Below are positions 1-64,000 of a stretch of DNA of 64,000 nucleotides, in pieces. Every line of letters begins with the position of its first letter. The stretch's first letter is position 1. This DNA is from Candidatus Aenigmatarchaeota archaeon (lineage in GTDB: Archaea; Aenigmatarchaeota; Aenigmatarchaeia; GW2011-AR5): positions 128,001 through 192,000 of the forward strand of contig JACQID010000004.1 of assembly GCA_016198685.1 (NCBI GenBank), read 5' to 3'. The translations under genes were made by a program, and so were the position numbers. The notes beneath the pieces were generated by a model that worked only from the letters and a program-made list of their open reading frames with translations, did no database searches and was not told the DNA's origin.

Positions 1-252
1 GCGGATGCTTCTTCATCAATAGAAAGAAAACATATAGTTCTTGAAGAGACTTCTCTGCCGAAGGAAGAGTCCGAATTACTCGCATTCATTCCCGCAGAAG
101 GTATAAAGTCAGGCGATCTTTACGCTCTTGTGGAAAGCAAGATGGGATATACCAAGTTTTATCGTGTTCTGCAAAGGCTTGAAGCCGGGGGCATTATAGA
201 AGCGGAATCTATAAGAGGTGTCGGCAACACTAGATTAATAAAAAAGAGGTGA
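1..252 (+). CDS. 5'-truncated ORF; C-terminal winged helix resembling Cdc6/Orc1 replication initiator
   Basis: Frame 1 is open from the window start to TGA at 250-252 and reads ...MGYTKFYRVLQRLEAGGIIEAESIRGVGNTRLIKKR, like the Cdc6 C-terminal wHTH wing. Only the last 83 aa are visible. Confidence 0.6.
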   Translation, partial: ADASSSIERKHIVLEETSLPKEESELLAFIPAEGIKSGDLYALVESKMGYTKFYRVLQRLEAGGIIEAESIRGVGNTRLIKKR

Positions 253-256
253 ATAC

Positions 257-430
257 ATGATAGGAAAACTTCTCGGTAAGAAGAAAGCTCCTTTCGGCGG
301 TTATTCCATAAGCTTTGCCGGCAGGACAGAAACTGTTGAAGAAATCTTCGGTAACAAGCCCATAACTCCTAGTGAGATGACTAAGAAGCTCTGGGAATTT
401 GTCAAGAAGAAGAAACTTGCAAACAGGTAA
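257..430 (+). CDS. 57-aa basic protein resembling the N-terminal half of a SWIB/MDM2 domain (not in ORF track)
   Basis: ATG at 257 follows GAGGTGA (246-252). Translation MIGKLLGKKKAPFGGYSISFAGRTETVEEIFGNKPITPSEMTKKLWEFVKKKKLANR contains the SWIB-like G.kP...sE.tKKlW.y.Kk..L pattern. Confidence 0.7.
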   Translation: MIGKLLGKKKAPFGGYSISFAGRTETVEEIFGNKPITPSEMTKKLWEFVKKKKLANR

Positions 431-456
431 AATGTGTTATTATTTTTCCCATTAAT

Positions 457-654
457 TTAACGGATTTTTCTTTTCATTATAACTGCGCCTGCGGCGCCTA
501 AAAGAATTAGCGCCAAGAGCGGCATGCTATAACCGGTGATATCATCTGGCATTTGCAAACCTGGACTGTCCGGAGCAATGCCGACCGCTATATCGCCGGA
601 GACTTCCCCCTGAATCAGCAATATAAGAAACAGGAGAATCACGACCGGCTTCAT
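457..654 (-). CDS. 65-aa membrane/exported protein with an N-terminal signal-like segment and a C-terminal TM helix plus basic tail
   Basis: Two hydrophobic segments, ends KRKIR; start overlaps the upstream ATPase stop (ATGA at 651-654). Confidence 0.7.
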   Translation of the reverse strand: MKPVVILLFLILLIQGEVSGDIAVGIAPDSPGLQMPDDITGYSMPLLALILLGAAGAVIMKRKIR

Positions 655-2123
655 TTCTTTCCCCTCGATCGCATGAAGCCTGCTATCATGAGTGAAAGCA
701 AGAAAACTCCTGTGACTGCGGCGGCAAATCTGAATTCAAGGAATGAATAAGCAAATCCCATGACAACTGCGAATAATGCACCTCTCTTAATGCTGGAAAA
801 ATATGCTTTCATGCCGCGTACAAACCATAATAGCGGGGGGAAATATCTGTACTCATCCCTTATGTATATCGCATCGTCCTCTTCTTCAAGGACTATAGGT
901 TTCTTGCGTTCTTGCGCAGGCGTTTCTTCTGATCGCTCGTCTTCCTCTTTTTCTTCTTTTTTTGCCGGCTCTTTCTGCTTGGTTTCGTGCGGTTTTTCAG
1001 CTTTTCTTTCTTTCTTGACTGTTTTCAGGCCTTTTCTTTTCCACAGCGGCGTTATTTTCACTTTTTCATTGCCATTTTTTGATGAAAGATTGACAAAACC
1101 GGTTCCAACTTCAGTGAGGTTCTTGATTTCTTCGAAGTTTATCCCCATTTGCCTGCCTACAAAGATAGCATCTTTCTCCAATCGGCATTGGAACGCTATT
1201 ATGCCTCCGACATTTGCAAGGACGGTATCCGAGAAGTCAGAAGGCCTCTGCGAAGACAAAATAACTCCTGTGCCGTACTTTCTTGACTCTCTGAGCAGAT
1301 CATTCAGAGGCGATTTTTCGTCTATGAGTCTGTGTGCTTCATCCACTATGCAATAAAGCACCATCTTGTCTGTTTTGCCTCTGGCATAGAGCTCGTACTT
1401 TAGTTTATTGATAAAGAACTCAGCAATTGCGTACTTTACCTCTTCAGTTGGCATATTCTTGAGCTTCAGCACGGTTGTTTCGGCAAAAATGTTCTTGAAT
1501 GGTATTGCGCTCTTCTTTGAAGTGAAGAAACCGGTATTAAAGAGCGGTCGCAGTCTTACAAGCAGCGTTTCTATCGTTTGTGATGACCTTTTTTCCTCTT
1601 TTAGGTACTCCGCTTTGTTTTCAAGCACGTTTTTTACGTCCTCGAAGGTCGGGGCATCCTGCTTTTCCATGCTCTTGATGTCTATTCCTTTGTCCCGATA
1701 GGCCGAGAGTATGGCGTCTTGTAATACTCCTTCCTGTTGCACGCCAAGCACGAAAATCTTTTTCAATATGTTTGAGACCTTGTACATTGCAGCTTCGGGT
1801 GTTTCGGGGGCATATTCGAGCGGGTTTATCGTCATATTCGTGAAGTCAAGGACATTATCAGCAACATTATCGAAGTCCTGATGGAAATCCACAATGAAAG
1901 AAGGAACGCCGCCTGCCGAAAGCTCATGAATAATTGCTTTTAGCGTTTCTGTTTTGCCGGAACCCGAAGTTCCGACGACCATGAAGTGCGGATTTTTTTC
2001 GTTCTTTGGCGCCCATTTTATTTCGTTTCCGTTGTCGCCCTTGCCAAGTATGATCTCCAAAACCATCATAATCATTGCACAATGAAGGACATAAAATAAT
2101 ATCACGTCCGTTTTTGTAAACAA
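651..2123 (-). CDS. HerA/FtsK/VirB4-superfamily P-loop ATPase (DUF87-like) with C-terminal membrane anchor
   Basis: NPHFMVVGTSGSGKT (Walker A), CIVDEAH (Walker B), LRESRKYG, SSQRPSD; a charged linker is followed by two hydrophobic helices. Start is uncertain (TTG 2123 or ATG 2066-2075). Confidence 0.85.
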   Translation of the reverse strand: MFTKTDVILFYVLHCAMIMMVLEIILGKGDNGNEIKWAPKNEKNPHFMVVGTSGSGKTETLKAIIHELSAGGVPSFIVDFHQDFDNVADNVLDFTNMTINPLEYAPETPEAAMYKVSNILKKIFVLGVQQEGVLQDAILSAYRDKGIDIKSMEKQDAPTFEDVKNVLENKAEYLKEEKRSSQTIETLLVRLRPLFNTGFFTSKKSAIPFKNIFAETTVLKLKNMPTEEVKYAIAEFFINKLKYELYARGKTDKMVLYCIVDEAHRLIDEKSPLNDLLRESRKYGTGVILSSQRPSDFSDTVLANVGGIIAFQCRLEKDAIFVGRQMGINFEEIKNLTEVGTGFVNLSSKNGNEKVKITPLWKRKGLKTVKKERKAEKPHETKQKEPAKKEEKEEDERSEETPAQERKKPIVLEEEDDAIYIRDEYRYFPPLLWFVRGMKAYFSSIKRGALFAVVMGFAYSFLEFRFAAAVTGVFLLSLMIAGFMRSRGKK

Positions 2124-2218
2124 AAATCACTTCTTTGAGTCCAATGCGTAAATTTATATTGTAAAAAATCGGAATACTTAAATATAACTTCAGGAAATAT
2201 AATTACAGGTGAACACAA

Positions 2219-2251
2219 ATGGCAGCCAAGAAAGCAAAAAAGAAAAAGTAA
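2219..2251 (+). CDS. Candidate 10-aa Lys-rich micro-ORF MAAKKAKKKK
   Basis: TTAAATATA at 2178-2186, AGGTGA at 2207-2212, ATG 2219, TAA 2249-2251, T-rich tract downstream. Confidence 0.35.
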   Translation: MAAKKAKKKK

Positions 2252-2295
2252 TTAACTAAATAAATCATATATAATTTTTATTTTCTTTTTTTATT

Positions 2296-3003
2296 TCATT
2301 CTGTTTTCAGCGTGTAATAAATTCTTCTGTTGTTCTTTCCTTTGTTCTCGAGCTTCAGAAGCTCGATTATGCCTACTTCTTTTGTATTTCCAACGTGTGT
2401 TCCGCCATCGGCTTGCTTGTCAATGTCGCCTATCTCCATGATGTGAAGTTCGTTGACAGAAGGCGGCAAGGCCTTTGCCAGCTTTATGACGCCTTCTATC
2501 TTCATTGCGTCTTCCGTTGGCAAGAAATAGTGCTTCACTTCTATGTTTCGGGCCATCGCCTCGTTTGCCATCCTGACATATTCCGTTATTTTGTCACGGT
2601 CCAAATTCTCCAAAGAAAAATCTATCCTGCTTTCCGCAACGCCGAGCTGGTTTCCGGTTATAAGAGCCCCGGTTTCCTTGTGCATTATTGCGCTCAGGAC
2701 ATGCGCTGCGGTATGCATTTTCATGAGGGCGTAGCGTCTTGGCCAATCAATAGTGCAATGAACCTTGTCGCCTTCCTTCAGGCCTTCCTTGTCTACTTCA
2801 TGAGACACGTTTCCATCTTTCTTGATGGCAAAAACAACCCTGAACTCCTCATCGCCGCGGCGAACCGTTCCCGTATCGCTTGGCTGGCCGCCGCCGCTGG
2901 GGTAGAATGCGGTGTTGTCAAGAACTATCAATTTGCCGTCGGCTCTGACAATCGTTGCATCAAACTCCTTAAGGTAAGAATCTTCAAGATAAAGAGGGCG
3001 CAT
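2296..3003 (-). CDS. alaX: Alanyl-tRNA editing protein AlaX (AlaX-M size)
   Basis: TAFYPSGGGQPSDTG, HTAAH and DGGTHV editing-site motifs; 235 aa. Confidence 0.92.
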   Translation of the reverse strand: MRPLYLEDSYLKEFDATIVRADGKLIVLDNTAFYPSGGGQPSDTGTVRRGDEEFRVVFAIKKDGNVSHEVDKEGLKEGDKVHCTIDWPRRYALMKMHTAAHVLSAIMHKETGALITGNQLGVAESRIDFSLENLDRDKITEYVRMANEAMARNIEVKHYFLPTEDAMKIEGVIKLAKALPPSVNELHIMEIGDIDKQADGGTHVGNTKEVGIIELLKLENKGKNNRRIYYTLKTE

Positions 3004-3082
3004 TTGCTATCCTTGTAGGGAGTGTTTTTATTTGTTAGGGTTACTAAGTAACTTCATGAAGCACGAAAAAACTCTATAGTCG

Positions 3083-3367
3083 TCATTGTATGATATCGAG
3101 ATAGCGTTCAATTTCAGTTCTGTAATCAACATCACCGCTTAATTTGTTCATTATTGTGATTACTGGGTCTTTTATGGCATCCAATAAAAGACCGGAATCT
3201 ATTTCATGGCGAATTCCCTCGTAAGACAGCATCCCGGTGCGCACAACGGCCGCTACCCCTATCGAAAGAGCCGTATGCACATCATATCCGCGTTCCATGG
3301 CTCTAGACATGGTTGTGGTCATTATATCCGTCATTTGTAACATATGTGCATATTCCATATATATCAT
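3083..3367 (-). CDS. Hypothetical protein (about 94 aa, helical)
   Basis: Start moved to the ATG directly after the stop of 3370..3573; no motif recognised. Confidence 0.5.
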   Translation of the reverse strand: MIYMEYAHMLQMTDIMTTTMSRAMERGYDVHTALSIGVAAVVRTGMLSYEGIRHEIDSGLLLDAIKDPVITIMNKLSGDVDYRTEIERYLDIIQ

Positions 3368-3369
3368 CT

Positions 3370-3573
3370 TCACTTCTTCTCGGTCTTGATTTCCTTCGAA
3401 GAACAGGACGGGCACTTCAGGGTATTGTAGAACCATACATAGCTGCAAGAATGGCACTTCCATTTATCAACGAACTTCTTCTTGTGTTTCAGTACACGAG
3501 CCGATGCTTTTTCCAGCATTTCTACGTCTTCTCTAGTCAGAAAGCCGATTATCTTTCTCTTTAATTCACTCAT
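3370..3573 (-). CDS. Small Zn-ribbon protein
   Basis: C-terminal CHSC...CPSC pair (WKCHSCSYVWFYNTLKCPSCSS). Confidence 0.75.
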   Translation of the reverse strand: MSELKRKIIGFLTREDVEMLEKASARVLKHKKKFVDKWKCHSCSYVWFYNTLKCPSCSSKEIKTEKK

Positions 3574-3650
3574 AAGTAGTATATTAGAATAGAAATCTTT
3601 TTAAGGCTTTGTGTTTGTTCTGATTTAGTGGTAACTAAACCCATAGTGGG

Positions 3651-4313
3651 ATGCCTGATTTTTATCCTTTTACAGTCTTAAAAACGGACATGAAAGTCGT
3701 GCTCGGAAAGCCGGCTGCTATAAGCATAATTCTTTCAGCCGTGGAAGTGTACAAAAAAGAGACTTACGGCATACTTTTGGGCGAGCGCAACGGCCAAACA
3801 ATAAAAGTCAACCAGGCTCTCAGCTTTCAATCGGCAAACCGTGATTATGAATATGTTTCGATGGAAACAGCGAGGGAAAACAGGATAAATTACATTCTTC
3901 GCTACCTTTCCGGCTTCAAAGTAGTAGGAGATTTCCATTCCCATCCTGATTTTCCTGAGAAACTAAGCAAGCATGATACAGAAGAACTCAGGAAAGCTGG
4001 AGAAGGCACTGTTTCGGTATTGATTCTCATAAAAAAGACCTCTGCCGGGAAGAAATGGAGGTATGATGCCGCAGGCAAAAGGATAGCCGGCGTATTGGCC
4101 GGCCGATACTTCATAGGCATTACAGCTTCGATCTACAATTACAAGAAAAAAAAAGCCGAACGCATACCTTTAATCTGTAGGCATCTCAAGGAAATGAACC
4201 AGAGGATCAGGCTCTATTCTAAACTGGAAAAGAAGCTGGAGAAACTTGAGAAGGAAGAAATGCGGGCAAAACGGCTTAAAAAAATGCTCGTGGCCTTGAA
4301 AATGAAGGTATAA
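3651..4313 (+). CDS. JAB/MPN+ (JAMM) metalloprotease-domain protein with C-terminal coiled coil
   Basis: KETYGILLG plus the exact H-x-H-x7-S-x2-D motif (HSHPDFPEKLSKHD); K/E-rich helical tail. Confidence 0.85.
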   Translation: MPDFYPFTVLKTDMKVVLGKPAAISIILSAVEVYKKETYGILLGERNGQTIKVNQALSFQSANRDYEYVSMETARENRINYILRYLSGFKVVGDFHSHPDFPEKLSKHDTEELRKAGEGTVSVLILIKKTSAGKKWRYDAAGKRIAGVLAGRYFIGITASIYNYKKKKAERIPLICRHLKEMNQRIRLYSKLEKKLEKLEKEEMRAKRLKKMLVALKMKV

Positions 4314-4470
4314 GGGCAGACATCATTCTTTTTATTCTCCCGCTGCAATTATAGCTCTGCATATTATATTGAAGGACATAATAAACGGGAGTTATATGCT
4401 CCTTCAGGTCCAGAGATCTTATCTGTGCGAAAATCAATGCATTTGATTATAAAACAAGGGAGGCGATTGA

Positions 4471-4641
4471 ATGTCTTATAGCGTGGCATCCAAAGTAAAG
4501 GAGCTCATAAAAGCAAGGGAGATGAACTGTGCAGGCGACTTCTGTGACGCCCTGGATAAAATGATTGAACAGAAAATTGACAGGGCCGTGGAAAGAGCCA
4601 AAGCCAATGACAGAAAGACCGTTAGAGGAAGCGACCTCTGA
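4471..4641 (+). CDS. 56-aa histone-fold protein with truncated alpha3 (not in ORF track)
   Basis: GGGAGG at 4458-4463, ATG 4471; [56 protein letters not shown] carries the RKTVxxxDL histone motif; T-tract follows. Confidence 0.88.
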   Translation: MSYSVASKVKELIKAREMNCAGDFCDALDKMIEQKIDRAVERAKANDRKTVRGSDL

Positions 4642-4648
4642 GGGCATA

Positions 4649-4662
4649 TTTTTTCCTTTTTT
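4649..4662 (+). terminator. Oligo-T tract after the histone gene
   Basis: TTTTTTCCTTTTTT begins 8 nt after the stop, typical of archaeal intrinsic terminators. Confidence 0.5.
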
Positions 4663-4733
4663 GCTTCATTCTTGACGTATAAATATTTTCCTCCAAAATT
4701 TACTATAAAAACCTTCGCAGGGATGAGTTTCGG

Positions 4734-6980
4734 ATGGTAATGTTTTTACAAAACGGGCTTATGGGCCATATTATGTCTCTTGCCAAAGTACAGCCTCATT
4801 TACCAGCACTGCTTTCATGCGACGAAGAGGGCAGAATCATCCATACGATTGACTATTCGGACCTTTATGAAAAGCTGCAAAATATAGGTTCCTGGTTCGA
4901 GTCCATAAAATTGTCCAGCGGAGATACAGTTGCGCTTGCCATGCATAACAGGGCAGAGTTGCTGCTCGTCAGCTGGGCCGCATGGTCTCTTGGCATAATA
5001 ACAGCTCCGCTTGATGTAAGAAGAGATGCCGAAGAGCAGCATCTGTATAAAATAGGACTTACCAAGCCGAAGCTTCTATTGGGAGATAAAAAATTTTCCG
5101 GTCTCATGAGGAATTTTGAAGACATTGAAAGCATTTCATCGCTTTCTGCGGCCAAGCCGGTTGCGTGGAAAAAAGGAATCGAGCATCCGGCGTTGATACT
5201 TTTTACATCCGGAACAACTTCCCATCCGAAAGGCGCAAAGCTCAGCCTCAAGAACCTCATGACTAATGCCGACGGCATCAGAGACTGGTTCAAGATTACA
5301 GAGAAAGACAGGTTTCTTGTTTTGCTGCCGCTGCATCATATAAATTCCACGAGTTTCACGCTTGCGACGATATTAGGCGGGGCAAGCATAGCGATACCGC
5401 CTGCTTATTCGAGCTCAAAATTCTGGTCACAACTGGCAAATAGCCAAAGCACATTTACCTCTATTGTGCCGACAATATGCTTCGACCAGCTATCACAGGA
5501 GTCTGCTTTCAAATCAGAAAATCTGCATGTTACAAGGATACAGATAGGCTCTGCCCCGGTCATCGCGGGCGACGCAAAGAAGTTCATTGAGATGTACAAA
5601 ATACCCCTTTATCAGGGATATGGGCAGACGGAAACTGCCCTGCGCGTCACAGGAGTGCCTCTTGATTTGGATAAGAAAAGTTATAGCCGTCTCGTCGATG
5701 AAAATAGCATAGGCAAGCCGATGAAATGGGCGGATGTAATAATAATGGGGAAGGACGGAAAAGCTCTGCGTGAAGGTGAAGAAGGCGAGCTTGCAGTAAA
5801 GGGAGATGCAATAATGGAGGGATATCTTGGGAATCAGAATAACAACGATGTCTTTAGAAATGGGTACTTCCTTACAGGTGATATAGGCTTCTACAATAAA
5901 ATAAATGGGGAGTCATTTTTCTTCCTTAAGGGCAGATCCAAAGAGATAATAATCAAGGGCGGAGTCAATATTTCTCCGGCGTCCGTGGAAGATCGTTTGA
6001 AGCAATGCGATTCTGCTATAGACCAGGTCTATGTGATAGGCCTGCCTGACAGGCGATACGGCGAAGAAGTTGCTGCCGTCGTCTGCTGGAAGAAGGGCGA
6101 AGATGCAGTAAAGGCCGAAGCCAAACTAAGGTACAGGCTTATGAATCCGCTTCCAAACATAAGGTCATTCGAGGTTCCGCAGTATATAACGACTATAAAC
6201 GCTTCGGAACTGCCTATGACATCGACAGGCAAAGTTCAGCGTTCTGTAATCAAAAAAATGATCGCTCCTGAAAAATTCCGGCATGTAAACACGATAGTTA
6301 AGAGCGAAAAATACGAATTCATGCGCCTTGCTGCTTACGATAAGCCACGAATGAAAGAGGCGCTTGAGCTTTTCAATCGCTGCTGGCAGCCGCTTAGTAT
6401 TGATGCCCAGAAATTCCATGAGCATGTAAGCAATGGTTTTGTCATGGTATGCGTGCCTAAGAAAGGCGGCGCAATTGAAAGCATGATAAGCCTGCTGCGC
6501 ACAGATCTTACAGACAAAGAACTTTCAAAATCAACATATGATAAACTGACAGGAAATTTGTCAATGTCAACAAGCAAGCTTTACGGGAAGAACATAGTCT
6601 GCGTTTCCATATGCAGCTCTGCCTATGTGCCTCAAGAGCCAAAACAAGCCAAACCGCCGTCTGTTTCTTACATGGAAAAATATCTTGAAGCAGGCAAGGA
6701 CCCTGTTTATGGATTCCATGCAAAAAAGAAAGGCGGCATAGAAGGTGCCAAGCTGCTCTCTTTGTTGCCGAATGCGAGACCGGATGACAAGCTTTCCTTG
6801 GGCTATTGCATGCTTCTTGAATATGCGCGAATACCTAATGCGCCTTGCATACCAGAAAGTGCATCGCCTGCCTCGCAGCTTATAGAAGCTGTCATGGAAT
6901 TTGCAAGGCAGCAGGACGTGGAGCGCGTATTTGCTTTCTCAAGGCCCGCAGGGGCATCCGAATATTTTAGCAGGAAATAA
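4734..6980 (+). CDS. ANL-superfamily adenylate-forming enzyme (acyl-CoA synthetase-like) with an extra ~230-aa C-terminal domain
   Basis: FTSGTTSHPKG, GYGQTE, FLTGDIG, GRSKEIIIKGG, TSTGKVQR. Start is possibly ATG 4773. Confidence 0.85.
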   Translation: MVMFLQNGLMGHIMSLAKVQPHLPALLSCDEEGRIIHTIDYSDLYEKLQNIGSWFESIKLSSGDTVALAMHNRAELLLVSWAAWSLGIITAPLDVRRDAEEQHLYKIGLTKPKLLLGDKKFSGLMRNFEDIESISSLSAAKPVAWKKGIEHPALILFTSGTTSHPKGAKLSLKNLMTNADGIRDWFKITEKDRFLVLLPLHHINSTSFTLATILGGASIAIPPAYSSSKFWSQLANSQSTFTSIVPTICFDQLSQESAFKSENLHVTRIQIGSAPVIAGDAKKFIEMYKIPLYQGYGQTETALRVTGVPLDLDKKSYSRLVDENSIGKPMKWADVIIMGKDGKALREGEEGELAVKGDAIMEGYLGNQNNNDVFRNGYFLTGDIGFYNKINGESFFFLKGRSKEIIIKGGVNISPASVEDRLKQCDSAIDQVYVIGLPDRRYGEEVAAVVCWKKGEDAVKAEAKLRYRLMNPLPNIRSFEVPQYITTINASELPMTSTGKVQRSVIKKMIAPEKFRHVNTIVKSEKYEFMRLAAYDKPRMKEALELFNRCWQPLSIDAQKFHEHVSNGFVMVCVPKKGGAIESMISLLRTDLTDKELSKSTYDKLTGNLSMSTSKLYGKNIVCVSICSSAYVPQEPKQAKPPSVSYMEKYLEAGKDPVYGFHAKKKGGIEGAKLLSLLPNARPDDKLSLGYCMLLEYARIPNAPCIPESASPASQLIEAVMEFARQQDVERVFAFSRPAGASEYFSRK

Positions 6981-7026
6981 TGATGATTTTACAGTTTGAG
7001 ATTAATAAAATAGAAATGCAAAAATG

Positions 7027-7215
7027 TTAGTCGAGGTCCGTATCTATATCATCCAGAGTATTCTGAAGACTCTCAACGTTAGTGGCTATATCACCCACTG
7101 CTTCGGAAGCCTGTTCCTGCGTTTTCACGGGGTTGTCGTTGCCTATGCAGCCGCTCATGAAAACGAGAGAACTGATCACAACGAGCAGCATGAAAACAGC
7201 TTTTACGTTCATCAT
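7027..7215 (-). CDS. 62-aa lipoprotein with acidic coiled-coil tail
   Basis: Hydrophobic N-terminus ending in lipobox-like FMSGC; ATGA overlap with the upstream gene. Confidence 0.75.
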   Translation of the reverse strand: MMNVKAVFMLLVVISSLVFMSGCIGNDNPVKTQEQASEAVGDIATNVESLQNTLDDIDTDLD

Positions 7216-9386
7216 ATTTCACCTTGTTCATTTATACTTGGCTCTGAAACAACGGGTTCTGAAGGCTCCCTTCGTGCAGGCGGTTGCGGGTTATTGAAGC
7301 CGGATTGAGGCTGGCCCTGGAAAGGCTGTGGCTGAGAGAAGCTTTCACCCTCAAAACCTTGGTCAGGTGCCGGGTTCCTCGGCCTGAAATTATCTCCCTG
7401 AGCTGGGTACTGGATACCCGGACCTTGATTATCTATTGGCATGTAAGGATCTCTGTAATTGTCGCCGAACTCATCGCTAAAACCGGGTTGCCTGAAGTTT
7501 CCAGGTGGAGGCCTGCCGAATTGCTGATCCTGCAGGTCAGTTCTGAATTCATCATCTCTTCTCATCCCCTGCTGGCTTCTGTAATCTTGTGGAATTGGCT
7601 GATACTGGTCATATTGATTGTTATATTGGAACTGGCTTCTTCCTTCTATCAATGCGGTCAATCCCTGTTTCGCTTCAGGCGGAAGTCGGTTGCCAAAAGT
7701 ATCCAGGCACTTTTTGGCGTTTTCGGCATTTTCAAAGCATGCCTGCTTGCAATCCTCGCCCTGGCATACTCCTTCAACTGCACCGCCTGCCTGAACGCCT
7801 TCCTGTTTCATCATCTCGTAAAGTGGCCCTTCACAGTAAGGCAAAACGTCGGTTTCAGGATCTCTTATGCCCAGGCTGTATTTCTCTATTTTGCATGTCA
7901 TCGACTGGCTCTCGCTTCCTTGCGTCATGGTTGCCTGAAGTATGCACTTGTTATCTTCGAGTCCTGTAATCTCAACTGTAGGCCCGTTTCGTCCTTCAGG
8001 CAGGAATTTCACGGGGCTGCATATGCGGATTGCCTTGTCAAAGCACCTCTCATCAGTGCCGCAGTCACTGCCGCTCCCCGAAACTATATTTTGCACATCA
8101 TCGTTTGAGCTAAGCATCACGTAAACTATGTCTTTTATGGCGACATCCTTGAGATATTTTATGTCATGTTTTATTTCTGTCATGTCTTCAATCGTAAGGG
8201 TGTCAAGCCTTTCTTTCATCTTGTCCTTTATGTCTTGAACGTTGCCCTTGGCAGATTGGAACATGTCGGCAACCCTTCTGAATCTGTTCTCATCTGTTGA
8301 ACCCGTTGATTTATAATAATCAGCGACATCATCTGCCTGCTTGGAAAGTTTATCAAGCTCGACCACTAATTTTTCCAATTTGAATGCTATTGACAGTACT
8401 TCGGTTGAGTCCGGCACGTTGGAAGGTCTTTCCACGTAGACATCGTTCTCGTCACCCTGACGGACGCATTCAGCAAAACTTACGCAGCCGTTGCGGTCTC
8501 TTTTGACTATCATCTCGCCGCCGTTCTGATGGCAAGTGCTATACGCAGCATCTTCGACATTCTGCCTGCAATAATTCTGTTCTGCGCATCTGTAGAAAAT
8601 GCAGCCGCTTTGGTCAAAATCTTTTGTTATGCTCAGGCCGCGAGAGCTGCACTCATTTTCAGCCGTTACGCGGGATTGCTGAGTGCTTGGGCATATCTTA
8701 TTTTGTTCTGTCTGTATGCATGATGCAACGCCGCATCCGTTTTCCTGTCTTACAACGCCCTTGAGACCTGAAGACTCGCAGCTTCTGAGTGTCGTATCTA
8801 TCTGTTCGCGGGAGGGGCATTGATCATATTTCTTAAATAGCTGGCCCTGCAGTTGCCCGCCTTGGTCGAATTGGCAATAGAACATATCGCATCCGTTAGG
8901 CGATTTGGAAAATTGGGGCATTCCGCCGCCGTTCCTGCATGCATCAATGCTTTCTTTGGGTGCAGGCTGGCAGGAGACCGCTCCTTCGCATATGACTCTT
9001 ACAAAACCGGTCTCGTCACGTTCTTCTCTGCATCCGGGAGGCGGACCTCTGTGCTCAGGAACAGTTTGGGGAGGCATGCCTTCAGTATCACCACCTTCTT
9101 GAGTTCCGTCAGGAGTATCTGCCTCTTGTCTGCTATTTGCATCTTCCGTATCTCCGGCAGGCATTTCTTCAGAGGAAGGTTCGGAAATATCATTCGTTGA
9201 TTCTTCATTTGCAGGCTCCGAAGGTGGTGTTGATTCTTGAGGCGTTGATTCTTCATTTGCAGGCTCCGAAGGTGGTGTTGATTCTGCTGGCGGCTCTGCA
9301 GTTTCGGTCTGGGCAGACGAAACAGAAAGAATTAATATCGCAGCGGCAAATAGAATGAATATGCTTTTTGTGGAGTTATTGGCCAT
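7212..9386 (-). CDS. Large exported Cys-rich protein (724 aa)
   Basis: Start reassigned to MANNSTKSIFILFAAAILILSVSSAQ (signal peptide). Then a P/E/S/T-rich repeat, four 4-Cys modules, a coiled coil, further Cys domains and a Q/P/G-rich tail. Confidence 0.8.
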   Translation of the reverse strand: MANNSTKSIFILFAAAILILSVSSAQTETAEPPAESTPPSEPANEESTPQESTPPSEPANEESTNDISEPSSEEMPAGDTEDANSRQEADTPDGTQEGGDTEGMPPQTVPEHRGPPPGCREERDETGFVRVICEGAVSCQPAPKESIDACRNGGGMPQFSKSPNGCDMFYCQFDQGGQLQGQLFKKYDQCPSREQIDTTLRSCESSGLKGVVRQENGCGVASCIQTEQNKICPSTQQSRVTAENECSSRGLSITKDFDQSGCIFYRCAEQNYCRQNVEDAAYSTCHQNGGEMIVKRDRNGCVSFAECVRQGDENDVYVERPSNVPDSTEVLSIAFKLEKLVVELDKLSKQADDVADYYKSTGSTDENRFRRVADMFQSAKGNVQDIKDKMKERLDTLTIEDMTEIKHDIKYLKDVAIKDIVYVMLSSNDDVQNIVSGSGSDCGTDERCFDKAIRICSPVKFLPEGRNGPTVEITGLEDNKCILQATMTQGSESQSMTCKIEKYSLGIRDPETDVLPYCEGPLYEMMKQEGVQAGGAVEGVCQGEDCKQACFENAENAKKCLDTFGNRLPPEAKQGLTALIEGRSQFQYNNQYDQYQPIPQDYRSQQGMRRDDEFRTDLQDQQFGRPPPGNFRQPGFSDEFGDNYRDPYMPIDNQGPGIQYPAQGDNFRPRNPAPDQGFEGESFSQPQPFQGQPQSGFNNPQPPARREPSEPVVSEPSINEQGEI
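9195..9285. repeat. Two identical 43-bp direct repeats, 48-bp period, inside the exported protein gene
   Basis: CGTTGATTCTTCATTTGCAGGCTCCGAAGGTGGTGTTGATTCT at 9195-9237 and 9243-9285; encodes the ESTPPSEPANEEST duplication. Confidence 0.95.
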
Positions 9387-9432
9387 ACAGAGTTTTGGAT
9401 TTGAGTGATATATATAGTTATCGTGATTTGGC

Positions 9433-9912
9433 ATGAAAACTGAATTGATTGCGCTTGCAGGGATTGGATTATTTTTACTTATTGTTTTGGTTCGCCCGAC
9501 CGCTCCTGCTTCTTTGCCGGAGATATCAGTCGAGGGTTTCGTGCCCGTGAAAATAGAAATCAACGGAAGCGATATGATATTGTCAGGCGAATGCAGAAGC
9601 ATCTTAATGGCAGTAAGCGAACATCAGGCGCTTTCCATCGCAAGTGCATTGAACAACGAATATTATATCAGGCCGCTCACGCACGATCTTATGAGAGACA
9701 TATTTGAGAATTATAAGATAGAACTGAATTCGGCAAGAATAGATTCTTTTACAGACGGTGTATATACTGCCAAGATATACGTGACCAAGGATTCAAAAAT
9801 TCTTGAAATGGATGCAAGGCCAACCGATGCGGCAGGAATTGCATTGAGGATGGGAGTGCCGCTCTATTTCAATGAAGATCTATTGAAGATCAACGGTGAA
9901 AAAATATGCTGA
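9433..9912 (+). CDS. Bifunctional nuclease (DUF151/BFN) family protein with N-terminal signal/anchor
   Basis: RPLTHDL, DGVYTAKI, DARPTDAAGIALR motifs; hydrophobic N-terminus. Confidence 0.85.
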   Translation: MKTELIALAGIGLFLLIVLVRPTAPASLPEISVEGFVPVKIEINGSDMILSGECRSILMAVSEHQALSIASALNNEYYIRPLTHDLMRDIFENYKIELNSARIDSFTDGVYTAKIYVTKDSKILEMDARPTDAAGIALRMGVPLYFNEDLLKINGEKIC

Positions 9913-10655
9913 ACAATCGTCAGGGGATGAACAACAATATGGTTGCAGCAGGCTTCATATTCATATTCATTGCTGGGCTCGCTGGCGGATATTATTATCA
10001 CAATCTGCAGAATGAGAGCGTAGGGGTCATAGTTGACGAGCAGGATAGCCGGACAGTAGAAATGATCATAGCTGCGGTTGATTCCGAAGGAAAGGGCGTC
10101 ACGGGCAAGCTCTTCACAACAGTGCGTCCGGCTGCGTCACCGGGCTCTGGACAGGTTCTTGTCAGCGTAAACAACGTTCTCTCGCAGCTTGACACACAGG
10201 CTTCAGCAAGGACTGCCGTTCATGCCGCAGGCAGATATACTGACAAGAAGATTAGCGACTACGATGTCATCTATGTCATGGAGGTCAATGCACGTTCGAT
10301 AGAAGGGCCGTCTGCAGGTGCAGCCATGGCCGTTTCGGCGTTAGCTGCATTGAATAACCGGCTCATAGACCCGCACGTTTCAATAACCGGCGCCATAAGA
10401 GAGGATGGCACGATAGCGCCGGTGGGGGGAGTTGAAGAAAAATTCGCAGCGGCAAAAAATGCCGGCATACGCGTATTCCTCGTGGCCGGCGGTCAATCCG
10501 TTGAGAGCACTGCCGAAAGATCCAAAACATGTACTACATCCAACGGTTATGAATATTGTAAGGTATCTTATAGCGTCAAAAAAACCAGCATAAGTGATGA
10601 CTTAAAAGAAGTCTCGGATATTGGCGAGGCTTTGGAATATTTTGTCAAGAACTAA
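9906..10655 (+). CDS. Membrane-anchored Lon (S16) proteolytic domain without an AAA+ module
   Basis: IEGPSAGAAM (catalytic Ser), TGAI...PVGGVEEK (catalytic Lys); N-terminal TM helix. Confidence 0.88.
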   Translation: MLNNRQGMNNNMVAAGFIFIFIAGLAGGYYYHNLQNESVGVIVDEQDSRTVEMIIAAVDSEGKGVTGKLFTTVRPAASPGSGQVLVSVNNVLSQLDTQASARTAVHAAGRYTDKKISDYDVIYVMEVNARSIEGPSAGAAMAVSALAALNNRLIDPHVSITGAIREDGTIAPVGGVEEKFAAAKNAGIRVFLVAGGQSVESTAERSKTCTTSNGYEYCKVSYSVKKTSISDDLKEVSDIGEALEYFVKN

Positions 10656-13173
10656 TTTCTTTTCTTTTTATAGACGATTGGGCGGCTGCAAGCCTTGCAA
10701 TCTTTATACTGTAAACCGAGCATGACACATAATCAAGTCCAAGAGAATCGAAGAATTTTATCGATGCCGGATCGCCTCCATGCTCGCCGCATACACTCAT
10801 CCTGACATTTTTTCTCTTGCCTGCCACGCTAGCTATCCTGATCAGTGCTCCCACGCCATTTTTATCTATGGTCAAGAAAGGGTTTTCTTCAAGCAGGTGG
10901 CTTTCGAGGTATCTTGCCAGGAATTTTTTTTCAGCATCGTCACGCGAAAAGCCGTATGTAGCCTGCGTAAGATCGTTAGTCCCGAAAGAAAAGAATGCAG
11001 CGTAGTCAGCGATCCGGTCTGCCGTGATGCAGGCTCTCGGCAGTTCAATCATTGCACCAATAGAGTAATTGGCCCATTTCTTCTGTTTTGCCATGAAATC
11101 CGCGGCAGCCTTGTCAATAATGCTTCTCGTTTCCTTCATTTCTTCCCATGAGCTGACAAGCGGAATCATTATTTCGGGAGTAGCCCCTGTTTCCATCGCA
11201 GCCGCGATTATTGCCTTTGTCTGCATAGCGTATATTTCCGGAAACATTATGCCGAGCCTGCAGCCCCGGAGACCCATCATAGGATTCTTTTCTTTTAGGG
11301 ACATGACATTTTCCAGCATCCTTTCTTTTTCTGCGGTATTCTGCCCTTCTTTTTTGAGCAAAGCAAGCTCCTCTTTCAGCTTATCCGGATCCGGCAAAAA
11401 TTCGTGGAGTGGAGGATCAAGGAGTCTTATGGTTACAGGAAGACTTCCCATAATTTTGAATATCCCGATGAAATCCTGCTTCTGGAATTCCATCATCTTT
11501 TCCAGGCTCTTGCCTTTATCGTCTTCCATTATCATCTTCTGAATTTCTTGAAGACGCTCGCCGAAGAACATATGCTCTGTCCTGCAGAGTCCTATGCCGC
11601 GCGCTCCGGCTTTTATCGCCTTTTCAGCGTCCTCTGGATTGTCGGCATTCGCAAAAACTCTGATGCTGGCAAAAGAATCGCACCATGAAAGCAGTGTGTT
11701 AAAATATTTGGATGCTGCAGGTTCGCCCATCAATACTTCGCCTTCTATGATGTCTCCTGTCGAGCCGTCTACTGTGATTATGCTCCCTTCGGCAACCGAA
11801 ACGCCTCCCGCAGAAATATTGCGGCCTGCGTAGTCTAATTTTATCCCGGCACTGGTTATGCAAGGCATCCCCATGCCTCTTGCTATTACTATAGCATGCG
11901 AAGTCGCTCCGCCGCCAGCCGCTACGAGCGCTTGGCAGGAAGGTATGACAGGTATATCGTCTGGTGATGTATCTTTGACTACAAGTATGACTTTTCTGCC
12001 TTTTGCCGTCAGTTCGGCAGCTTTTTGCGTATCGAATATTATTTCTCCTGATGCTGCGCCAGGCGATGCGCCAATGCCCTTTGCTATCGTGCGTTTCTCT
12101 GCCGACGGGTCTATCCGTTTTTGCAAAAGTCTTCTTGCTTCATAAGGATCGACCCTCATTATAGCTTCTTCGCGCGTTATCAGGCCTTCTTCCGCCATCT
12201 CGACTGCCGCGCGCACTGCAGCTTCCGATGTTCTTTTGGCTCTTGCAACTTCGAGAATGTAAAGCTTGCTTTTCTCGATGGTGAATTCCATATACTGCAT
12301 GTCCCTGTAATGCGATTCAAGAAGTGACGCTATCGTGCCTATCTCTGCGTATGCCGATGGAAAGATATCCTTCATGCGGTCTATCGGCTCAGGCGTCACG
12401 ATGCCTGATACGAGGTCTTCGCCTTGCATGCCGCTGATGAATTCCCCGTAAATCTTCTTCTTGCCGGTTGACGGATCCCGCGAAAAGCATACGCCGGTGC
12501 CGGAGGCGGGCAGATTTCCGTAAATCATGCTCTGAACTATGCATGCTGTGCCTATGGCGCTGTCAATGCCATTTTTCTTCCTGTAATCTGCCGCTTTCGG
12601 CGAATTCCACGAGCGGAACATGCCCCGTACGCATTCAAGTATCTGCTCTTCGGCATCCTGTGGGAAAACGTGTTTTTCCGATTCTATAATCCTCTTGAAA
12701 GATTCGCAGTCGTTTTTTGCGCTGGCCGTTGACTTGAACCTTTCTGGAGGTATGCCAAGTATCACGATGCCGAAAGTTTTTATGAAACGCGCGTAAGAAT
12801 TATACGCAAAGTTTTCCCCGCTTTGTTGCGCAAAAATTTTCACCGTTTGATCATTCAGGCCTGCATTGAGGATGCTTTCAACTATTCCCGGCATGGAAAT
12901 TTCAGAACCATGACGGACTGAGACTGTACGCCCCTCTCCGAATTTTTTATCCGTGCCATCCTCAAGGCACGGAAGCCGCGCCCTTATTTGCTCTTCGCAT
13001 TCTTCAGGCAGCCTGCCTGAGCGTAGGAAATATGCGCAGGCATCCGTCGTCACAATGAATCCAGGGGGAACGGGCAAGCCCATACCGGTCATTTCTGCAA
13101 GATTCGCGCCCTTTTCTCCAAGAAGTCCGGATGCATTAGCCGTACCCTCGCGCAGAGTGTAGACATATCTCAT
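10645..13173 (-). CDS. ppdK: Pyruvate, phosphate dikinase homolog (ATP-grasp site divergent)
   Basis: GEKGANL, GATSHA (phospho-His), GLCRTEHMF, IRLLDPPLHEFL, MIELPRA, GTNDLTQ, CGEHGGDP. Confidence 0.9.
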   Translation of the reverse strand: MRYVYTLREGTANASGLLGEKGANLAEMTGMGLPVPPGFIVTTDACAYFLRSGRLPEECEEQIRARLPCLEDGTDKKFGEGRTVSVRHGSEISMPGIVESILNAGLNDQTVKIFAQQSGENFAYNSYARFIKTFGIVILGIPPERFKSTASAKNDCESFKRIIESEKHVFPQDAEEQILECVRGMFRSWNSPKAADYRKKNGIDSAIGTACIVQSMIYGNLPASGTGVCFSRDPSTGKKKIYGEFISGMQGEDLVSGIVTPEPIDRMKDIFPSAYAEIGTIASLLESHYRDMQYMEFTIEKSKLYILEVARAKRTSEAAVRAAVEMAEEGLITREEAIMRVDPYEARRLLQKRIDPSAEKRTIAKGIGASPGAASGEIIFDTQKAAELTAKGRKVILVVKDTSPDDIPVIPSCQALVAAGGGATSHAIVIARGMGMPCITSAGIKLDYAGRNISAGGVSVAEGSIITVDGSTGDIIEGEVLMGEPAASKYFNTLLSWCDSFASIRVFANADNPEDAEKAIKAGARGIGLCRTEHMFFGERLQEIQKMIMEDDKGKSLEKMMEFQKQDFIGIFKIMGSLPVTIRLLDPPLHEFLPDPDKLKEELALLKKEGQNTAEKERMLENVMSLKEKNPMMGLRGCRLGIMFPEIYAMQTKAIIAAAMETGATPEIMIPLVSSWEEMKETRSIIDKAAADFMAKQKKWANYSIGAMIELPRACITADRIADYAAFFSFGTNDLTQATYGFSRDDAEKKFLARYLESHLLEENPFLTIDKNGVGALIRIASVAGKRKNVRMSVCGEHGGDPASIKFFDSLGLDYVSCSVYSIKIARLAAAQSSIKRKEISS

Positions 13174-13301
13174 GGATTAATAATGGCTTTCGTATTTAAT
13201 AAATGAGGAAAATATTCATTTAGGTTATAAAAATCGCAGGTTTCTTTTGAGATAATTTATTATTTCCTCTTGCCAAACTTTCTTTCACTCTCGATCCAGC
13301 C

Positions 13302-14876
13302 TTATTTGGCGTTTTCAGCGAACCTCATGGATCTTTTTTTCCTGTTGTAGGTGACAGCAAACCTATGCGTCTCGTCTCTTATTGATCTTACGAGAAGCAT
13401 CATCGAAGAGTTCTTGGGAAAGCGCATGGGTATCTCGTTCTCCGGCGTGAAGATCTCTTCATCTTTTTTAGCAAGTGATATTATCGGTATTTTAAGACCG
13501 AGATCTTTCAATGCGCCAAGCGCGGAATTCAGCTGCCCCGGCCCGCCGTCTATGATTATAAGATCCGGCATAGAGTCATTCTGGTCGCGGAGTCTGCGGT
13601 ATCTCCTGTGCACCACTTCTTTCATGGCTGCAAAATCGTCACTTTTTCCGCTAAAGGTCTTTATTTCAAACTTCCTATAACCCTGCTTATCCTTTGCGCC
13701 TTCGGTGAATCTCACCATTGAAGCGACAATGTAGTCATATCCAAGATTAGAGATATCAAAGCATTCAATGATTCTTGGCAGTGAAGGCAAATTCAGCTTC
13801 TCTTGGAGTTCATTCAACGCCTTATTGCCTATTTTCAGCGCGGCATTCTTTTCTGCAATGGCTACAAGTGCCATGTTTTCTTTTGTTTCCGGCGGAAGAA
13901 GTCTTATGCTTCTTCCTGACAATTTTTCAAAATATGATTGAAGCGTCTCATCGTCCCAGAATTTCCTGTTGACTATTATCTCATCGGGGATTTCATTACT
14001 AAGATAGTAGGTTTTTATGAAATTCTCAAAGACCTCATTTTCAGATTCTTCAAAATGAGGCGTTATCATGTACTCATTTTTTCCCGAAATAACGCCGCGC
14101 TTTATATAAAATACCTCGAAGATGAAGCGTTCCCCGTCTTGAATACCGGCAATGACGTCCTGATCGACCTTTTTGGCGATATTTATTTTCCGTTTTCCTG
14201 ATACCCTGTCTATTATCTCTATCTGGCGTCTTTTTTCCAGGGCAAGCTCATACTTCATGGATTGGGAAGATGCTTTAAGTTCTTCATTGAGCTTGTTTCT
14301 CAAAGGCGATGTATCCCCGGAAAGAAATTCTATGGCATGACGAACCTGGTCTAGATATTGTTCATGGCTGACCAGTTTGATGCATGGAGCTGTGCAGATT
14401 CCGATATAATAGTTAAGGCATGCTTTTCTTGGCAGTTTTTTGCAGGTGCGAAGCCGTAATGACTTGACCAGAAGCTCTATTGTATCATCTCTTAGCCTTG
14501 AATCAATATACGGGCCGAAATAAGTTCCGTCTCCCTTGGCGTTCCTTGATATCATAACGCGCGGAAATTTTTCGTTGGTTATCTTGATATAAGCGTAGGT
14601 CTTTGAATCCTTGAGGGATATGTTATATTTCGGCCAGTGCTTTTTTATAAGCTGGTTCTCAAGAAGCAGAGCTTCAGTCTCGTTATTGACGACTATGAAT
14701 TCTATGTCGTTTATTTTATGCACAAGTGCCTGAGTTTTTGCATTTTTCTTCCCTGAAAAATAAGATAAGACCCGCTTTTTAAGTATCTTGGCTTTGCCTA
14801 TGTAGATTATTTTCCCAGACGAGTCCTTGAACAGGTAAACTCCGGGGTCATCCGGAACGTTCGGTATCATAATCAT
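13302..14876 (-). CDS. uvrC: Excinuclease ABC subunit C, lacking the C-terminal HhH domain
   Basis: PGVYLFKD...IYIGKAK (GIY-YIG), ECFDISN, DLIIIDGGPGQL, RDETHRFA; ends shortly after. Confidence 0.93.
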   Translation of the reverse strand: MIMIPNVPDDPGVYLFKDSSGKIIYIGKAKILKKRVLSYFSGKKNAKTQALVHKINDIEFIVVNNETEALLLENQLIKKHWPKYNISLKDSKTYAYIKITNEKFPRVMISRNAKGDGTYFGPYIDSRLRDDTIELLVKSLRLRTCKKLPRKACLNYYIGICTAPCIKLVSHEQYLDQVRHAIEFLSGDTSPLRNKLNEELKASSQSMKYELALEKRRQIEIIDRVSGKRKINIAKKVDQDVIAGIQDGERFIFEVFYIKRGVISGKNEYMITPHFEESENEVFENFIKTYYLSNEIPDEIIVNRKFWDDETLQSYFEKLSGRSIRLLPPETKENMALVAIAEKNAALKIGNKALNELQEKLNLPSLPRIIECFDISNLGYDYIVASMVRFTEGAKDKQGYRKFEIKTFSGKSDDFAAMKEVVHRRYRRLRDQNDSMPDLIIIDGGPGQLNSALGALKDLGLKIPIISLAKKDEEIFTPENEIPMRFPKNSSMMLLVRSIRDETHRFAVTYNRKKRSMRFAENAK

Positions 14877-14879
14877 GAT

Positions 14880-17729
14880 TTAGAGCATTCGCTTTAAAAA
14901 TTGGCCAGTATAAGACGCAGGTTCCATGGCAACTTCTTCCGGCGTTCCCATGGCTATTATTCTTCCTCCATCTCTTCCGCCTTCCGGGCCCATGTCTATC
15001 AGGTAATCGCAGGATTTTACGATATCAAGATTATGCTCGATGACAAGCACGCTGCTTCCTTTTTCAACCAGCCTATTGAGTACCATTATGAGCTTTCTTA
15101 CATCCTCAAAATGCAATCCGGTGGTGGGTTCATCAAGCATATAGATCGTATCCCCTGTTTTTTGCTTTGATAGTTCTCTTGTCAGTTTTATTCTCTGCGC
15201 TTCGCCTCCTGAAAGCGTATTGGAGCTTTGCCCTAGCTTGATGTATCCCAGACCAACGTCGTATAATGTCTTTATTTTTCTCGACATACCCGTGTGATTT
15301 TCAAAGAATTTCGTGGCGTCTTCAACGCTCATGTCAAGAACATCAGATATGTTTTTTTCTTTGTAGGTGATTGCAAGAGTCTCCTTGTTGTACCGTTTGC
15401 CTTTGCAGTCTTCACATTGCACATAAACATCGGGTAAAAAGTTCATTTCTATTTTTATTACGCCGTCCCCTTTGCAGCTCTCGCAGCGCCCGCCTTTGAC
15501 ATTGAAGGAGAATCTCCCTTCTTTGTATCCTTTGGCGCGGGCGTCTTTGGTGGAAGAAAAAATCTTTCGGATTTCATCGAATATTTTGGTATAAGTAGCT
15601 GGATTGGATCTCGGTGTTTTTCCTATAGGATCTTGGTCTATGACTATCACATTTTTGACCGATTTCGGGATTTCTATGCCGTTGTTTTTCCCTATTTTCT
15701 CGGCGATCATGCCGGCATGCTTCTTCAGTAAGGGAACAAGCGTCTGGTTTATCAGGGTCGATTTTCCGGATCCTGATACACCCGTTATTCCGCAAAGCAC
15801 GCCTGTCGGCAACGAAACGTATATGTTTTTCAGATTATTCTCGGAAGCGCCTTTTACAACTATGAAGTCTTTTGGTTCTCTTCTGTGCTCTGGTATCTCT
15901 ATTTTTGTATGTCCTGAAAGGTAGCGGCCGGTTATGCTGTTCTTGTCTTTGGCTATATCATCAGGTGTTCCCTGTGAGGCAACATGACCTCCATGCACGC
16001 CTGCGCCGGGTCCCATGTCAATTATATAATCCGCGGCCTTTATCGTGTCGTAATCGTGTTCGACAACTATGAGCGTATTTCCTATGTCCCTGAGCCTCTG
16101 AAGGGTTGCAATAAGCTTGTTATTGTCCCTTTGATGCAGCCCTATGGAGGGCTCATCAAGAATGTAAAGAACGCCCATGAGGTTCGATCCTATCTGCGTT
16201 GCAAGACGTATTCGCTGCGCTTCGCCGCCCGATAGGGTCTTTGAGCTTCTCGAAAGCGACAGGTAGCCAAGGCCTACGTTTGTAAGAAAGCTGATTCTGT
16301 CATTGATTTCCTTGAGTATCTGCTTTGATATTATCTTGTCTTTTTCCGAAAGGCTCTCTGCAAGATGGATGAAAAATTTGGCGCAAGCATCCAGGTCCAT
16401 CTCCGTAATGTCAATTATGGATTTTCCTGCTATGCTGACCGAAAGCACGGTTTCCTTGAGCCTCTTTCCTTCGCATACGCGGCATAGCTTCCCTATCATG
16501 AATCTTTCAAGGTCTTCCTTTCTTTCGTCGGATTCTGTCTGTTTGTACAGTCTTAGCGTTTGGGGTATTATTCCTTCCCAGCCGTTTTCCATGTTCATTG
16601 AAGCGCCGTTGCTCCATCTGCCGTCTATTCTTTCAGTCGTTCCATTAAGAAGTACATCGAGTTGTTTTTTTGAAAATGCAGATATGGGGGTGAAAATGTC
16701 GAATCCGAATTTTTTCCCGACAACAGCAATCTGCTGGCATCTCCATTGCAAATCCATTCTCCCATAGACCGCAATGGTGCCATCAATGATAGATTTGCTT
16801 TTATCCGGAATCAAGAGATCCTGCGATATTTCCAGCGTTTCTCCGAGGCCCAAGCACCCCGCGCACGCGCCGAAAGGGGAATTAAATGAGAACATTCTGG
16901 GTTCTAGCTGCTGGAACAAAACTTCAGGATGCTTGGGGCACGCGCCGAAAGTTGAATAGATTGTCTCACCTGCGCCTCGTTGTATCTCTTTTGTTTTCTT
17001 TTGTATTTTAGCCGGGTCAAGAATTATTACGGTTCCCTTGCCGGCATGCACCGCCTGCTCAACGTCTTCCGATATTCTGGAGCGATTATCGTCGCTGGCC
17101 TCCAGCCTGTCCACAACCGCTTCTATCCAGTGCTTTTCATAGCGAGCTAATTTCATATTATCTTTTATCTCATCAAGCCTGCATATTTCTCCGTCAATGC
17201 GCACGCGGCTGAATCCGTCTGATAACATTCCTTCGAAAATTTTCTCATGGGCTCCTTTAACTCCGCTAATCAGCGGAGCAAGAATTATAATCTCCTTTTT
17301 TTCAGACATGATCAGGTTTACTATGTTTTCCACTGACTGCGGCCTGATTTGGGATTTGCACTTAGGGCAGTGTATTGTCCCTATGCGTGCAAATAGAAGC
17401 CTGAGATAATCATATATCTCAGTTACCGTGCCTACCGTTGATCTTGGGTTTTTTGAGGTCGTTTTTTGCTCTATGGATATTGCAGGCGAAAGCCCATCTA
17501 TCAAATCTATGTCCGGTTTATTCATCAATCCCAAGAACTGGCGGGCATATGCAGAAAGTGATTCGACATACCTGCGCTGGCCTTCGGCATATATTGTGTC
17601 AAACGCCAAAGTAGACTTCCCCGAGCCTGACATGCCCGTTATTACGACAAGCTTGTTCCTTGGTATTTCCACGTTTATGTTCTTCAGGTTGTGTTCCCTT
17701 GCTCCTCTCACTACTATTTTATCCAGCAT
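14880..17729 (-). CDS. uvrA: Excinuclease ABC subunit A
   Basis: Two ABC ATPase modules ([25 protein letters not shown] twice) and Zn fingers. Confidence 0.97.
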
Positions 17730-17733
17730 AATA

Positions 17734-19656
17734 TCAATTCTTTATTGAACTCTCAAGTTCTTGCATCGCATCGCGCAGTTCTATGGCCCGCTCAAAATTA
17801 AGATTTTCCGCTGCAGTCCTCATCTCGGCTTCCAGCTCGATGATTTTTCTTTCAATATCAATTCTTGCCATGTGCTTGAATCCTTTTATTTTGCCGGGCT
17901 TGACTATGTTTTTGATGATCGTTTCAGGGGTTATGCCATGTTTTTTGTTATATGCCTGCTGCATGCGCCTTCGTTCATCTGTTATCTTTACCGCCCGCCT
18001 TATCGAATCAGTCATCTGGTCGGCAAAAAGTATTACACGACCGTTTATGTTTCTTGCGGCCCTTCCTATGGTTTGGATCAGGCTCCTTTCGTTTCTTAAA
18101 AATCCTTCTTTGTCGGCATCCAGTATGCATACGAGCGAGACTTCTGGTATATCCAGTCCTTCTCGCAAAAGATTTATTCCGACAAGAATGTCAAACTCAC
18201 CCGACCTAAGCTGCCGTATTATCTCTATCCTATCAAGGCTTTCGATATCGGAGTGCATGTACCGAACCTTCAGCCCTTCTTTTGCAAGATAATCTGTCAG
18301 ATCCTCAGCCATCCTTTTTGTCAGTGTCGTGATAAGAATCCTTTCACCTTTTCCAATGGCTTTTCGCATTTCATTCACCATGTAAGGTATATGGTCTTTT
18401 ATCGGCCTCACGGATACCTCCGGATCAATCAAGCCTGTCGGACGTATTATCAGGTTCACAACTTGCCCTGACATCTGCAGTTCATATTCGCCGGGAGTTG
18501 CTGAAACAAAGATTGTATGGCGGAAGTACTGCTCAAACTCCGGGAATTTAAGCGGGCGGTTGTCAAATGCGCATGGCAGTCTGAATCCAAAATCGACAAG
18601 ATTCTTTTTGCGCGAATAATCCCCTTTATACATGGCTCTAGACTGGGGTAGTGTCTGATGGCTTTCATCTATTATCAGAAGAAAATCCTTCGGGAAATAA
18701 TCAAGGAGAACAAATGGTGGTTGGCCCTTTTTGCGATTATCGAAATGCCTCGAATAATTTTCTATTCCGCTGCAATAACCGACTTCTTTTATCATTTCTA
18801 TGTCGTATTTGACGCGTTTTTCAAGCCGTTGTGCTTCAATGCCAGACAATTCCGGCAGTCTTTCTGCAAGCTCTTTTTTAATCTCTTCTATGGCGGCTTC
18901 ATGCTTTTGTTCCGGCGTTGCAAACTGTTTTGCAGGAAAAATTGTTGCACTTTCGAGGACATTGATCACGCTTCCCGTTATGCCGTCCATCTCGGATATC
19001 TTATCAACAGCGTTTCCGAACAGCTCTATTCGTGCTATGTTATTCCCGTACGCCGGGATGATGTCTATTACGTCGCCCCTTGCGCGGAATTTTCCCGGCT
19101 CAAGGTACTGATCGCTTCTTTCATACTGCATCTCTATCAATTTTCTTATCAAGTCATTTCTCGTAATCTTGTCGTTCTTTACCAGCGTAAGCGAGAGGCT
19201 CTTGAAGTCATCAGGATTGCCAAGGCCGTATATGCAGGATATTGAGGCGACAATTATAGTATCCGGCCTTGATATGAGGGAGGTCACGGCCTTCAGCCTC
19301 ATTTTTTCTATCTGTTCGTTGATTGTCGCATCTTTCTCTATATACAAGTCGGTTGTGGGCACATAACTCTCCGGCTGATAATAATCATAATATGAAATGA
19401 AATACTCCACGCAGTTTTTGGGAAACATTTCCTTAAGCTCTGCATATAGCTGAGCTGCGAGTGTTTTGTTGTGTGCAAGTACAAGGGTAGGCTTTTGTAT
19501 CCTGCCTATTAAATTAGCCATGACAAATGTCTTCCCGCTTCCCGTTATGCCGAGCAATGTCTGCATGGGGTATTTTCCGTAGCCTTCGTGAAGCTTTTCT
19601 ATGGCCTCTGGCTGCCCTCCTGCCGGCTTGAACGGCGAGTGCAGTTCGAATTTCAT
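17734..19656 (-). CDS. uvrB: Excinuclease ABC subunit B
   Basis: Start set at MKFELHSP; [17 protein letters not shown] beta-hairpin, [16 protein letters not shown]-terminal UVR domain. Confidence 0.97.
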
Positions 19657-19721
19657 GCGATCGCAATAATATAAAATATAATTAAGCTTAAACGTCGATT
19701 CGGGACAATAATGCAAGGAAC

Positions 19722-20183
19722 TTACAGCCTGCCCATTTCCCGCATTATCTCTTCGTCCAGAGCGGCGCTTTTCTTTCGTGTGAGTTTGGATGCCATATCA
19801 TCCAGTTCCTTTTCGTCAGTCTGCTTCCTTGGGTAGCTTATGACAACGCTGTCACCCTGGTTTCTTGGTATGACATGAAAATGTACATGGCTCACTATCT
19901 GGCCTGCAGCCTTGCCGTTGTTTTGGACTATGTTCACGCCCTGGCAGCCTGTCCTCTCCTTGATCATTGATGTGACCTTCTTGACTGCAACAATTGCACC
20001 CTTCAAGCTCTCGTCATCAGCGTCAAAAATATTCTCAGAATGCCTTTTTGGCACAACGAGGGTATGCCCCGGATTTGCGGGGTTTATGTCAAGAAATCCG
20101 ACGCTAGAAGCGTCTTCATAGATCTTTTTTGATGGTATCTCGCCGCTAATAATCTTGCAAAACAGGCAATCCATCTGTACCAT
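19722..20183 (-). CDS. HIT family hydrolase
   Basis: CLFCKII start and HVHFHVIPR histidine triad. Confidence 0.93.
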   Translation of the reverse strand: MVQMDCLFCKIISGEIPSKKIYEDASSVGFLDINPANPGHTLVVPKRHSENIFDADDESLKGAIVAVKKVTSMIKERTGCQGVNIVQNNGKAAGQIVSHVHFHVIPRNQGDSVVISYPRKQTDEKELDDMASKLTRKKSAALDEEIMREMGRL

Positions 20184-20420
20184 TGCAAAGAAAATGATTT
20201 AAAATCTTTTTTTGGAGTTCTGGGCGGTAACTGTCGATTATCGTCCTGCCATAAGCGATAAGTACAGAAATGATATGATTGAGGTATATGGTGATTTCAG
20301 AAATTATGTCAAAAGGTTAGAAGCAACCGTTTGACATCATGGCTTCTCGAAAGGTATCCGGAAGACCCTACTATCTGAATGGTGGCTCAGCGTGATCAAT
20401 TTGTCCCGATTTTAAATCCT

Positions 20421-20717
20421 TCAGATGATGGCTGGCAGCGTGAAGAAGATTGTCGCAAAGACGGATATCGTTGTCATGACTGCAAAGATTATCTTGAATG
20501 CGTTCTCATGATACTTGGCCATTTCGGTGCCTGCAAGAAGCATGATCATAGGTGCAAGAGGCGCAAATATGAGAAGAAGATAAACGTAAAACTCGGCGTA
20601 AGGGGTAAGCACGGGGAATGCCGGCAGAATAAAATAGAATATATTGATTATCAAAACGATGAAATAAGACGTGCTTACTGCCAAAAATTTAGGCGAAAGC
20701 CCTTCAGGAATGTTCAT
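20421..20717 (-). CDS. 98-aa integral membrane protein (about 3 TM)
   Basis: Three hydrophobic segments; ATGA overlap with the upstream hydrolase-like gene. Confidence 0.7.
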   Translation of the reverse strand: MNIPEGLSPKFLAVSTSYFIVLIINIFYFILPAFPVLTPYAEFYVYLLLIFAPLAPMIMLLAGTEMAKYHENAFKIIFAVMTTISVFATIFFTLPAII

Positions 20718-21700
20718 TTGACTTCACCAATGAATTTTTCAAAGTTGCTCCAGCGTGCCTTCTGTGATGCATAATAAATGACATCCTGTATCAATTTCAT
20801 CGAAGTTTTCGGGTACATCTCGTTGAGAAATGCCGAAGTCTCGAACATTATAGCGTTTCCTCCCGTCTTTTCTAGCATTTTTTTCACGTTTCCGTCTCCT
20901 CTTTTGCCGGTAAAGGATTTCTGGTAGGTCATCCGGAATTCCGTGGCTTCTATGCTTTCTTCAAGCATCTTTTCATATTTGTCCCAATTCAGGCCCTTTT
21001 CCATGTCCTCGGCATTCCTGCCAAGTATCCTTGCAGCGTTTGCTATATCCCTTTTAACGTCGTTCCTGTAGCTTCCCTGCATGGCTCTCAGGTTAAACTT
21101 CTTGAACCTGTAACCTATGCTTCTTCTGAGCCAATTGCCGGCCCATGACACGGCATACGCCTTCATGTGGTTTTTTATATGGACAAGCCTCTCTGCGTTT
21201 TTCTTGTTGGCTTTCTCAACAGCTTCCTTCACGACATTCTCGTTGAACCATTTTCCGCCATTTGTGCAAACATCGAGTATTGACGGGAAGTTCTTGAGAC
21301 GCATTGCCTGGGCATGGATGATAACGTATAAGGGCGTTTTTGGAGCGAGTGTTTCAGCTGCCATCCAGAAATGGTTGTGGACATTGACCTTTTCGAGATA
21401 TTCTTCCTGATCCTGAGAATAGAAAGCATATTTTTTCTCAAAAAGCATCCTTTTCTTGTAATTATCTGCGCCTTTGAACATCTGAAGCGCCTCGTCCATA
21501 TTGGCCGGTTTCCTGAAAAAATCAACGCCATATCGGCCTGCGCGCGGAACCGTGCAGATGATGCCCAGACTGCCCATGCGTTTTGTGAGCATTGATGTAA
21601 TGAATTCACATCCTGCATCCCCTCGCATAACCGGAGATAGCGTAGTTGTCGCATGCGGTGCTATGAAGACAGGGCCTGAATTATTGTTCTTGAGAAGCAT
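20714..21700 (-). CDS. Zn-carboxypeptidase-fold hydrolase (N-formylglutamate amidohydrolase-like), paralog 1
   Basis: VFIAPH...GD, VDFFR, VIIH, MFE pattern; start after GGAGGG at MLLKNNN. Confidence 0.6.
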   Translation of the reverse strand: MLLKNNNSGPVFIAPHATTTLSPVMRGDAGCEFITSMLTKRMGSLGIICTVPRAGRYGVDFFRKPANMDEALQMFKGADNYKKRMLFEKKYAFYSQDQEEYLEKVNVHNHFWMAAETLAPKTPLYVIIHAQAMRLKNFPSILDVCTNGGKWFNENVVKEAVEKANKKNAERLVHIKNHMKAYAVSWAGNWLRRSIGYRFKKFNLRAMQGSYRNDVKRDIANAARILGRNAEDMEKGLNWDKYEKMLEESIEATEFRMTYQKSFTGKRGDGNVKKMLEKTGGNAIMFETSAFLNEMYPKTSMKLIQDVIYYASQKARWSNFEKFIGEVK

Positions 21701-21786
21701 GAAGCCCTCCTTGTAGTATGCACGCATTTGAATCAAGTTATTTATGGCCGTCCGAGGATAAAATGTTTATGCTCTCATTCCGTTAT

Positions 21787-22716
21787 ATGCCCGGCTTCAA
21801 CATCATAGAAAGTGGAAAACCGGGGCCTATATTCGTTGCTCCTCATTCTACCCTCACTTATCGTTCCGCTGAACGTGAAGATGTAGGCGCCGAGAACTTG
21901 GCATTTGCCGGCGTTGACATCATGGGAGGGTCGGCAATTATCTCATCTATTCCGCGTCACGGCATGCTCGGCATAGACTACAACCGTAGCGTCCCAAAGA
22001 AGACCCAGCTCGTAAAGGACATGAGTTACATTAAGGGCAACGACAATCTGACTTTATATTACAAAAATTATGCGTGGATGGCCCAGAATCCGGCTCAGGA
22101 TGCTTATAAGAAAAAAATATATTCCAGTTTCTGGAAAACCGCTGAAATGATGGGCAAACGACACAAAAAACCTCTCTTTCTGTTTTGCCATACCTTAAGT
22201 TCAAGGATAAAGAACCTGCCTTCGGCAGTGGATCTCATAACAGGCCGGGGCACATGGTTCGATAAAGGGAAACTAGAAAGGATGGTTGCCAAATTAAACA
22301 GAAAATACGATTTCGCCCAGTATCGGGAAGACTGGATTCTCGATATGAAATTCCATGCCATGATGGAAAAAAAGATATTCGGGCGGCACTTCACATCAAT
22401 CAAGGATTCGAAAGGCATGCGCAGGGAGTGGATGCTGCAGGATATAGAAAAGGCAAACAGGATATTAGGAAAAAAATTAGACATAAAGACAATTGATTTT
22501 CTCGAATATTACCGTGCGATAGAAGATGTAATGAAAAAGAGCGAGATAAAGATCACGGTCGAGAATGTATATTTCGGCGATACTGCAAGGCCTGTATCAC
22601 GGCTTCTTGAAAGAACGAACGGCTCAGGACTCGAAGTCGAGGCGCAGTCGTTTTTGAACGAGAATCATGCCGAAGACGTTGTCAAAATAATACAAGAACT
22701 TGTCCGGCAATTTTGA
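21787..22716 (+). CDS. Zn-carboxypeptidase-fold hydrolase (N-formylglutamate amidohydrolase-like), paralog 2
   Basis: IFVAPH...ED, IDYNR, LFCH, LEVE; alignable by eye with paralog 1 along its length. Confidence 0.62.
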   Translation: MPGFNIIESGKPGPIFVAPHSTLTYRSAEREDVGAENLAFAGVDIMGGSAIISSIPRHGMLGIDYNRSVPKKTQLVKDMSYIKGNDNLTLYYKNYAWMAQNPAQDAYKKKIYSSFWKTAEMMGKRHKKPLFLFCHTLSSRIKNLPSAVDLITGRGTWFDKGKLERMVAKLNRKYDFAQYREDWILDMKFHAMMEKKIFGRHFTSIKDSKGMRREWMLQDIEKANRILGKKLDIKTIDFLEYYRAIEDVMKKSEIKITVENVYFGDTARPVSRLLERTNGSGLEVEAQSFLNENHAEDVVKIIQELVRQF

Positions 22717-22717
22717 A

Positions 22718-23182
22718 TCATCTGGGATCTATTGCATAGACTATATGGCCGGGCTCTCTCAGATAAGTTCTCGTGTCTTCGGTGTTACTTGCTGCATTAT
22801 AAATTCTTGATGTAATGAGGTTCGCGGCGTTTTTGTCCGTATAAGCGTTAAAATAGGCGTTTTTGCCATAAATAAGGGTTGTCAGATGCGCAGGAGCCCC
22901 GGCAGTCAATGAGTTGAGTTCTTCCCGTATTTTTGCTATGCGGGCATTCTTGTTTAAGAGAGGCAGTCTTTCCTGCCAGCTAACGCAATATACCCTAAAG
23001 AGCCCGATGTTTTGGAGTTCTTGCTCTTCAATTTCAGGATCTGGACCTGTATATCGGTATACGTTGCTGCCATAGCCATCCTGGTTTGGCATATGTACAG
23101 GAACCCAGTTTTCAGGATTATGATTCCATTCTGGCATTATGGCAAACAAAGGGCTGTCATCCTCGTTCCAGATTTCTACCAT
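22718..23182 (-). CDS. Hypothetical protein (154 aa)
   Basis: Start set at MVEIWNED after an AT-rich region; no motif recognised. Confidence 0.55.
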   Translation of the reverse strand: MVEIWNEDDSPLFAIMPEWNHNPENWVPVHMPNQDGYGSNVYRYTGPDPEIEEQELQNIGLFRVYCVSWQERLPLLNKNARIAKIREELNSLTAGAPAHLTTLIYGKNAYFNAYTDKNAANLITSRIYNAASNTEDTRTYLREPGHIVYAIDPR

Positions 23183-23234
23183 TATAATATTTGACAGAAA
23201 TTTATAAAAAATAGTTAAATTTCCACAAATATAG

Positions 23235-24113
23235 CTATGCTTTTTCAGCCGTCTGCTTTTCAACCCATTCTTCCGCACACTCAGCAAGAACCTGCGCCGC
23301 TATCTGGTAGCGCAATTTCGGCAAAGAAGGATGTTCTTTCATGACGCGTCCATGGCGGTTAAATTCCACGTGAATTCCGAAGCGTATGTCACTGTTTTTT
23401 TCGTTGTATTCCTTGACGTGCCTATATAGGGTATAATTCTTGCTTCCGGTAAACAGGCTTTTGCTTACCTTTACGGTGATGTCTATCCTGACATTGCGTT
23501 CTTTCAGCCGCTCCTTGAGTCTCTTCACGAAGAATCTGCGGAAGGAGAAAGCATTCTTGCTGCCGCCAATATAAGATCTGTCGGGGCCGAACCCCAAAAG
23601 CACATCGGCTTGCCGGTGGGAATGCATGCCATGGTAAGAAAGTATTAGCTTAGGGTTCAGGGACTCAATAGTTTTATGATAGAACTCAAAAATATGCATC
23701 AGGTTTTTGTTCGTACTGATTGGAATATGCGATTCCGTCTCCTCATGCCCTTCGTCTGCCATGAACGGCAAGACCCTTAACCTCATGCCTTCGGCATCGG
23801 AGGGCCTGGCTAAATCAAGCTCTGTTCTCAGAATTGTTGGTATTATGTACGCAGATTGGGAATGCCATGCACCAAGTTTGGCTAGGGTTGCCGTATTCGC
23901 ATCGCCTATTCCGATGTAGGCTTTCTTGCCGTGCTTAGGAGATTTTATTCGTGTAGTTTGCGCATGCTCGGCAACAATGAGTATTTTGTTACGAGAATAG
24001 TCTTCCAGCGTCTGAAAGAGAAGGTTGTTGGCGTTCTGGGGCCTGAAATTAGACTCGAACGCGGAAAGGTCTTCTTCGCTTTTCAAAAGGTTGAGCGTTT
24101 TTATCTGCCCCAC
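23235..24113 (-). CDS. Zn-carboxypeptidase-fold hydrolase (N-formylglutamate amidohydrolase-like), paralog 3
   Basis: LIVAEH...GD, ELDLAR, LSYHG, DVLLG, HVEF; start overlaps the end of the RimK-like gene. Confidence 0.62.
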   Translation of the reverse strand: MGQIKTLNLLKSEEDLSAFESNFRPQNANNLLFQTLEDYSRNKILIVAEHAQTTRIKSPKHGKKAYIGIGDANTATLAKLGAWHSQSAYIIPTILRTELDLARPSDAEGMRLRVLPFMADEGHEETESHIPISTNKNLMHIFEFYHKTIESLNPKLILSYHGMHSHRQADVLLGFGPDRSYIGGSKNAFSFRRFFVKRLKERLKERNVRIDITVKVSKSLFTGSKNYTLYRHVKEYNEKNSDIRFGIHVEFNRHGRVMKEHPSLPKLRYQIAAQVLAECAEEWVEKQTAEKA

Positions 24114-25024
24114 GTCATCTCCTCTACTGCCTTGAAAATAGGAGCTATCAGCCTGTCTTTCTTGGATATTTCCGCTTCATGTTTGACGTAATCCATCATC
24201 AATGCTGCAACGTTCGTTCCGGTTGCATGAGTTATGCCTTCAAAGTGCACGTTCACATTCGCCTCTATGACTACAGGCCCTTTCTTGCCTTCTATTATGT
24301 CTATCCCTGCTATGCCAAGACCCAATGCTTTAGCGCTGCGTATAGCAAGCTTTGTCATTTCTTGACTGAGTCTTATTTTCTTGCCGGTTCCGCCGGCGCC
24401 TATATTGGCCCGTCTTTCTCCTTTCTCGGCTATCCTTTTCATTGAAGCTGGCACATCGTGCCCGATTACAAGGGCTCTTATGTCTTCGCCCGGGTTGCCG
24501 ACAAATTCCTCAAGCATTATGGGCTGCTTCATGCCTTCTATCGTATCGAGTATAGGCAAGGCCGAAGACGGGCTTTCTGCAAACATAACGCCCTTGCCTA
24601 ATGAACCCTGCAGCAGCTTTATCACTACAGGATACTTCATGCTTTTGATTATAGGTTTCATGCCCTTTACCGTTGAACTAAGGTAGCTCAGGGGCGTTGG
24701 TATGCCGGCTTTCTCAAGCTTCAATAATGTAAGGAATTTGTCATGCGTTATTATTATAGATTCCGGCGTTATAGGCATATACGTTTTGCCTTCCAAAAGC
24801 TTGCATATCACATAACCGTAATTTCTATAGGTTCTCGGTATTCTGGGAAAGACGATATCGTACGATGATAAAGGAGTGCCCTTGAGAAGAACAGGGTCGC
24901 CGTTCTGTATTCTTACGTCAGGTATCTGGGCATAAGTAACCTTCTCGAATCTTTTCTTCGCTTCTTCAAGAAGCCAAAGATCCTGAGGCTTCTTCTCCCT
25001 TGAGCCCAAGATACATATTTTCAT
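24101..25024 (-). CDS. RimK/LysX-family ATP-grasp amino-acid ligase
   Basis: HDK, PVVIKLLQGSLGKGV, EEF, DIR, RANIGAGG, GID, IEAN all present. Confidence 0.92.
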   Translation of the reverse strand: MKICILGSREKKPQDLWLLEEAKKRFEKVTYAQIPDVRIQNGDPVLLKGTPLSSYDIVFPRIPRTYRNYGYVICKLLEGKTYMPITPESIIITHDKFLTLLKLEKAGIPTPLSYLSSTVKGMKPIIKSMKYPVVIKLLQGSLGKGVMFAESPSSALPILDTIEGMKQPIMLEEFVGNPGEDIRALVIGHDVPASMKRIAEKGERRANIGAGGTGKKIRLSQEMTKLAIRSAKALGLGIAGIDIIEGKKGPVVIEANVNVHFEGITHATGTNVAALMMDYVKHEAEISKKDRLIAPIFKAVEEMTWGR

Positions 25025-25872
25025 TGTTTCACTCCGAAAAGATCAAGTATGCGGCTGAGTATGCCTCTTGGGGTAATAGGCGTCTTGACATTAGCCTTGG
25101 CATATTCAAGCAAAGCCGTGAATACATCCTTGCCGGACAGTCTTTCTATGGTTGCAAAAGGAGGAGATAGTGAAAAAGATGCTACCGTGTCGCCGGCAAA
25201 TGTGACAAACCCGTAGGCAGAACCCATTGTTTTTGTTGCCCGTATGGCTGCATCCTTAATGCCGGTTCCTACTCCAGTGCCTCTCATTTTGCCTTTGATT
25301 ATCTCAACCGATGAAACGATATCGTTACCTACAACAAAACATCCGATAATCTTGTCAGAAACCGGCTTCCTTATCGTAATTCCCTGCCCGCTTTTTCTCA
25401 GCCGTATCATGGATTTCATGTGCCTTGCGTCTTCAATAAGTGATGAACGTTCGCCTATGGTAACTCTTATGGGAAACTCAAGTTCCGGAAGTATTTGCTC
25501 TGCTGCGTTTTCGCTTATGGCATAATAAGTTTGAGGCAGCTCAAAACCCGCCTGCTTGAGCTTCATCGCGCCTACAAGCTTCTTTTGGTAGGCTAAGAGC
25601 CCATCAAGCCCATAAGGAATGTAAGTTGATGAGGCTTCAAGTGATGTCACGATCGAGAGAAAAAGATCGCTGTGCCTTGCTGAGGGGAAAGGCAGGACTG
25701 CTTCAAACTTGGCTATGTCATGGTCACCAAAAATAAGCCTTGTTTTGCCTTCCCCGCTTTCTATCCTTATTTCATCTGCAGGCACATATACACATTCCTC
25801 AAAAATGCCCTCTGCCTTCTTGGTGAATGGGGATTCCTCCCTTGAATCCATACCTATGATTGCAATCCTCAT
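25021..25872 (-). CDS. Catalytically eroded RimK-like paralog
   Basis: Colinear with the adjacent ligase (KLKQAGFELPQTY, FPI, FVVG, AIRATK) but lacks the K, GSxGxG, DIR, RAN, D and ExN residues. Confidence 0.72.
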   Translation of the reverse strand: MRIAIIGMDSREESPFTKKAEGIFEECVYVPADEIRIESGEGKTRLIFGDHDIAKFEAVLPFPSARHSDLFLSIVTSLEASSTYIPYGLDGLLAYQKKLVGAMKLKQAGFELPQTYYAISENAAEQILPELEFPIRVTIGERSSLIEDARHMKSMIRLRKSGQGITIRKPVSDKIIGCFVVGNDIVSSVEIIKGKMRGTGVGTGIKDAAIRATKTMGSAYGFVTFAGDTVASFSLSPPFATIERLSGKDVFTALLEYAKANVKTPITPRGILSRILDLFGVKQ

Positions 25873-25948
25873 GGTAAAACAATCTTGCCGTTTTCTTATA
25901 AAAAGACATCCTGCTGCGAAAAATACTAGATTAAGCGAGGGATGGATA

Positions 25949-26101
25949 TGGGGTCGGGAGGATTTGAACCCCCATTAGCTGGTTTCTTCTAAATCATCGC
26001 CGCTTGCGCGGCTCTTAGCTCCAAAAGAGCCTCTCGGCCTGTCTTTTTACGGAAAGACCGGGACTGGAGCCAGCGATCCTGCCTGGTTAGACTACAACCC
26101 C
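25949..26101 (-). tRNA. tRNA-Trp (CCA) with 80-nt intron at 37/38 (25984-26063)
   Basis: Acceptor GGGGTTG/CGACCCC, anticodon arm GCTGG-CTCCAG|A-CCAGC, T arm GGGGG-TTCAAAT-CCTCC. Confidence 0.92.
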
Positions 26102-26128
26102 TTCTGAAACCCAATATATAGAGTGAAA

Positions 26129-26136
26129 TTTATAAA
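26129..26136. promoter_or_regulatory. TATA box (TTTATAAA), likely for tRNA-Trp
   Basis: Self-complementary TATA about 28-35 nt upstream of the tRNA 5' end. Confidence 0.55.
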
Positions 26137-26238
26137 GCAGGAAATCCGGGCGCTTTATGGACGAAGTATATATAAAGCTTGTTCGAAGGCAAAATGCTTA
26201 AATATGGCATTAGAATCAAGCTAATTGGTGACATGAAA

Positions 26239-26604
26239 ATGGAAACCAAAAAGATAGGAGAGTACGCGTTCCTCGCAGGCATAGCAATCGCTGTGCTCGC
26301 TGGTCTCGTGTCCGGAGTGGCATCGAGTGCCATCGCCGCCTATGCAGCACCTATATCGATGCTGCTGGTCGTGCTTGGAATAGTAGTGGGCCTCCTCAAC
26401 ATATCTGAGAAGGAAACCACAGCGTTCCTCGTGGCTGCCATAGCCCTCGTAACGGCCGGTACAGCAAGCTTTGCTGCTATCGACATGGCCGGCGTAGGCG
26501 CAATTCTTGACAAAGTTGTCGGGAATATAGCAGTGCTGGTAAGCCCGGCTGCCGTAATAGTGGCGGTTAAGGCAATATACAGCCTTGCACAGGGACGAAA
26601 GTAA
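26239..26604 (+). CDS. Small 4-TM membrane protein of unknown function
   Basis: GGTGA upstream of METKK; four hydrophobic helices, LLNISEKE loop. Confidence 0.75.
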   Translation: METKKIGEYAFLAGIAIAVLAGLVSGVASSAIAAYAAPISMLLVVLGIVVGLLNISEKETTAFLVAAIALVTAGTASFAAIDMAGVGAILDKVVGNIAVLVSPAAVIVAVKAIYSLAQGRK

Positions 26605-26611
26605 GACTCAG

Positions 26612-27820
26612 CTATTTTTTGTTTTTATTATTTTTCATTAGATTATGTTCTTCCTGTTTTGACAGTATCAGTACCATCAAAGTCGTATAAACTATGCTCA
26701 GGAAGACAACGCTCATAACTATCTTGGAAAACAGGTCTGCATCAGGAATCGTATATAATATAGGCAATTGTGTCAGAAGTACAGGGATAAAGTCCTTAGG
26801 GACCATGATGCGCATGACATTTTTCTCATAAACGCTCAATTTGGCTCCTATCGTGCTTGCATTAACTGCAAGGAATCTAGCTAATATAACGGCAAGCGCT
26901 ACGGCATGACCTATCAGGAGCGTTTCCTGGTTCAAGGAGACAACCATTCCTATGTAAACGAAGAAGAACGACCTTACAAAGAAGGATATTTCTGACTGGA
27001 AATTCTTGAGTAGATGGTTGACTGTGAATTTTTTCTGGGTTTTCAGTATCTCGGAGAACGTAGAGGCGTTGCCCAGAACTATTCCGAACAATAGGGCGGC
27101 AATGGCCCCGCTTCCGCCGGCGTATTCTGTGAAGGTATACAGAAGCAGAAGCGCCCCTAAAGTAAGCATATAGTCAAACTGCCTGCCTTTTAGGTCATCC
27201 AAAACAAATAACCAGATAATTCCGGCAGCGAGGCCAAGCATTGCCCCTACTGAAAAGACGCTGAGAACGCCGCTCACTGGGTTACTGACCATGCCGCCTG
27301 TCATGATGCTCATGACTGCAAGTGAAAGCACTATGACCATGGGGTCGCTGAATATGGACTCAAAATCTATTATGGCCCGTACATTACCTCTTATCTTAAG
27401 CTTTGTAACAAGCGGCACTACTATCGCCGAGCTGCTGCCGGCAAGAAGGCAGCCGATAAGCAATGAAGGAAGAAATCCTAGACCAAATAGGATGCAGATG
27501 CCTGTTATAGCAGCTATGGAGAAGCCTGCAGTAAGCACGGAAAGCAGCATGCTCCGTGAGAACTGCCTCACCATCTGATAGAAGTTTATGTTGAGACCGG
27601 CATCAAACAATATCATGAACAGCGCAACTGACGCGAGGAAACCTGATATCGAAAAGAAGAATGATGTGTCTATTATTTTGAAGGTTGAGACAAGATAGCC
27701 AAAGAGTATGAGCCAAAGAACATCAGGTATCTTTGTTTTCTCAAAAATTATAGAACCTGCATAGCCAATTATGATTGTCAGTCCCGCAATCACCATCAGC
27801 CCCGGGACATCAAACGCCAT
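26612..27820 (-). CDS. Cation:proton antiporter (CPA1/NhaP-like)
   Basis: About 12 TMs; KIPDV, LFDAGL, ESIFSD, F...FFFV.IG motifs. Confidence 0.88.
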   Translation of the reverse strand: MAFDVPGLMVIAGLTIIIGYAGSIIFEKTKIPDVLWLILFGYLVSTFKIIDTSFFFSISGFLASVALFMILFDAGLNINFYQMVRQFSRSMLLSVLTAGFSIAAITGICILFGLGFLPSLLIGCLLAGSSSAIVVPLVTKLKIRGNVRAIIDFESIFSDPMVIVLSLAVMSIMTGGMVSNPVSGVLSVFSVGAMLGLAAGIIWLFVLDDLKGRQFDYMLTLGALLLLYTFTEYAGGSGAIAALLFGIVLGNASTFSEILKTQKKFTVNHLLKNFQSEISFFVRSFFFVYIGMVVSLNQETLLIGHAVALAVILARFLAVNASTIGAKLSVYEKNVMRIMVPKDFIPVLLTQLPILYTIPDADLFSKIVMSVVFLSIVYTTLMVLILSKQEEHNLMKNNKNKK

Positions 27821-27890
27821 GAAGTTAATCTTAACTCAACCGATATATAAACGGCTTGGCACCTTCGCATAGAGTTTCGTTCTTGCTTTT

Positions 27891-28796
27891 CTATATCATC
27901 CCGATCTCTGTGAGGTATTCTTGAACGGCTTTCTGAAGCGTGTATTTTGATTTGAAACCCAGGAGTTTTTGCGCGTTTTCAGTAGATGCCTGGGTGTTAT
28001 TCTGGTATCCGTTCTTGTACGGATTGTCTATGTATTCGGGTTCGAGATCTTTGCCCAACACTTCATTCAAAATAGCAACGACGTCGTTAAAGCTTGTGGC
28101 CTTGCCAGTGCCTACGTTGACTATGCAGCTCTCCTTGGCTTTCATGGCCATCACGTTAGCTTGCACGACGTCTTTAACGTAGATATGATCCCTCATCTGT
28201 TCGCCGTATTTGAAAATTTTAGGCCTCTTGTCTGCGGCCATCTGCAATGCAAGCTGGTATATCATGCTCGCCGCCTTCTTCTTGTAGAGTTCGCGCGGTC
28301 CGAAAACGTTGAAATAGCGCAAGCCTATGATTTTTATTCCGCTGTTCCAGTGCCTTTTTGCAAGATTATCCATGGCAAGTTTTGAAGACCCATAACTGTT
28401 CAAAGGCGAGCTTTGGCCTTCTTTCATCGGCACAGGCCCATTGCCGTAGACGCCCGCGGATGATGCATACACAAGGTTTATGCCTTTTGTAATCGCATAG
28501 TCAAGGACATTGCGGAATCCTTCCACATTGACTGAAAAAACCGTGCCTTGATCTGTTATTGTGGTGTCTGTTATGGCTGCCTGATGAAATATAATATCAG
28601 GCTCTGAAATTTTTGCTATTGTTGCGCTATCACGTATATCGCCATTTATAATGTTGCCGTCAAAGCCTTCAAGATTTTTGTCGTCAGTGGAAGAAAAATT
28701 ATCAAGGACCGATACTTCATTGCCATCCTGCAACGATACGGCAAGGTTGCTTCCGACGAAGCCCGCGCCTCCTGTGACGAGAACTTTCATAATCAT
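27891..28796 (-). CDS. NAD-dependent sugar epimerase, ADP-L-glycero-D-manno-heptose 6-epimerase (HldD/RfaD)-like
   Basis: GGAGFVGS, YASSAGVYG, YGSSK, LRYFNVFGPRE..K...ASM, RDHIYVKDVV. Confidence 0.8.
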   Translation of the reverse strand: MIMKVLVTGGAGFVGSNLAVSLQDGNEVSVLDNFSSTDDKNLEGFDGNIINGDIRDSATIAKISEPDIIFHQAAITDTTITDQGTVFSVNVEGFRNVLDYAITKGINLVYASSAGVYGNGPVPMKEGQSSPLNSYGSSKLAMDNLAKRHWNSGIKIIGLRYFNVFGPRELYKKKAASMIYQLALQMAADKRPKIFKYGEQMRDHIYVKDVVQANVMAMKAKESCIVNVGTGKATSFNDVVAILNEVLGKDLEPEYIDNPYKNGYQNNTQASTENAQKLLGFKSKYTLQKAVQEYLTEIGMI

Positions 28797-28829
28797 AATT
28801 TCCAGAAAGGCTTATATATTGAGAAGCTC

Positions 28830-29906
28830 CTAGAAATATTCTTTGACTCTTTCGAAGAAACCTTTTTTCGTTTCCGCATTTTTTTCAAAAGCACCGCGTA
28901 TGCCATCCTCCTGTTGTCTTGTGAGCTTCTTGGGTATTTCGACAACGACTCTAACCATTTGGTCACCGCGTTTTGCCGAGCCTGGGGTTGGCATGCCTTC
29001 TCCTTTCATGCGGAATATAGTATGGCTTTGCGTCCCTGGCGGTATAATAAGCTTCGCTTTGCCGTCAATTGTCTGGACATCCACTTCTCCCCCAAGCATG
29101 GCAGTGCCAAGATCAATGTATACTGTGCAGTAAAGATTATTGCCTTCGCGTTCGAAGATACTGTGCTCTTTTACCCGGATGAGAACATACAGGTCGCCGT
29201 ATGGCCCGCCATTCTCGCCTGGTCCGCCTTCGCCTGTGAATCTTATGTACTGGCCATCGTCCGCTCCGGCCGGTATTTCAATTTCCATTTCCTTCTCAAT
29301 CTGGCTGCCACCCGAGCCTCCGCATTCACGGCAAACTTTCTCTGCCATCTTGCCGGTTCCGCGGCACCTCGTGCATGTGGTGACGCTGATGAACTGTCCA
29401 AGAAAACTCCGTTGCACCCTCTTTATTTCGCCTGAACCATGGCACTCATTGCATGTTTTGAGTATGCTTGCGCCTGTGCCTTTGCATGTGCGGCATTCCT
29501 CAAAGTGCGGAAATCTTATCTTTTTTGTGATGCCGTCAAATGCCTGCTCGAGGGTCATTTCAATATCATATCTCAGGTCGCTGCCTTTTCGTTTTTTCTG
29601 CGTCTGACTGAATCCAAATGACTCGAAAATATCCTCAAAGCCTCTGCCAAATATGTCTTCAAATCCCGCTCCTGAAGAAGCCTGTCCGTTCGGAGCTGAC
29701 CCGAACTGGTCGTAATGCTTTCTTTTTTCCGGCTCGCCGAGCGTCTGGAAAGCCTCATTGATTTCCTTGAACCTCGCTTCTGCTCCAGTATTCTTGCTTA
29801 CGTCCGGATGCCATTCGCGAGCGAGCTTCCTGAATGCCTTCTTTATTTCCTCCTGTGTTGCGTTTCTTGAAACGCCGAGTGTTTCATAATAATCCTTGGC
29901 GACCAT
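28830..29906 (-). CDS. dnaJ: Chaperone DnaJ
   Basis: Start MVAKDYYETLG; HPD motif, G/F region, four CxxCxGxG repeats. Confidence 0.96.
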   Translation of the reverse strand: MVAKDYYETLGVSRNATQEEIKKAFRKLAREWHPDVSKNTGAEARFKEINEAFQTLGEPEKRKHYDQFGSAPNGQASSGAGFEDIFGRGFEDIFESFGFSQTQKKRKGSDLRYDIEMTLEQAFDGITKKIRFPHFEECRTCKGTGASILKTCNECHGSGEIKRVQRSFLGQFISVTTCTRCRGTGKMAEKVCRECGGSGGSQIEKEMEIEIPAGADDGQYIRFTGEGGPGENGGPYGDLYVLIRVKEHSIFEREGNNLYCTVYIDLGTAMLGGEVDVQTIDGKAKLIIPPGTQSHTIFRMKGEGMPTPGSAKRGDQMVRVVVEIPKKLTRQQEDGIRGAFEKNAETKKGFFERVKEYF

Positions 29907-29977
29907 AGCAATTGTTATTTTATACCGAAATGGCTTAATTAGTAACAGAATGCCCTGTAAAGGCTTGCCACCCATTT

Positions 29978-30556
29978 ATGAAAACTATTAGTGAGATTAA
30001 TGGGATTATACATATGCGATTCTTCGATTCCTCTTTCGGCGAAATCCTTACGTCACAGATAGCATCTGTCGGAGGCGGCCTCATAGCCGGTACGATTCTT
30101 GCCCTTTATACCGATAAATTGCTCCTGCTTCCAGGAATGCTTGTCCTTATACCGGGATTCTTGGAGATGCGGGGGAACATAAGCGGCTCTTTTTCATCAC
30201 GCCTGACATCCGGTCTCTTTCTGGGCGCAATAAAGCCAAAAAATCTATGGTCAAGCATTGTAAAAGGCAATCTTGTGGCTTCTTTCATTCAGGCTTTATT
30301 CATTTCTCTATCCCTCGGAATTATCGCATTCGTTTTCAATTACCTAATTTTCGGTGTTTCGTCTTTGCAAATAATTGCTATTCCCGTTATTGCCGGCGCC
30401 ATAGCAAATGCAATAGAAATACCGCTTGCACTTTTTGCGACATTCTACTTATTCCGGAAAGGCCATGATCCGAACAACGTCATGGGCCCGCTTATCACGT
30501 CTACGGGCGATGTGATAAGCATAGTCTCGCTTCTTGCAGCCGTGGCGATAATATGA
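29978..30556 (+). CDS. MgtE/SLC41-type divalent cation transporter membrane domain (copy 1)
   Basis: GNISGSFSSRL and DPNNVMGPLITSTGD motifs; 5 TMs. Confidence 0.85.
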   Translation: MKTISEINGIIHMRFFDSSFGEILTSQIASVGGGLIAGTILALYTDKLLLLPGMLVLIPGFLEMRGNISGSFSSRLTSGLFLGAIKPKNLWSSIVKGNLVASFIQALFISLSLGIIAFVFNYLIFGVSSLQIIAIPVIAGAIANAIEIPLALFATFYLFRKGHDPNNVMGPLITSTGDVISIVSLLAAVAII

Positions 30557-31263
30557 TTCTTTCTAAAAAGCGTTTTCTGGCAAGACACCTCCAAAGCCTG
30601 CGGAAAATAAAGAAAGGCCGTACCCATCCGCTTCTGTATCATATTCACAAAAAATATGGCATATCGAAGAAAACGCTCTTCTATATGCAGGAATATGGAC
30701 CCCATTCTAACGTGATGGCAACTATATTAAAGGAGAGCACGAAGATGCTGCTTTTTGCGTCAATATTAAGTTCATTGGGCGGCCTTTCCTTGGAGGCTAT
30801 AAGGCCGCTCTTGCTTTCGGTAATGCCGTTACTGATACTTCTGCCAGCGTTAAGCGATATGATAGGCGATTATGGTATTATATTCTCCTCAAAGCTGGCT
30901 ACAATGCTGCATGAAGGTCGCATAGGCAAAAAGTGGTGGAATAACAGTGATTTGAGAAGATTACTCTGCCAGATTCTGATAATATCCATTCTCACTGCGT
31001 TCATTAGCTCGGTTGCGGCCCTTGCCATATCATGGGCATTCGGTTATGAACTTACATTTCTTCTCGCAACCAAGATAATGGCGATAAGCCTCCTTGATAC
31101 AATCTTCCTGGTGTCCGTTCTCTTCGTAGTAGCGATTACTGCGGGCATTCATTACTTCAGAAAGAAGGAAGACCCGAACAACTTTTTGATACCCATAACG
31201 ACGTCAGTTGCAGACTTTGGTAATATGATAGTTTTATCACTACTCGTGCTCTTTTTCTTCTAG
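30553..31263 (+). CDS. MgtE/SLC41-type membrane domain (copy 2) with basic N-terminal extension
   Basis: DMIGDYG..FSSKL and DPNNFLIPITTSVAD; ATGA overlap with copy 1. Confidence 0.82.
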   Translation: MILSKKRFLARHLQSLRKIKKGRTHPLLYHIHKKYGISKKTLFYMQEYGPHSNVMATILKESTKMLLFASILSSLGGLSLEAIRPLLLSVMPLLILLPALSDMIGDYGIIFSSKLATMLHEGRIGKKWWNNSDLRRLLCQILIISILTAFISSVAALAISWAFGYELTFLLATKIMAISLLDTIFLVSVLFVVAITAGIHYFRKKEDPNNFLIPITTSVADFGNMIVLSLLVLFFF

Positions 31264-31848
31264 GCTTGTTTCCCTTTGTTCCTTTAGAATCTCAAATAAT
31301 GCGCGGATATGCTTTGTTGAGATATTGCGCTCGGCATTCTGCCAGAAATCCTCGAGATAGGCGCCATGCTTTTTTTCATATTCCAATGCCTGCAAAGTCA
31401 TTTCCAGCTTGTCGATGTCATGCACGAACAGCGATTCAGGCGTTTTCCTTTCCTCGTACTCATGCCATAGATTGATGATTTCCTTATCATCCAGATCCCT
31501 GAGAAGCGTTTCAAACGCTTTCTCTTCTTTTTCATGTTTTTCGTTCTTGGCGATGCCATCTTCCGGCGTTATGTCGCCGACTATGGATTCGGCTAAATCA
31601 TGGACAAGCGCCATTTTCATCGTTCTTTCCTTGTTGACACCGGCCATATCCGCGAGAACGAAAGCGGCCAACGATGCCATGAAGCTGTGTTCAGCGACAG
31701 ACTCGGGATTAGGGACTTTCCTGAGCACCCAACCTGCACGTTTGACCTTCTTTAGCTTGGCTGCGTTTTCCAGAAATTTTATTACATCCATTAGTATACG
31801 AATATAGAGAAAGCTTAAACACCAAATTCTGTAACATTGATAATGCAA
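31240..31848 (-). CDS. HD-domain phosphohydrolase (YfbR/HDDC2-like)
   Basis: ESVAEHS, HDLAESIVGD, DIDKLE. Confidence 0.9.
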   Translation of the reverse strand: MHYQCYRIWCLSFLYIRILMDVIKFLENAAKLKKVKRAGWVLRKVPNPESVAEHSFMASLAAFVLADMAGVNKERTMKMALVHDLAESIVGDITPEDGIAKNEKHEKEEKAFETLLRDLDDKEIINLWHEYEERKTPESLFVHDIDKLEMTLQALEYEKKHGAYLEDFWQNAERNISTKHIRALFEILKEQRETSLEEKEHE

Positions 31849-31899
31849 AAATTCGGCATGTAAGCCGCTCCTTAAGACGATTTCTCTTTAAACTGGAAA

Positions 31900-32466
31900 T
31901 CAGAATTTGACTTTGACATCCTTTCTTTCGTGTTCCGAGGCGACGAAGAGTTCTTCATCCTTGTAGCCAAGCATGTTGGCGAAGAACATGTCAGGGAATG
32001 TATGGATTTTTATGTTGTAAGTATTCACGCTGTCGTTGTAGAACTCCCTGCGGTCCGCAAGTTCGTTCTCAATTCCGCTTATCCTGTTCTGGAGCTGCAC
32101 AAAATTTTCGTTTGCCCTGAGTTTGGGATAATTCTCTGCTACTGCAAAAATCGTCTTCAAGGCATCGGTTATCATGTTGTCAGCTTCGGCTTTCTGTGAC
32201 GTGGTTTTGGCCTTCAAGAATTGGGTTCTTGCCTTGGTAAGGTCTATAAGCGTGCTCTTTTCGTGTTTCATATACCCTTTTACAGATTCTATGAGCTTGG
32301 GCAATTCATCGCTTCTTTGCTTGAGTAAAACATCTATGTTAGACCGGGATTTCTTTATGTTATTATGCAGTGTGACGAGTGCATTGTATATTGCTATAAT
32401 GAACAGAGCGAAACCTATTACAAAGAAGCCTATCACGGCCAAAATTACCATGTCAATGCCCGGCAT
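31900..32466 (-). CDS. lemA: LemA family protein
   Basis: N-terminal TM, YNALV, NIDVLLKQRSD, AENYPKLRANENF.LQ, RREFYND. Confidence 0.93.
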   Translation of the reverse strand: MPGIDMVILAVIGFFVIGFALFIIAIYNALVTLHNNIKKSRSNIDVLLKQRSDELPKLIESVKGYMKHEKSTLIDLTKARTQFLKAKTTSQKAEADNMITDALKTIFAVAENYPKLRANENFVQLQNRISGIENELADRREFYNDSVNTYNIKIHTFPDMFFANMLGYKDEELFVASEHERKDVKVKF

Positions 32467-32484
32467 CCGATTCCCTTTAATCTC

Positions 32485-33318
32485 TTATAACAGACCGAGA
32501 TATAAAAGCGTTATTGCAAGGCCGCCCACAGCCATAATTGCGCCTCCTGCAGTACTTGCCGCGACTTTCCACGCCATAGAAGAAACTACGTCTTTCTCAT
32601 GCTTGTCCGAGATATAAAAGAAATTCTCCCCTTTTTGTATCATTATGTCTTCCTCATTCTTCATTCCTCTGCCTTCCTCTATATGCGGGTTGTCTGCGGC
32701 AGTTCCCATGATGTAAACCTTGTCGCCGGGAGCTATGAAGTATTCCCGGTACCTCATGGTTGAATTTATCCCGAAGAGCCCTTCAAATCCCAGAGCGCTG
32801 GATTTCAAAAATTTCTTGACCCTTGCCGGCGGGTCTTTTCCGAATCCTGAATCGCAATGGTAATCCATGGGAACGTCTACTTCGGCTCCTTTAGGATTAA
32901 CAAGAACAGAACCCGTTTCATCCTTGACAAAAAAAGGCACTCCGCTGTCACCATTCTTGACAAGCGCCCAGTAATGGTGCTTGCCGCTTGTCCTGTATTC
33001 TTCGATTGTATACCTATACCAGACGCATTTCCTGCCGGAAAAAGGGCTTTCCATGATATTTTTTTCTGCCGGCAATGCCTTGCCGTGGACTTCAACAGGA
33101 CCCATGGCCATTGACCTTATTTTTGACGTAGGGGTATTTTGTATCATCTGTCTTCTTTTCAGAAGAGTAAACCCGTGGAAGAAAAGCCCGGTTCCTATGA
33201 TGATGCCGCCAACGCCCAGCAACAAAATTCTCCCGTCCCAGTCACTATGCATGACGATGTTGGTACTATACGCAAAAGCCTGTGATTCCTGCATGATATA
33301 TAAGATGCCGCAGGGCAA
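32485..33318 (-). CDS. GIDE-domain membrane protein (no RING)
   Basis: TM, NTPTSKIRS..G.VEV.G, SPFSG..CVWY, PFFVKDETG.VLV, RYRE..I.PGD.VYIMG, C-terminal TM. Start uncertain. Confidence 0.75.
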   Translation of the reverse strand: MPCGILYIMQESQAFAYSTNIVMHSDWDGRILLLGVGGIIIGTGLFFHGFTLLKRRQMIQNTPTSKIRSMAMGPVEVHGKALPAEKNIMESPFSGRKCVWYRYTIEEYRTSGKHHYWALVKNGDSGVPFFVKDETGSVLVNPKGAEVDVPMDYHCDSGFGKDPPARVKKFLKSSALGFEGLFGINSTMRYREYFIAPGDKVYIMGTAADNPHIEEGRGMKNEEDIMIQKGENFFYISDKHEKDVVSSMAWKVAASTAGGAIMAVGGLAITLLYLGLL

Positions 33319-33347
33319 TATTAATCTTTGACCGTCCTTTATGATTT

Positions 33348-33806
33348 ATGCTGAAAGTTTTTCTGGCGCTTCTTATTTTCTCCCCGGCGTTTGCCCATCT
33401 TGATGCAGGACAGGACGTTGCAGTAGGTGGCTATCTTGCGGATTTTGGCCATTCTCCTGGCAATATCAGTTCAGGAGAGAGCGGCATATTGGCTTTCAAC
33501 CTTGCGAACGTAACAACCGGAGATGCATTAATACCGCAGAACGTATGGGTGAGGATATCCAAGGGCGATGATGTCACATTTGCAGGCAGTTTTGCGCCGC
33601 ATGGCGGAAGCGTCACGTTTACATACCTTTTTCCGGAAGCCGGCGTATATACCATTAAAGCCCGTTATTTCGGCAACGAAAGCATTCTTGCAGAAGCGGA
33701 TTTTGCAGTGCGAATCGAAGAAAGAGCGTCTGATAATACTTTTACAACTGCATTTTTATTCCTGCTCGGACTTTTTGTTGTAATCTTATATACGGGAAGA
33801 TATTAA
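33348..33806 (+). CDS. Exported beta-rich (Ig/YtkA-like) protein with C-terminal TM
   Basis: Signal peptide ending AFA-H, FPEAGVYTIKA strand pattern, C-terminal hydrophobic helix. Confidence 0.65.
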   Translation: MLKVFLALLIFSPAFAHLDAGQDVAVGGYLADFGHSPGNISSGESGILAFNLANVTTGDALIPQNVWVRISKGDDVTFAGSFAPHGGSVTFTYLFPEAGVYTIKARYFGNESILAEADFAVRIEERASDNTFTTAFLFLLGLFVVILYTGRY

Positions 33807-33830
33807 TAGTTTTGTACTTACTATAAAGTA

Positions 33831-34091
33831 ATGACTATAAATTTAACAGAAATGCAAGCTTGCCGGGATAAAACTGCGCCGGAAGAGTGCATAAAAAATG
33901 GCGGGCATTATCCAACATACTGGAAAGGCGAGCAACCAGGTTACAGCCCTATACCGCCCATGGATATGTATGATTGTCTTGGATGCCTAACGACCGTAGC
34001 CGTGCCAAGGGGCTTGGATTTGCCCTACGTAGGAATGGTGAGCGATCCGTCTGATCCGCAAATAACGCACTTCGTCTACAAGCTGATTTAG
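33831..34091 (+). CDS. Hypothetical 86-aa protein with possible Cys/His metal ligands
   Basis: C..C..H and CLGC; free-standing ORF. Confidence 0.5.
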   Translation: MTINLTEMQACRDKTAPEECIKNGGHYPTYWKGEQPGYSPIPPMDMYDCLGCLTTVAVPRGLDLPYVGMVSDPSDPQITHFVYKLI

Positions 34092-34233
34092 GCTTTGCGA
34101 AGAAAGCGACGCGTGCATTGTATGACAGCGCATAACCAAATGTTTGCGCGGCACAACTTTCACCATGCGTTTTCTTAATGTAAATGGCATGCATGAAAAA
34201 AACGCTTAAGTCAAAGAAGGCACAATTAGCTAT

Positions 34234-35760
34234 ATGATATTCTTCGCGTCCGCATTTGCAGCAGTTCTATTTTTCGTATCCGTTCTCGGAGCGCTCTTTG
34301 CGGTGCCCATTCTTGCAGGAAATATTTCGTTCTCTCTTGCCGCAATCATTACGCTGGCTTTCATTGTCGCGTTATGCCTGGCAGCTCCGGTCATCCTTGA
34401 CAGAATCTTCGCTCGTTTTTACGGTCTTCAATTCATAAGCCTTTCAGAGCTACGTCTCAGGAGCCCTGCATCAGCGTCGTTCATAGAAGAAGCGTGCAAG
34501 AGGCATTCATGGAAAGTTCCGCGTCTTGCACTCATAAAAGAGCCAAGCCCTAACTCTTTTGTGTACGGTCACGGAATATGGAATGCAAGGCTTGCAGTTA
34601 CAGAAGGCCTATTAAATAACCTCGATGAGAATGAGCGCGTTTCCGTTTATGCGCATGAAATGGGGCATCTGAAGAACAGGGATTTTATACTGATGACGCC
34701 TATGGCAGCCCTGCTTCAACTATTTTTTGAACTCTGCCTGCGTTTCAAATTTCTTGCACTGCCTTTGCAGGGCATACGCATGGTGCTTGAGTTTGCCGTC
34801 CTGCCTCTAAGCCGCGAGAAAGAATATCTTGCTGATGAATATGCATCTCATGAAACGCATCATAACCATCTGGCGATGGCCCTGCTGAAAATATCCTACG
34901 GTATAGCGCACTCCGAAAGCAGGCGCCTTGCCGATTCGGCGAGATACATGGGCATAATGGATGCCCAAAGCGCAGCTTCCGGTGGCATAGCGTATCATAA
35001 TGCAAAGAACTCCCGCAGCTTTGAATCTCTCAAGAGGAGCTTGTCGCACGATTTCACAAACCCTTGGGCGTCATTTGCAGAGCTGGGCCTAGCACATCCG
35101 CTTCTTGGCAAAAGGCTCAAGCGGCTTTCGGGTTTTTTCAAGGATGCGGCACTTGATTTCGATGCAATGGAAACGAATCTGAAAGAAGGAAAGATGCAGC
35201 CCGCTTTTGCCAAAGATATCTTCTCCTTGGCGTTCCCATTTTGCCTTTCAGCCGGCTTTCCTCTCTTATATTTATTGTTGGCATTTGCCGGTATTCCCTT
35301 TCGTCTGGGCGATCTGGCAGGCGGCTGGCTTATAAGTGCAGGGATCGCAAGCGTTCTTTTGACAATGTACAAATACCCTTCTGGAGTGCCGCGTGCAGTA
35401 ACTGCCGCCGAACTCGCGCTTTATCCTAATGCGTCTCCTGTACACGGAAAATTAGTATCCTTAAGGGGCAGATTATTGGATGGAATTATCGCCATAGGAA
35501 ACGTTTTTCAGGATAAAACAGGCTTTCTTCGCGTTGATTACAAAAGCAATATGCCTAGCTTCCTAGGACCTTCGTGCAAGGAACTTGCAGGCAAATATGC
35601 TAAGGTCACAGGCTGGTTTACTCATGACACCTGCGGAACGCTAATAGTCGATACAGTTGAATCCCCGGAAGGCAAGGCGAACAGTTTCGTAAAATCAGCA
35701 TGCCTAATGGAAGCTGCAGTGCTAATGATTGCCGGAATAATTGTTTTTCTAATTCACTGA
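34234..35760 (+). CDS. htpX: HtpX-like M48 zinc membrane protease with C-terminal extension
   Basis: PNSFVYG, AHEMGH (HExxH), SREKEYLAD, HPLLGKRL; several TMs. Confidence 0.85.
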   Translation: MIFFASAFAAVLFFVSVLGALFAVPILAGNISFSLAAIITLAFIVALCLAAPVILDRIFARFYGLQFISLSELRLRSPASASFIEEACKRHSWKVPRLALIKEPSPNSFVYGHGIWNARLAVTEGLLNNLDENERVSVYAHEMGHLKNRDFILMTPMAALLQLFFELCLRFKFLALPLQGIRMVLEFAVLPLSREKEYLADEYASHETHHNHLAMALLKISYGIAHSESRRLADSARYMGIMDAQSAASGGIAYHNAKNSRSFESLKRSLSHDFTNPWASFAELGLAHPLLGKRLKRLSGFFKDAALDFDAMETNLKEGKMQPAFAKDIFSLAFPFCLSAGFPLLYLLLAFAGIPFRLGDLAGGWLISAGIASVLLTMYKYPSGVPRAVTAAELALYPNASPVHGKLVSLRGRLLDGIIAIGNVFQDKTGFLRVDYKSNMPSFLGPSCKELAGKYAKVTGWFTHDTCGTLIVDTVESPEGKANSFVKSACLMEAAVLMIAGIIVFLIH

Positions 35761-35766
35761 GAAGGC

Positions 35767-37611
35767 TTATTTACCTTCCTTCTTGAATTCGCCGTCAACT
35801 ATGTTTTCGTCTTTGTTGTTTTGCGTTTTTTCTTCTGTTGTGCTCTGTGGCGCGCCACTCTGCGCCTGCTGATAAATCGAGGCTCCTGCTTCCTGCACTA
35901 CTTTCTGGAGCTTTTCCATCTCCTGTTTTATCGCTGCCGTGTCCCTGCCGTTCATGGCATCCTTGGTAGACTTGAGCGCTGCTTCCATCTTCGTTTTCTG
36001 CTCGCTTGCCAGCTTGTCCGATAGTTCCGAAAGCGTCTTCTCGGCCATGTATATCATGGAATCTGCGTTGTTTCTTACTTCAATTTCTTCCTTTTTTCTT
36101 TTATCCTCTTCCTCATGCTCTTTTGCCGACTTGACCATCCTCTCAATTTCTTTATCATTGAGTTTTGTTGAAGATGTTATGGTCATCTTCTGCTCTTTTT
36201 GGGTTCCAAGGTCCTTTGCAGACACGTTCAGTATGCCAGAAGCATCTATGTCAAACGTGACTTCTATTTGCGGCACGCCACGAGGTGCAGGCGGTAATCC
36301 TACAAGGTTGAACTGCCCCAAACTTGTGTTGTCCGAAGCAAGCGGTCTTTCGCCCTGCAATACGTGTATCGTGACAGCGGTCTGGCTGTCGGCGGCTGTT
36401 GAAAATACCTGGCTTTTCTTTGTCGGAATTGTTGTGTTTCTGTCAATGAGCGGCGTCATCACGCCGCCGAGAGTTTCAATGCCAAGAGTGAGCGGCGTCA
36501 CGTCAAGCAGTACCATATCCTTGACGTCGCCTGCGAGTATGCCTCCTTGTATTGCAGCGCCCATGGCTACGCATTCCATCGGGTCTATCGTTCTTTCGAC
36601 TTTCTTGCCCACTTTTTCTTCCAGGAATTTCTGGATTACGGGCATTCGTGTAGGTCCGCCTACTAGAACGATCTTCGAGATATCAGAAGGCGAGAGCTTT
36701 GCATCGCTAAGCGCCTGATCCACCGGGTGCGCGCATCTGTCTATAATAGGCTGTATAAGCTGCTCGAGTTTTGCTCTGGATATCTTGAGGGAAAGGTGCT
36801 TGGGTCCGTTGGCATCCGCCGTTACATAAGGCAGGTTTATTTCCGTTTCAAGAGTAGTTGAAAGCTCTATCTTTGCTTTCTCACCAGCCTCGCGCACACG
36901 CTGCATGGCCATCTTGTCCTTTTTCAGGTCAGATCCTTCCTGTTTCTTGAATTCCTCGCATATCCAATCTATAATGGCGGTATCCATGTCAGTCCCGCCT
37001 AGGCTCGTGTCGCCTGATGTTGAAAGCACGTTGAATGTTCCGTCGCCGAATTCCATTATCGTGACGTCAAGTGTGCCCCCACCAAGGTCAAAAACTAGTA
37101 TCTTGTGTTCTCCTTCCTTGTCAAGGCCATAGGCCATGCTTGCCGCCGTAGGCTCGTTGACAAGCCTGACAACATCAAGGCCTGCTATTTTTCCGGCATC
37201 CTTGGTTGCTGTACGTTGGTTATCGTTAAAGTATGCTGGTACTGTTATGACTACTTTTGTCACCTTTTCTCCCAGAAATGCTTCGGCATCCGCCTTGATT
37301 TTCTGGAGTATGAATGCTGAAATCTGCTGCGGCGTATATTCCTTGCCATTGATGCTATACCTATGGTCTGTGCCCATCTTTCTTTTTGCAGTGAATACCG
37401 TGCCTTCAGGATTGGAGACAGCCTGCCTTCTTGCAGGTTCCCCTACAAGCAATTGACTGTCTTTAGCGAATGCCACTACAGACGGAAACATTTTCCCAGC
37501 AACTGTTGCGCCCTCTGCTGAGGGAATGATCGTGGGTTTGCCCCCCATCATTACAGCAGCCTGTGAGTTTGATGTTCCCAAATCTATGCCTATTATTCTT
37601 TCTTTAGCCAT
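35767..37611 (-). CDS. dnaK: Chaperone DnaK (Hsp70)
   Basis: [31 protein letters not shown]; start MAKERIIG after GGTGA. Confidence 0.98.
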
Positions 37612-38086
37612 TGATATCACCTTTCATCGAAATTTTTACCTTAGAGGTTCTCAGAACCTTTCCATTGAGCATATAGCCCTTCTGAAATTCTTCGAGTATT
37701 ACCCCGTCTTCGTCGCCTTTTTCACTGACCAGCGCCTCATGATGAGCGGGATTGAAACGCCTGCCTTGGGTATCTATTGCAATAAGCCCATGTTTTTCGA
37801 GAACGCTTAAAAGTTTTTTGTGAAGGGCTTCAGCACCCTGTCCGGCTTTGGCTGCGGCATCAAATGCGTCAAGAACCGGCAGCATGGAAAACATCAATTC
37901 CTCGTTTGCCAGCGCTATTATCGCTTTTCTCTCTTTCTCAAAATGCTTCCTGTAATTGTCAAAATCTGCCTGGAGGTATTTTATCTGCGACAGTCGCTCC
38001 TCTGCGAGCTTTTTCATTTCCGTAAATTCATCATTCTTTTCAGATGGCTGTTCGACTTCAGTTTTCGGTTCGTCCATCTGTAACAA
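37604..38086 (-). CDS. grpE: Nucleotide exchange factor GrpE
   Basis: [32 protein letters not shown]. Confidence 0.95.
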
Positions 38087-38115
38087 TCTTTCAAAAATTA
38101 TAAAAAGAAACAGAA

Positions 38116-38550
38116 CTACTTTATTTCAACGGTATTCTGTTCGTCTTTTTTTGGCGTTTTCGCCTTTTGGCATGGGTTACTTTGAGTACGCCGTTTGTAG
38201 GTAGCTTGAACTTGGTTAGGGATGATTCTGGAAGGAAGCCCAATTGCCCTGTAAAACGTTCTATAGATTCTTTCCTCCCTTATCACATCCTCATCTTCCA
38301 CGCTTACGTCATCCCTCTTTTCTACCATTACCTCGAGCCTTCTATCCGTAACTGTGAGCTGTATGGCTTCTTTTTCAACTCCATGCAGTTCTATCATATT
38401 TTCGTTTGTTTCTTTCAAGTTTGTGAGCGATTCGCGAATGTCTATATATTCATCACTTAGATTAGGCAGCAGCCTGTAAGAACCTAACATTCTGTTCATC
38501 TCCGGCTGCATCCTGCGGATTTCCCCCACAATGTCTCTCATGGCAGCCAC
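38116..38550 (-). pseudogene. Hsp20/alpha-crystallin small heat-shock gene with compensating internal frameshifts
   Basis: GVEKEAIQL, ER.YRTFYRAI.LP are in frame. The expected NGVLKVT strand is encoded in a shifted frame at about 38177-38196, and the frame is restored before the TVEIK tail. Confidence 0.6.
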
Positions 38551-38609
38551 CTCCGGTTCAATAGAACAAAATCTTGAATTGTTTTAATAACACATTAAAG
38601 TATTTAAAT

Positions 38610-39038
38610 ATGGGTATATATTATTTGGAAATGCAAGAGATTATTGTAAGACGATTATGGGCTCCGCTTCGGTCGGAAGAAGATATGGAATGGTTTTGTC
38701 GTTCTTTGGGGCTTTTAGGCAAACGAGACAGGGGCAAGACCGGAATGAGGATTTTTCTGTTATTAGCCTATGCTGCCAGGGAAAACCAGACAATGGATAT
38801 TGATAAGCTAGCAGAAAAAATGAACATGACCCGCACCGCAATTATCCATCATATCAAAGCCATGGAAGCTAAGGGTCTTGTTGAAAGGAGAAATGGCAAA
38901 GTTGGATTGCGCGCCTACAATTTCGAGAGCATCGTTAATGAGATAAGAAAAGATATGCTTCGCACAATAGAATCCATCCGGGAAATAGCTGAAGAGATGG
39001 ATCGGAAGATGAATATGCCTGTACGAAAGAAAGACTAA
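38610..39038 (+). CDS. Winged-helix (ArsR/TrmB-like) transcriptional regulator, divergent from hsp20-grpE-dnaK
   Basis: IDKLAEKMNMTRTAIIHHIKAMEAKGLVER HTH; start 38610 or 38631. Confidence 0.8.
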   Translation: MGIYYLEMQEIIVRRLWAPLRSEEDMEWFCRSLGLLGKRDRGKTGMRIFLLLAYAARENQTMDIDKLAEKMNMTRTAIIHHIKAMEAKGLVERRNGKVGLRAYNFESIVNEIRKDMLRTIESIREIAEEMDRKMNMPVRKKD

Positions 39039-39106
39039 TTATTTATTCGACTTGATAGTATGATTATACAACCGGTGAGACTCTGAATATTACAATTTAC
39101 GATTAC

Positions 39107-39823
39107 ATGATAGTTGCACTTTCTGCGCTTGCCGCTTTTAGTATATATACAAGTGGGATTTCAACAATTACGCATTTTGCCATAATAATAGGAATTGCAA
39201 CCGCCCTTGATATATTCATAAACTATTTTCTATACAAAGAAAAACCAATGCCTAAAAGCGCGATAATAACAGGATTCATAATTGCCCTGATACTTGCGCC
39301 ATCTTCAGCATTATGGGCGCAAGTTGGCATCCCGCTATTCGCCATAGCTTCAAAACATATCATAAAATGGAAAAAAGTGAATGTTTTTAATCCTGCCGCC
39401 CTTGCATTGCTTATAGGAGGTTTTGTAGGTGCCCTGCCTTCATGGTGGGCAGTGTCTCCTCTCGTATGGCCGCTTGGCATTTTCATAAGCTGGAAGATGC
39501 GAAAACTCGAAATTTCACTTTCGTTTCTTGCCGCTTATTTCATTCTTTTCACAGCTCTTGGCAGGATAGATCCTGGAATGGAAGTTATGGGCTCTGCCGC
39601 GATGTTTCTTGCGTTCTTCATGGCCACTGAACCGAAAACAACCCCTTCATCAGGGAACGGAAAAATTATTTTTGGAATTCTATTGGCAATACTAAGCTTA
39701 GGTATTGCGATGGTTGTGCCGGCAGTTGATTTTCTGCTGGGAGCGCTTCTTATATCTAATATTTTCAAGAACCATTTGAATGCTGTAAAATTTGCGTTCT
39801 TTGGGAATAAGCTATTTTTATAG
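39107..39823 (+). CDS. RnfD/NqrB-like membrane protein, short stand-alone form
   Basis: SAIITG, SKHII, VFNPAA, FFMATEPKTTP; many TMs. Confidence 0.72.
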   Translation: MIVALSALAAFSIYTSGISTITHFAIIIGIATALDIFINYFLYKEKPMPKSAIITGFIIALILAPSSALWAQVGIPLFAIASKHIIKWKKVNVFNPAALALLIGGFVGALPSWWAVSPLVWPLGIFISWKMRKLEISLSFLAAYFILFTALGRIDPGMEVMGSAAMFLAFFMATEPKTTPSSGNGKIIFGILLAILSLGIAMVVPAVDFLLGALLISNIFKNHLNAVKFAFFGNKLFL

Positions 39824-39912
39824 AATACCGTTTCTTCATATTCCGCTATATGCCTGTAAGATTGCATCTTTGTTCGTCTATTATTTCTGAAAAGAACGCC
39901 CGACGGTACATT

Positions 39913-40179
39913 TTACCTATCCGTTTGACAGAACCCAGAGATGCATGGTATCATCGCCTTCTTTCTCGCCCTGCTCATGGATTTTATTTCTATTTCCCTT
40001 CGCATGGCCTCGCTTTTTGTTGCATATTCTTCGCTGTAAATCAGAAGAAACGGCAGCCTAGACCTTACGTATTTTGATCCTTTGCCGTTTTGATGCGCTT
40101 CAAGGCGCTTCTTTAGATCCTTGGCGATGCCAGTATACAAAGAGCCGTCGCTGCATTCAAGGATGTAGAGATGATACAT
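39913..40179 (-). CDS. GIY-YIG nuclease family protein (YazA/UPF0213-like)
   Basis: YILECSDGSLYTG, RLEAH, EAMRREIEIK. Confidence 0.9.
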   Translation of the reverse strand: MYHLYILECSDGSLYTGIAKDLKKRLEAHQNGKGSKYVRSRLPFLLIYSEEYATKSEAMRREIEIKSMSRARKKAMIPCISGFCQTDR

Positions 40180-40214
40180 TTTGCTATAGGCACATGGATA
40201 AATTTATAGTATCT

Positions 40215-40517
40215 ATGATCGGAAAAGCTATTTATGTTCTCCGTTTAAATGAAAATATGCCTATTGAATATCGGATCGTAGATTTGCGGGATATACAAGG
40301 TCGCGGCGGAGTTAAACCCGTTGAAGCATATTTACCAATGCCGCCCCATCATGATTTGCCATTTGTCAGGGTAAAATATATGGTTAATGGCACGCAGATG
40401 CTCAATGTATTCGACCGTGATAAACGCGTAAATTTTATGCACGATCAGGGAGAGCCATGGTATAACGATCTAAAGGAATTATTGCCCGATATATTGGAAC
40501 GTACAGATAGAAAATAA
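40215..40517 (+). CDS. Hypothetical protein
   Basis: The 5' part of the track ORF (40074) overlaps the GIY-YIG gene antisense, so a later start was chosen; start uncertain. Confidence 0.5.
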   Translation: MIGKAIYVLRLNENMPIEYRIVDLRDIQGRGGVKPVEAYLPMPPHHDLPFVRVKYMVNGTQMLNVFDRDKRVNFMHDQGEPWYNDLKELLPDILERTDRK

Positions 40518-40592
40518 TGACGTAATGGATCATCTGCATACAAAGTTAATGATGATTCATGAACATTCGCAATCCACTGGATATTGCTTCTC

Positions 40593-40907
40593 CTACAACT
40601 CGGAAAACGCTTCAGCGTTATATGTCCATAGTTTGCACATGCGTCTTCCGCGAACAGGACCCCTTTGTATTTCATAAATGTTGGATGTAAAATCGCGTAT
40701 GTCGGTACCTGCTTGGAAAAATAGAGAGAATTTGCCGTGAAGTATTGCGTTTACGCGTGCTGTGTCATAAAGAGGACCGTAGTAGGATCGTAAATGATCC
40801 CTTATTTCAGGGACAGTTGCATATCCACCTTTTGTGTTTATTGCTTCTTTTATTCTCCCCCATACGAGAGGATTGCTTAAATCATCAGCTTTATATTTCA
40901 TCATCAA
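40593..40907 (-). CDS. Hypothetical protein, possible winged helix
   Basis: Directly downstream of EF-2; ATVPEIRDHL helix pattern only. Confidence 0.55.
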   Translation of the reverse strand: MMMKYKADDLSNPLVWGRIKEAINTKGGYATVPEIRDHLRSYYGPLYDTARVNAILHGKFSLFFQAGTDIRDFTSNIYEIQRGPVRGRRMCKLWTYNAEAFSEL

Positions 40908-40917
40908 GTGATGTCAA

Positions 40918-43086
40918 TCAGACTACAGGATCAGGAAGTCCCTTGCGTTGCCTGATTTTGCGGACGACTTCTTGTCTGAGTTCTTCGGGCATTCTTTCAA
41001 ATGTGACGTCAACCAAAGAGTAAAATCCCTTGCCTCCTGTGTTGCTCTTAAGAGCCGCTTCCATGCCGAACGTGTCGGCTACGGGTATCTTAGCTTTGAC
41101 CGCGGCAGTACCCTGCTCTATTGTCGTGTCCAGAACCTGGCCTCGTCTGTTCTGAACAAGGCTCATGACATTGCCTACCGTTTCTTCAGGAGTATCGATT
41201 CTTATTACCTGCAGCGGCTCAAGGAGTGAAGGCTTTGCGTTCATCATGGCGCGCTTGATAGCCTGTGCAACGGTCGGGATGACCTGCGCGGGGCCTCTGT
41301 GGACGTTGTCCTCGTGCAGGTTAGCATCTGTGATTATGACTTTCATTTCGCTGCATGCTTCGCCTGCGAGAGGGCCGGATTCTGTGACGCTCTCGAAAGC
41401 CTCGATAACGAGCTTCATGACTTCATGCAAGTATTGGACTCCTTTAGTGCCATCTATGAGCAGGTTCTTGTTGTGTGAAGCCACTATCTTTTTGGCTTCA
41501 TCCCTGTTCATGCCTGCATCTACAAGCAATTGTACAGCGCCTTTGAGGTTCTTCTTTATCATCGTATCGTCAACCTTGCCCTCCTCAAGGACCTTGAAGA
41601 CTTCAGGCTCTATAGGTTCAACACGCACAACAAATTTGTTGTGCTTGTTAGGCGATTTTTCTTCCACTTCAGGCGATAAAGCGCGTATGGTTTCTCTATA
41701 CATGACTATTGGCAAGGATGTCTTGACTGCTATGCCCCTGTCTTTCAACGGACGCTCGATCTTGGCATCTATGTGAAGTTCGCCAAGCCCTGAAATGAGA
41801 GTCTCTCCTGTTTCTTCATTAATCTTGGAAACAAGAGTCGGGTCTTCCCTTGTTGCGTTCCTTAAGAATGATATGAGCTTGGCGAGATCGCCCGGGTTCT
41901 CGCATTCAACGCTCTTGGTAACCACGGGTTCAAAGATGTGCTTTATGCTTTCGAATGGATAGATTTCTTTGGAAGATATCGTTTCTCCGGAGAAAGCGTC
42001 GTTCAGGCCTACTATGCCTACTATGTTGCCTGCAGTGATCTCGTCCATTTGGATTCTCTGCGGACCCTTGTAAATAGAAACTTGCTGGACTCTTTCCTTC
42101 TTTTTCTGGCCTATCAGATAAACCTCATCACCCTTTCTGATGGTGCCCGAGAACAATCTTGCTGTAGCAACGTATCCTGCGTGAGGGTCTGGATTGACTT
42201 TTGTTATTATTGCAGAAAGCGCGCCGTGCTCATTGAGCTTAATCATGTCCTGGCCTTCAGGCAATGTGACATCGCCCTTCCATATTTTGCCTATTCTGTA
42301 TGCCTGAGCCTGTCTTGGGTCTGGCAAATGCTTGATGACCATGTTTAATATAATCTTGTGCAACGGCGCCTTTTTATTGAGTTCGTCATCCTTGCCCTGG
42401 GAAGACAGGTCTATTATTTCCTTGAAGGTGAGGCCGGTTGCCTTCATATAAGGCACGGATATAGCCCATTTCCTATAGGCGCTTCCGAATGCGACAGAGC
42501 CGTTATCGACCTTGACGTACCACTTTTCGGCAAATTCCTTCTCTGCATACTTGCTTATGAGACCGTTGACTTGGCCGATTATTCTTACGAATCTTTCCTG
42601 CATCTGCTCAGGAGAGAACTGCAATTCTTTGATTAGCCTGTCGACCTTATTTATGAAAAGAACAGGCTTTACTCTTTCTCGGAGAGCCTGCCTTATCACC
42701 GTTTCAGTCTGCGGCATTACTCCTTCGACCGCATCAGTAAGTATGACTGCGCCGTCTACTGCACGCATGGCTCTTGTAACATCGCCTCCAAAATCCACAT
42801 GGCCCGGAGTGTCGATAAGGTTGATAAGATAATTCTCGCCATTAAGCTCATGCACCATGGAGACGTTGGCTGCGAATATGGTAATGCCTCTTTCCTGCTC
42901 CTGCTTGTCGAAATCCATGAACTGCTGCTGTCCTGCGAGTTCTTCGGCTATCATGCCTGCACCTGCCACAAGATTATCAGACGTTGTAGTCTTTCCGTGG
43001 TCAATATGTGCGGCTATTCCTATGTTCCTTATGTATTCAGGCTTATGCATGAGGCCCTTAATAATTTCAGTCTTGTCTTTTGCCAT
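40918..43086 (-). CDS. fusA: Archaeal translation elongation factor EF-2
   Basis: AHIDHGKTT, DTPGHVDF, NKVD, HEDNVHRGPAQ (diphthamide His); start MAKDK. Confidence 0.98.
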   Translation of the reverse strand: MAKDKTEIIKGLMHKPEYIRNIGIAAHIDHGKTTTSDNLVAGAGMIAEELAGQQQFMDFDKQEQERGITIFAANVSMVHELNGENYLINLIDTPGHVDFGGDVTRAMRAVDGAVILTDAVEGVMPQTETVIRQALRERVKPVLFINKVDRLIKELQFSPEQMQERFVRIIGQVNGLISKYAEKEFAEKWYVKVDNGSVAFGSAYRKWAISVPYMKATGLTFKEIIDLSSQGKDDELNKKAPLHKIILNMVIKHLPDPRQAQAYRIGKIWKGDVTLPEGQDMIKLNEHGALSAIITKVNPDPHAGYVATARLFSGTIRKGDEVYLIGQKKKERVQQVSIYKGPQRIQMDEITAGNIVGIVGLNDAFSGETISSKEIYPFESIKHIFEPVVTKSVECENPGDLAKLISFLRNATREDPTLVSKINEETGETLISGLGELHIDAKIERPLKDRGIAVKTSLPIVMYRETIRALSPEVEEKSPNKHNKFVVRVEPIEPEVFKVLEEGKVDDTMIKKNLKGAVQLLVDAGMNRDEAKKIVASHNKNLLIDGTKGVQYLHEVMKLVIEAFESVTESGPLAGEACSEMKVIITDANLHEDNVHRGPAQVIPTVAQAIKRAMMNAKPSLLEPLQVIRIDTPEETVGNVMSLVQNRRGQVLDTTIEQGTAAVKAKIPVADTFGMEAALKSNTGGKGFYSLVDVTFERMPEELRQEVVRKIRQRKGLPDPVV

Positions 43087-43108
43087 AAAAGCACCTTTAA
43101 AAATCAGC

Positions 43109-43789
43109 TTAGCGCGCTCCCATTGCTTCTCTTTCAAGTCTTTCTTTCTCCTTGAAAGCATGGCTGTCTGTGGAAGCATTAGATGCAGCTATAATCTCTT
43201 CGGCCAAGGCTTCTTCTGCGCTCCTCTTCTTGCCAAAAGAAGCCTTGTATACGCCTTGTGCCATTATTCTTAGGGTCTTGTCTATCCTTCTCTGAGGCGA
43301 CATTATGACGGCATCTCTGGCCATTATGCTACCCATTTGGTAGGATGTGATTTCTTCCCTGGGGGCTGCGTTCTCTATGGCTTTTACGAGAACCTGTACA
43401 GGATTTGTCTTGGTTCTGCTTTCAATTATTTCAAATGCTTTCTCGATTGTGGCGAGGTTCCTGTCGCATTTTCCGCCGAGCTGGCCGGATGTAAGTCTGT
43501 GCCTCTTTCCAGCGTGACCGGGCACCATCATATGAAGTGCGAGTCTTTCCACGATATGCATCTTAGACTTGTGGAATCTCTGGCTGCTCATAGCGCCATA
43601 ATTCTTGGGTATCATCACAGGCCTTACTGTTATGTATTTCTGCAGACCGGGTTCTGTGAATTCAGCCGTGTTTGACCATCTGCCGAAGAGCTTGATATCA
43701 GGAAGCTTGATGCTGGCTTCCTTGGAAACATGCTTAGGAGCAGGCTTCTGTTCTGTTGCATTGTCAAAACGTTTTCTTCTAATCATCAT
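43109..43789 (-). CDS. rps7: 30S ribosomal protein S7 (uS7)
   Basis: IKLFGRW, IVERL, NPVQVLVKAIENAAPREE, SPQRRID. Confidence 0.96.
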   Translation of the reverse strand: MMIRRKRFDNATEQKPAPKHVSKEASIKLPDIKLFGRWSNTAEFTEPGLQKYITVRPVMIPKNYGAMSSQRFHKSKMHIVERLALHMMVPGHAGKRHRLTSGQLGGKCDRNLATIEKAFEIIESRTKTNPVQVLVKAIENAAPREEITSYQMGSIMARDAVIMSPQRRIDKTLRIMAQGVYKASFGKKRSAEEALAEEIIAASNASTDSHAFKEKERLEREAMGAR

Positions 43790-43795
43790 AGCACC

Positions 43796-44221
43796 TTATC
43801 TTGCAGGTTTCTGCTTCTTGCCAAGACGCAGCATTTCCAGGGAAATGCCATTGACCTTGAAGACTTTCCACTTGACGCCAGGGATAGAACCGACCGGACC
43901 GCCTTGTGAGCCGCCTATTCCTTCCACTGTGACCTGGTCGTGTTCTGTTATCTGGTTGATCGCCGCGGTCTTGGGAACGTGGGCGGTTATCTGCTTTCCG
44001 TTCTTGACAAGCCTGATACGAACGCATTTGATCATGCCGGATGAAGGCTGCTTTTGCTCCATCTGTCTCTTCTCAAGAACTATGCCTTTTGCCTGGGGTG
44101 CGCCCTCCATAGGATCCATCTTGTCCTGGAAGTGGAATACGCGGTCCCTGAATATTTCTTTCTTGAGTTTGAATTTCTTCCTGTTTTTCTTCAGTTTCCT
44201 AGCTGCAAAGTTTCCTGCCAT
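43796..44221 (-). CDS. rps12: 30S ribosomal protein S12 (uS12)
   Basis: GIVLEK, KQPSSGMIKCVRI.L.KNGK.ITA, GSIPGVKWKV. Confidence 0.96.
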   Translation of the reverse strand: MAGNFAARKLKKNRKKFKLKKEIFRDRVFHFQDKMDPMEGAPQAKGIVLEKRQMEQKQPSSGMIKCVRIRLVKNGKQITAHVPKTAAINQITEHDQVTVEGIGGSQGGPVGSIPGVKWKVFKVNGISLEMLRLGKKQKPAR

Positions 44222-44359
44222 AATTGAACTAATCTCTTTCATTGTAAAAGGTTAAAAAGGTTCTTGTCGCAACGGAAATTCAAATGGCGCTATAGATAAG
44301 ATTTATAAAAATATTCTTATAGAGATTTAAGGATATTGAAATTTCCAAGTTCCCGGGCA

Positions 44360-44839
44360 TCAAATGCAATTCATTGATTTGCGTGCATGCGGATATTTTT
44401 TCATCGTATCGCGCAGGAGCGCATCTGCCGCATCAAACTTTTTTCTTTGACCAAGATAATCGTTGTCCCGCGTCAAAAGTTCCTTGAGCTTGTATGAATC
44501 AGAATCAGCTCCATGCACTTGAATTCTGTCTACATTGCCGTTGCCGTCAGTGTCGTGATAAAATTCTGCATCGCCAAACCGGTGGCCGATAGGAGAATAA
44601 ACATGCATCTCCTGCGAGCAGTCTGGATAGACCATATAGTCGACATGCCCAAAAGGACCTCTTGGATAGGAAATTAGGTGATATCCAGAAGTTCTCTGAT
44701 CCGCAGTGTTTTGCGTTTCATTGGAATTTTTGCTTAGTAAATAAGCTGCGCCAAGAATGCCAGGCATGGCTAGTATTGTAAGGCCAAGCAGCCAGTACAC
44801 GGGTTCCCCGGGAATCCTGATTTTCATAGAATTAAGCAA
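44360..44839 (-). CDS. Membrane-anchored hypothetical protein inserted between nusA and rps12
   Basis: N-terminal TM; DTDGNGNVD Ca-binding-like loop. Confidence 0.65.
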   Translation of the reverse strand: MLNSMKIRIPGEPVYWLLGLTILAMPGILGAAYLLSKNSNETQNTADQRTSGYHLISYPRGPFGHVDYMVYPDCSQEMHVYSPIGHRFGDAEFYHDTDGNGNVDRIQVHGADSDSYKLKELLTRDNDYLGQRKKFDAADALLRDTMKKYPHARKSMNCI

Positions 44840-44860
44840 TATATGAAAGATAAAAATGCG

Positions 44861-45280
44861 TTATAATCTCATGGGCGTCAAAAGCTTGATGTTCTTCTTG
44901 CTGTAAAGGCGCTCAATTAAATTATTGAGTATCTTTATTTTTCCGCCATTGCGTCCTATGACTTTTGGGCGGTCATGACCGTTGATATTTATTTCCACGG
45001 CATCATCTTTAGCGGCTATTTTTTTTGCTTCAGGGATTGCATTTTTAAGAAAATCTTCGACTGTATCGGCATATTCAAATATCCTGATCCTTTTCTTGAA
45101 AAGAGCTTCTGCTTTCTTGATTTTTTCGCCGCTTTTCCCGACAGCCATTCCGTACTGCCCCTTGTCAACCACAAAATACAGAGTGTCCTCATCTGTCATG
45201 GAATCTATGACATATGCTCCTGTCAATTTCTGGAAGAAACTGATTGACTGTATAGTCTGTTCGTCTAAAATAACTTTCAT
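44861..45280 (-). CDS. nusA: Archaeal NusA (KH domains)
   Basis: GMAVGKSG, VIGRNGGKI; position after L30e. Confidence 0.92.
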   Translation of the reverse strand: MKVILDEQTIQSISFFQKLTGAYVIDSMTDEDTLYFVVDKGQYGMAVGKSGEKIKKAEALFKKRIRIFEYADTVEDFLKNAIPEAKKIAAKDDAVEININGHDRPKVIGRNGGKIKILNNLIERLYSKKNIKLLTPMRL

Positions 45281-45293
45281 AGGAATCAGGCTA

Positions 45294-45524
45294 CTACTCA
45301 AATCCTGCCATAGCTACAGGGAACGGCTTTCCGAGCTTGGTTGCAAGCTCTCTTTCATTTCCTTCAAATATGTGCACTTGCGTGTTGCCAAGTTTATTGA
45401 CAAGGTCTTGAGGGCAATTGTTTGCTACGATAACTTCCTTCACTTTTCCGGTTGCGATAGCCTTGATTATTTCTCTTGTGCCGATAACGGCTTTCTTTTC
45501 AGGAAGTTTCGAAATTGTTTCCAT
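45294..45524 (-). CDS. rpl30e: 50S ribosomal protein L30e
   Basis: VIGTRE..KA, VIVANNCP, ELATKLGKPFPV; conserved position. Confidence 0.88.
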   Translation of the reverse strand: METISKLPEKKAVIGTREIIKAIATGKVKEVIVANNCPQDLVNKLGNTQVHIFEGNERELATKLGKPFPVAMAGFE

Positions 45525-45559
45525 AGATTAATCATCCAGTCAAAGGATAAAAAGCTGAC

Positions 45560-46684
45560 TTACTTCTCCGCATCCTTGCCTTTTTTTATGCTTTCTCTCA
45601 TCTTCTGCATATCTATGGAGAGGTTCACAACGCCTGTTCCGATGGGCGCGACCTGCCCGACCATGACGTTTTCTATGACTCCAGTCATTTCATCGGCCTG
45701 TCCATAGAATGAAGCGTTGACAAGATGCTTCTTTGTTTCTTCGAAGTTAGCACGGGCAAGCACAGAGTATTTCTTTCCGGATACTCCGTATCTTCCAATG
45801 GATTTTATTGTTCCATCGAAAGTCATTGTATCAGCGAGCAGGTGCAAATACCTGTCATCGACATCTAATCCCTGCTCTTCGAGCGTATCTTTTGTTTCCA
45901 TGAAAATCATGTTGCGTGCAGCCTCAACGCCCAGAACCTCATAGACCTGGTAAAGGTCGTTTGTGACGGTCCTGGAAATGTCGACTTCTTCCATCTTGAA
46001 AACCTTCTCAAGATTGCTGCCGACTGTCTGAACTATCCAGTCTTCGCCTTCCTTGACCACGAGCACATTGGTGATTCCTTTTATGCCTGCCACATGGAAT
46101 GAAAGTATTTTGTTTCTGATCTTTCGCAGGTCCTTCTGGTCATCTTCTTTTGGCTTGACGTACACTTTGTTATCGCGGGCCGTTACTTCAGAACCTTTCA
46201 TGTATTTTTCTATGACCCTTTTTACCTCATCTTTATGGACCACATCGTCAAGTTCCAGTTCAATTTTCATGTCAATGAGATCTATTGAGTCGGATGTGAT
46301 AACGTCTGCGATTTTGAGTTCCTTCACCTTTGATGCAACTTCCTTTGCTTTCTCTTTGGTGTTATAGTTTGGCTTCAGGTATATTGTCATGTTTTTCTCG
46401 AACGTCTTGCGTGCATCAAAAATTTCTATGAGTCTTGGTAGTCCCTGCGTGACCTTGCTCAGTCTGTCGCTCTGCGATGCAAGCGTATAAGAACGCATGG
46501 TCATTTGCGTGGCCGGTTCAGAAAGGCTTTGAGCCGCTATTATGCCAATAGCTTCGCCCGGCTCGTAAAGGTATCTGTCCATGACCTCTTCAAGTTTCTT
46601 GAGCTTCTGTTCTCGCTCTTTGCCGGTAATGCCTTTCTTAATGCAATACTCATCAAATTTTTTCATGACGTTCTCAGGTATCAT
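45560..46684 (-). CDS. rpoA2: RNA polymerase subunit A'' (Rpo1C)
   Basis: [39 protein letters not shown]; start after GGTGA. Confidence 0.96.
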
Positions 46685-46688
46685 TTCA

Positions 46689-49148
46689 TCACCATCTATC
46701 AAAGTCTATCTTTCCTGCGTCGGACTTTGCGGGATCTACTCCATCGCCGCCGACGAAGAACTGGATTATGTGGCCCCTGCTGTTTCTTACTGTGCCGTCA
46801 TATTCAACGCGCAAATCCTGCAGTGCATTGACAAGTCTCCTCTCCATGTATCCGGAATGTCGCGTGTGAAGCGACTTATCCATGAGGTTTTCCCTCGAGT
46901 TCATGGCATCGAAGAAGAATTCAAACGGATCAAGGCTTTCTTTGTAACCGTGGGATACGAACCCTCTTGCCTTAAGGCCAAGGTCGCCGGCTGCAAAGTG
47001 CGACAGCGTCCTTCCTATGAATCCTCTGTGTATTCTTTCGCCTTCAAGCGCTTCCTGGCCGACGAAAGCGCACATCTGCGTCAGGTTAACGTAGCTGCCT
47101 CTTGCGCCGCTTACTGCCATTATGACTGAAGAGTTCAAGGGCAGATCCTTCTTGATTATGTCGCTTGCCTTGTTGGAAGCCTCTCCTCCAAGCTGCAGGA
47201 TTCTGCTCTCAAGCAACATTCTTGGATCCATGCCAGATGCCTTGTCTTCCTTGCCTTTGTGGTATTCCTTCACAAGAGTCTTTACTGCATTGTCATATTC
47301 TTCGGATATTTCTTCAAGCTTTTTCTTGCTCTTGTCGCTTATGTCTTCATCGCCGGACGATATGCTGAATCCTTTTTTGGATATGACTTCCAGTGCAAGT
47401 CGCGAAACTTTGTCAATGAAATCTCTGGCTTCTGCATGGGAATATTTCTTTTCTATGACATCTATAAGCTTGCCTTTCTTTTCTCCCAGTGCATTGTCGT
47501 CTATTACGCCCTTCTTCAGAGAGCCATTCTTTATTTCGACGGTCTCTCCGGAAGCGGATGTGTAGGTAATGTTGAAGTCCTTGGGAAGTATATAGCTGAA
47601 TATTTCTTTTCCTGTGTATTCGTCCTTGATTTCAAAGTCTTCTATACCTATGGCCGTAAGAAGTTCTGTCGCCTGTCTTCTGTTGAGCTTGGTTGTATCC
47701 TGCGTCAGAAGGAAGGAACCTGTTATATGGTCGTGCTTGCACGCGATGACAGGCTTTCCGTATCTTGGGGACCTGATGTGATTCTCAACTGCCATGAGCA
47801 TTTCAGCTTCAGTTCTGGCTTCCTCGGTTTGAGGAACGTGTATATTCATTTCGTCCCCGTCAAAGTCTGCATTGTAAGGTATTGTCACTGCCAGGGAGAG
47901 TCTGATGGTTCTATAAGGCATTATTCTGGCCTTGTGCGCCATCATGCTCATTCTGTGCAACGACGGCTGCCTGTTGACTATTACAATGTCTCCGTTGTCA
48001 AGGTGTCTTTCAACGATATATCCTGGCACTATTTCGTTGGATACGTCTTCCTTGTTTTCTTCTGTTATTTTCTTCCTTACGCCATCCGGCCTTATCACAT
48101 AATTAGCTCCCGGGTGCGTTGTCATGTTCTTTACGATTGATCTCATGTGTTCAAGGTTTAGGGTAGTTACTCTTGCAGGAATTGTCAGCTCTTTGGCTAT
48201 CTCAAGCGGTATGCCAACTTCGCTTATTGATAATCTGGGGTCGGGGGAGATGACCGTACGTGCCGAGAAGTTAACCCTTTTTCCGCTCAGGTTGCTTCTG
48301 AAGCGTCCTTCCTTCTTGCTGAGTCTCTGAACAAGCGTCTTCAGTGCCCTTCCGGATCTATGCCGTGCCGGCGGTAGCGTTGAGATTTCATTGCTCATCA
48401 AAGTAGAAACATGGTATTGTAAAAGTTCCCATATGTCTGCTATTATGAAGTCAGGAGCTCCAAGTTCGAGATTCTTTCTTAGTCTTTCATTTATTCTGAC
48501 TATGTCGACGAGCTTGTGCGTCAAATCGTCCTCGCTTCTCTCACCTGTTTCCAGCGTTATTGACGGCCTTACTGTCACCGGAGGCACAGGCAGTATCGTG
48601 AGTATGAGCCATTCGGGCCTGGTCTTTATTTTGAGGATTGCAAGATCATCATCGGTTATCTTTTCAAGGCGCTGTCTGACTTCTTCAGACGTTAGGTCCG
48701 TGTTGCCCTCTCTGTAGGAGGTAGGCTTGAAATAGGTGATTTCCTTTTGCTTCTCGCCGCATGCAGGGCATGTCTTGATCTTCTTCTTGTATATATGGGT
48801 CAATCTGTTGCCTTTGATCTTCTCTGATTCGTCCTTAGGAATAAGATTTGCAGAGCACTTTCTGCATGTCGATTTGAGAAGCATGTATATCTTCTTCCCG
48901 TAAAGCGGATGGACTATGGGCTTGGTAAGCTCAAGGTATCCGAAGTGGCCGAGGCATTGTCCTATTGTGCCGCCGCATGTCCTGCATCGAAGCCCCGGGT
49001 CAACGACACCAAGATGCAGATCAGCAAGACCGCCATCTATAGGATATCCGTCCGGGTCATAAAGCTCGGGTTGCTCTATCTTGATTGCGCTCATGTCCTT
49101 GATTATTTTTGGCGACAGGAATCCGAATTCTATGCTTTTGATTTTCAT
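46689..49148 (-). CDS. rpoA1: RNA polymerase subunit A' (Rpo1N)
   Basis: [11 protein letters not shown] catalytic motif, [23 protein letters not shown]. Confidence 0.98.
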
Positions 49149-49149
49149 A

Positions 49150-52100
49150 TTAATCACCCACTTTGACCTTGGGATAGACACCCAGGCACTTCAATTCGTC
49201 AAGCATAAGCTTGAATGCATAGCTCATTTCAACTTCATCGATCTTGGATTTGGTGCATACTGGGCAATATTTCTTACCCTTGACTTTGTCTTCAACCGCA
49301 AACATGCCGCACTTGCTGCAGATAGGTACAGTATACTTGTCACTGCTGAATCTTTCCTTGAGCAGCAGAGAAGCTCCGTGAGCAAGCAGGCAATCCTTCT
49401 CCATTTCTCCCAGTCTTAGGCCTCCCTGCTTTACTCTTCCTGCCGTAGGTTGCTTGGTGAGCAGTGTTACAGGACCTCTTGCTCTGGACTGCACCTTGTT
49501 TGCAACCATGTGGTGGAGCTTTTGGTAATAGCATGGTCCTACGAGTATCTGGGATTCGAAACGCTTGCCTGTTATACCGTCATACATGACTTCCTTGCCG
49601 TCATCTCTGAATCCAAGTTCTTCGAGATTCTTTCTCAGGTCCTCTTCTTTGATTCCGTTGAACGCAGATGCGTCAACTTTTTTCCCGCTTACAGCGGAGA
49701 CCTTCGCCGCCACTATCTCAAGCAGCTGGCCTAGAGTCATTCTGCTTGGTATTGCGTGCGGGTTCAATATAATGTCAGGCGTTATGCCGCTTGCCGTAAA
49801 TGGCATGTCCTCCTCAGGGAGTATCAATGCTATGACACCCTTTTGTCCGTGCCTGGATGCAAACTTGTCACCGAGTTCAGGGAGTCTTTCGCTTCTGACA
49901 TTTATCTTGACAAGCTTGTTTCCGCTCGACGTTTGGGTTAATATAACATTATCCACAACGCCTTCTTCTCCATAGCGTATTGTTTCAGATGTTTCTCTTC
50001 TGTTTTCTGTTTCGACCATGAAGCTTTCCATCGGGCCGAAGAATCTCAGAGGAGATATCTTGCCGACGATTACATCGCCTTCCTTAACATCAGTTTCGCG
50101 GTTTACTATGCCATCCTGTGACAGGTTTGCGTATGCTTCCTCGGAGCGATAGCCGGAAACGGCTTTGTCGGGTATTCTTATTTCGTCTTTTTCTATGCCC
50201 CAATATCTCATTTCCTCGGTTGAATAATCACGAAGGAAGTAGCTGTGGCCGAATCCTCTTTCAATTGATGCCTTGTTAAGTACTATTCCGTCTTCCATGT
50301 TGTAACCATGGAAGCTCATTATGGCTATGACGACATTATGACCCTGAGGATGAACCTTGAGGCCTACTTCGTCACCGACTATTGTGCTGACAAGAGGCAT
50401 CTGAGGATAAAGCAGAACATCTGCTTTCGTGTCTGCTCTCACGAGGAAGTTTGCTGCATAGAGTCCGAGCGACTGGCCGGACATCTTTGCACCGAAGTTT
50501 ACTCGGTCTCCTCTGTTGTGCGTCGGGAAAGGCACGAGTGATGCAGATAATCCTAGCATCACGCCAGGATTGATTTCCAGATGAGTATTTTCTTTTGTTA
50601 TGGCGCTTTCGTCTATGGCTACAAGTGCGTTGTTTTCCTCTTCTGCATCAAGGTATTCTATCACTCCTTCCCGGAGCAGGTCGTTCCAGCCTAATTCTTT
50701 GGAGATAACCTTTTCGCCCAAATCCTTGGTCATCTTAGACTTTCCGTTTTCAACTATTATCAGCGGTCTCTGGACTCTGCCTGCATCTGTGTTGATATGG
50801 ACTTCTGCAAATTCAGGAACCCATGATATGTTTACAGATGAGCTGATGTCTGAATTCCTTCTCTTCTGCTTTATCGCTTCAACGATCTTTTCTGGGTTGT
50901 CCGTTCCGCCGGCAATAAAGCCGTCAAGGAATATTGCATTGTCTCCGTTCTCCTTCTTGAGGAGCGATTCTATGACAGTCTTGTCCTTCTGCGTGGCAGT
51001 GTCTGTTATGATTGCGAATATTGCAAGGTATTTTCTCAAGCCTATGTTCACGCCTTCGGGCGTTTCTTCGGCGCAGAGTCTTCCCCAGTGCGTAGGATGA
51101 AGAGCTCTTGCTTCAAAATGCTCTTGGGAAGAGCTGAGAGGCGAAATGACGTTTCTCAGGTGAGCGACTGTTCTGACAAAGTTCGTTCTTTCGAGTCTTT
51201 GGCATACTCCAGTTCTTCCGCCTACCCACTGGCCTGTAGCCATGTGCGATATTATTCTCTTTGTCAGGTACTCGCTTTCGACAATAGACTGTATAGAAGG
51301 CATTTTGCCCCTCTTAACAAGCTTCTGGTAAGAATACACAATTCTGGACACAAGCCCGTATTTGCCGAGCAGTACGGAGCGGAACAGTATTTCAAAGAAA
51401 TCCGCGACCATTCGCAGCCTCTTGTTGCCATAATGGTCTATGTCCTGTTCTTCAACGTCGTTGAGTCCTAGTCTTATGACTTTTCTAACAACCTTGGTCA
51501 TGTATGTTGCCTTGGTTAATCTATCCTTCTTTGTCTGACCAAGGTGAGGCAAAAGATACTTGTCTAAAAGATCGTTTATTCTTTTGTCCCTGTATTCCTT
51601 CTGGGGTATCTTGATCTTCTTGCCAATATATTCCTTGGCATCATCGACGCTGTTGACGTTCGTTTCGTAAAGGTTGAAATATATTTCCTGCATTTCTCTT
51701 GGTTCCGTGGAAATCGATTCTATTATTTCCTTGTCAGTCTCAACTCCGAGCGCACGGAGTATGACAACAACCGGTATCTTCTTTATGTTGGCAAAAGAAA
51801 TCGTGACTATTCCGCCCTTCCTTTCAATGAGATGTCTCTGCACAAAGCCTGCGGATTCAGAGTTTATTCTTGCAGTTTCAACGCCGCCTCTTTTCTCAAT
51901 GATGGGTCTGTTGGAAAGAACTTCCTCCATCATGACGATGGCCCTTTCTGTTCCGTTTATTATAAAGTATCCGCCTGGGTCATCGGGGTCTTCTCCGGAT
52001 TCAATCAATTGGTCCCTGCCCATGCCTGATATCGTGCACAAGCCGGACTTAACCATGACAGGCAGATCGCCAATCTTGACTTCCTGAGCCTCCTGCTCAA

Positions 52101-52428
52101 CGCCGTTTATTACAGGAATCATTTCAATGAAAATAGGGGATGCATAAGTTAGGTTTCTTATTCGGCATTCGTTTGGCGTGACTGTTCTTACAGCGCCGTC
52201 TGCCTCCTTAATGTTGGGCTTGGGAATTCTGACTTTGCCTAAACGTATTTTAAACTCGGCAAGATCAGGCGTCTCAAGCTGGATTTCTCCTATGTCACCA
52301 AAAATCTTCTGAATACGTTTTTCGACGAATTCATTGAATGATTTTATGTGATGACCGTCAAAGCCAACCTGCTCTCTGAAACTGCCGACAAGAGACTTGT
52401 ATATTTTTGCGCTTTCATTCACTTGCAT
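49150..52428 (-). CDS. rpoB: RNA polymerase subunit B (unsplit Rpo2)
   Basis: GDKFASRHGQKG, NPHAIPSRMT, GGLRLGEME, C-terminal Zn ribbon. Confidence 0.98.
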   Translation of the reverse strand: MQVNESAKIYKSLVGSFREQVGFDGHHIKSFNEFVEKRIQKIFGDIGEIQLETPDLAEFKIRLGKVRIPKPNIKEADGAVRTVTPNECRIRNLTYASPIFIEMIPVINGVEQEAQEVKIGDLPVMVKSGLCTISGMGRDQLIESGEDPDDPGGYFIINGTERAIVMMEEVLSNRPIIEKRGGVETARINSESAGFVQRHLIERKGGIVTISFANIKKIPVVVILRALGVETDKEIIESISTEPREMQEIYFNLYETNVNSVDDAKEYIGKKIKIPQKEYRDKRINDLLDKYLLPHLGQTKKDRLTKATYMTKVVRKVIRLGLNDVEEQDIDHYGNKRLRMVADFFEILFRSVLLGKYGLVSRIVYSYQKLVKRGKMPSIQSIVESEYLTKRIISHMATGQWVGGRTGVCQRLERTNFVRTVAHLRNVISPLSSSQEHFEARALHPTHWGRLCAEETPEGVNIGLRKYLAIFAIITDTATQKDKTVIESLLKKENGDNAIFLDGFIAGGTDNPEKIVEAIKQKRRNSDISSSVNISWVPEFAEVHINTDAGRVQRPLIIVENGKSKMTKDLGEKVISKELGWNDLLREGVIEYLDAEEENNALVAIDESAITKENTHLEINPGVMLGLSASLVPFPTHNRGDRVNFGAKMSGQSLGLYAANFLVRADTKADVLLYPQMPLVSTIVGDEVGLKVHPQGHNVVIAIMSFHGYNMEDGIVLNKASIERGFGHSYFLRDYSTEEMRYWGIEKDEIRIPDKAVSGYRSEEAYANLSQDGIVNRETDVKEGDVIVGKISPLRFFGPMESFMVETENRRETSETIRYGEEGVVDNVILTQTSSGNKLVKINVRSERLPELGDKFASRHGQKGVIALILPEEDMPFTASGITPDIILNPHAIPSRMTLGQLLEIVAAKVSAVSGKKVDASAFNGIKEEDLRKNLEELGFRDDGKEVMYDGITGKRFESQILVGPCYYQKLHHMVANKVQSRARGPVTLLTKQPTAGRVKQGGLRLGEMEKDCLLAHGASLLLKERFSSDKYTVPICSKCGMFAVEDKVKGKKYCPVCTKSKIDEVEMSYAFKLMLDELKCLGVYPKVKVGD

Positions 52429-52439
52429 ATGATTCACCT

Positions 52440-52676
52440 TTAGACAACCACTCTATAATATAGGGTCGTTTCCCCTTCAGAAACTCTTGTTATTTTGACT
52501 ACATCGCCTTTCTTTGCGCCCAGCTTTTTGGAAACAGAATCGTCTGCATTCATTCGTGGAAGCTGATTCAGGCTCGCATTAAGCTCATTCAGGAGAAGAG
52601 CTTTCTCTTCGTCATTAAGGAGTTCATGCTTCGGTACAATATGGCTCTCGAATATATTGATTTCTTTTTCTTCCAT
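52440..52676 (-). CDS. rpoH: RNA polymerase subunit H (Rpo5)
   Basis: HIVPKHELL, QLPRM...D, GDVVKI.R.S, YYRVV. Confidence 0.96.
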   Translation of the reverse strand: MEEKEINIFESHIVPKHELLNDEEKALLLNELNASLNQLPRMNADDSVSKKLGAKKGDVVKITRVSEGETTLYYRVVV

Positions 52677-52689
52677 TGAACTCCCTCCA

Positions 52690-52796
52690 TGGGCCCGACG
52701 GGATTCGAACCCGCGACAGTCGGCTTTCTGCGGGCCCGGTGCCCTGCTGGCACAGGCTTAAAAGGCCGATGCTCTACCAGGCTGAGCTACAGGCCC
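52690..52796 (-). tRNA. tRNA-Lys (UUU) with 33-nt intron at 37/38
   Basis: GGGCCTG/CGGGCCC acceptor, TCGGC-CTTTTA|A-GCCGA anticodon arm, GCGGG-TTCGAAT-CCCGT; mature length 74. Confidence 0.92.
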
Positions 52797-52819
52797 TAGC
52801 GACTGGGTTGGTGCGAATA

Positions 52820-52922
52820 CGCCCTGGCCGGGAAATTCAAGATGATGCGGTCTGCAGCATCTTTTTGAACCCGGGTCGCAGCCTTGACAAGGCTGCATGC
52901 TAGGCCGCTACACCACCAAGGC
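52820..52922 (-). tRNA. tRNA-Asp (GUC) with 30-nt intron at non-canonical position 59/60 (52834-52863)
   Basis: GCCTTGG/CCAGGGC acceptor, CAGCC-TTGTCAA-GGCTG anticodon arm; the T-loop is interrupted and forms a full bulge-helix-bulge. Confidence 0.9.
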
Positions 52923-53026
52923 AACAGAGAAACATAGATTCAAGTAAAATATTAAAACTCATAAAGAATAGTCTTAAATCTAGTCCCCAATCCACACACC
53001 CTCCTGACGCAATCGCTTAATTATAA

Positions 53027-53146
53027 TGGCCAGCAACGTTCTGGTGTTCCCGGCTTGTAGGCCAGTACTTGCCATGTCGCAGGAGAGCTTGACTTCCAAG
53101 TTCGGAATGGGTTTGGGTATCGCCTCTCCGCTATGATCGCCGACCA
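53027..53146 (-). rRNA. rrf: 5S rRNA
   Basis: 120 nt; terminal helix TGGTCGGCGA/TTGCTGGCCA, conserved CCCATTCCGAAC, GAAGTCAAGC, GTACTG, GGGAA. Confidence 0.93.
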
Positions 53147-53166
53147 CATTTATTAAGGGCGATGTT

Positions 53167-53174
53167 TATTTAAA
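53167..53174 (-). promoter_or_regulatory. TATA box for the 5S rRNA gene
   Basis: TTTAAATA on the minus strand preceded by purine-rich GAAA, 21-28 nt upstream of the 5S 5' end. Confidence 0.55.
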
Positions 53175-53198
53175 AGTTTCTTTTGCCCTGTCTACGGC

Positions 53199-53819
53199 CT
53201 AACCTGCTTCTTTTGAAGGAAAAATGGCGCTAGACTGATTCGGCCACTTTATTGTCCGCCTCAACAACACCATCATGACAAAGATTGCGTTTGCAACAAC
53301 AAGCGAGGCAGGATACAACCATGTTGTTAATTCTAAATTATCAAAGGCTAGAATAGAGAGGGCAAATGTAACCGAACCTGCTGCAAAGGTTATGACAGTT
53401 TCCGAGTAGGGTTCGTAATATGCCTTCCTAAAAGTAGGTATGAATCCAAGAATATCAACAAGCGTCACTATTATTACTGCGCTCAAAGGATCGCTTGTAA
53501 TTTTCCAAATGACAATGCCTGCCAATGCCGCAACCAAACATAACCAATCGGATTTTTTTACATAGCTTATTCCTGATTTGAGAAAAGCTATTGATGAAAT
53601 AGCAAAGCATGTTGCTGCGGTTACTCCGGTAACCCACGCGCCTGCCCCGGCATTTTTTTCTATCTGCGCAAAGAAAGCGATCGCCGTCAATAGTCCCCAG
53701 ATAAACCACGAGAATACATGAGGTTTGGTTCTGTTTCTGAATATATTCAGGAAATAAGGAACATAACTTGCAAGACTGACAGCGACTGCAAGAATTGCAA
53801 GAGTGGTTTTATATTCCAT
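53199..53819 (-). CDS. PQ-loop-like multi-pass membrane protein
   Basis: Two repeats (YVPYFLNIF...KPH..SW and FIPTFRKAY..P.SE), about 7 TMs. Confidence 0.65.
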   Translation of the reverse strand: MEYKTTLAILAVAVSLASYVPYFLNIFRNRTKPHVFSWFIWGLLTAIAFFAQIEKNAGAGAWVTGVTAATCFAISSIAFLKSGISYVKKSDWLCLVAALAGIVIWKITSDPLSAVIIVTLVDILGFIPTFRKAYYEPYSETVITFAAGSVTFALSILAFDNLELTTWLYPASLVVANAIFVMMVLLRRTIKWPNQSSAIFPSKEAG

Positions 53820-53965
53820 AGTGTCTTCTAATATTAGAATTGGGTCTTTTAATTGGCTGTACTTCGGTGGTATTTTTAAATTTTTGCAAGATTATATTTT
53901 GAGACCATCGTCTGCCGCCTATGGCAGAAAACGAAGAATACTTTTGAAACAAGGAGGGTGATGAT

Positions 53966-55853
<1,888 letters not shown>

Positions 55854-55905
55854 AGCGTTGCCTTTTCTTTTTTATACCCTTATTGACTATATATTGCTTG
55901 ATTTC

Positions 55906-56397
55906 ATGGTCTCCAAAATAATTATTTTTGGCGCTATCATAGCTTTGCTAGTAGGCGGCATTGGCTACATATATTTTGGCGTCATCTCTCCTTCATCCGA
56001 AAAGCCGTCAATAGAGAAACCTATACTGCTTGAAGGCCAGGACATCAGCGAAGAGCACGTGTCTTGGCTGGCCAATGAATTAGGAGCGTATAAGATACAT
56101 AATAGTCTTTCTGGAGAGGCCGCTGAAATAGAAATATTCGTGGAAGGCACCGCATTTACAGTCACAAATTCCGGTAATTCGCCTTCTGCAACAAAAGGAA
56201 ATGCGGCAAACCCGGACATAAGGATAACTGCCGATAAGGCAAGCTTTGCAGAACTGATAAATTCAGAGAACATCAATTCGAAAATAGCTCAGCTGTATGC
56301 CAGCGGCAAAATCGGGGTTGAAATCCTGAAAGACGAAGCTACTTTGGCGTTGAAAGGCTACAAAGCTGTTTATGACCAAATAAGCGGCAATGCATAA
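55906..56397 (+). CDS. Membrane-anchored SCP2 (sterol carrier protein 2)-like lipid-binding domain protein
   Basis: N-terminal TM (start MVSKIIIFG), then IEIFV..FTV...G...PDIRI...F..L....LY..GKI.VE, an SCP2-like pattern. Confidence 0.55.
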   Translation: MVSKIIIFGAIIALLVGGIGYIYFGVISPSSEKPSIEKPILLEGQDISEEHVSWLANELGAYKIHNSLSGEAAEIEIFVEGTAFTVTNSGNSPSATKGNAANPDIRITADKASFAELINSENINSKIAQLYASGKIGVEILKDEATLALKGYKAVYDQISGNA

Positions 56398-56444
56398 ACA
56401 TATTTTATTTTACCGTACTTATAGTTGCGATGGCAACTATATAA

Positions 56445-57278
56445 ATGGACTACCCTGACGGCTTCAAAGAACTGGTTAATATGGTAAAAAAAGAGCCGGT
56501 TACTGTTGCATCAGGCAAGGAAATATGGGAAAAATTCTGTCGTGTCGTTTTTATAGGAAAAGACCGGTCTGATGCTGAGATAAGCTTTCTTATCGTGATG
56601 CTCAAGAAATATATTGATTATGATTATGTTCTCGCAACCGATGGCGAAGATTGGGAAAGTGCAGTACGGACCTTTCTCAAGGAACGCCTCGGCAAGATAA
56701 GGGACGAGAATACCGAAGCGTCTGTTTCAGGAGTTCTTCGCGATTTATTTTATATCACTGCCTCGATAAAAGGCGGTGCAAGATTCTTCAAGAAAAAAGG
56801 AATACTGGAAAATCTTGCGACGATGGTTTCAACTAAAGAAAAAACAAAGGAGTTGATAGATGAAATTGCCGAGGACGGGGATGTTGCAGGTATAAAATAC
56901 ACAAAAGCGATTCTCTGGCTCCAATACTGCGGCTTTGCAAAAGATTTTGCGCCTCCTGCCAAGCACCTGAAAACTTTCGTGAACAGCGATGTTGGGCCTT
57001 ATTACCGGTATTATGAAGATGACGAATACTTCATGAAGAAGGCGGAAGAAATGGCTTCTGACTTTCCGGATACGTCTTTGGCGGACGTTTATCGGGCCGT
57101 TTACCTTTACAGGACCTTCAAATCCGCAATGCCTCGCGGCAGCAAATTTACGCCGCGAAAGCTTCTAGAGTTTATGAAAAAGAAGAAGGTCTCTGTTTCA
57201 AAAATGTTTTCCATGCTATCCGATAGCGAAGGCAGGGAGGAGCTTGCAAAAAAGATGGCAGTATTTATGGGATACTAG
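56445..57278 (+). CDS. HhH DNA-glycosylase-fold protein (archaeal OGG-like) lacking the catalytic Lys/Asp
   Basis: WEKFCRVVF and GIKYTKAILWLQYCGF...APPAKHL align by eye with GIGYKEASHFLRNVG...IDRH. Confidence 0.5.
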   Translation: MDYPDGFKELVNMVKKEPVTVASGKEIWEKFCRVVFIGKDRSDAEISFLIVMLKKYIDYDYVLATDGEDWESAVRTFLKERLGKIRDENTEASVSGVLRDLFYITASIKGGARFFKKKGILENLATMVSTKEKTKELIDEIAEDGDVAGIKYTKAILWLQYCGFAKDFAPPAKHLKTFVNSDVGPYYRYYEDDEYFMKKAEEMASDFPDTSLADVYRAVYLYRTFKSAMPRGSKFTPRKLLEFMKKKKVSVSKMFSMLSDSEGREELAKKMAVFMGY

Positions 57279-57322
57279 GCATCTGAAAATGATTTATAAG
57301 TTTTGCATGTATACCTTAAATT

Positions 57323-57739
57323 ATGAATCCCGTGCCACAATACGAGTTTACCAGTTTTCTTGCATGGAAATTAGATGAAATGGGAGTCCGGTATTCTATA
57401 GAAAGGAAACCCGATGATCAATGGGACGGTGAGTATATTACCTTCCGGTTTGAGAAGAACCCGAATGTTCAAAGCATACGGGTTAGGATAATGGGGGAAT
57501 TTTCTCCTGACGCATTTAGAAGTATGGGAGCATATTCTCAAATGGCGAATGTTGAAGCAGGTGGAGAACCTGATGAACTCATTGATTCTTACAAGCTCGA
57601 AATAGGTCAAAATATCATTAGTACGCCTATTCTGCAAACTTATGGCGAAAAAAGCCGCAATATGGAGGAAGAAAGGTTATCACTCCTATATGCTCATTGG
57701 GAAAGTTTTCTTGAGGATGCATTCAGGTCCGTCCAGTAA
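57323..57739 (+). CDS. Hypothetical protein (138 aa)
   Basis: Free-standing ORF; no motif recognised. Confidence 0.55.
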   Translation: MNPVPQYEFTSFLAWKLDEMGVRYSIERKPDDQWDGEYITFRFEKNPNVQSIRVRIMGEFSPDAFRSMGAYSQMANVEAGGEPDELIDSYKLEIGQNIISTPILQTYGEKSRNMEEERLSLLYAHWESFLEDAFRSVQ

Positions 57740-58040
57740 ATACTGCATTTCATTTCTCTGATTATTGCATTCAAGTCCGGAAATTCTTAAGTATTGCAGG
57801 CGGTCATCACTCTATATGCACAGTATGGGGGTGCCTTGATGGGAAAGAAAAAGTAAATTCTCTAAAATAATCATATAGAATCGGTGAATTTTTTCTTTTT
57901 TGTTTTCCTTTATCGTGTTTTTGTAAGACCATATTCAGATAACACGTTCCAATTTTTGTGGGATCATCGTGGTTTTTGCGTTTTTTATTTTTTCATTGAA
58001 TAGTAACAATATTTTATGAGGTGATTATGAGGGGGCGCCT

Positions 58041-58148
58041 ATGAAATGCCCGCGTTGTTCAAATGAGATGGTCAATGACACAGGACTCATCTACTGCAGA
58101 AAATGTAATTATTTCTGGGAAGATTATAAGATTGATCTTATGAGCTAA
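58041..58148 (+). CDS. 35-aa Zn-ribbon microprotein (not in ORF track)
   Basis: GAGGGGG upstream; MKCPRCSNEMVNDTGLIYCRKCNYFWEDYKIDLMS. Confidence 0.65.
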   Translation: MKCPRCSNEMVNDTGLIYCRKCNYFWEDYKIDLMS

Positions 58149-58176
58149 GTAAAATTTTATCCTGAATCATAAGACA

Positions 58177-59307
58177 TTACTCTATCAATTTTTGTGCATT
58201 GCCGTACGCAAATTTTTCCTGAACTGAAATATCAAGGCGTGCGATGAATGCGCGAGTGTAAGTATTCAACGTAACTGCAACGTCTTCGTCCAATGACCAA
58301 GGGGCACTCCAGCCTCTGTCAGTCCCCCAGAGAACCTGGTCCGGATGCCTTTCTATAAAGCCTTTCCACGTTGCAACATCCTGCGCAAGAAGCAGTTCAG
58401 GATTATTGAAGTGTTGTAGGAATTGCTGTTTGCTAACTTGTGGTCTCAATAGCCATGTGTCGCCATAAAGTTCGTCCACGCCGTAGTAGGCATTGGAATG
58501 CTTGTATAGTATATCCTCTATCTCCGATAAGTTCTGCCCTTCACCGCTTCCGGCTATGAGTTGGTCTCCGTGCCAGATGAAATTTATATCCGGATTCGCT
58601 TCCAGCACGCGTTCAAAGCTTTTTTTCTGCCCTTCTCCAAGGTGGACATACACAATGAGATTGTTTCGTCTCACTACAGGATAGATGTCCGTAAGTCTCT
58701 CTGAATCCGGAGGAAGCTCGGCTGCCCCGCCTTGACGTGCATATAGTCCTATCTCGCCATACCCTTGAAACATGCCTGGGTAAACTGAAAGCATTTCTTC
58801 AAGGGCGCCTGCCTTGACTGTAGGATAGCCGCCAGGCGAGTTGTCGCTATCAGGCGGCATTATGAAAGGCACGAATCTTCCAGGATATTTTCCCAGCGTT
58901 TGATTGACGATTGCGAGGGAATCTGTTATTATCGGATCCCATACGGGAAAGAATGCAAAGACCTTGCTCGTGTTTTCCTGATCCATCATGCAGACATAGT
59001 CTCCCATCCTGAGGTTCACTCCCATCAGAGGATGATCATTTTCATTCGGCTGTCCGAAAACCGGCCCGTCAGGTATCGCCGCTATGTGTATGTGCGTGTC
59101 TATCATAGGACCTTTATAGTACGAATCGTTCAATGCGGGTACCTGAATTAATGAGCAATTCGATTCTCCAAAAACGGCCTCGATGCGTTGATCCCCTTCA
59201 AAATTTTGCATTATCGATTCTGGTATCGTCTCTGCAAAAAGTAGTGTTCCTATAATAATCAACAAAAGAATTATGCCTATTATTGCATGATTTTTTGGCA
59301 TTTTCAT
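58177..59307 (-). CDS. Amidohydrolase-superfamily (TIM barrel) metallohydrolase with N-terminal signal/anchor
   Basis: IDTHIH, GYGEIG, VYVH, IWHG, WGTD. Confidence 0.8.
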   Translation of the reverse strand: MKMPKNHAIIGIILLLIIIGTLLFAETIPESIMQNFEGDQRIEAVFGESNCSLIQVPALNDSYYKGPMIDTHIHIAAIPDGPVFGQPNENDHPLMGVNLRMGDYVCMMDQENTSKVFAFFPVWDPIITDSLAIVNQTLGKYPGRFVPFIMPPDSDNSPGGYPTVKAGALEEMLSVYPGMFQGYGEIGLYARQGGAAELPPDSERLTDIYPVVRRNNLIVYVHLGEGQKKSFERVLEANPDINFIWHGDQLIAGSGEGQNLSEIEDILYKHSNAYYGVDELYGDTWLLRPQVSKQQFLQHFNNPELLLAQDVATWKGFIERHPDQVLWGTDRGWSAPWSLDEDVAVTLNTYTRAFIARLDISVQEKFAYGNAQKLIE

Positions 59308-59466
59308 TAGTCTATATGACTGCCTCTTATAAAGATATATGACCTCCCCATTTTTTGAATAAAAATTCTAATAGGTACATGGCTTTTCCGAAGGGAGAAA
59401 AAAATAATTTATTAACAAATTGCCGGATTAATAAGGAATTTTGTATCCTTTGCAGCTAATTCCTCT

Positions 59467-60339
59467 TTATTGCCTGGAAGACCGCATTTCATAACTAATC
59501 AGAGGATGCGTCTTTGCAAGATTGAGCCATCGTCTATCCGGAACCGCCAAGCCTTCTTCTGTCATTATATAGGGGCCGGATTCAAGGGCGGATCTTATTT
59601 GATGCCTGTATTCTTGCGGCAATTCTGCGCGGCCTGTAATCCGCACATTGTTGTCGCCTGTCTGCATATCTACGCCAAACGAGTTGTTGCCGTCATTGAA
59701 ATACTCCAGTTGGAACGCATCATTTGTATATGGGAATGCGACTTCTTTTGGTCTATATCGCCTATTTGTGTTATGTTCCCAAATGCGTCCGTTTGACGCA
59801 ATTTGCAGTAATTGGGCCGGACCGACAACATAGATCATGGCGAGTGTACTGCCGTTTGGGAGCCTGCCGGATTCTACTTCTTCATCATAGTGATAGGCTA
59901 CTGAATTTGGATAAGTGCCGTTTGCCACGTTGTTAAAATTAATGTATGCCTCTGGATTCTCGGGATGAAATGCGTTTGAGGTATCTGGAAGTATTCCTAA
60001 GATTGCCTGGGTAATGACGTCTCTGCCCCTTTGTGACGTATGAATGGACATTACATCTCCAAGTATCTGGATTGCATACGCTTCAGTTGGGGTGAAAGTT
60101 TCTTGATTCGGCGGTATGTTAACGCCAGGGAACATACGCTTTGCGCCAATAATTGCATTATTCGCGTATGCGATGATCATGTCATGGATATCGCTATTTT
60201 CCTCATCAAAGTTTTTAACTGGGGCAGTCAGAATGTCAAATTCCAGAGGCTTATAATGCCGGGTTTTGATTTCATAGCCTTCGGACAGCAATTTATCGAT
60301 TAGCGATCCAAATCCGTAATCTCTTGTTCCGTCGGGCAT
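59467..60339 (-). CDS. Hypothetical protein (290 aa)
   Basis: Long free-standing ORF; no motif recognised. Confidence 0.65.
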   Translation of the reverse strand: MPDGTRDYGFGSLIDKLLSEGYEIKTRHYKPLEFDILTAPVKNFDEENSDIHDMIIAYANNAIIGAKRMFPGVNIPPNQETFTPTEAYAIQILGDVMSIHTSQRGRDVITQAILGILPDTSNAFHPENPEAYINFNNVANGTYPNSVAYHYDEEVESGRLPNGSTLAMIYVVGPAQLLQIASNGRIWEHNTNRRYRPKEVAFPYTNDAFQLEYFNDGNNSFGVDMQTGDNNVRITGRAELPQEYRHQIRSALESGPYIMTEEGLAVPDRRWLNLAKTHPLISYEMRSSRQ

Positions 60340-60754
60340 GTTATCGGCAAAAATTTAACAGAAGACTATTTAAAACTATAAAATTTAACTACTTTTAAGA
60401 AATAACAGTTTATCCACCGGCTAGTTGGAATAAGCGTGCATTGCAAGAAAGTCCAAAATCAGATAGGAATTTGAGTGTCAACATAGAAGCGGTCGCCATT
60501 TATGCTAATAAGCTTGTGTAAATTACTTGCTTGATGACTGATTACGCACTGTCACTAAAAAAAGCGCGAGAGTTTTCTCAAGCGAACACAAATTATGCAT
60601 GGAAAATATCTGGTGGCGAAAAAAGGAGGAAGATGTTGTCAGATGGCTTTGATAATGTAGTTTATGCCGCCAGTGCAGTCAAGAATAAGTCTGATAAGAA
60701 ATAGAATGCTCATGAATTTCTCGAATTTATATAGGCATTTAATCGTTTTGAATA

Positions 60755-61351
60755 GTGACAATTATGAGAAACGGAAGAAGGGTTAGTTCATTCAACGAAT
60801 ACTTGGAAGCCTTGCCGCCAAAAGAAGCTCATATGGTAGCACAATACAGAAAAATCGCAGGCGTATACAATCTTCTTTGGCATGAAATCACGGTCAGAAC
60901 ATATAACAGCGAATGGAGAAAGGACGGCGTAGGCAGTTGCGGGATTGATAAGGCAACATCCGAAGACTTGCTGGAAGGAAGTTGCGGAAGTAATATAATC
61001 TCACTTCGTGAGAGAAAGAATTACGAGACTCCCGGCCGGAGCATGGCCTGTCCCTATCATAGACCGGATAGAGGCTGCATTCTTGAAGAGCTTAAGAGTC
61101 CAAGATGTCTTGACCATGTCGATTACCGTCATGACGCTGAAATAAAGGAGAGATTTGGCATAGAAGTTCCTGAAATGAGAACGGCGCTCAGAATAATTCA
61201 GCTTGGCGGAAGGAATCCCAAGGAAGGTGACTTTGAACTGAAGCCGCATCTGAATGATGATTTTGTTGAAGAAACATATAGGCAAACGATGGAAATAATA
61301 AACCATGTCAGGAACTTTCCCGTGCTGCATCCAGAAGAACTGTTAATATAA
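60755..61351 (+). CDS. Hypothetical Cys-containing protein, weakly YkgJ-like
   Basis: SCG..SCG and CPYH...GCILEELKSPRC pattern. Confidence 0.55.
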   Translation: MTIMRNGRRVSSFNEYLEALPPKEAHMVAQYRKIAGVYNLLWHEITVRTYNSEWRKDGVGSCGIDKATSEDLLEGSCGSNIISLRERKNYETPGRSMACPYHRPDRGCILEELKSPRCLDHVDYRHDAEIKERFGIEVPEMRTALRIIQLGGRNPKEGDFELKPHLNDDFVEETYRQTMEIINHVRNFPVLHPEELLI

Positions 61352-61493
61352 ATGCCCCATTATTCATGAGTGCAAAGAATCCAGACATTAATACTTGGAT
61401 CCCCTGACTGGGCAGAATGCGGCTATTCTATATGCTTCTCCTGTTTTTTGTATGGCTGGCAGAGTATTTAAAAATCAAAAAGCTGGTTAATCT

Positions 61494-62693
61494 ATGAAGA
61501 AGCTATTAGTTTTGTATTTTTTTATAGCACTTTCTGCTGTAAGCTATGCCGAATGTAGCTATTCTGCTTCAATAGAGACGGAGATTGAGGCTTTAGATAG
61601 TCAAGGGACAACAAACTATCAGTTTCCTACTTTCCGAGAAGATGATTATCTCGCCTTAAAGTGGTTAAGAATAAGAAACACTGGTAATTGCACCTTAGAA
61701 AACCCAGAGTTTTTATTTCAATTACAAAACAATATAGAAGAAAAGGACGAGGTATTCTGCTTTGTCAAGAGTGTATTTACAGTCCCAGAAAACATAACGC
61801 CCGGAGGCATTTATGAAATTAAGAGGTTGCCCGATAAGTTTCAATATAACTACCAAGACTCTTCTGGAAGAGAAAAAAGCTACTGTCCTGAAAAGCTTGA
61901 CGCACCCGGCAGATGGGAAATAAGCATAAAGCCAGACCCTCTTAGTCATAATCCGACAAACCCAGGTGGTTATAGTCTTCTGATTCACGGAAGGCACGTA
62001 TCCAACTCAAGCTTTCGGGTTTACAGCAGTCTTGAGTTGAGTTTAGCAGACGCAGCCAAACAGTCCAATTTTCTTGCTCAAGTGGCTATAATGGCAGCTT
62101 TTTCGGCCATAATAATAACAGTTGGATTGGAGCGATGGAAACAAAAAAAGGAAGAAGACAAACACAAGGAAAAACAAGTTAGCTTGCTAAAATCATTGGC
62201 CTTTGAGATAAGTCAAATAAAAAATAACTCGGAAAGTTTTGACAAAATATTCAAACTAAACGAAGAAAAAATAATGAAGAAATATGGACAGGTTGTAGTA
62301 TCTCAATATCCAATAAGAGCACTGGATGCAGCATTTTACATAAGAAACTTAGATGAGAAAATAGAAGGAAAAACCACTGCACTTTTGAAGAGGAACCTTA
62401 TGAGACTTGAAGATAAAATATGGCTTGTAAATGATAGCTGGCTTCAAGTAAAAAATGCTATGGTCGGTAAAGATTTAGACCATGCTAAATATGTAATAGA
62501 AGAATTCTATAAAAAAATAGACACCCGCTATGGAAAGACTGGAGGCCACGCAAAAACAGATATGGATAATTTAGTAGAAATAATACAGGATTTATTAAGA
62601 AAGCGCTTTGGTATATCAGAGCCTTTGGTTGAAGAAGAGGTACTCTTTGAACTAATGAAACAGAACTCCTATGAAGAAAGGCCTACATCGTAA
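61494..62693 (+). CDS. Bitopic membrane protein: signal peptide, extracellular domain, TM, cytoplasmic helical domain
   Basis: MKKLLVLYFFIALSAVSYA; VAIMAAFSAIIITVGL; A-rich coding sequence. Confidence 0.7.
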   Translation: MKKLLVLYFFIALSAVSYAECSYSASIETEIEALDSQGTTNYQFPTFREDDYLALKWLRIRNTGNCTLENPEFLFQLQNNIEEKDEVFCFVKSVFTVPENITPGGIYEIKRLPDKFQYNYQDSSGREKSYCPEKLDAPGRWEISIKPDPLSHNPTNPGGYSLLIHGRHVSNSSFRVYSSLELSLADAAKQSNFLAQVAIMAAFSAIIITVGLERWKQKKEEDKHKEKQVSLLKSLAFEISQIKNNSESFDKIFKLNEEKIMKKYGQVVVSQYPIRALDAAFYIRNLDEKIEGKTTALLKRNLMRLEDKIWLVNDSWLQVKNAMVGKDLDHAKYVIEEFYKKIDTRYGKTGGHAKTDMDNLVEIIQDLLRKRFGISEPLVEEEVLFELMKQNSYEERPTS

Positions 62694-62728
62694 ATATTGC
62701 AAATTCCACAAGATTCCCGTCAGGAGCA

Positions 62729-63406
62729 TCAGCGAGGCGGTGGCAGGGCATATAGTGAAGGTTTGCCCGGTGTCTTCACAAGGTGTCCGTTTCGGACAAG
62801 ATTCTCCAAACGCCTATAAAACGCCGTTTCTGACAACCCTATGTATCTGGCATCTTTTGTTGTGACAGAACCCCTCGACCTTACAAAATCAAGGATAGCA
62901 GACTCAGTGAGATATTTTCTTAAAGGAGTAGGCGTAGGGGAGAGCATACCCTTATGGAGAGTGTCCATAGAGGCCATACTGGAAGGAACTTTAATGTGAA
63001 TATCATTGTAGCCTCTGCATCCTCGTGAACTTATCCAGATGGGAATTTCTCCCATTTGAGTAACTCGTAACGTAAACCCCACTGTCCCATGAAAACGCCG
63101 GAAATGAGCTCCCACTTCAGGAGTCTTCAGTTTCATACAGAACATCTTGTAGGAATCTGGGCCCAAATGCTTTTTCATAACTTTCTTCACCTCATTTTCA
63201 TCCAAATCCGTATCAAACGTAACCCGTCCATTAGCGAGGGAAATCATAACCTTGCCTACAGACGGAACATGAAAGCAAACATTCTTTGCCCTGTCCTTGG
63301 GAGACGGTTCTTTCTTCGTTGCGTATTCTTCCCACGTTTCCGCCAAAAGTGCTGAAGCTTCTTTTTCTATCTGCGAAACGTGCCGGAAGCCGTGCTTTGA
63401 CCTCAT
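62729..63406 (-). CDS. Protein with C-terminal winged-helix DNA-binding domain
   Basis: AILDFVRSRGSVTTKD..IGLSETAFYRRLENLVRNGHL. Confidence 0.65.
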   Translation of the reverse strand: MRSKHGFRHVSQIEKEASALLAETWEEYATKKEPSPKDRAKNVCFHVPSVGKVMISLANGRVTFDTDLDENEVKKVMKKHLGPDSYKMFCMKLKTPEVGAHFRRFHGTVGFTLRVTQMGEIPIWISSRGCRGYNDIHIKVPSSMASMDTLHKGMLSPTPTPLRKYLTESAILDFVRSRGSVTTKDARYIGLSETAFYRRLENLVRNGHLVKTPGKPSLYALPPPR

Positions 63407-63684
63407 ATTTCAGCCTCCTTTAAGACGAGATAGTGGTATGGTCGTATCTCCAGCATTCCCATCTGGCGCATAAGCTTTAGGAATTGGAAGTGCGACTTTT
63501 TCGGTATCCGATAAATTGCGCCCAAGATGTGATAAGCCTGCGAGAACTTCAGCTTGCGGTTAGCCGGGTTGTCTTTTGTGGCTTCCTTAAGCAGGCGTTC
63601 GTGAACATTGACAAGATACTGCCGGGGCAATCCGTCACACTTAAGAGCCGTCAGTGTATTCTTCTTCATAGTTAAGACCGTCAC
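63403..63684 (-). CDS. Small basic protein, possible winged helix
   Basis: FSQAYHILG..YRIPK...FLKLMRQMGMLEI; ATGA overlap with the next gene. Confidence 0.55.
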   Translation of the reverse strand: MTVLTMKKNTLTALKCDGLPRQYLVNVHERLLKEATKDNPANRKLKFSQAYHILGAIYRIPKKSHFQFLKLMRQMGMLEIRPYHYLVLKEAEI

Positions 63685-63794
63685 GAGGCTTTCTCTTGGT
63701 CTCCTTCAGCCATCCCTGAAGGAGCGCCATTGTTTTCTCCATGCCGTCATAGAGGTTACGCCGGTTTTAAGATGTTTTTCACACAAATCTGTTG

Positions 63795-64000
63795 ATGGAA
63801 GATTTGCTAAAGGGTTTACCTCCAGATGGCGAAAAAGAAGTAGCTAATCATTTTCTGAAATATGGAAAGTGGATAGGCAACGGAGTAGAAGCCAAAAGAG
63901 TGCGAGAGAGGGCAAACAAAGAAAATATCATAAACTGCCTTAAGGATATCAGGCTTCTGCTTAAATTTGTAAAATCTTCAGAAAGGGATGAAATAGAAGG
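63795..64000 (+). CDS. 3'-truncated ORF running off the window
   Basis: MEDLLKGLPPDGEKEVANHFLKYGKWIGNGVEAKRVRERANKENIINCLKDIRLLLKFVKSSERDEIE... with no stop before the window end. Confidence 0.5.
   Translation, partial: MEDLLKGLPPDGEKEVANHFLKYGKWIGNGVEAKRVRERANKENIINCLKDIRLLLKFVKSSERDEIE

Follow-up and report, generated by a model that had tools for sequence, protein, structure and literature searches.

An archaeal order whose RNA polymerase lacks the trigger-loop histidine

The analysis of a 64,000-nt window of archaeal DNA, that is, the whole stretch considered here, revealed that the trigger loop (TL) of its RNA polymerase subunit RpoA'' lacks the histidine that contacts the beta-phosphate of the NTP (Rpb1 H1085) and carries a threonine, Thr73, instead. 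The loss of the His, which the initial annotation of this DNA had pointed out, proved to be real; it is not peculiar to a single genome but is fixed in a whole order-level clade of the Aenigmatarchaeota, DPANN archaea found in groundwater. The replacement is single-copy, monophyletic and under strong purifying selection. It is an archaeal, order-wide loss of the TL His with identifiable co-substitutions, and as such it is a natural experiment and not a new kind of system.

The rpoA'' (Rpo1C) gene occupies positions 45560..46702 of the minus strand, on which all the features described below also lie. It has 380 codons when counted from a TTG, and its true start is likely to be the ATG at 46684-46682, 4 nt past the rpoA' stop codon. 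The protein matched Pfam PF04998 (RNA_pol_Rpb1_5) with 151.1 bits (cut-off 28.5, E 5.5e-44), a family assignment for which the TL His is a conserved Rpo1C feature and not a criterion of membership. Residues 8-366 were aligned by HMMER with the solved Rpo1C chains 36rp_C, 36ro_C and 4qiw_C (E 3e-77 to 6e-76). Against canonical archaeal Rpo1C the whole protein, GLPRL hinge included, aligns from one end to the other. Homologues are 365-375 aa long. A single copy of rpoA'' is present in the own genome, an assembly of 935 kb (0.93 Mb) in 8 contigs that is 94% complete.

The neighboring genes form a polymerase operon. Open reading frames and Pfam matches gave the order rpoH-like ORF (78 codons), rpoB, rpoA', rpoA'', a NusA-type KH gene, S12 and S7, so that the rpoH-like ORF is upstream of rpoB and the last three genes are downstream of rpoA''. 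The rpoA' (Rpo1N) gene is at 46689..49181 (830 codons, five Rpb1 domains) and rpoB, which is unsplit, at 49150..52437 (1095 codons). The NADFDGD motif, reported earlier as intact, was indeed read in RpoA' at 47853-47873, and the NTP-binding motifs of RpoB, GDKFASRHGQKG, PSRMT and GDRVN, are preserved. All 19 sampled His-less genomes have an unsplit rpoB, and of the phylum's His-bearing families about half have the gene split into B'' and B'. An ORF of 159 codons at 44360-44839, between the NusA-type KH gene and rps12, has no Pfam match, and the 258-nt gap at 45302-45559 yielded no L30e gene, which is usual at this place.

The TL comprises RpoA'' residues 59-91 (46430..46528), as located in the DNA, in the translation and in the alignment to solved chains. 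The same three sources confirmed the annotated change of His to Thr73, which is encoded by ACG at 46484..46486. The position of Thr73 is that of Rpb1 H1085, E. coli beta' H936 and P. furiosus A'' H87. The residue falls under the His of TFH[FY]AG in the solved archaeal Rpo1C chains (HMMER, E about 1e-77) and aligns with the TL His of both archaeal and eukaryotic solved polymerases. The nucleotide-interacting Gln, Met and Arg of the TL are kept, with TQMTMR aligned at the Rpb1 Q1078, L1081 and N1082 positions, and the distance from these upstream conserved residues to Thr73 is the same as in canonical enzymes. Since the spacing is unchanged, no other His can be shifted into the catalytic position.

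Further changes surround Thr73. The Ala-Gly linker (Rpb1 A1087-G1088) is replaced by Ala-Ser in the window and by Ala-Ser or Ala-Thr across the clade, the Gly position being taken here by Ser76 (46475..46477). The tip of the loop, QSDRLS (46457..46474), has six residues against four in canonical archaeal loops and in those of His-bearing sisters; gap columns of the alignment place the two-residue insertion after Thr73, in the loop tip. Ser71 (46490..46492) is equivalent to Rpb1 T1083 and stands where 17 of 20 His-bearing genomes have Thr.

The assembly was checked against Logan contigs of three metagenome runs on groundwater, possibly the very samples that it came from. The contigs matched 46300-46700 with zero differences at word depths of 138, 117 and 14. 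Co-occurring relatives vary at 46481 and 46487, and both variants are synonymous. None of the public runs listed as containing this sequence is an RNA run. The same loop was found in more than 140 independent assemblies. As the trait is fixed in an order-level clade, the raw reads proposed by the initial annotation are not the decisive test.

The nearest homologues of RpoA'' are named Candidatus Aenigmarchaeota or Aenigmatarchaeota, and the named genome records among them are groundwater MAGs. The His is absent from all 121 nearest database homologues (58-100% identity), of which 105 have Thr, 15 Ile and one Arg at this position. The linker is Ala-Ser in 104 and Ala-Thr in 17 of these proteins, and every one of the 121 has a six-residue tip. 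To place the change within the phylum we used a sample of 201 genomes, in 153 of which the TL could be read. The His was absent in 28/28 genomes of the own order (families f1-f6), and together with the 121 homologues this excludes chance. In the other orders it was present in 123 of 125 genomes, within MR[TS]YH.AG, the remaining two having Gln. A library of 1.8 billion proteins, clustered at 50% identity, was compared as well: of its 150 nearest clusters, the His was absent only in the five nearest, and the remaining clusters with a visible loop read [FYK]H. In those genomes of the order whose TL was captured by script, position 73 is encoded by ACG (7), ACT (7), ACA (6) and ACC (5), and once by ATA. 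All four Thr codons are thus used about equally, which argues for selection on the amino acid and not for recent shared ancestry.

The two Gln genomes, G039 (L100) and G115 (L103), belong to genus g48 of family f7 and read MRSYQLAG. Linker (Ala-Gly) and loop length are normal in both, and the His is retained in the family's other sampled genus (G001, L060). In genus g48 the phylum has thus lost the TL His a second time, independently and with minimal change.

Two other features of these genes were observed in the sample. In many relatives the TL is interrupted by an intein that separates TQM from TMR (TQM/C or S at the first junction, HN/TMRSY at the second). They include L072, a 93% identical relative, as well as L009-L013, L017, L018, L027, L047, P0072 and P0123. 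The inteins are about 180 to about 460 residues long; none is present in the window gene, and His-bearing lineages have inteins at the same TQM/TMR junction too. Secondly, RpoA' and RpoA'' are fused in one ORF in the His-less family f4 (L045 / L029 of G151; P0125, 1178 aa), reversing the usual archaeal split. In His-bearing orders, stop-free frames join RpoB' with RpoA' (about 1430 aa) or the whole of RpoB with RpoA' (1922 aa) in L052 (G107), L058 (G010) and L057 (G129), and these may be true fusions.

The origin of the replacement was analyzed in a tree built from RpoB, RpoA' and RpoA'' (2254 columns) with the TL masked. The 19 His-less genomes formed one clade (support 0.79), and the sister of this clade is the His-bearing G175 (L049; support 0.999). 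Because the His-less genomes are monophyletic and their sister is His-bearing, the loss happened once.

A large-subunit alignment of the 19 His-less and 20 His-bearing genomes, the latter one per family, was then screened for positions that changed along with the His. The 895 columns screened were those in which the His-bearing orders are conserved and the nearest sister has kept the ancestral residue. On the branch leading to the His-less clade just 10 of them changed, and of the 10, five are in the TL, the bridge helix or the funnel helix alpha-21. These are Thr to Ser71, His to Thr73 and Gly to Ser76 in A'', and Leu to Gly/Ala/Ser665 and Gly to Asn765 in A'. Compared with the other conserved columns, the clustering has an odds ratio of 12 (one-sided Fisher p 5e-4), a figure for regions picked after the data were seen, three of the five sites belonging to the very TL by which the clade is defined, and all changes sharing one branch. 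The clustering at the docking surfaces of the TL is suggestive of co-evolution with the His loss; co-evolution is not statistically establishable because the co-substitutions, all on one branch, amount to a single event.

The individual sites are as follows. The linker position is Ser or Thr in 19/19 His-less genomes and Gly in 19/20 His-bearing ones. Residue 665 (Gly in the window, 47187..47189) occupies a conserved Leu position of funnel helix alpha-21, as alignment with 4qiw_A shows; every one of the 19 His-less genomes has Gly, Ala or Ser there, and the His-bearing set has Leu (18), Ile (1) and Val (1). The residue corresponds to the Leu of avLAEARDNAG of T. kodakarensis and, by the R726 and G730 landmarks quoted in PMC5127505, to Rpb1 L722. 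In the bridge helix of RpoA', aligned at 46821..46919, the clade-specific Asn765 (46887-46889) replaces the second Gly of GGREGL, as judged by alignment to the T. kodakarensis and P. furiosus proteins. Ser762 (46896-46898) of the same helix is fixed in the clade and is also found in some His-bearing genomes. A relaxed screen flagged Ile434 (47880..47882), two residues before the Tyr of PYNADFDGD; this position is Pro in canonical archaeal enzymes and Pro, Thr or Ala in His-bearing sisters. Alignment of RpoB gave the clade-specific Cys412 (51202-51204) and Gln556 (50770-50772).

Several other candidate correlates were considered and rejected. The initial annotation had listed, next to the His loss, a change of hinge glycines to Ser/Ala, here GEPG to SEPA. 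The SEPA sequence is present, but it is not linked to the His loss, as SEPATQ is common to His-bearing lineages, both sister orders and other small archaea. It is the linker Gly (the G1088 equivalent, here Ser76) that, unlike the GEPG/SEPA glycines, changed together with the His. A general rewiring of the bridge helix was likewise set aside: most of its divergence is common to His-bearing orders, with only Asn765 being specific. The divergence of this helix from its near-invariant canonical sequence is phylum-wide. The same applies to the RpoB segment NRGDRVNFGAKMSGQ, which His-bearing orders share and which is therefore not linked to the His loss. RpoB residues 640-660 read HNRGDRVNFGAKMSGQ, again a phylum-wide divergence; in other archaea and yeast this region reads HNQSPRNTYQSAMGKQ. 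Finally, a His just ahead of GLPRL (KVTH), considered as a compensating residue, occurs in no more than a part of family f1, and in the window its place is taken by Gln.

Whether the role of the TL His is chemical or merely steric has been debated for more than ten years. Structural papers of 2024 and 2026 describe the residue as invariant or "universally conserved" in bacteria, archaea and eukaryotes (PMC11343019, PMC13198411), and the 2026 cryo-EM study finds it purely coordinating, yet calls it universally conserved (PMC13198411). Our literature search found no paper on natural TL His loss in archaea, DPANN or CPR organisms. In P. furiosus, A'' H87A abolished promoter-directed transcription and lowered kpol 12-fold and fidelity about 25-fold, while H87 was not required for intrinsic or TFS-stimulated cleavage (PMC3737540). 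In yeast, the substitutions of H1085 by A, N, D or F are lethal, that by Gln is mildly defective and that by Leu is healthy (PMC5127505); the same paper describes A1087 and G1088 as occupying a narrow pocket flanked by the funnel and bridge helices, with G1088A lethal. No phenotype of H1085T was found in the accessible part of the yeast TL variant literature. The isosteric E. coli H936Q has only minor effects, as cited in PMC13198411.

The canonical archaeal Rpo1C (P. furiosus 8cro, T. kodakarensis 4qiw, Sulfolobus/Saccharolobus 2waq and 2pmz) is the same subunit with the same fold, length and operon position. In comparison, the clade has Thr for His87, Ser for the linker Gly and a tip longer by two residues, as well as matching changes in the bridge and funnel helices of RpoA'. 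The engineered P. furiosus H87A enzyme is dead in initiation, whereas the His-less variant is the sole, conserved polymerase of an order. Yeast Rpb1 H1085L and H1085Q (PMC5127505, PMC12391331) and E. coli H936Q resemble the clade in that a non-basic side chain at the His site is compatible with life or near-normal catalysis, which is the ground for regarding the His as a positional catalyst. However, those mutations were made singly in the laboratory, carry fitness costs and show strong epistasis, and the change in the clade is natural and ancient, introduces a smaller, beta-branched residue (Thr or Ile), and goes together with the linker, tip, funnel-helix and bridge-helix changes. In plant Pol IV (NRPD1 Ser898, PMC11343019), likewise a natural multisubunit polymerase, the TL His is replaced by a small residue with a hydroxyl group. 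Unlike the clade enzyme, Pol IV is a specialised paralogue beside Pol II, has lost other NTP-contacting TL residues and has a TL without substrate contact. The clade enzyme, with Gln, Met and Arg retained and no second rpoA'' beside it, is the cell's sole polymerase, and so its TL is not a Pol IV-like degenerate one.

Based on these observations we consider it likely, with a probability of roughly three in four, that the clade has a working polymerase in which the contact made by the His is dispensable and the docking pocket of the TL is repacked. The ancestor of the clade would have replaced the TL His by Thr once, a few members changing later to Ile or Arg. The TL would close on the substrate as usual, with the NTP positioned by the retained Gln, Met and Arg together with Lys/Arg residues of RpoB. 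A polar side chain on the beta-phosphate would no longer be needed, which fits both the tolerance of Thr and Ile at this position and the published positional and largely steric role of the His. The co-located changes may repack the tight pocket of the funnel and bridge helices that receives the linker when the TL is closed: with the funnel helix hollowed and the bridge helix altered, there could be room for the bulkier linker and the longer tip, and such a pocket would let a His-less loop work in the background of this clade. That residues 665 and 765 contact the linker is suggested by the alignment and by the published description of the yeast pocket, and the nearby co-substitutions look compensatory. 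Purifying selection and single-copy status suggest that the enzyme is catalytically active, as the initial annotation had anticipated; its accompanying proposal of altered active-site chemistry stays a conjecture, and the current literature treats the His as a positional and not a chemical catalyst. The rate or fidelity of the polymerase is probably modestly altered. The evidence counting against this explanation is that H87A in P. furiosus abolishes promoter-directed transcription and H1085 A/N/D/F are lethal in yeast, and hence a small side chain at the His site is not tolerated in canonical backgrounds.

Uncompensated degradation, in which drift removed the His from a slow-growing symbiont with a small genome that tolerates a slower or sloppier polymerase, and in which the other changes on the branch are unrelated, appears unlikely. 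The tiny genome (0.93 Mb) would suit it, as would the tolerance of Thr, Ile and even Arg at position 73, the change of His to Gln with an otherwise unaltered TL in a second lineage of the phylum, and the slow, error-prone Pol IV with Ser at the site (PMC11343019). Against this, MRSY[T/I][LM]A[ST] and the fixed six-residue tip are kept across proteins that are 50-100% identical while synonymous change is saturated. Half of the few changes fixed on the branch cluster around the docking site of the TL, and a lone small-residue substitution abolishes initiation in the P. furiosus enzyme (PMC3737540).

It is quite unlikely that the order has rebuilt the TL docking site in a way that gives a different closing mechanism or kinetic regime, or that protects from a natural inhibitor wedging the TL against the funnel and bridge helices. 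The changed elements presumably correspond to those that form the alpha-amanitin pocket of Pol II.

Functional replacement, with the phosphate contact taken over by the tip residues Arg80 or Lys83, by a His of the bridge helix or by a secondary-channel factor such as a second TFS paralogue, is distinctly improbable. Two extra residues lengthen the tip, and family f1 conserves an Arg within it, but f3 (one genome) and f4 (ASLVGSITK or the like) have no such Arg. No member of the His-less clade departs from Lys83, but the position is basic or polar in His-bearing sisters as well, and the His residues of the bridge helix are either common to His-bearing orders or unconserved across the clade. The own genome encodes two TFS-type proteins with an acidic DE hairpin. 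However, not all families of the order have a second TFS, and some outside it do: it is common in f1 and f4, absent from f2, f3, f5 and f6, which have one, and present in some His-bearing families, and it was rejected as a correlate of the His loss. The two TFS/TFIIS-type zinc-ribbon proteins of the own genome lie outside the window, at G000:C6:123014-123130 (L069) and 105772-105885 (L070); they are 104 and 116 aa long with the acidic hairpins SSDEP and GDDEP.

Lastly, an artefact, be it an assembly or sequencing error, a misalignment, a pseudogene or a spare paralogue, is effectively refuted by the identical contigs at high depth in several runs, the independent assemblies with the same loop, the intact frame of a single-copy gene in a conserved operon, and the unchanged spacing of Q, M and R to Thr. 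No observation in its favor came to light.

The repacking of the docking pocket around a dispensable His contact remains our preferred explanation, and the order provides a natural test of what the TL His does. An archaeal order with Thr or Ile in its sole polymerase is a natural counter-example to the "universally conserved" TL His, and it supports the positional, steric view of this residue. The Gln of genus g48 adds a further natural allele at the same site. The positions that changed along with the His, namely the linker, the length of the tip, the funnel-helix Leu and the bridge-helix Gly, make a short testable list of substitutions, and grafting them into a recombinant archaeal RNA polymerase could turn a dead His mutant into a working enzyme. 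If a rebuilt docking site were true, then together with the independent loss of His to Gln the Aenigmatarchaeota would represent a natural allelic series for TL catalysis.
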